From Ulvibacterium marinum (GTDB lineage: Bacteria; Bacteroidota; Bacteroidia; Flavobacteriales; Flavobacteriaceae), in contig NZ_RBCJ01000003.1 in the NCBI RefSeq assembly GCF_003626755.1, forward strand, positions 167,859 through 191,858: a stretch of 24,000 nucleotides of DNA. Reading direction: 5' to 3'. The position numbers and the translations under genes are program-made. The first letter of the stretch is position 1. Each line of letters opens with the position of its first letter. Below the pieces are notes generated by a model. That model saw only the letters and a list, made by a program, of their open reading frames with translations. It was not told the DNA's origin and did no database searches. Positions 1 to 24,000 of this stretch are shown here, piece by piece.

Positions 1-859
1 TATCCCCTTCTGGAGCTTTTGGGTTTGCGGGCGTCGTTCCTTGGAAAGTCAATAAGTAACTAGACACCTGAGCCATTTCTGCAGGTTTAAGTACATTTTT
101 CCAGGCAACCATACCTTTGCCATCCCGTCCTCCTTCGGAAACGGTATTGAACACATTTTTGATGCCACCACCAAGAATCCAGTGCTCATCAGTTAAATTG
201 GGGCCAATTCCCCCACCACCATCGGCCATATGACAGGCAACACAATTGGTCTCAAAAATGGCCTTGCCTGCACTTAAATCGGAGGCGTCTGTTAGAAGTT
301 CTACAGTATTGACATCTACCAAGTCCTTTGCTGTTTTCTTGTATTCTTCTATTTCGGCCTCGGCCAAGGCCACCTCGGTAACATATTCCTCATCCTGGGT
401 GTAATCCCCAAAAACATGGAAACGGGCAAGATATATTACACCAAAAACGATGGTGGCATAGAACATCCAGACCCACCAAGGGGGTAACTTGTTATCCAAT
501 TCTCGGATACCATCATAGTTGTGGTCCAGAATAATCTCGCCTTCGGCTTCTATAGGCTTAGAGCCTAATGATCTTTGGTATATTTTTTTGCCCCATTTCC
601 ATTCCCATCTTTTGGCTTTTGCCGAAAGGTATCGTTCCTTGGCTTCCTCCGAGAGTGTTTGGAACATCACATTTTCTATGGATTGTAGCATCAATTCTAT
701 CCCAATCAATATCAATAACACCATCAGTAGGAAGAACTGGGTAATGGGATATTCAATGATTGCCGGTTTATCCCCAGAATCGATGAAATATTCCATCAAT
801 CCAAAAATGAGGAAGAAAACTACGGGGATCCGTATCCACCAGGGTGATATATTTCTCAT
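1..859 (-). CDS. ccoP: cbb3-type cytochrome c oxidase subunit III-like membrane c-type cytochrome (CcoP), 3' end cut by window edge
   Basis: Own minus-strand translation from ATG 859..857: MRNISPWWIRIPVVFFLIFG...LDNKLPPWWVWMFYATIVFGVIYL...FETNCVACHMADGGGGIGPNLTDEHW...TPANPKAPEGD. It has TM helices plus a CxxCH heme-c motif. The frame is open to nt 2. Its ATG overlaps the stop of the upstream ccoQ-like gene (ATGA). It is absent from the ORF track only because no stop lies in the window. Confidence 0.8.
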   Translation of the reverse strand, partial: MRNISPWWIRIPVVFFLIFGLMEYFIDSGDKPAIIEYPITQFFLLMVLLILIGIELMLQSIENVMFQTLSEEAKERYLSAKAKRWEWKWGKKIYQRSLGSKPIEAEGEIILDHNYDGIRELDNKLPPWWVWMFYATIVFGVIYLARFHVFGDYTQDEEYVTEVALAEAEIEEYKKTAKDLVDVNTVELLTDASDLSAGKAIFETNCVACHMADGGGGIGPNLTDEHWILGGGIKNVFNTVSEGGRDGKGMVAWKNVLKPAEMAQVSSYLLTFQGTTPANPKAPEGD

Positions 860-1050
860 AATACTTCTTCTTTAGGTTGATTATCTTTTTCCAAGGGCAA
901 TTCGCTTACTTCTTTTATATGGTCCTTTCCTGCGGTAAATACCCACCAAAAGAGCAGGGCAAAAAAGATAAAGAAGATAAGTAGCGATATCATGGGATAG
1001 GTGGCAATGCCCTCTATACTTTCCATATGGTTTTTTACAAATTTCAACAT
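856..1050 (-). CDS. ccoQ: small single-TM cbb3 oxidase component (FixQ/CcoQ-like)
   Basis: 64-aa ORF with one hydrophobic helix (MISLLIFFIFFALLFWWVF). It starts 6 nt after the ccoNO stop and overlaps the ccoP start. Size, topology and position match CcoQ. Confidence 0.6.
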   Translation of the reverse strand: MLKFVKNHMESIEGIATYPMISLLIFFIFFALLFWWVFTAGKDHIKEVSELPLEKDNQPKEEVL

Positions 1051-1056
1051 GGCCTA

Positions 1057-3258
1057 TTATTTGTTTTCTGAGAGTAGTTCATCGGTTTCCTTTACTTTAA
1101 TGTCCGTGCCCAACCTTTGCAGATAGGCGATCATGGCAACAATTTCACGGTCTTTCATTTCTACAAATTCCTGTCCGTTTTCCTGTGCTCGCTTTTTGGA
1201 CGCCTCATAGCTCGCTACAAAATCCGGATCGGAATATAGGTTCTTTTCAATTTGGCTCGCCTGCTCATCCATCGCTTGCACGGCATTGGCAATATCCTCC
1301 TCTGTGTAGGGTACCCCTAGGCTAACCATAGCTTCCATTTTGTCCTGTACCGAGCTACGGTCGTGTTCGTTGTTTATAAGCCATTGGTAAGCGGGCATTA
1401 TGGATCCCGATGAGGTAGTTTGGGGATCGTACATATGGTTAAAATGCCAATTGTCCGAATATTTTCCACCAACCCTAAGCAAATCCGGTCCGGTGCGTTT
1501 ACTGCCCCAGAGGAAGGGGTGATCATAGACAAATTCCCCGGCTTTGGCGTATTCGCCGTAGCGTTCCACCTCACTTCGGAAAGGACGAACCATTTGGGAG
1601 TGACAGCCCACACATCCTTCTCGGATATAAAGGTCCCTACCTTCCAATTCCAATGGGGTATACGGTTTTACACTAGTAATAGTAGGGATATTCGATTTTA
1701 CCAGAATTGTGGGTACAATCTGGATAATACCCCCTATAAGGATAGCCACGGTGGCCAAGATGGTCAGTTGTATGGGTTTACGCTCCAACCACGTATGGAA
1801 GGTCTCACCTGCGGTCCTTCTTTTGGAAACCCTGGTCAAGGCGGCTGCCTCGGCAAGTTCATCCTCTACCTTGCTACCCGATCTAATGGTTACCACCACA
1901 TTGTATACCATTACCAGTGCCCCTACAAGATATAGACTGCCACCAATGGCGCGCATCCAATACATTGGTATAATTTCGTTTACGGTCTCCAAGAAGTTTC
2001 CATAGACCAATGTGCCATCCGGATTAAAATCCTTCCACATCAATGCCTGGGTAAATCCGGCGACGTACATAGGCAGTGCGTATAGGATGATACCCAAAGT
2101 ACCTATCCAAAAATGGAAGTTGGCCAAGGGAGTGGAATGCAATCGCGTCTTGAACATTTTGGGAACCAACCAATAGATCATGCCAAAGGTCAAGAAGCCG
2201 TTCCAAGCCAATGCACCAACATGGACGTGGGCAATGATCCAGTCACTAAAGTGGGCAATGGCATTTACGTTCTTCAAGGATAACATGGGTCCCTCAAATG
2301 TAGCCATACCGTAACCGGTAATCGCTACGACCATAAATTTGAGTGTTGGATCGGTCCGTACCTTGTCCCATGCCCCACGAAGGGTCAATAATCCATTGAT
2401 CATACCACCCCAAGAAGGAGCAATCAACATTACGGAGAAGGCAACACCCAGATTCTGTGCCCAATCTGGCAAAGCAGAGTACAATAAGTGGTGTGGCCCA
2501 GCCCAGATATAGATGAATATTAAGGACCAAAAGTGGACTATAGACAGTCTATAGGAATAGATCGGCCTATTCGCAGCCTTGGGAACAAAGTAATACATAA
2601 GTCCCAAGAAAGGGGTAGTCAAGAAAAAGGCCACGGCATTATGCCCATACCACCATTGAACCAAGGCATCCTGGACTCCGGCATAAACGGAATAGCTTTT
2701 TAAGGCGCTTACGGGAAGCTCAAGGCTATTGAAAATGTGAAGTACGGCAACGGTTACGAAGGTAGCTACATAGAACCAAATGGCTACATATAGGTGGCGC
2801 TGCCTCCTTTTGATCATGGTTCCGATAAGGTTCACCCCAAAAGCGACCCAAACCAGTGCAATAGCAATATCAATAGGCCATTCCAGCTCGGCGTATTCTT
2901 TGGAGGTGGTATAGCCCAAAGGAAGTGTTATAGCGGCGGCCACAATGATTAACTGCCACCCCCAAAAATTAAAATTGCTCAGAAAATCATTGAACATCCG
3001 GGCCTTGAGCAAACGCTGGGTGGAGTAGTAGACCCCCGCGAAAATGGCATTCCCCACAAAGGCAAAGATTACCGCATTGGTATGCAACGGCCGTAAGCGA
3101 CCGAAACTTAACCAGGAGATGCCATCGGTCAAGTTGGGGAATAGGAACATAAAGGCCAATATAAGCCCCACCAGAAAACCTACAATCCCCCACAGCATTG
3201 TCGCATAGAGGAATTTTTTTACGATTTTATTATCGTAGTAAAACTGCTGTACTTCCAT
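1057..3258 (-). CDS. ccoNO: cbb3-type cytochrome c oxidase, fused subunits I and II (CcoN-CcoO)
   Basis: 733-aa ORF. The N-terminal part is a polytopic heme-copper oxidase subunit I with His-bearing helices (WYGHNAV, GPHHLLY, AHVHVGALAW, HFWIG). The C-terminal part has one TM plus CVGCH heme-c (CcoO-like). The fusion is typical of Bacteroidota. Confidence 0.9.
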   Translation of the reverse strand: MEVQQFYYDNKIVKKFLYATMLWGIVGFLVGLILAFMFLFPNLTDGISWLSFGRLRPLHTNAVIFAFVGNAIFAGVYYSTQRLLKARMFNDFLSNFNFWGWQLIIVAAAITLPLGYTTSKEYAELEWPIDIAIALVWVAFGVNLIGTMIKRRQRHLYVAIWFYVATFVTVAVLHIFNSLELPVSALKSYSVYAGVQDALVQWWYGHNAVAFFLTTPFLGLMYYFVPKAANRPIYSYRLSIVHFWSLIFIYIWAGPHHLLYSALPDWAQNLGVAFSVMLIAPSWGGMINGLLTLRGAWDKVRTDPTLKFMVVAITGYGMATFEGPMLSLKNVNAIAHFSDWIIAHVHVGALAWNGFLTFGMIYWLVPKMFKTRLHSTPLANFHFWIGTLGIILYALPMYVAGFTQALMWKDFNPDGTLVYGNFLETVNEIIPMYWMRAIGGSLYLVGALVMVYNVVVTIRSGSKVEDELAEAAALTRVSKRRTAGETFHTWLERKPIQLTILATVAILIGGIIQIVPTILVKSNIPTITSVKPYTPLELEGRDLYIREGCVGCHSQMVRPFRSEVERYGEYAKAGEFVYDHPFLWGSKRTGPDLLRVGGKYSDNWHFNHMYDPQTTSSGSIMPAYQWLINNEHDRSSVQDKMEAMVSLGVPYTEEDIANAVQAMDEQASQIEKNLYSDPDFVASYEASKKRAQENGQEFVEMKDREIVAMIAYLQRLGTDIKVKETDELLSENK

Positions 3259-3263
3259 AATAA

Positions 3264-3485
3264 CTATTGATTTATTTCGGTTGATTTATCCACTTTTAGT
3301 TCACCTTTTGATTTTTCCCCTTCCGTCAAGGATGAGGGCTTTACCAATTCATCTTCAAATAGCATTCGTACCGATGGAGTATAGGAATCGTCATATTGAC
3401 CACTCCTAACAGAAATAATAAATGCCGTGAAAAAGATGACCGCAACAACAATGCTAATGGCCAACAATACATATATAACACTCAT
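3264..3485 (-). CDS. ccoS: cbb3 oxidase maturation protein CcoS/FixS
   Basis: 73-aa ORF with one N-terminal TM followed by RSGQYDD, the CcoS signature region. It ends 5 nt upstream of ccoNO. Confidence 0.75.
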   Translation of the reverse strand: MSVIYVLLAISIVVAVIFFTAFIISVRSGQYDDSYTPSVRMLFEDELVKPSSLTEGEKSKGELKVDKSTEINQ

Positions 3486-3536
3486 ACCTTACCTGAATTC
3501 TGGCGTAAAACTAAGTTGGGCACTATCCATAGAAAA

Positions 3537-3548
3537 TGATATTTATCA
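3537..3548 (-). promoter_or_regulatory. FNR/CRP-type dyad box upstream of ccoS-ccoNO-ccoQ-ccoP
   Basis: Plus strand reads TGATATTTATCA, a perfect TGAT-N4-ATCA. In gene sense it is CTGATAAATATCAT. Exactly 23 nt downstream in sense lies TAGTTTTA (3513..3506), a 7/8 match to TAnnTTTG, and ccoS ATG 3485 is 20 nt further on. Confidence 0.55.
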
Positions 3549-3601
3549 GGTTTTAAAATAATTTTTCTTTTTGCCTTGACGTCTGCGAAAAGAGAAATTT
3601 G

Positions 3602-5998
3602 TCAGTTTATTTTTTTGCCCAATAAATTGGTCATTACCGTAGTAAATGTCACAATGCTTATTGAACTCAGAGGCATTAAAATGGCCGCAATAACGGGCTG
3701 TAACTGCCCTGTTACCGCAAAGTAAAGTCCGATTACATTGTATAGTAGGGACAAAACAAAGCTCAGTTTAATGATTTTCATGGCTTTTTTGGAAGCCAAT
3801 ATATATTGATGCAACTGACGAAATTTGGTGGCATCCAAAATACCGTCACAAGCGGGGGAGAACACATTTACGTTTTCGGAGATGGCAATACCTACATCAC
3901 TTTGGGCCAAGGCCCCGGCATCATTTAGTCCGTCGCCGACCATCATCACTTTTTCACCTTGCTCCTGAAGGGATTTGATGAACTGTAGTTTGTCCTTCGG
4001 TTTCTGGTCAAAATATAAAGGTACTAATTTAGGTAACAGTTTTTCCAAACGGGCTTTTTCACCTTCATTATCCCCTGAGAGAATGGCCAACTTCAAATCC
4101 GCAGCCATGGTCTTGAACAATTCCGAAACACCTTCGCGATACATGTTATGAAAGACATAACGTCCTTTGTAGCTCTCATTGCTACTCACGTGTACCGAGG
4201 TATTCAACTCATTGGCGGATGATTCCGTACCCACAAAATCTGCCGATCCAATCTTGATGTGATTGTCATCCTTGCTTCCTTCCAAGCCTTTGCCCAAATG
4301 TTCCTCATATTCATCCAAGGGAACAATGTTGTTTTCCGCAAGTACATCGTACAAGGCACGACTTAATGGATGGTTGGAGGCCCGTAACGTATTTTTCAAC
4401 AATGATTCCTCTTCCTCGGTCAGGGGCATACCTTCATAACTGGCCGTAGTCCTTTTGGTTGTGGTAATGGTTCCTGTCTTATCAAAAATAGCAGTGCCTA
4501 TCCCAGCCAATCGTTCTATGGTCTGTACATCCTTTAGGTAGAATTTTTTTCTGCCAAAGATGCGTAACATATTTCCTAGGGTAAATGGTGCCGCCAAAGC
4601 AATGGCACATGGGCAGGCTATAATGAGAACGGCTGTAAAAACATTCAGGGCCTTACTGGGATCATAATACAGCCAAAAGGCCGTAGCAATGGATGCTATG
4701 GTCAAAACGGCTAATGTAAATCGTTTTCCGATACTATCCGTAATCGTCCTGAACCGGCTCGGTCTATCTTTTTGAAATACAGTATTGCTCCAAAGTTGGG
4801 TAAGGTAGCTCTGCGATACGGATTTTAAAACCTCCATTTCCAGGGCCCCGCTTAATTGCTTTCCTCCGGCAAAAACTTTATCCCCGGACACTTTGCATAC
4901 GGGTTCCGATTCGCCCGTAACAAAACTGTAATCTATTTGGGCATCACTGTTAATGAGAATACCATCTGCCGGAATAAGTTCGTGGTTTCGGATAAGAAGC
5001 CTATCCCCTCTTTTAATTTTATAAACCTGAACGGATTCCTCCTTTCCATTAGGATTTATACGAGTAATTGCAATTGGGAAATACGATTTGTAATCCCGTT
5101 CAAAGGAAAGGAAGGAATAGGTTTTTTGTTGAAAGAACTTTCCGAGCAAAAGGAAGAAGACAAGTCCCGTAAGGCTATCGAAGAAACCGCTTCCCAAGTT
5201 GAAAATGATTTCCAGGGTGCTGCGTAGAAAAAGTACCAAAATACCCAGGGCAATGGGAACATCAATATTCAATAACCGACTCCGCAATCCCTTATACGCC
5301 GATATAAAATAATCCTGGCCTGCATAAAATACCACGGGCAACGAAAAGAAGAACATCAACCAACGAAAAAGATGTTTGTACCGCTCCAGCCAAAATTCCT
5401 CGGTGACCGATTCGTCCAAATGCAGATCAAAGTATTCCGGAAAGGAGAGAAACATTACATTTCCAAAGGCAAAACCTGCGACTCCTAGTTTGTAAATTAG
5501 ACTCCGATCTACCTTTTTTTTGCCACTATCATAGTCCTCTAGGGAAATATAGGGTTCATAACCGATACGGGCCAGTAGGACAACCAGTTTTTTTAAGGAA
5601 AATTCAGCGGTCGTATAGGTAATGCGTACCGTTTTCTTGGGAAAATCTACCTGGGCTGCGGTTACCGAGGGGTGCAACTTGTTTAGATTCTCCAGTACCC
5701 AGATACAGGAACTACAATGGATATGGGGGATATACAGGCTAACAACCTGGACCTTGTTTTCATTGAATTCCGTTAGTCTTTCAACAATAGCAGGAGTATC
5801 CAGAAAATCGTACTTTCCTTCAACCTCTTTTGGAGTGGCCCCAGCAGCCGATTGTAGGTCATAATAATAGGATAGGTCGTTGCTAGAAAAAATTTCGTAT
5901 ACAGTTTTGCAACCGTTACAGCAGAAGTCTTTCTCATCGAACTTAATGGATGTAGTGCCACAATGGTCACCGCAATGATAACACTTGGTCGTTTCCAT
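3602..5998 (-). CDS. ccoI: copper-translocating P1B-type ATPase for cbb3 oxidase assembly (CcoI/FixI)
   Basis: 798-aa ORF. It has an N-terminal Cys-rich metal-binding region (CYHCGDHC...CCNGC), an HMA-like CSSC, a CPC motif in the TM helix (IIACPCAIALA), DKTGT (FDKTGTIT) and the GDGLND hinge (VGDGLNDAG). It sits next to the cco genes. Confidence 0.9.
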   Translation of the reverse strand: METTKCYHCGDHCGTTSIKFDEKDFCCNGCKTVYEIFSSNDLSYYYDLQSAAGATPKEVEGKYDFLDTPAIVERLTEFNENKVQVVSLYIPHIHCSSCIWVLENLNKLHPSVTAAQVDFPKKTVRITYTTAEFSLKKLVVLLARIGYEPYISLEDYDSGKKKVDRSLIYKLGVAGFAFGNVMFLSFPEYFDLHLDESVTEEFWLERYKHLFRWLMFFFSLPVVFYAGQDYFISAYKGLRSRLLNIDVPIALGILVLFLRSTLEIIFNLGSGFFDSLTGLVFFLLLGKFFQQKTYSFLSFERDYKSYFPIAITRINPNGKEESVQVYKIKRGDRLLIRNHELIPADGILINSDAQIDYSFVTGESEPVCKVSGDKVFAGGKQLSGALEMEVLKSVSQSYLTQLWSNTVFQKDRPSRFRTITDSIGKRFTLAVLTIASIATAFWLYYDPSKALNVFTAVLIIACPCAIALAAPFTLGNMLRIFGRKKFYLKDVQTIERLAGIGTAIFDKTGTITTTKRTTASYEGMPLTEEEESLLKNTLRASNHPLSRALYDVLAENNIVPLDEYEEHLGKGLEGSKDDNHIKIGSADFVGTESSANELNTSVHVSSNESYKGRYVFHNMYREGVSELFKTMAADLKLAILSGDNEGEKARLEKLLPKLVPLYFDQKPKDKLQFIKSLQEQGEKVMMVGDGLNDAGALAQSDVGIAISENVNVFSPACDGILDATKFRQLHQYILASKKAMKIIKLSFVLSLLYNVIGLYFAVTGQLQPVIAAILMPLSSISIVTFTTVMTNLLGKKIN

Positions 5999-6020
5999 TC
6001 ACATTTGCTTACTATACCTT

Positions 6021-6036
6021 TTGCAAATATTTGCAA
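6021..6036. promoter_or_regulatory. perfect 16-bp palindrome TTGCAAATATTTGCAA in the ccoI / fnr-like divergent region
   Basis: Self-complementary over all 16 nt by direct reading. Each strand contains AATATTTG, a 7/8 match to the TAnnTTTG -7 motif. It may therefore be two back-to-back -7 boxes, an operator, or both. Confidence 0.4.
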
Positions 6037-6054
6037 GTTTTACAAACATAGATA

Positions 6055-6066
6055 TGATAATTGTCA
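6055..6066 (-). promoter_or_regulatory. FNR/CRP-type dyad box upstream of ccoI, and 53 nt upstream of the fnr-like gene
   Basis: Plus strand reads TGATAATTGTCA. In ccoI sense it is CTGACAATTATCAT. Exactly 23 nt downstream in sense lies AATATTTG (6031..6024), and ccoI ATG 5998 is 25 nt further on. Confidence 0.5.
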
Positions 6067-6118
6067 GCTTTTCAATATTTTTATATAATTTTTCGTAACA
6101 ACCCAATAACAATGAGGT

Positions 6119-6823
6119 ATGGATAAGGAGGAGCAGGAAAGTAGATGTGAGCAGTGTATCATACGCCAATTTAATGCATTGCGCGCCATGAGCAAAGAGG
6201 AGCTTAAAAAGGTATCCGACTCCAAGATGGTTAGAAAAATAAAAAAGGGGGAGTCCATTTTTGAGGAAGGAGAAAAACTCAATGGTGTTTTTTGTGTTCG
6301 TAACGGGGTTTCAAAGCTCTCCAAGTTGAGTGCCAACGGTAAAGATCAAATCGTAAAATTGGCCACTAAAGGAGAAGTTATGGGACAACGTTCCGTAATT
6401 GCCGAGGAACATTCCAATTTAAGTGCTGTGGCCGTAAATGATATGGAAGTGTGCTATATTCCAAAGGAAAGTATTGTCCATACCTTAAAATCCAATCCCG
6501 ACTTTACCGTAGAAGTACTCCGACATATGGCCCACGACTTAAGGGAGGCCGATGATGTTATTGTAAATATGAGCCAAAAAACGGTAAAACAACGGGTTGC
6601 AGAGGCTTTTCTATACCTGAAAAATAATTTCGGAGAGGATAAAGAAGGTTTTTTAATGCTAACCCTTTCCAGGGAGGATATTGCCAATGTAGTTGGCACC
6701 GCTACGGAAAGTTGCATCCGTATTATTTCCGAATTTAGAAAAAAAGGATTCTTAAAGACTTCTGGAAAAAGAATAGGTATTGCCGATGAACGAAAACTGC
6801 AGGACTTGGTAGAAGGATTTTAA
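6119..6823 (+). CDS. Crp/Fnr family transcriptional regulator (candidate O2/redox sensor)
   Basis: 234-aa ORF with a cNMP-binding-like beta-roll (GESIFEEGEKLNGVFCVRNG). The C-terminal HTH reads SREDIANVVGTATESCIRIISEFRKKG, with the E...R spacing seen in the FNR recognition helix. Cys10-x2-Cys13 and Cys112 are present. Confidence 0.85.
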   Translation: MDKEEQESRCEQCIIRQFNALRAMSKEELKKVSDSKMVRKIKKGESIFEEGEKLNGVFCVRNGVSKLSKLSANGKDQIVKLATKGEVMGQRSVIAEEHSNLSAVAVNDMEVCYIPKESIVHTLKSNPDFTVEVLRHMAHDLREADDVIVNMSQKTVKQRVAEAFLYLKNNFGEDKEGFLMLTLSREDIANVVGTATESCIRIISEFRKKGFLKTSGKRIGIADERKLQDLVEGF

Positions 6824-6827
6824 AAGC

Positions 6828-6839
6828 TGACATATATCA
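6828..6839 (+). promoter_or_regulatory. FNR/CRP-type dyad box upstream of the usp gene
   Basis: CTGACATATATCAT (core TGACATATATCA), 5 nt after the fnr-like stop. Exactly 23 nt downstream lies TAATTTTA (6863..6870), a 7/8 match to TAnnTTTG. The usp ATG is at 6895. Confidence 0.5.
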
Positions 6840-6894
6840 TAGTTTGAGCCTATGTACTAGATTAATTTTACCTTGTACTATTAGACTCCGATCT

Positions 6895-7797
6895 ATGAAA
6901 AGCATATTATTACCTACCGATTTTTCCGATAATGCGTGGAATGCTACCCAATACGCCGTGGAGCTTTTTAAGGATGAAGAATGCGTTTTCCACCTACTCA
7001 ATACATATACTCCCGCAATTGCCAATAGTAGATTTATGGCGGCCACCTTGGATGCCGGCAATTTGGAAAATGGGGCACGGGCCTTTTCTGAAAATGGGCT
7101 GAAGGAAGTAGTGAAACGCATACAGAAAAACTATAGGAATCCAAAACACCATTTTAAAACCCTGTCCTCATTCTGCTTGTTGACCGAGGAAATCAAGGAA
7201 GTTGTAGAAAAAGAAGAGATAGATCTGGTGGTTACCGGGACAAAAGGCGCTTCCGGGTTGGAGGAGGTATTTATGGGAAGCAATACGGTCCGAATAATAA
7301 AATCGGTTAAAAATTGCCCCGTCCTGGCCGTTCCACAACATTTTAGATATGTTGCTCCTTCAGAGGTTGCTTTCGCTACGGATTTTAATCGCTTTTATAC
7401 GGAATCCGAGCTTATACCTTTGATTGAACTGGCGAATACCTTTAATGCCGTAATACGCATTGTATACGTTCAATATGAAATCAAGTCACTCACGGAGATT
7501 CAGCAGTTTAATCTATCCATGTTACGCAAATACCTTTCCGATGTAGAGCATTATGTGCATACGGTTTCCGAACTAAATTCTGTGTCCAAAACCTTGGAGA
7601 TGTTTGTAAATGAGTTGGACATCCATCTATTGGCCATGCTTCACTATCAACATAGTTATATGGAACGTATGACCCGGGAACCTGTAGTAAAACGCATGGC
7701 CTTCCATACGCAAATACCTTTGTTGGTCATCCCAGAGTTGGGCATGAGCGCACCATATAGGCATAAAAGGGAACAAGAAATGTCCGTTTCCAAATAA
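6895..7797 (+). CDS. tandem-domain universal stress protein (UspA family)
   Basis: The track ORF starts at TTG 6844, but ATG 6895 (MKSILLPTDFSDNAWNA...) is the typical Usp N-terminus. There are two Usp-like halves. The ATP-binding-type motif is GTKGASGLEEVFMGSNT. Confidence 0.8.
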   Translation: MKSILLPTDFSDNAWNATQYAVELFKDEECVFHLLNTYTPAIANSRFMAATLDAGNLENGARAFSENGLKEVVKRIQKNYRNPKHHFKTLSSFCLLTEEIKEVVEKEEIDLVVTGTKGASGLEEVFMGSNTVRIIKSVKNCPVLAVPQHFRYVAPSEVAFATDFNRFYTESELIPLIELANTFNAVIRIVYVQYEIKSLTEIQQFNLSMLRKYLSDVEHYVHTVSELNSVSKTLEMFVNELDIHLLAMLHYQHSYMERMTREPVVKRMAFHTQIPLLVIPELGMSAPYRHKREQEMSVSK

Positions 7798-7880
7798 TTA
7801 TTGGTCCCTTCAAAGTAGATTTTCTTTTTATATGGGTATTCACAGCGGCGTTCCTATGGAAAATTGCTGCGATATCATTT

Positions 7881-8108
7881 CTAATGAAGACGCTCACTTA
7901 TGGGATAGTCCTCATAGAAATCCTCAAACGTTTTTTCCGTGTGATAATTTTCGGTCAATACTTTATAGACCATATAGACAATTAAAATTTGTCCTAAAAC
8001 GGTCAAATAAAAGACCCAATTGAATGGGAAGTCCATGGCGACCATAATCGTTACCATAACTAGAAGCAGGGTAGTAATTCCTACCCAAAACATGGAAGTA
8101 CTTTGCAT
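7881..8108 (-). CDS. small hypothetical membrane protein (2 predicted TM helices, acidic C-terminus)
   Basis: 75-aa ORF with two hydrophobic stretches (FWVGITTLLLVMVTIMVAM and WVFYLTVLGQILIVYMVY). I recognise no family. It is called because it is the only coherent ORF in a gap of more than 400 bp. Confidence 0.45.
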   Translation of the reverse strand: MQSTSMFWVGITTLLLVMVTIMVAMDFPFNWVFYLTVLGQILIVYMVYKVLTENYHTEKTFEDFYEDYPISERLH

Positions 8109-8177
8109 AGCGATTTTTATTTCTAAAGTAACACAAATCTTTATTTGGCACTGTTAAGATAACGGTAAAAGAATACG

Positions 8178-8185
8178 TAATTTTG
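8178..8185 (+). promoter_or_regulatory. Bacteroidota -7 promoter motif (TAATTTTG) for ndh
   Basis: Exact match to TAnnTTTG, 14 nt upstream of ndh ATG 8200. It overlaps the palindrome ATTTTGTACAAAAT (8180..8193). Confidence 0.4.
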
Positions 8186-8199
8186 TACAAAATCGTTGC

Positions 8200-9477
8200 A
8201 TGAACCTACCCAAGACGGACCAAAAGAGAGTGGTCATTATAGGTGGTGGATTTGCTGGAATATCGTTGGCAAAAAAGCTTAAAAATTTGGATGTGCAAGT
8301 GGTCATGATAGACAAGCACAACTACCACACTTTTCAACCCTTACTTTATCAAGTATCCACTAGCGGTTTGGAGCCGGATTCCATTGCTTATCCAATTCGT
8401 AAAGTACTAAAACGTCTTAAAAACTTTCATTTTCGATGGGCAACGGTAGAGCATATAGAGCCGGAGAATAATCGAGTAATCACCAATATTGGTGAGCTTT
8501 CTTATGACTATCTGATCGTTGCTACTGGGACCAAGACCAACTTTTTTGGCAATGCAACCATTGCGGAACATGCCATGCCCATGAAAAATGTACCACAGGC
8601 TCTTAACATACGGAGTTTGATGCTGCAAAATTTTGAAAAGGCGGATGATTGTGATGACTTGGAAGAACGAAAGGCCTTGCTCAACTTTTGTATCGTGGGC
8701 GCAGGCCCAACGGGAGTTGAACTCGCCGGCGCGTTCGCAGAATTGAAACGCCATGTATTTCCTAGGGATTACAGACATCTAAATATAGATGAAATGGAGA
8801 TACATCTCTTTGAAGGTGCCGATAGGATTTTGCCTCCTATGAGTGAACAAGCCTCCAAAAAAGCAACCAAATTTTTGGAGGAATTAGGGGTAAAAATTCT
8901 TCTAAACACTTTGGTACAGGATTTTAACGGGGGGATACTCACTATGAACAGCGGAGAGCAAATGCGCACCAAAAATTTTATTTGGACGGCAGGTGTAACA
9001 GGCGCTGCAATTGAAGGTATAGATTCCTCTTCCGTAATGGAACGGCTTAATCGATTTAAAGTAAATCGATTTAATCAGGTAGAGAATTACAAGAACATAT
9101 TTGCCATAGGCGATGTGGCCTATATGGAAACGGAACACTATCCAAAGGGGCATCCCCAAGTGGCCCAACCGGCCATACAACAAGGGGAGCTTTTGGCAAA
9201 AAACTTAAAACTGCTCTTGGAGGAGAAACCTATGGAACCTTTTACCTATAACGATAAGGGAACCATGGCCACTGTCGGTAGGAACAAAGCCGTTGTGGAT
9301 TTGCACAGATTAAAGTTTGGTGGATTCTTCGCCTGGTTTATTTGGATGTTCGTGCATTTGATGGCCCTGGTAGGTTTCCGAAATAGGGTCATCGTATTTT
9401 TTAACTGGGCGTACAACTATATCAATTATGACAAGGCGGCTAGGCTTATCGTTAGGCCCTTTAGGCCCAAAACATAA
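8200..9477 (+). CDS. ndh: type II NADH:quinone oxidoreductase (NDH-2)
   Basis: 425-aa ORF with two dinucleotide-binding motifs (VVIIGGGFAG and IVGAGPTGVELAG), GDVA near the C-terminal third, and a C-terminal amphipathic or hydrophobic tail. Confidence 0.85.
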   Translation: MNLPKTDQKRVVIIGGGFAGISLAKKLKNLDVQVVMIDKHNYHTFQPLLYQVSTSGLEPDSIAYPIRKVLKRLKNFHFRWATVEHIEPENNRVITNIGELSYDYLIVATGTKTNFFGNATIAEHAMPMKNVPQALNIRSLMLQNFEKADDCDDLEERKALLNFCIVGAGPTGVELAGAFAELKRHVFPRDYRHLNIDEMEIHLFEGADRILPPMSEQASKKATKFLEELGVKILLNTLVQDFNGGILTMNSGEQMRTKNFIWTAGVTGAAIEGIDSSSVMERLNRFKVNRFNQVENYKNIFAIGDVAYMETEHYPKGHPQVAQPAIQQGELLAKNLKLLLEEKPMEPFTYNDKGTMATVGRNKAVVDLHRLKFGGFFAWFIWMFVHLMALVGFRNRVIVFFNWAYNYINYDKAARLIVRPFRPKT

Positions 9478-9515
9478 AAGACGGCCGGTTTAGTCATTTT
9501 GTTGAAAACCTTTGT

Positions 9516-9523
9516 TATATTTG
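9516..9523 (+). promoter_or_regulatory. -7 promoter motif (TATATTTG) in the ndh-hmgA spacer
   Basis: Exact TAnnTTTG match 39 nt after the ndh stop. No well-spaced -33 TTG is present. No ORF follows before the terminator at 9571..9597. Confidence 0.35.
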
Positions 9524-9528
9524 CAACG

Positions 9529-9597
9529 TTGTGTTGTGACCCATGACCGTTAAGGTCAGGGCCAATGAAAGGCTTTCCATAATGGGAGGCTTTTTTT
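9529..9597 (+). ncRNA. candidate small RNA (promoter-to-terminator unit of about 70 nt), unclassified
   Basis: Bounded by the -7 box at 9516..9523 and the terminator at 9571..9597. Inside it, TGACC occurs twice (9537..9541 and 9544..9548), competing for a single GGTCA (9554..9558). There is no coding potential. Alternatively it is just the ndh 3' UTR. Confidence 0.25.
9571..9597 (+). terminator. Rho-independent terminator
   Basis: GGCTTTCC-ATAAT-GGGAGGC forms a 7-bp stem (2 G-U pairs) followed by TTTTTTT. It is preceded by AAA, so it may work in both directions. Confidence 0.6.
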
Positions 9598-9841
9598 GTG
9601 GATGATATTCCACCTTTGGAATTCGGATTAAATTAAATTTCTCCCAAAAATCACTTTTAGACCTACATTATCAATCTTTCGGAAATTCGATGGATAACCA
9701 TACAAAATCCCAACTTTCGCGACACTTGTACTAGATATAATCAACTGATTGTCAAATGTTTTGATAATATTACAATTCTCTAAATCTATAAAATATCTGT
9801 TTAATTTATTGTATTTTTAAAAGAGTCAAAAATTCGCTGTT

Positions 9842-10999
9842 ATGCCATTGTATCACAAATTGGGCAAGATACCCCGGAAACGACATACTATTTTCAAAAA
9901 GGACGATGGAACCTTACATTATGAGCAGTTGTTCGGTACCATTGGCTTTGATGGAATGTCTTCTTTATTATACCATTTGCATAGGCCTACACAGGTCAAG
10001 GCCGTTCAAACAGTCGTAGATGTTGCTCCCAAAGCCGCAGTGGAATATAATATAGCTTCTCGATTATTAAAGGGTTTTGAAATACAACCCGAAGAGGATT
10101 ACCTGAAAAGCCGAAAAACGGTTTTGTTCAATTCGGATGTACATGTGGCTTTGGCCGCGCCTAAAAGCTCGGTCACCGATTATTTTTATAAAAATGCGGA
10201 TGCAGATGAACTCCTTTTCATCCACAAGGGAACAGGTACCTTAAAGACCTTGTTAGGAGAAATCTCTTTTGAATATGGGGATTACCTTTTAATTCCTCGG
10301 GGGATGATTTACCAAATTGAGTTTGATAGCGCAGACAACCGACTGCTCGTTACGGAAAGTTACCACCCCATTTATACGCCGAAACGTTACCGCAATTGGT
10401 TTGGGCAACATTTGGAACATTCTCCCTTTTGCGAACGGGATTTCAAGCTACCTCAAAATTTACATACCAATGACGAAAAAGGCGAGTTTTTACTCAAGAT
10501 AAAAAAGCAGGGACAATTGCACCATGTGGTTTATGCAACGCATCCTTTCGACGTAGTGGGCTGGGACGGCTATAATTATCCCTATGGATTTTCCATTCAT
10601 AATTTTGAACCGATTACGGGACGGGTACACCAACCGCCACCAGTGCACCAGACTTTTGAGACCTCGGCATTTGTGGTCTGTTCATTTGTACCGCGATTGT
10701 ACGACTATCATCCGCAGGCCATTCCCGCTCCTTACAACCATTCGAATATTGATTCCGATGAAGTCTTGTATTATGTAGATGGGGATTTCATGAGCCGTAA
10801 GAATATTGATAAGGGATACATCTCCCTACATCCTGCAGGTATTCCCCATGGGCCGCATCCGGGCACCTATGAAGCCAGTATTGGGAAAGCCAAGACGGAA
10901 GAATTGGCCGTGATGATCGATACTTTTAAACCATTACAACTTACACAGGCGGCCTTGGATATTGATGACGGAAAGTATTATAAGAGTTGGTTGGAATAG
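9842..10999 (+). CDS. hmgA: homogentisate 1,2-dioxygenase
   Basis: 385-aa ORF. The N-terminus (YHKLGKIPRKRHT...YEQLFG) and the C-terminal metal-site region (YNHSNIDSDEVLYY...LHPAGIPHGPHPG) match the HgmA family, in the short Bacteroidota form. Confidence 0.85.
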   Translation: MPLYHKLGKIPRKRHTIFKKDDGTLHYEQLFGTIGFDGMSSLLYHLHRPTQVKAVQTVVDVAPKAAVEYNIASRLLKGFEIQPEEDYLKSRKTVLFNSDVHVALAAPKSSVTDYFYKNADADELLFIHKGTGTLKTLLGEISFEYGDYLLIPRGMIYQIEFDSADNRLLVTESYHPIYTPKRYRNWFGQHLEHSPFCERDFKLPQNLHTNDEKGEFLLKIKKQGQLHHVVYATHPFDVVGWDGYNYPYGFSIHNFEPITGRVHQPPPVHQTFETSAFVVCSFVPRLYDYHPQAIPAPYNHSNIDSDEVLYYVDGDFMSRKNIDKGYISLHPAGIPHGPHPGTYEASIGKAKTEELAVMIDTFKPLQLTQAALDIDDGKYYKSWLE

Positions 11000-11959
11000 C
11001 TAGCCAATTTGCTGAGTTATATAATGGATCAACGAAGCCGCCAATTTTGCGGTACGGTTATCAATATCATATTTAGGATTCATTTCAGCAATATCCATAC
11101 TTATTAATTTTTGTGAAGGCAGAATAACTTTTAAGCACTCCAAAACAATGTCCGGTGAAAACCCCATAGGGGAGGAGGCACTAACTCCTGGAGCATAGGC
11201 TGATGAAAATCCGTCTAGGTCAATAGTCATGTATAAGGCATCTACTTTGGCAATAAATGTGTGAAGTTCCTGTTTAACGGCCTTCCAATATCGAAGATGA
11301 AAGCGTTCGTTTTCAAGATAGCTTACATCAAGTTTGTTAGCTGTTTGAAATAAAACCTTGTCATTGGCATCCTTTCGGATTCCAAGACATAAATAGTTAA
11401 AGCCAGCTCCATTGGCTTTGCATTCTTGGGCGATTTGGTAAAAAGGCGTTCCTGAGTTGTTGGCGTTGGCGTTGTTTCTTAGGTCAAAATGCGCATCAAA
11501 ATTGATAATACCTATGGACCTGCTTCCGTTCAAAAACTTTTTGATGCCTTGGAAATGTCCATAGGCCATATCATGACCTCCGCCCAATACCATTGGGAAT
11601 AGACTTTTCTTCAAAAGTTGGGCTAGTTTTTCCGAAAGTGCATTTTGGGTTTCTTCCATGTCTCCCTCCGCACATTGAATGGAACCCATATCAAACAACT
11701 TTGTATTCAGATTCAGATGATTGGGCATTTTCCCCAATTGGCTCCGAATGGCATCCGGGCCTTCTACCGCCCCGATCCTTCCTTGGTTTCGCCTTACCCC
11801 TTCATCGCAGGCGTAACCCAAGATTGCGATTGTTTTTGAAGTAGCGTCTGGAACGATTGAATCCAGATCAGTATATTTTACGATTTCATGTAGATACAGG
11901 TTTTTGCCGGATTTTCTTCCTGTCCAAATTTCGGGATTCGTTGGATTGTAAATAGGCAT
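11000..11959 (-). CDS. hutG: formimidoylglutamase (arginase-fold)
   Basis: 319-aa ORF with ureohydrolase Mn-site motifs GGGHDMAYG, NFDAHFDLR and MTIDLDGFS. It starts 2 nt after the hutU stop. Confidence 0.85.
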   Translation of the reverse strand: MPIYNPTNPEIWTGRKSGKNLYLHEIVKYTDLDSIVPDATSKTIAILGYACDEGVRRNQGRIGAVEGPDAIRSQLGKMPNHLNLNTKLFDMGSIQCAEGDMEETQNALSEKLAQLLKKSLFPMVLGGGHDMAYGHFQGIKKFLNGSRSIGIINFDAHFDLRNNANANNSGTPFYQIAQECKANGAGFNYLCLGIRKDANDKVLFQTANKLDVSYLENERFHLRYWKAVKQELHTFIAKVDALYMTIDLDGFSSAYAPGVSASSPMGFSPDIVLECLKVILPSQKLISMDIAEMNPKYDIDNRTAKLAASLIHYITQQIG

Positions 11960-11961
11960 AG

Positions 11962-13965
11962 TTAATCGAACAATTTTTCAAGTATTCCGTCTTCCACCAA
12001 ATGGGATATCGTAACCTTTAATTCCGGAGTTCGTTCCATTTCACGTTGAATGGCAAAAAGCGCTTCCTTGTTCCGTGCCCAACTTCGCCGGGCGATACCG
12101 TTGTTTACATCATAAAACAACATATTCCGTACATTTTTTGAGGCTTCCTCGGAACCATCGAGCAACAGACCAAATCCCCCATTGATGACTTCGCCCCATC
12201 CAACACCCCCACCATTGTGGATGGAGACCCAGGTCGCTCCCCGAAAGCTGTCACCGATAACATTATGTATGGCCATATCCGAAGTAAATTGGCTTCCGTC
12301 ATAGATGTTACTGGTTTCCCGGAATGGGGAATCCGTTCCGCTAACATCATGATGATCCCTTCCCAAAACAATAGGAGCCGAAATCGCCCCGTTTTTTATG
12401 GCACTATTAAAAGCTTCGGCTATTTTGACCCTGCCTTCTGCATCGGCATATAGAATCCGAGCTTGGGAACCCACGACCAATCGGTTCTGATTTGCCTCGG
12501 AAATCCACTTGATGTTGTCCTGCATTTGCTGTTGGATTTCCTCCGGGGCATTTGATTTGATTTTCTGCATTTCCTCCAAGGCCAAGGCATCGGTTTTTTG
12601 AAGGTCAGCGGGATTACCGGAAGTACAAACCCATCGGAATGGCCCAAAACCATAATCGAAACACATAGGCCCTAAAATGTCCTGAACGTAGCTGGGGTAT
12701 TTGAAATCAATCTTGTTATCCGCCATTACTTTGGCCCCCGCACGGGAAGCCTCCAGCAAAAAAGCATTGCCATAATCAAAGAAATAGGTTCCTTTTTTGG
12801 CATGTTGGTTTATAGCATCTACCTGTCTTCGAAGCGATTCTTTAACTTTCTCCTTAAAGAGTCCTGGATTTTTGGTCATTAACTGGTTGGATTCCTCAAA
12901 ACTATATCCAGCAGGATAATATCCCCCTGCCCATGGATTGTGCAAAGAAGTCTGGTCGGAACCCAAGTGAACAAAAATATTCTCCGCAAAGAAACGTTCC
13001 CATACATCTACAACGTTTCCAATATAGGCCAACGATACGGCTTCACTGCTCTTTTGGGCTTCCTTGGTACGTGATACTAGCTCATCAAGATTATCGATTA
13101 ACACATCTACCCAGCCTTGGTCATATCTTTTTCTGGCCGCAGTGGGATTTACTTCCGCGCAGACAGTGATACATCCCGCTATATTTCCGGCCTTGGGCTG
13201 GGCACCGCTCATTCCGCCTAGTCCGGCGGTCAGGAACACTTTTCCGGCCGGGGTTTCATCCTTTTTTAGTACTTTCCGAAAGGCATTCATTACCGTAATG
13301 GCCGTGCCGTGTACAATCCCCTGCGGCCCGATATACATGTAGGAACCTGCGGTCATCTGCCCGTATTGGGTGACGCCTAGTGCATTGTATTTTTCCCAAT
13401 CATCCGGTTTGGAGTAATTGGGAATCATCATCCCGTTGGTAATGACTACCCTAGGGGCCTCCTTTGCCGACGGAAAAAGTCCCATTGGGTGACCCGAGTA
13501 CATATGCAGGGTTTGTTCCTCCGTCATCGTGGCCAAATAGTACATGGCTAAAAGATACTGTGCCCAGTTTTGGAAAACCGCGCCGTTGCCACCATAGGTT
13601 ATCAATTCTTCGGGGTGTTGAGCAACTTTGGGATCCAGATTATTCTGGATCATCAACATGATGGCCGCCGCCTTTTTTGTTTTCGCCGGGTATGCATCAA
13701 TCGGCCGGGCATACATTTCGTAGTCCGGCTTAAAACGATACATATAGATCCGGCCATAGGCCTTTAACTCTTCCGCGAATTCCTTTGAAAGCTCATAATG
13801 CCATGACTCCGGAAAGTAACGTAGGGCATTACGAATGGCCAATTTTTTTTCTTCCCGGGATAATAGGTCTTTTCGCCTGGGCGCATGATTTGCGTCTTTT
13901 GAGTAACTCCTTATGGGAGGAAGCTTAGTAGGAATACCCTGAAGTATCTGTTCTTTAAAAGTCAT
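11962..13965 (-). CDS. hutU: urocanate hydratase (long Bacteroidota form)
   Basis: The ORF contains GLGGMSGAQPKAG and VSIHNGGGVGWGE urocanase motifs. The track start is TTG 13983. I prefer ATG 13965 (MTFKEQILQGIP...). Confidence 0.9.
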   Translation of the reverse strand: MTFKEQILQGIPTKLPPIRSYSKDANHAPRRKDLLSREEKKLAIRNALRYFPESWHYELSKEFAEELKAYGRIYMYRFKPDYEMYARPIDAYPAKTKKAAAIMLMIQNNLDPKVAQHPEELITYGGNGAVFQNWAQYLLAMYYLATMTEEQTLHMYSGHPMGLFPSAKEAPRVVITNGMMIPNYSKPDDWEKYNALGVTQYGQMTAGSYMYIGPQGIVHGTAITVMNAFRKVLKKDETPAGKVFLTAGLGGMSGAQPKAGNIAGCITVCAEVNPTAARKRYDQGWVDVLIDNLDELVSRTKEAQKSSEAVSLAYIGNVVDVWERFFAENIFVHLGSDQTSLHNPWAGGYYPAGYSFEESNQLMTKNPGLFKEKVKESLRRQVDAINQHAKKGTYFFDYGNAFLLEASRAGAKVMADNKIDFKYPSYVQDILGPMCFDYGFGPFRWVCTSGNPADLQKTDALALEEMQKIKSNAPEEIQQQMQDNIKWISEANQNRLVVGSQARILYADAEGRVKIAEAFNSAIKNGAISAPIVLGRDHHDVSGTDSPFRETSNIYDGSQFTSDMAIHNVIGDSFRGATWVSIHNGGGVGWGEVINGGFGLLLDGSEEASKNVRNMLFYDVNNGIARRSWARNKEALFAIQREMERTPELKVTISHLVEDGILEKLFD

Positions 13966-14023
13966 GTTCGTTTTATCCTGCAATTTATATTTTGCATTTT
14001 TTTCTATCCACTTCGCGTTTTTT

Positions 14024-14073
14024 ACTTACCACTTACCACTTACCACTTACCACTTACCACTTACCACTTACCA
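14024..14073 (-). repeat. perfect heptanucleotide tandem array, (ACTTACC)x7 on + strand = (GGTAAGT)x7 in hut mRNA sense
   Basis: Counted directly: 7 identical units at 14024..14072, with no G on the + strand. It lies in the 117-nt hutI-hutU spacer and begins about 10 nt after the hutI stop. Confidence 0.95.
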
Positions 14074-14082
14074 TTTCTTACT

Positions 14083-15342
14083 TCAACCCTTATGTCTATC
14101 AAAAATCAGTTCTCCATTTTTCCACACCATACACGGTTTTAAATTTCCCTGGTTATAGAGAATTTCGGAATAGTTGTTTGTATGGAAAACGGCAAGATCG
14201 GCCAAATAACCTTTGGCTAATTGGCCCCTATCCGATAGGTTGAGGGCCGCCGAGGCGCGAAAAGTTATGCCCGCGAGCACTTCCGTATTGGACAGTTTTT
14301 CAAAAGCTCCCAAAATGGTGGCTTGGGTCAATAAATCCCCCATTGGGGCCGACCCCGGGTTGTGGTCGCTAGCAATGGCCAGAGCCCCGCCAGCATCGAG
14401 AATCTTTCGGGCAGGTGCAAAATTACAGCCCAGTCCCAAGGAAGCTCCAGGTAATGCAGTGGCAATGACCTTACTTTTGGCCAATAGTTCAATTTCTTTT
14501 TGGGTGCTCGCCTCAAGGTGATCTGCACTGAGCGCATCAAACTGAATAGCAACTTCGCTACCACCTGTAGAGAATTGATCGGCATGGACGGTAACGTCAA
14601 ACCCCATGTCTTTAGCTCTTTTAAAATAAGGTGCAATTTGCTTTGCCGAAAAGGCGCTTTCTTCAATGAAGGCATCAATCCGATGGGCTAAGCCCTCCTC
14701 TCTAAGTTTGGGAAAAAGTACAGTTCCAATCTCCGTTAAATAGTCATCCACACTTCCAGGATAATCCTTGGGCAGCATATGTGCTGCCAAGCAGGTAGGT
14801 ATTAAATCTATGGGAAGGATTTCGTTGGCCTCCTTTATGGCATATAACATTTTGAGTTCCTCATCTACAGACAGCCCGTAACCACTTTTGACCTCCAATG
14901 TGGTCGTTCCATTTTTAAAGTGGCGCTTTGCGAGTTTAACCGTATGTTTAGCAAGTTTATCTTTTGTGGCTTTTCGGGTTTGGGTCACCGTATCCCAGAT
15001 ACCACCGCCGGCCTTGGCGATTTCTAGATACGTCTTTCCTGAATTTCGCAACGCATAGTCATTGGCCCGGGAACCTCCAAAGCATATATGCGTATGGGCA
15101 TCTACCAAACCTGGCAAACAGACATGGTCGCCCTCCAAACGAATGATTTCGGTACCGGTTCCTTTGAAATCTGTCAGTAGCTCGGAAAATTTCCCTATGG
15201 AATCTATTTTGTCCTCTACAACCAGAATTCCCGCTTCGGATATAACCGCTAGTTCAGTATCTGGAATAGCACCCTTTAGGGGTAGGCCGGTCATGGGAAT
15301 AACTTGTCTAAAGGGACCGATTAGTTTTTTAACACCTGTCAT
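14083..15342 (-). CDS. hutI: imidazolonepropionase
   Basis: Amidohydrolase motifs VDAHTHI, VHADQ and IASDHNPGS. The track start is TTG 15357. ATG 15342 (MTGVKKLIGPF...) sits 1 nt after the hutH stop and is preferred. Confidence 0.9.
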   Translation of the reverse strand: MTGVKKLIGPFRQVIPMTGLPLKGAIPDTELAVISEAGILVVEDKIDSIGKFSELLTDFKGTGTEIIRLEGDHVCLPGLVDAHTHICFGGSRANDYALRNSGKTYLEIAKAGGGIWDTVTQTRKATKDKLAKHTVKLAKRHFKNGTTTLEVKSGYGLSVDEELKMLYAIKEANEILPIDLIPTCLAAHMLPKDYPGSVDDYLTEIGTVLFPKLREEGLAHRIDAFIEESAFSAKQIAPYFKRAKDMGFDVTVHADQFSTGGSEVAIQFDALSADHLEASTQKEIELLAKSKVIATALPGASLGLGCNFAPARKILDAGGALAIASDHNPGSAPMGDLLTQATILGAFEKLSNTEVLAGITFRASAALNLSDRGQLAKGYLADLAVFHTNNYSEILYNQGNLKPCMVWKNGELIFDRHKG

Positions 15343-15343
15343 T

Positions 15344-16924
15344 TTAGTATTTTTCAAATTCCTCGGAATAAGGAGTCTCCAAGGAGATATTCTTCTTTTT
15401 CCGTGTTTCCTCGATAATCGAAATCAAGAACTTTGATCGTATTAATTCGATTCCTATTTCAATATCTTTCGCAAAAACCCTATCCTCCTCTGCAAAGGCT
15501 ACTACTTTACGAACTTCCTTATGGATTTCATCCAACAAAATCCCCGATTTTAAAGGTTTTCGAAATTCGAATGCCTGTGCAGCGGTCAGTAATTCAATCG
15601 CCAAAATCTTTTCCACGTTTTCTATAACCTGCAGTGCTTTTCTTCCAGAGATAGATCCCATACTTACATGGTCTTCCTGTCCCAAGGATGTGGGAATACT
15701 ATCGGCACTTGCAGGAAAACACAATCCCTTATTTTCACTGGCCAACGCTGCAGCCGTATATTGTAGAATCATGTAACCCGAATTGATACCGGTATCCTCC
15801 ATTAATAATTTGGGAACCCCAGGGCTATTGCCTTCCAAGGCCAAATATATCCGTCTATCCGAGATGTTGCCTAGTTCCGAAGATGCCAAACAAACATAAT
15901 CCAAAGCCATGGCCAAGGGCTGGCCATGAAAGTTGCCCCCGCTTATGGTGAGATCTTCTTCGAAAATGACCGGATTGTCCGTAACCGCATTCAATTCTGT
16001 CTCCAAAAGCTCCTTTAAATGCAACCATGCATTTCGTGAAGCACCATGTACCTGAGGAATACAGCGCAGCGAATAAGGGTCCTGCACCCGTTCACAATCG
16101 ATATGGGCTTCCATGATTTCCGAACCCTTGAGCAATCGTTTTACCCTTTTGGCCACGTGTATATTTCCCTTGAAAGGACGGAGGACATGTAATTCGTTGT
16201 AAAAGGGCTTAATGGATCCCTGTAGGCCTTCTATCATCATGGCTCCTATGATATCCGCCTGGGCAAGGCATGCCTGCATTTTTTCGATTACTGCAACGGC
16301 ATGGGCAGCTATGAATTGTGTTCCGTTTATTAATGCCAAGCCCTCTTTTGGGCCCAGTTCCAAGGCCTTCAACCCCTCTTTTTTAAAAAAAGTGGAAGTG
16401 TCCAAAACCTCTTCTTTATGGGCTACTTTTCCCAATCCAATAAGCGGAAGGAAAAGATGGGCCAAAGGAGCCAGATCACCGGATGCGCCTACAGAGCCTT
16501 GTGAGGGAACCATTGGAATTACATCATTTTCTAAATGCCAAAGAATTCGATCCATCGTTGTCTCTGCAATCCCGGAATACCCTTTGGCAAGTGAATGCAA
16601 TTTTAAAACCAACATTAATTTGGCAATTTCTGTATCGATAGCTGGTCCAACTCCAACCGCATGACTTTTTAAGATATTGGATTGCAGTATTTTGGTTTCC
16701 TCCTTGGAGATACTGGTGGTACACAATGGCCCGAACCCCGTATTAATACCATATACCGGATGGCCCTGTTCCACAATGACATGTACCATTTTTTGGCTTG
16801 CTCTAAGCTTGGTTCGGGATTCCTCGGGAATTTCTCCAGTAATCTCACCTCTAACTAGGGCAAGGGCAATGCCAGCGGTAAGATGTTCTTGGCCAAAGAG
16901 GAATTTTTTTGATTTCGATACCAT
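15344..16924 (-). CDS. hutH: histidine ammonia-lyase
   Basis: 526-aa ORF with the MIO-forming Ala-Ser-Gly in GSVGASGDLAPLAHL and typical HAL/PAL family flanks. Confidence 0.9.
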   Translation of the reverse strand: MVSKSKKFLFGQEHLTAGIALALVRGEITGEIPEESRTKLRASQKMVHVIVEQGHPVYGINTGFGPLCTTSISKEETKILQSNILKSHAVGVGPAIDTEIAKLMLVLKLHSLAKGYSGIAETTMDRILWHLENDVIPMVPSQGSVGASGDLAPLAHLFLPLIGLGKVAHKEEVLDTSTFFKKEGLKALELGPKEGLALINGTQFIAAHAVAVIEKMQACLAQADIIGAMMIEGLQGSIKPFYNELHVLRPFKGNIHVAKRVKRLLKGSEIMEAHIDCERVQDPYSLRCIPQVHGASRNAWLHLKELLETELNAVTDNPVIFEEDLTISGGNFHGQPLAMALDYVCLASSELGNISDRRIYLALEGNSPGVPKLLMEDTGINSGYMILQYTAAALASENKGLCFPASADSIPTSLGQEDHVSMGSISGRKALQVIENVEKILAIELLTAAQAFEFRKPLKSGILLDEIHKEVRKVVAFAEEDRVFAKDIEIGIELIRSKFLISIIEETRKKKNISLETPYSEEFEKY

Positions 16925-16987
16925 TCAGACTATATTTCAGGACCCTAAATGTATTCATTAAGTTTGATATTGTTAAATATATAACAT

Positions 16988-17542
16988 ATGATCTTCGATT
17001 TGATAAAAAAGAGACGTTCGGTATTTCCGGTTCAATATAATTCCAGCCCAATTGCCAAAGCTGATATCGAAAAAGTACTGGAGGTCGCCAACTGGGCCCC
17101 GACCCATAGAAAGACGGAGCCCTGGCGATTTAAGGTCTTACTTGGAGAAGCCAAGGAAAGGTTAGGACAGTTCCTCTCCAAAAAATATCAGGAGACTGAG
17201 ACACGCCCCAAACAGATTAAAATCAAAAAGCTTTTGGAGAACCCTAGAAGGGCAGGGGCAATAATTGCTATCTGCATGCAACGGGACGCAAAGGAAAGTT
17301 TACCGGAATGGGAGGAAATAGCAGCTACGGCCATGGCCGTACAGAATATGTGGTTATGTTGTGTCGAAATGGGGATTGGTTGCTATTGGAGCTCCCCGGG
17401 ACTAATACAATATATGGGAGACTTTTTGGATTTGAACGAAGGGGAAAAGTGTTTGGGCTTTTTTTATATGGGGCATTATGATGAAGAAATTCCCGAACAG
17501 TCCAGGACACCTGTAGCTGAAAAAACGGTTTGGCTCGAATAA
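16988..17542 (+). CDS. nitroreductase family protein
   Basis: 184-aa ORF. KKRRSVFPVQY and NWAPTHRKTEPWRF are typical of FMN nitroreductase-fold proteins. Confidence 0.75.
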   Translation: MIFDLIKKRRSVFPVQYNSSPIAKADIEKVLEVANWAPTHRKTEPWRFKVLLGEAKERLGQFLSKKYQETETRPKQIKIKKLLENPRRAGAIIAICMQRDAKESLPEWEEIAATAMAVQNMWLCCVEMGIGCYWSSPGLIQYMGDFLDLNEGEKCLGFFYMGHYDEEIPEQSRTPVAEKTVWLE

Positions 17543-17560
17543 TAAATTCCAGATTTAGAC

Positions 17561-18880
17561 CTATTCCATTGTATAGTTGAAAACGCTACCGGCTTGTTTT
17601 AAGACCATGGTCTTTTCATTGGGGGTAAATTCCAATCGTACTCCGGCCTGCGCAAACTCGAATACATCCTTTTCCACGGCTTCCATAGGAAAGGAAGGTT
17701 GTCCCGTAGCTTGGCCAAAAAGAGTATCCCCTTCCTTGGTTATTGTAATTTTTAACGGCATTTGTTCACTGGCATAGACCCCAAGATATTTATCCAAATC
17801 TTTTGAATGTACTTTGATGGTCTTAAAAGTGGGAATCTCAAAAGGATTTCCATAATACGCGCTCAATACGGCAATGATGATATTATTATTGGCATAGCGA
17901 TTGCCATTGGAGGTCAGGGCTATCGAGACCTTATCCTCAGGCATATACCCCAGGACGGAGGTAAACCCATCTATTCCGCCATTGTGGCCATATCCACTTT
18001 TGTTGTAGAAGGGTACCGGAAAAATACCCATGCCATAACCATCAGAAATGGTTTTCATCTGGTAGAGGCTTTCCATGGAAATCAACGTCCCCGTAAAAAG
18101 GGCGTGTATGAAGGTGTTTAAATCGGTTGGTGTAGAAACCATAGCACCCGCCCCTAAGGGGATGGACATATGGGTCTCATCCTTTTTTTTCCAATCTTTT
18201 TCATAGGTGTAGGAATGGGCCTCATTATGGTCTAAATTAATGGGACCTCCTACATAGGTGTTTTTTAGGTCTAGGGGTCCGGTAACCTTTTCGGATATGA
18301 GTTCTGAATAGGTCTTTTTGAAGGCATCTTCTAGAATAAACGTCAACAGCACATAGTTGGAGTTACTATATTGAGCCTTACTATCAGGATCAAAGACACT
18401 TCCGCCATCTCGGATGATTTCAAGGAGCTCGGCCCTTGTTTTGGGTTCGGTATCCCAATCTTGGTAATCGGGACGGCTTGTAAAACTATGGATACCACTT
18501 CTGTGGTTTAACAGATTGGCAATGGAGATTTGATCGCTATTTTCGATTTCTGGGAAATAGGCATCGATGGTTTGGTCGAGTTTTAGTTTGCCGGTTTCTA
18601 CAGCCTTAAAAATAAGTACCGAGGTAAACATTTTGGTTATGGACCCCACCCTGTATTTAGTGCCTACGGTAGGTTTTAGGCTGTTTTTTACATCCCTATG
18701 TCCAATCGCCTTGGCGTATATCGTTCGACCTTTATGGGAAAGGGCCAAACTTCCCATAAAACGGTCATTGATTTCCAAGGTGTTAAAAAGACTGTCCAGT
18801 TTAGCAGCATCGATCTGCTGTGAAACCCCGGACAGAGAGATAAGGCCGGTTAACAAAAAGGTCAGGAAGTTTTTTTGCAT
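17561..18880 (-). CDS. secreted beta-lactamase-fold serine hydrolase (PBP/esterase-like) with extra C-terminal beta domain
   Basis: 439-aa ORF with a signal peptide (FLLTGLISLSGVSQQ). It has SxxK (SITK), Y-x-N (YSN), and HNG in place of KTG (GYGHNGGIDGF). About 90 C-terminal residues form an additional domain. Confidence 0.8.
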   Translation of the reverse strand: MQKNFLTFLLTGLISLSGVSQQIDAAKLDSLFNTLEINDRFMGSLALSHKGRTIYAKAIGHRDVKNSLKPTVGTKYRVGSITKMFTSVLIFKAVETGKLKLDQTIDAYFPEIENSDQISIANLLNHRSGIHSFTSRPDYQDWDTEPKTRAELLEIIRDGGSVFDPDSKAQYSNSNYVLLTFILEDAFKKTYSELISEKVTGPLDLKNTYVGGPINLDHNEAHSYTYEKDWKKKDETHMSIPLGAGAMVSTPTDLNTFIHALFTGTLISMESLYQMKTISDGYGMGIFPVPFYNKSGYGHNGGIDGFTSVLGYMPEDKVSIALTSNGNRYANNNIIIAVLSAYYGNPFEIPTFKTIKVHSKDLDKYLGVYASEQMPLKITITKEGDTLFGQATGQPSFPMEAVEKDVFEFAQAGVRLEFTPNEKTMVLKQAGSVFNYTME

Positions 18881-18897
18881 ATCAGAGGTTTAAGAAA

Positions 18898-19413
18898 CTA
18901 TTCAAAAAAAGGAAATAGGGCCGCTTTATGTGCCCAGGCCACTGAAACAAACATTCCCAAAAATATCACTGTGACCAAAAATTTTAGGAAAGTGCCCGTC
19001 AAGAATCCTAGAAAGGAACCAAAAGCGGCCTTCATTGCCGTCTTTCTGTCCGCTTTGTTAACGATTTCACCCACAAGGGCACCCACAAACGGCCAAATAA
19101 TAATTCCGAATATACCCAATATAGGGAATACCAAGGCTACCAACAATCCAATGGTAGTTCCTATCATTCCGGCCCTGCTTCCGCCAAATTTCCTGGTCCC
19201 CATTGCTGGGATTATGTAATCTAATGCAACGACAATAATTGCAACTCCGAGGGTGATGCCCAATAACCACCAATCTTGTGGAACGGCCTTCGTTAGATAT
19301 AGCAATAATAGGCCTACCCAACTTATAGGAGGCCCAGGAAGTACGGGCAAAAAACTTCCCAGAATGCCAATGAGCATTAAAATAAATCCTAGGACCAGTA
19401 ATACAATATCCAT
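18898..19413 (-). CDS. DUF456-type polytopic membrane protein
   Basis: The ORF is hydrophobic throughout and has the GSFLPVLPGPPISW motif. I prefer ATG 19413 (MDIVLLVLGF...) over the track start at 19485. It ends 17 nt upstream of the hydrolase gene, so the two are probably an operon. Confidence 0.65.
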   Translation of the reverse strand: MDIVLLVLGFILMLIGILGSFLPVLPGPPISWVGLLLLYLTKAVPQDWWLLGITLGVAIIVVALDYIIPAMGTRKFGGSRAGMIGTTIGLLVALVFPILGIFGIIIWPFVGALVGEIVNKADRKTAMKAAFGSFLGFLTGTFLKFLVTVIFLGMFVSVAWAHKAALFPFFE

Positions 19414-19494
19414 TTTTTCCTTTTCTGTTGGACTAAGATACACGCATTTTGTTACAGAAAATATACACGGCACTGTGATATCCATAAATTTTTT

Positions 19495-19510
19495 AACTAA
19501 ATAATTAGTT
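19495..19510. promoter_or_regulatory. operator-like dyad 1: AACTAA-ATAA-TTAGTT
   Basis: Perfect 6-bp inverted arms with a 4-nt spacer, read directly. It is the dyad nearest the DUF456/hydrolase side. Confidence 0.6.
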
Positions 19511-19512
19511 TT

Positions 19513-19528
19513 AACTAAAGATTTAGTT
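19513..19528. promoter_or_regulatory. operator-like dyad 2: AACTAA-AGAT-TTAGTT
   Basis: Same arms as dyad 1, with centres 18 bp apart. It abuts the blaI -7 box. Confidence 0.6.
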
Positions 19529-19535
19529 ATATTTG
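19528..19535 (+). promoter_or_regulatory. -7 promoter motif (TATATTTG) for the blaI-like operon
   Basis: Exact TAnnTTTG match 29 nt upstream of ATG 19565, flanked by dyads 2 and 3. Confidence 0.45.
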
Positions 19536-19546
19536 AATATTATTTG

Positions 19547-19562
19547 AACTAAAAACTTAGTT
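19547..19562. promoter_or_regulatory. operator-like dyad 3: AACTAA-AAAC-TTAGTT
   Basis: Same arms as dyads 1 and 2. It ends 2 nt before the blaI-like ATG, in the predicted initial transcribed region. Confidence 0.6.
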
Positions 19563-19564
19563 AA

Positions 19565-19927
19565 ATGAAGCAATTGACCAAAGCGGAAGAAGAGGTAATG
19601 CAAATTCTCTGGAAGCTGGAAAAATGTAATGTGGCGGCCATTATAGATGAAGTCCCTGAACCCAAACCCGCCTATAATACGGTTTCTACCATTGTACGGA
19701 TTTTGGAGAGTAAAGGATTTGTAGACCATGAGAAAGAGGGAAAAGGATACTTGTATTTTCCACTGATTAAGAAATCGGATTATAGCAATCAGTCCATAAA
19801 CAAATTAGTGGACGGTTATTTTCAGGGATCTTTTAAGAGCATGGTGTCCTTCTTTATGAAAAAGAACGATATGAGTCTTTCAGAATTGGAATCCATTTTA
19901 AAAGAAATCAAAAAAGACGAAAAATGA
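19565..19927 (+). CDS. BlaI/MecI/CopY family winged-helix repressor
   Basis: 120-aa ORF. LTKAEEEVMQILW...YNTVSTIVRILESKGFV is typical of this family. Its stop overlaps the next gene's start (ATGA). Confidence 0.85.
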   Translation: MKQLTKAEEEVMQILWKLEKCNVAAIIDEVPEPKPAYNTVSTIVRILESKGFVDHEKEGKGYLYFPLIKKSDYSNQSINKLVDGYFQGSFKSMVSFFMKKNDMSLSELESILKEIKKDEK

Positions 19928-21897
19928 TACAGTATGTCCTAGAATGTATTGCCTTTCAGTTGGTGTTTTTGGCCATATATGATTTTTGGCTAAAACGTGA
20001 AACCTTTTTTCAATGGAACAGAGTCTATCTTATAGGCACGTATCTGCTTTCGATGATATTGCCCTGGGTGAAAATAGAAGCTTTTAGAACCGAAGTGCCT
20101 ACAGCTTTTCAAGGATATCCGGAATTTCTTTGGAATTTGAACAATGCCACAATAACGGTCACAGGGGATAAAGGGTCTACCTTTGCCCTGTCTTGGGAGC
20201 TAGTCCTGTTGTTTAGCGGTATGATTTTGACCACCGTTTTTTTTGCGTACAAGCTATTCCAGATCCGCAAACTAAAACGGCTAGGGGAAGTACACTATTT
20301 CAATGAGTTTACCCGGGTAATCCTTCCCAACAGCACAGCTGCCTTTTCCTTTCTCAGAGCCATTTTTTTAGGCGATAAGGTAGTCGAAAGAGAACACGAT
20401 ACCATCATTAAGCATGAACTGGTCCATATTCGGCAAAGACACTCATACGACCTCATATTCTTTGAATTGATGCGCATCTTGGGTTGGTTTAATCCGTTGG
20501 TCTATGTTTATCAAAATCGGATTTCGGAATTGCATGAATTCATTGCGGATGCCCATACGGCCAAAACCCATAAAAAGGAGCAAGTCCAACTTTTGTTGTC
20601 CCAAGTGTTCCAGACACGGAATATCTCCTTCATCAATCAATTTTTTAAAAAATCATTAATTAAAAAACGGATAGTCATGTTACAAAAATCAAAATCAAGT
20701 ACACTTTGGAAGTTAAAATATATGGCCTTGATACCTATGGTTATGGGTATGTTGTTGTATTCTTCCTGTGAGAACGAGGGTAATTCCCAGGATTCCATAG
20801 AAAATGAAAATGGGATTATTACGGTAGGAGACGTTGAAAATTTGACACAGGAGGAGGAGAATTATGTTTATGCACAGTTGAAATCACTCTCCGAAAAAGA
20901 CGGAGACTGGGAACTACAAGTACGGGATACGGAAACTGTACTGGATTTTGTAAGCACGGACAAAGATGTATTTGTCACGGGACTTCATAATGAGCCCATT
21001 CGAGCACAGATGACCATTGACTTTAAGGATTCACAAAGGTTTTATAAAAATTTTATGGGATCGGTTGGAGAGGGTTCCAGTTGGAAGGAAACGTATAAAA
21101 CAAACAATATGGTTCCTTTCGCCTTTGCAGGGGAATCACCAATTTTTCCGGGATGCGAGGACGATTCCGATCAGCGGGCCTGTTTCAACAAAATGATGCA
21201 AAAACACATCAGTAAGAATTTTCGATATCCTCAAGAAGCCCAACAGCTTGGAATCCAAGGGAGGGTCAATGTTATATTTACCATTGATGAGGCCGGGAAC
21301 ATTACTGATATTCGAAAACGTGGGCCCCACCAATTATTGGAGGATGAGGTTGTACGGATTATTGAAAAATTACCCCAAATGAAGCCTGGTAAGTATGAAG
21401 GTAAAGCGGTAAAAGTACCATTTTCCATTCCCATTACCTTTAGTTTAGGACAGGCTAGTTTTAGTCCCGCCTCCCAGGATCCGGATTATGTAAGACTACA
21501 GCAAGAACAGTTGAAGGAATTATCGGAAGAAATTCAATTACAATACCGGGATGCATTTCCATTCGCAATAGTGGAGAAAGCACCAATTTTTCCGGGTTGT
21601 GAAGATGCCTCTGACCCTAAAGCCTGTTTTCAGCAAAAAATCCAGAGGCATATAGCTAAACATTTTAGGTATCCGCAGGAAGCACAAAAGAAAGGAATAC
21701 AGGGAAGGGTAAATATTATGTTTTTAATAGATGCCGAAGGGAATATTACGAATATTGCCAAAAGAGGTCCTGACAAGACATTGGAAGACGAGGCTGTACG
21801 GATTATTTCGCGATTGCCCAAGATGAAACCGGGAAGTCAAGATGGTAAAAATGTCAGTGTTCCATTTTCAATTCCTATCACCTTTAAACTAAAATAA
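19924..21897 (+). CDS. BlaR1-like M56 membrane metalloprotease fused to two tandem TonB-C-like domains
   Basis: 657-aa ORF with N-terminal TM helices, HExxH in KHELVHIRQRHSYD, and a further TM (YMALIPMVMGMLLY). Two 103-aa domains follow, each starting PIFPGCED and ending VPFSIPITF. No penicillin-binding SxxK sensor domain is present. Confidence 0.8.
   Translation: MIQYVLECIAFQLVFLAIYDFWLKRETFFQWNRVYLIGTYLLSMILPWVKIEAFRTEVPTAFQGYPEFLWNLNNATITVTGDKGSTFALSWELVLLFSGMILTTVFFAYKLFQIRKLKRLGEVHYFNEFTRVILPNSTAAFSFLRAIFLGDKVVEREHDTIIKHELVHIRQRHSYDLIFFELMRILGWFNPLVYVYQNRISELHEFIADAHTAKTHKKEQVQLLLSQVFQTRNISFINQFFKKSLIKKRIVMLQKSKSSTLWKLKYMALIPMVMGMLLYSSCENEGNSQDSIENENGIITVGDVENLTQEEENYVYAQLKSLSEKDGDWELQVRDTETVLDFVSTDKDVFVTGLHNEPIRAQMTIDFKDSQRFYKNFMGSVGEGSSWKETYKTNNMVPFAFAGESPIFPGCEDDSDQRACFNKMMQKHISKNFRYPQEAQQLGIQGRVNVIFTIDEAGNITDIRKRGPHQLLEDEVVRIIEKLPQMKPGKYEGKAVKVPFSIPITFSLGQASFSPASQDPDYVRLQQEQLKELSEEIQLQYRDAFPFAIVEKAPIFPGCEDASDPKACFQQKIQRHIAKHFRYPQEAQKKGIQGRVNIMFLIDAEGNITNIAKRGPDKTLEDEAVRIISRLPKMKPGSQDGKNVSVPFSIPITFKLK
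21139..21891 (+). repeat. intragenic tandem domain duplication (copy 1 at 21139..21447, copy 2 at 21583..21891)
   Basis: Hand alignment gives 71/103 identical residues, and the nucleotide similarity is clearly recognisable. The copies are separated by a 45-aa Q/E-rich linker. Confidence 0.85.
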
Positions 21898-21903
21898 TAC
21901 AAA

Positions 21904-23040
21904 GTGAGAATAATCTTCTTGGCTTTTTTGTTGTTTGTGGTCAAGGCCGGAGCCCAATCTTCGGCCTCGTCCATTGCTGATAGTTTGTTCGCCACAGGTC
22001 ACTATACCAAGGCCATTAATTATTATGCACGAACCGCAAGTGCAAATTCTAGCCTGCAGATTGCTAGGGCCTATACGGCAATTGGCAATTTTGAAAAAGC
22101 GGTAGCGCAATATAAAAGTGTTGTAAAACTTCATCCGTCTTTACAGATTGCTTCCTTTGAATTGGGAAAGTTGCTAGTAAAGACCAAGGATTACGATGAA
22201 GCTAGAAAACTCTTTTCCAAGTTGGTGGGTATCGGAAAGGATAACCCGGAATATTATTATTATTTAGGGGAGGTCTATCGAGAGTTGGGACAACCTGCCA
22301 GTAGTATTGTAGCTTACAAAAAGGCCATCAATAGAGATAGCACACACTTACGAAGTTTGTTCCAGTTGGGTAAGTATTTCGTTATGAAACAGCTAAAAAA
22401 TCAAGCGTTACCTTATATTGAAAAGGGATTGGAATTCTATCCTAATGATGTGGCCTTGATCAACTTAAAGGCATTGGCTTTTTTCAATAATGATGAATAC
22501 GACAAAGCCATGCCCCTGTTTGAACGTTTGGTGGAGTTAGGCGAACGAAAAGAATACATTTACACTAAACTGGCTTATTGCCAATTTAAAAGTTGGGAGC
22601 TGGAAAAGGCCAAAAAGAGCTACAAAGTTTTGCTGGATATTGATGATGCCAATGCAGACGCCTATTTTCATCTCGGCCACGTATTTTGGAAAGACCAAAA
22701 ACTAGATAGTGCCCGGTTCTATTTCAATAGATCCACAGAGGTGCAAAAACCTGTTTTATGGAGGGAGTATGAAAGCTTGGCCCGTTTGGCCAGGGTAGAG
22801 GAAAATTTGAAAGGAGCACTCAAATACTACCAAATGGCCCATACAGAAGACCCCTTAAACCCTATGACCTACTATAATGTTTGTACCTTGACCGACCAAA
22901 TTTATGAAGACCCCAAAACCAGCTTGGAATACTATGAAACATACATGGAAAAATTTGGAACTATGCGACCCTATGTCACCGATTTTGTCACCAAACGAAT
23001 CCGCCAATTAAAGGAGGAAATCCATTTTACCTCCGATTAG
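21904..23040 (+). CDS. secreted tetratricopeptide-repeat protein
   Basis: 378-aa ORF with a GTG start 6 nt after the blaR1-like stop and a signal peptide (IFLAFLLFVVKAGAQ). It has multiple TPR-like units, for example YYYLGEVYRELGQPASSIVAYKKAINRDS. Confidence 0.75.
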   Translation: MRIIFLAFLLFVVKAGAQSSASSIADSLFATGHYTKAINYYARTASANSSLQIARAYTAIGNFEKAVAQYKSVVKLHPSLQIASFELGKLLVKTKDYDEARKLFSKLVGIGKDNPEYYYYLGEVYRELGQPASSIVAYKKAINRDSTHLRSLFQLGKYFVMKQLKNQALPYIEKGLEFYPNDVALINLKALAFFNNDEYDKAMPLFERLVELGERKEYIYTKLAYCQFKSWELEKAKKSYKVLLDIDDANADAYFHLGHVFWKDQKLDSARFYFNRSTEVQKPVLWREYESLARLARVEENLKGALKYYQMAHTEDPLNPMTYYNVCTLTDQIYEDPKTSLEYYETYMEKFGTMRPYVTDFVTKRIRQLKEEIHFTSD

Positions 23041-23082
23041 ATTGTGTAAAAAATCGTAATTTCCACCCAAGAATTGGAGGGT

Positions 23083-23559
23083 ATGCGACACTTTTGGATG
23101 CTGTTGGTTTTTTGTGGTCTGGCTTCCTGCAATCTGTGGGTCTCCAAAGACAAGAAGACCCAGGAAATGGTGGACCAGGAAATACAAGCCATTGATTGGA
23201 ACAATGTGGACAACTACCCCTTATTTGAGAACTGTGACGAGACTGCATCCAAAATAGGGCAAAGGGAGTGTTTTGAACAGGAGCTCTTGTCCCATTTTTC
23301 GGCTACCCTAACAGAATTCGAATTTATATTAGGTTCAGAAATCGACTCTACCATTACTGTTGATTTTTTGGTGGATAAGGAAGGAAAAATAACCATCCTG
23401 GAGATTGTAAAGGATAATGAAATCGATGGACAAATGCCAGAATTTGAAGGTATTGTTCGTCAAAGCCTTAAGAACATGCCTCCTTTGGCTCCGGCCCTAA
23501 AGAGGGGTATTCCGGTCTCAGCAAAATTCCGGTTGCCCATACGCTTACGCAGTAATTAG
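23083..23559 (+). CDS. lipoprotein with a single TonB-C-like domain (paralog of the BlaR1-like C-terminal domains)
   Basis: I prefer ATG 23083 (MRHFWMLLVFCGLASC, a lipobox) over TTG 23074. YPLFENCDE...ECFEQ...VDFLVDKEGKI...GIPVSAKFRLPIRL parallels PIFPGCED...ACF...FTIDEAGNI...VPFSIPITF. Confidence 0.7.
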   Translation: MRHFWMLLVFCGLASCNLWVSKDKKTQEMVDQEIQAIDWNNVDNYPLFENCDETASKIGQRECFEQELLSHFSATLTEFEFILGSEIDSTITVDFLVDKEGKITILEIVKDNEIDGQMPEFEGIVRQSLKNMPPLAPALKRGIPVSAKFRLPIRLRSN

Positions 23560-23563
23560 ATTT

Positions 23564-23571
23564 TATATTTG
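23564..23571 (+). promoter_or_regulatory. -7 promoter motif (TATATTTG) upstream of ruvC
   Basis: Exact TAnnTTTG match 89 nt upstream of the ruvC TTG start. The heptamer array lies in between. Confidence 0.4.
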
Positions 23572-23618
23572 AGCCAAAAATCATGCAAAATATTCAATAT
23601 CAATTTATTGGATGTAAT

Positions 23619-23660
23619 TTAAACCATAAACCATAAACCATAAACCATAAACCATAAGAC
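23619..23660 (+). repeat. heptanucleotide tandem array (TAAACCA)x5 plus one degenerate unit (TAAGACC)
   Basis: Counted directly: 5 perfect units at 23619..23653, then TAAGACC at 23654..23660. It ends at the base before the ruvC TTG start. Confidence 0.95.
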
Positions 23661-24000
23661 CTTGGCCCACGAAAAAATCATACTTGGCATTGACCCCGGA
23701 ACGACTATCATGGGTTTTGGGATTATCAAAATTGTGGACAAAAAAATGCAGTTCATCCAGATGAATGAACTCCAGCTTAAAAAGTATACCGACCCCTATA
23801 CCAAGCTCAAGCTTATTTTTGAACGAACCTTACAGTTGATAGATACCTATCATCCTGATGAGATTGCCATTGAGGCACCATTTTATAGCAAAAATGTACA
23901 AAGTATGCTAAAATTGGGTCGTGCTCAAGGTGTGGCCATGGCGGCCGGACTTTCACGACAAATACCTATCACGGAATACCTTCCCAAAAAAATAAAGATG
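23661..24000 (+). CDS. ruvC: crossover junction endodeoxyribonuclease RuvC, 5' part, with an apparent +1 frame break at the A-run 23699..23701
   Basis: Frame 1 from TTG 23661 reads (M)AHEKIILGIDPG and then hits a stop at 23766..23768. The frame starting at 23701 reads TTIMGFGIIKIVDKKMQFIQMNELQL...DEIAIEAPFYSKNVQSMLKLGRAQGVAMAAG and is open to the window end. Together the two pieces give a canonical RuvC. Confidence 0.75.

Follow-up and report, generated by a model that had tools for sequence, protein, structure and literature searches.

BlaI-BlaR1 and MecI-MecR1 of Staphylococcus aureus and Bacillus licheniformis are systems in which a repressor is cleaved on signal (PMC7593790, PMC9834060); their M56 proteases carry a class-D-like acyl-serine sensor. 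BlaIR systems can also lack a beta-lactam domain, as in CenI-CenR of Clostridioides difficile, which governs cell-wall enzymes and an exported protein encoded next to it (Kurtz et al. 2026, PMC13492132). In general, 96% of M56 proteins are linked to a BlaI, and M56+TonB_C is the second commonest BlaR-like (M56) architecture (Kurtz 2026, PMC13492132). This architecture was already catalogued by Chu, Peacock & Vogel 2007, as cited in PMC10350073. In Bacteroides thetaiotaomicron it is represented by TonB10/BT3898 (M56 plus dual TonB_C), and the class is said to be limited to Bacteroidetes and is described as uncharacterised (Pollet et al. preprint, PMC10350073). No characterised member of the M56+TonB_C class was found in the literature searched, in agreement with a first-pass annotation of the DNA studied here, which regarded such fusions as common and without a defined signal or regulon. 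TonB-dependent cell-surface signalling of the FecA-FecR-FecI type offers a further parallel, in which a protein of the inner membrane that spans the periplasm monitors the state of a TonB-dependent transporter in the outer membrane, and transcription is altered through regulated proteolysis (PMC7593790).

In this study, a locus encoding a BlaI-family repressor and an M56 protease with TonB_C-type domains was analysed in a 24-kb stretch of DNA (the window) from a marine flavobacterium, Ulvibacterium marinum or a near relative; the comparison took in 80 orthologous loci from genomes and 120 contigs from metagenomes. Every sequence feature of the first-pass annotation was recovered in the window at the same position. 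The features are as follows.

17561..18880, minus strand: exported S12-family serine hydrolase with a DUF3471 C-terminal domain (PF00144, 184 bits)
18898..19413, minus strand: DUF456 membrane protein, 171 aa (PF04306, 126 bits; four hydrophobic segments)
19433..19455, minus strand: DUF456 promoter-like element (GTAAC ... TATCTTAG), conserved at about -43/-28 from the DUF456 ATG
19495..19510, no strand: candidate operator dyad 1, AACTAAataaTTAGTT, covering the -33 region of the blaI promoter
19513..19528, no strand: candidate operator dyad 2, AACTAAagatTTAGTT, whose final T opens the -7 box
19528..19535, plus strand: Bacteroidota-type -7 promoter box TATATTTG (TAnnTTTG) of the blaI operon, assigned from sequence and from its conserved position across loci
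19547..19562, no strand: candidate operator dyad 3, AACTAAaaacTTAGTT, in the leader, ending 2 nt short of the blaI ATG
19565..19927, plus strand: blaI, BlaI/MecI/CopY-family winged-helix repressor, 120 aa (PF03965, 113 bits, full length)
19924..21897, plus strand: M56 membrane metalloprotease with two C-terminal TonB_C-type domains, 657 aa (PF05569, PF03544)
about 21121-21441, plus strand: TonB_C-like domain 1 of the M56 protein (PF03544)
about 21571-21894, plus strand: TonB_C-like domain 2 of the M56 protein (PF03544)
21904..23040, plus strand: exported TPR protein, 378 aa (multiple TPR Pfam families; N-terminal signal-like segment)
23050..23063, plus strand: conserved element AAAATCGTAATTTC in front of the lipoprotein gene, once per locus and constant in position
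23083..23559, plus strand: lipoprotein with a divergent TonB_C-like domain, 158 aa (lipobox LASC; BLASTP to the sensor domains)

As in BlaI-BlaR1 and MecI-MecR1, the gene for a PF03965 repressor immediately precedes that for a polytopic M56 HExxH protease, and palindromic operators lie at the operon's own promoter; repressor cleavage on signal is shared as expected logic only. The blaI product matched MecI (1okr) with an E value of 1.5e-15, and BlaI identity across 79 loci was 75-98%. The junction of blaI and the M56 gene is an ATGA overlap (19924-19927), as the first-pass annotation had noted, and this coupling was present in 72/72 loci, which points to a BlaI-family repressor translationally coupled to the protease. 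The staphylococcal scissile pair N101-F102 aligned with F96-F97 of BlaI here; thus the N-F cleavage site of BlaI/MecI is not conserved. In the M56 protein (PF05569, 45.6 bits), HELVH occupies residues 164-168 (nt 20413-20427), residues 153-264 align to BlaR1 (8exs), and H164, E165, H168, E202 and E205 were invariant in 49 orthologs. The loop at 111-262 holds 24 Lys/Arg, consistent with a cytoplasmic location; the AlphaFold model is of low confidence in the membrane and protease part (pLDDT 35-60).

The first-pass annotation also described a tandem TonB-C-like sensor without an SxxK domain, and this description holds. PF03544 matched the M56 protein in two stretches (125 bits), no SxxK sensor domain was found in it, and the NCBIfam model blaR1_generic gave 23 bits against a cutoff of 400, NCBIfam BlaR1 models being far below cutoff. 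The periplasmic part is predicted to consist of two TonB_C-type domains in place of the penicillin-binding domain of BlaR1/MecR1; since the host is Gram-negative, the sensor would be periplasmic, unlike that of the staphylococcal proteins. The sensor domains were modelled with pLDDT of about 85-92, and their top Foldseek matches were TonB C-terminal domains, including TonB bound to FoxA, BtuB and FhuA. YP motifs at residues 435 and 583 were invariant among orthologs, and the domains carry an extra conserved Cys pair, which canonical TonB lacks. The orthologs contain 1-3 TonB_C domains plus Plug or CarboxypepD_reg fragments. CenR, in contrast, has a short C-terminal region without a recognisable domain, and its host is a Firmicute. 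TonB10/BT3898 has the same architecture as the M56 protein here, a likeness of architecture that does not imply orthology.

Three perfect AACTAA-N4-TTAGTT dyads, an operator sequence different from those of BlaI-BlaR1 and MecI-MecR1, were found between the divergent DUF456 and blaI genes (chance expectation for the window, 0.01), and no further copy was found elsewhere in the 24 kb. The first-pass annotation was right on the presence of three identical-arm dyads in this 151-bp spacer; however, they are confined to its blaI-proximal 68 bp and not spread over it. Across the 80 orthologous loci, the arms were invariant and the spacers variable. Among 191 perfect dyads in 1.53 Mb of these loci, 185 were located no more than 300 bp before blaI, and the remaining 6 head M56-first blaI operons; in the metagenome scan, blaI adjoined 102 of 120 tandem-dyad sites. 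The TAnnTTTG -7 box is the consensus of Bacteroidota promoters, and a dyad overlapped it by exactly 1 nt, in the same register, in 66/75 loci. The dyads remained beside blaI where a 3-kb insertion parts it from DUF456, and were absent in loci without blaI/M56. The dyads are genuine and deeply conserved, and are read as autoregulatory operators of the blaI operon; in CenIR autoregulation is not determinable, whereas it is the best-supported feature here.

Could the divergent genes share these operators? The first-pass annotation proposed a bla-like arrangement, in which BlaI at shared dyads would repress both the blaI operon and the DUF456-hydrolase pair, the S12 hydrolase being the output when the M56 protein fires. 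We consider this unlikely. The divergent order across a short spacer agrees with it, DUF456 adjoins blaI in 72/72 loci, and a gap of only 39 bp separates dyad 1 from the promoter element of DUF456 in the window genome (8-40 bp in many loci), which leaves room for some influence on DUF456 and the hydrolase; one metagenomic contig (L107) places an esterase and PF00144 pair divergent from the operator module, and cell-wall enzymes belong to the CenIR regulon. However, the dyads are fixed to the blaI -7 box, while the gap between them and the DUF456 promoter varies among loci, from 8 to 3261 bp, and none of the window's dyads reaches into the -33 or -7 element of DUF456. The DUF456 element is conserved in nearly all loci, including those with blaI 3 kb off or missing, and Muriicola and Spongiimicrobium (L086, L087) have kept DUF456 and the lipoprotein with their own upstream elements, although blaI, M56, TPR and dyads are all missing. 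The hut and nitroreductase genes are as strongly syntenic in the orthologous loci as DUF456 with blaI, so the DUF456-blaI adjacency reflects the gene order of the whole clade. DUF456 therefore reads as a conserved neighbour with its own promoter-like element, apparently not a dedicated target of the switch.

The hydrolase gene, which starts 17 nt beyond the DUF456 stop, carries SITK80, YSN171 and HNG299 as first annotated, together with PF00144 and DUF3471 domains. Its best PDB matches were 4y7p (E 1e-34) and 1cef (E 6e-28), and, at 71 bits against a cutoff of 415, it does not qualify as a class C beta-lactamase equivalog. By its sequence it is assignable to family S12, of the R61 DD-peptidase/alkaline D-peptidase type, sharing SxxK, YxN, HxG and the PF00144 fold with the Streptomyces R61 DD-peptidase and the Bacillus cereus alkaline D-peptidase (MEROPS S12); the DUF3471 C-terminal domain is extra. 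The hydrolase gene was present in only 10/72 orthologous loci; by the test of conserved synteny that the first-pass annotation had set, the idea of the hydrolase as target largely fails. Homologs with 57-58% identity in Pedobacter, Flavobacterium and Riemerella lie in unrelated gene contexts, with no blaI, M56 or DUF456 nearby. The gene is best read as an accessory gene in a variable slot, an occasional passenger rather than a conserved target, and the locus, unlike bla and mec, shows no conserved divergent beta-lactamase or PBP target.

Downstream of the M56 stop, the TPR gene starts after 6 nt and the lipoprotein ATG (23083) follows the TPR stop by 42 nt, the spacings given at first pass. 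The TPR gene, present in 49/70 loci, is probably the last of the blaI-M56 operon; an exported protein encoded directly downstream is also a feature of CenI-CenR. The lipoprotein gene was present in 67/70 loci. A third copy of the TonB-C-like domain had been proposed in its product; the Pfam match is weak (E 5.6e-4, below the gathering score), and BLASTP bears the proposal out, aligning it to both M56 sensor domains (E 4e-9 and 3e-7), Cys pair included. The AAAATCGTAATTTC element was found even in loci without blaI/M56 and is probably the lipoprotein gene's own promoter or control site. The lipoprotein gene thus looks like a neighbour independent of the switch; its product is a possible partner of it. 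It can be likened to the TonB_C-only TonB9/BT3896, encoded near TonB10/BT3898; in B. thetaiotaomicron, a DsbE-like thioredoxin gene lies between the two, and no operator, regulon or TPR partner is described for TonB10.

The reading we favour, and hold to be fairly probable, is an autoregulated BlaIR-family proteolytic switch formed by blaI and the M56 gene, joined here by the TPR gene, with neighbours that are not its dedicated targets. BlaI dimers would sit on the three operators, over the -33 region, against the -7 box and over the leader of the blaI promoter, and so hold operon expression low. The M56 protein would span the inner membrane, with its HExxH gluzincin domain on the cytoplasmic side; in the periplasm would be the two domains of TonB C-terminal type, together with a small juxtamembrane domain. 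The TonB_C-type domains would sense a periplasmic event, most likely their binding to a beta-strand ligand resembling a TonB box and presented by a transporter in the outer membrane or by some other protein of the envelope. Against this reading, the conserved locus includes no gene for a TonB-dependent transporter, and the Cys pair of the sensor domains is foreign to canonical TonB. The protease would then become active and cut BlaI in its dimerisation region, thereby derepressing the operon with positive feedback, and the DUF456/S12-peptidase pair and the lipoprotein would remain under their own promoters. FecA-FecR-FecI is a works-like analogy only and shares no homologous components with this switch; an ECF sigma factor is freed there by anti-sigma cleavage, whereas repressor cleavage is proposed here and transporter contact is hypothetical.

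Two other readings concern the protease and the dyads themselves. That the M56-TonB_C protein serves the envelope chiefly in a TonB-like role (as paralog, decoy or scaffold working on TonB-dependent transporters), with its induced abundance as output and its M56 domain for turnover, seems to us quite improbable. TonB10/BT3898 is counted as a TonB homolog in B. thetaiotaomicron, TonB hallmarks are kept, the operon may have no other effector because 30% of loci lack the TPR gene, and about 12 Flagellimonas/Muricauda loci have a TonB-dependent receptor gene inserted immediately before blaI. Yet the protein has no ExbB/ExbD-coupling N-terminal TonB anchor, its N-terminus being an M56 protease with invariant zinc-site residues; blaI coupling is obligatory, as it nearly is for M56 proteins in general, and autoregulatory operators are typical of signal-responsive repressor circuits. 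Binding of the dyads by another palindrome-binding regulator, with BlaI acting elsewhere, is very improbable. Staphylococcal BlaI/MecI-type operators are TACA/TGTA, and the dyad motif is unlike them; however, dyads and blaI co-occur strictly in genomes and metagenomes, no dyads are left where blaI is deleted, and operators at the own promoter are the rule in the BlaI family. The invariance of the dyad arms is matched by the unusual conservation of BlaI (median identity 88%, vs 52% for the M56 protein).

In three metagenomic contigs (80-85% identical in nucleotides), the dyad and -7-box module lies directly upstream of a gene for an S41-domain exported protein, and it also precedes genes for a C11 peptidase, a PF00756 esterase and a DoxX-like membrane protein. 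This placement before exported hydrolases in relatives suggests that the real targets are probably distal, and parallels the amidase and L,D-transpeptidase of the CenIR regulon. The switch is real, conserved and uncharacterised, and its effector genes are probably located elsewhere in the genome, with exported hydrolases as candidates from relatives.

Proteins encoded by the M56 and DUF456 genes matched Ulvibacterium marinum entries at 99-100% identity, and the locus was surrounded by core chromosomal genes (cbb3 oxidase, hut operon, nitroreductase and ruvC). The open reading frames, junctions and motifs listed in the first-pass annotation were all recovered. The features are as follows (window positions):

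Minus strand, 17 nt beyond the DUF456 gene: hydrolase gene, product with PF00144 and DUF3471 domains and SITK, YSN and HNG motifs
18898-19413, minus strand, opposite to blaI: DUF456 gene
19495-19510, 19513-19528 and 19547-19562: dyads 1, 2 and 3, all perfect AACTAA-N4-TTAGTT
19565-19927, plus strand: blaI, repressor gene joined to the M56 gene by an ATGA overlap
19924-21897, plus strand: M56 gene, product of 657 aa with HELVH at residues 164-168 and two TonB_C stretches
Start 6 nt past the M56 gene: TPR protein gene, signal-bearing product
ATG at 23083, plus strand, 42 nt past the TPR gene: lipoprotein gene, lipobox LASC

An Rfam scan of the window returned zero matches. A perfect heptanucleotide tandem repeat (TAAACCA, 5.4 copies) was observed at 23620-23657 in the lipoprotein-ruvC spacer, just 5' of the ruvC start.

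The BlaI protein comprised a full-length winged helix and C-terminal dimerisation domain (PF03965, 113 bits, profile positions 1-114 of 115), and was aligned with MecI (1okr) across residues 3-113 (E 1.5e-15). It was not an equivalog of staphylococcal BlaI/MecI (MecI model, 58 bits against a cutoff of 250) or of CopY (CopY_TcrY, 56 bits against 122). The translated sequence lacked a C-terminal Cys-rich metal site, its sole Cys being residue 21. The N101-F102 scissile bond of BlaI/MecI was not conserved, and the aligned pair here was F96-F97 (VSF-FMKK). Across the orthologous loci, the repressor was far more conserved than the sensor, with median identities of 88% for BlaI versus 52% for the M56 protein.

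The sensor protein contained an M56 gluzincin domain (PF05569, 45.6 bits, cutoff 31), and alignment with BlaR1 (8exs) covered residues 153-264. The HExxH residues H164, E165 and H168 and the downstream Glu ligand, with E202 and E205, were invariant in 49 orthologs. Profile searches bore out the earlier observation that two TonB_C stretches take the place of a penicillin-binding domain: no PF00905-type or beta-lactamase domain was detected in the M56 protein, the class-D-beta-lactamase-like SxxK sensor was absent, and blaR1_generic scored 23 bits, well short of its cutoff of 400. The C-terminal half consisted of two TonB_C domains (TIGR01352, 89 bits), each retaining the TonB YP motif (residues 435 and 583). 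The top Foldseek matches of the sensor were TonB C-terminal domains (probability 1.00, TMt 0.6-0.74), among them complexes of TonB with FoxA, BtuB and FhuA. In the full-length AlphaFold model, the two TonB_C-type domains had a pLDDT of about 85-92 and a small juxtamembrane alpha/beta domain (about residues 296-366) of about 75-81; helices were placed at 2-22, 29-57, 91-120 and 259-281, but with a pLDDT of only 35-60. A comparison of the membrane/protease part with BlaR1 was dropped because the model was too poor there. Loop 111-262 was K/R-rich, which fits a cytoplasmic location.

Orthologous sensors carried one to three TonB_C domains (for example, orthologs P0028, P0007, P0062, P0030 and P0023), and some terminated in partial Plug or CarboxypepD_reg modules, whose normal place is the N-terminus of TonB-dependent transporters. 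TPR presence and TonB_C domain number were not correlated across the orthologous loci. The lipoprotein had been proposed to hold a third TonB_C-like copy; its Pfam TonB_C match was sub-threshold, yet in BLASTP it aligned with each of the two sensor domains (E 4e-9 and 3e-7) and had a P-x-F-x-x-C...C-F Cys pair in common with them. This conserved pair (FPGCE...C-F) opened each TonB_C-type domain of the sensor at residues 411/420 and 559/568 and was located at 52/64 in the lipoprotein, whereas canonical TonB lacks it. In Bacteroides thetaiotaomicron, the analogous tonB9 and tonB10 flank a gene for a DsbE-like thioredoxin.

The three perfect dyads were confirmed in the DUF456-blaI spacer, with a chance expectation of 0.01 and no further copy in the window. 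A survey of 80 orthologous loci (1.53 Mb) identified 191 perfect dyads, 185 of which were located within 300 bp 5' of blaI; the remaining six headed rearranged operons in which the M56 gene comes first. The arms were invariant and the spacers variable. TAnnTTTG is the -7 promoter box of Bacteroidota. Reading toward blaI, a T-rich tract precedes dyad 1, which is 2 nt from dyad 2; the -7 box shares one base with dyad 2, and dyad 3 follows after about 11 nt, ahead of the blaI ATG. The dyads thus covered the -33, -7 and leader regions of the blaI promoter; this arrangement was conserved in 75 loci, and the register between dyads and -7 box was identical in 66 of them. Such a layout with a fixed register has the geometry of autorepression, and palindromic predicted operators are situated at blaI's own promoter, as expected of an autoregulated repressor gene. 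The TAnnTTTG analysis took the place of a sigma-70 promoter/terminator scan, which was dropped since it gave no enrichment over shuffles and modelled the wrong promoter type for Bacteroidota.

Several variants of the spacer were observed. In seven loci (L026, L072, L073, L076, L033, L012 and L024), blaI was separated from the operator/-7 box by a leader of 100-250 nt; these leaders contained a hairpin-like GATTCCCG...CGGGAATGA element that is possibly a small repetitive insertion. In three Cellulophaga loci (L063, L069 and L079), the module was tandemly duplicated and reordered (M56 - blaI - M56 - blaI), with dyads preceding an M56 gene and not blaI directly.

Synteny was assessed by mapping the window proteins onto the 80 loci, which came from Maribacter/Zobellia/Flagellimonas/Cellulophaga clade reference genomes. 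Of these loci, 72 extended at least 4 kb upstream and 70 at least 3 kb downstream. Both blaI and DUF456 were present in 72/72 loci, the nitroreductase in 68/72, the lipoprotein in 67/70 and the TPR gene in 49/70, but the hydrolase in only 10/72. The unrelated hut genes showed the same degree of synteny, so that adjacency by itself is a reflection of gene order throughout the clade.

Upstream elements and rearrangements separated the neighbours from the switch. DUF456 had its own conserved promoter-like element (GTAAC...TAnnTTnG, about -43/-28), which was kept where a 3-kb insertion separates DUF456 from blaI; its distance to the nearest dyad ranged from 8 to 3261 bp across loci and was 39 bp in the window. 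The lipoprotein gene was preceded by an invariant AAAATCGTAATTTC element (23050-23063), present once per locus about 20-37 nt 5' of the ATG. It is mismatched to the canonical TAnnTTTG and may therefore represent an atypical promoter or a site for a regulator. The same element occurred in genera without blaI/M56 (L086 5892-5905, L087 5896-5909). In Muriicola and Spongiimicrobium, ruvC and the lipoprotein gene were followed by divergent DUF456; blaI, M56, TPR and the dyads were all missing, and the DUF456 and lipoprotein elements were intact. Absence of the dyads and retention of these elements where the switch is missing indicate that the dyads belong to blaI and that the neighbours are independent of the switch.

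The insertion of roughly 3 kb between DUF456 and blaI is of a Flagellimonas/Muricauda type (L022 6742-9520; similar in L006, L025, L026, L028, L029, L035, L038, L054, L074, L075 and L078). It holds a small His-rich ORF and a gene for a 741-aa TonB-dependent receptor, which are co-oriented with blaI and end just before the dyads. In locus L134 (3230-5082), the three dyads were kept beside an apparently frameshifted DUF456. The next 776 bp or so contained no ORF of at least 60 aa, and the lipoprotein gene came after that, as if the switch had decayed. Published work on DUF456 went no further than a hint that B. subtilis YqgC is involved in Mn homeostasis and, in Akkermansia, adjacency to class A beta-lactamases at genus level; neither was used as evidence.

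The hydrolase carried its catalytic motifs (SITK80, YSN171 and HNG299) on a PF00144 fold (184 bits), in agreement with an S12/R61-type peptidase in MEROPS; the nearest solved structures were alkaline D-peptidase 4y7p (E 1e-34) and R61 DD-peptidase 1cef. A class C beta-lactamase identity was rejected (71 bits against an NCBIfam cutoff of 415; third motif HNG, not KTG). The slot downstream of DUF456 was variable, and relatives held other genes or none. Between DUF456 and the nitroreductase, an S12 hydrolase was present in 14% of loci, a 338-344-aa protein without a Pfam match in Spongiimicrobium and Costertonia (L087 6540-7556, L088 6531-7565) and a 56-aa ORF in Muriicola (L086 6557-6727); the slot was empty in some loci. 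Among the contexts compared (Pedobacter, Flavobacterium, Riemerella and Euzebyella), homologs at 57-58% identity in the first three had unrelated neighbours, and the arrangement recurred only in Euzebyella, of the same clade. Hydrolase presence and dyad distance were not correlated across loci.

Candidate targets were sought in metagenomes using the tandem-dyad signature; a single dyad specifies 12 bases, too few for collection scans. In total, 120 tandem-dyad sites were found; 102 adjoined blaI and nine were cut by contig ends. At the remaining sites, the dyad/-7-box module was located directly 5' of non-blaI genes, encoding a roughly 760-aa exported S41-domain protein (three contigs, 80-85% nucleotide identity), a C11 peptidase, a PF00756 esterase and a DoxX-like membrane protein. 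One contig had an esterase and PF00144 pair across the dyads, and another a YkuD L,D-transpeptidase near them. On contig L146, tandem dyads at 1089-1122 stand at the head of a predicted PF00756 esterase gene, and a lone dyad whose spacer is likewise GTGT lies at 2508-2523, just past the neighbouring YkuD L,D-transpeptidase gene, so that the two sites bracket the latter. These placements suggest a putative regulon of exported or envelope hydrolases in metagenomic relatives.

The non-canonical BlaIR class M56+TonB_C (Kurtz 2026; Chu 2007) is defined by an M56 domain followed by C-terminal TonB_C and a BlaI gene within 5 genes, and the window locus has these domains and a coupled blaI. Among BlaR-like proteins, a beta-lactam domain is confined to about 6%, 96% are linked to a BlaI, and M56+TonB_C is the second commonest architecture (Kurtz et al. 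2026, PMC13492132). The C. difficile CenIR system of the same source governs an exported protein encoded next to it, together with cell-wall enzymes. M56-TonB fusions were noted by Chu et al. 2007, as cited in PMC10350073, a B. thetaiotaomicron TonB study that also notes them and describes TonB10/BT3898 (M56 and dual TonB_C) as uncharacterised. Our literature search found neither functional work on M56-TonB_C/BlaI in Bacteroidota nor a member whose signal, operator or regulon is defined; matches in PMC12578637 and PMC12632263 proved spurious, being a catalogue number and an author name, and a Bizionia copper paper only listed BlaI-family genes without a CopY site. The locus belongs to a known, catalogued but uncharacterised class, and its architecture would not surprise a specialist.

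We consider an autoregulated blaI-M56-TPR proteolytic switch with a TonB-type sensor the probable mechanism. The parts, the conservation and placement of the operators and the separability of the neighbours were observed directly. BlaI would bind the dyads and repress blaI-M56-TPR; the periplasmic TonB-type domains would bind a strand-type ligand; the cytoplasmic M56 domain would then cut BlaI near F96-F97, aligned to MecI N101-F102; and derepression with positive feedback would follow, in which distal hydrolase genes may be co-regulated. The first-pass annotation had instead read the locus as a bla-like divergon with the hydrolase as operator-sharing target. Its observations were confirmed and its interpretation was supported in part. 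This reading is attractive but misleading; a neighbouring gene for a beta-lactamase fold does not turn the locus into a beta-lactam or PBP-linked resistance module. The BlaR1/MecR1 trait of a divergent resistance gene sharing operators was lacking, given the rarity of the hydrolase and operators placed for blaI alone, and a bla-like divergon is now unlikely.

A TonB-like, non-signalling role of the M56-TonB_C protein draws on the fold of its C-terminal half and is slightly less credible still. The single N-terminal ExbB/ExbD-coupling anchor and Pro-rich spacer of TonB were not found; the N-terminus is a four-helix M56 protease, and the window has no ExbB/ExbD genes. Binding of the dyads by a different regulator is very improbable, as dyads are so consistently placed at blaI. 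Within the autoregulated switch, one more specific and rather speculative possibility is that M56-TonB_C is the receiver of a protease-based trans-envelope route. It would read TonB-box or TonB-box-like strands from ligand-loaded outer-membrane transporters or damaged envelope proteins and act by BlaI cleavage, not ECF sigma release, to induce distal exported hydrolases (S41, C11, esterase or S12 type).

BlaI-paired M56+TonB_C proteins are abundant in Bacteroidota. The handles for work on this class are a precisely defined, phylogenetically footprinted predicted operator (AACTAA-N4-TTAGTT three times over the -7 box), an autoregulation prediction and candidate target classes from relatives, which together make it tractable in genetically manipulable marine flavobacteria, e.g. 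Zobellia. If the receiver reading is true, both signal and regulon would be assigned for what is the second largest class among BlaR-like proteins. With a defined operator and a candidate regulon, what such systems sense and control becomes directly testable.
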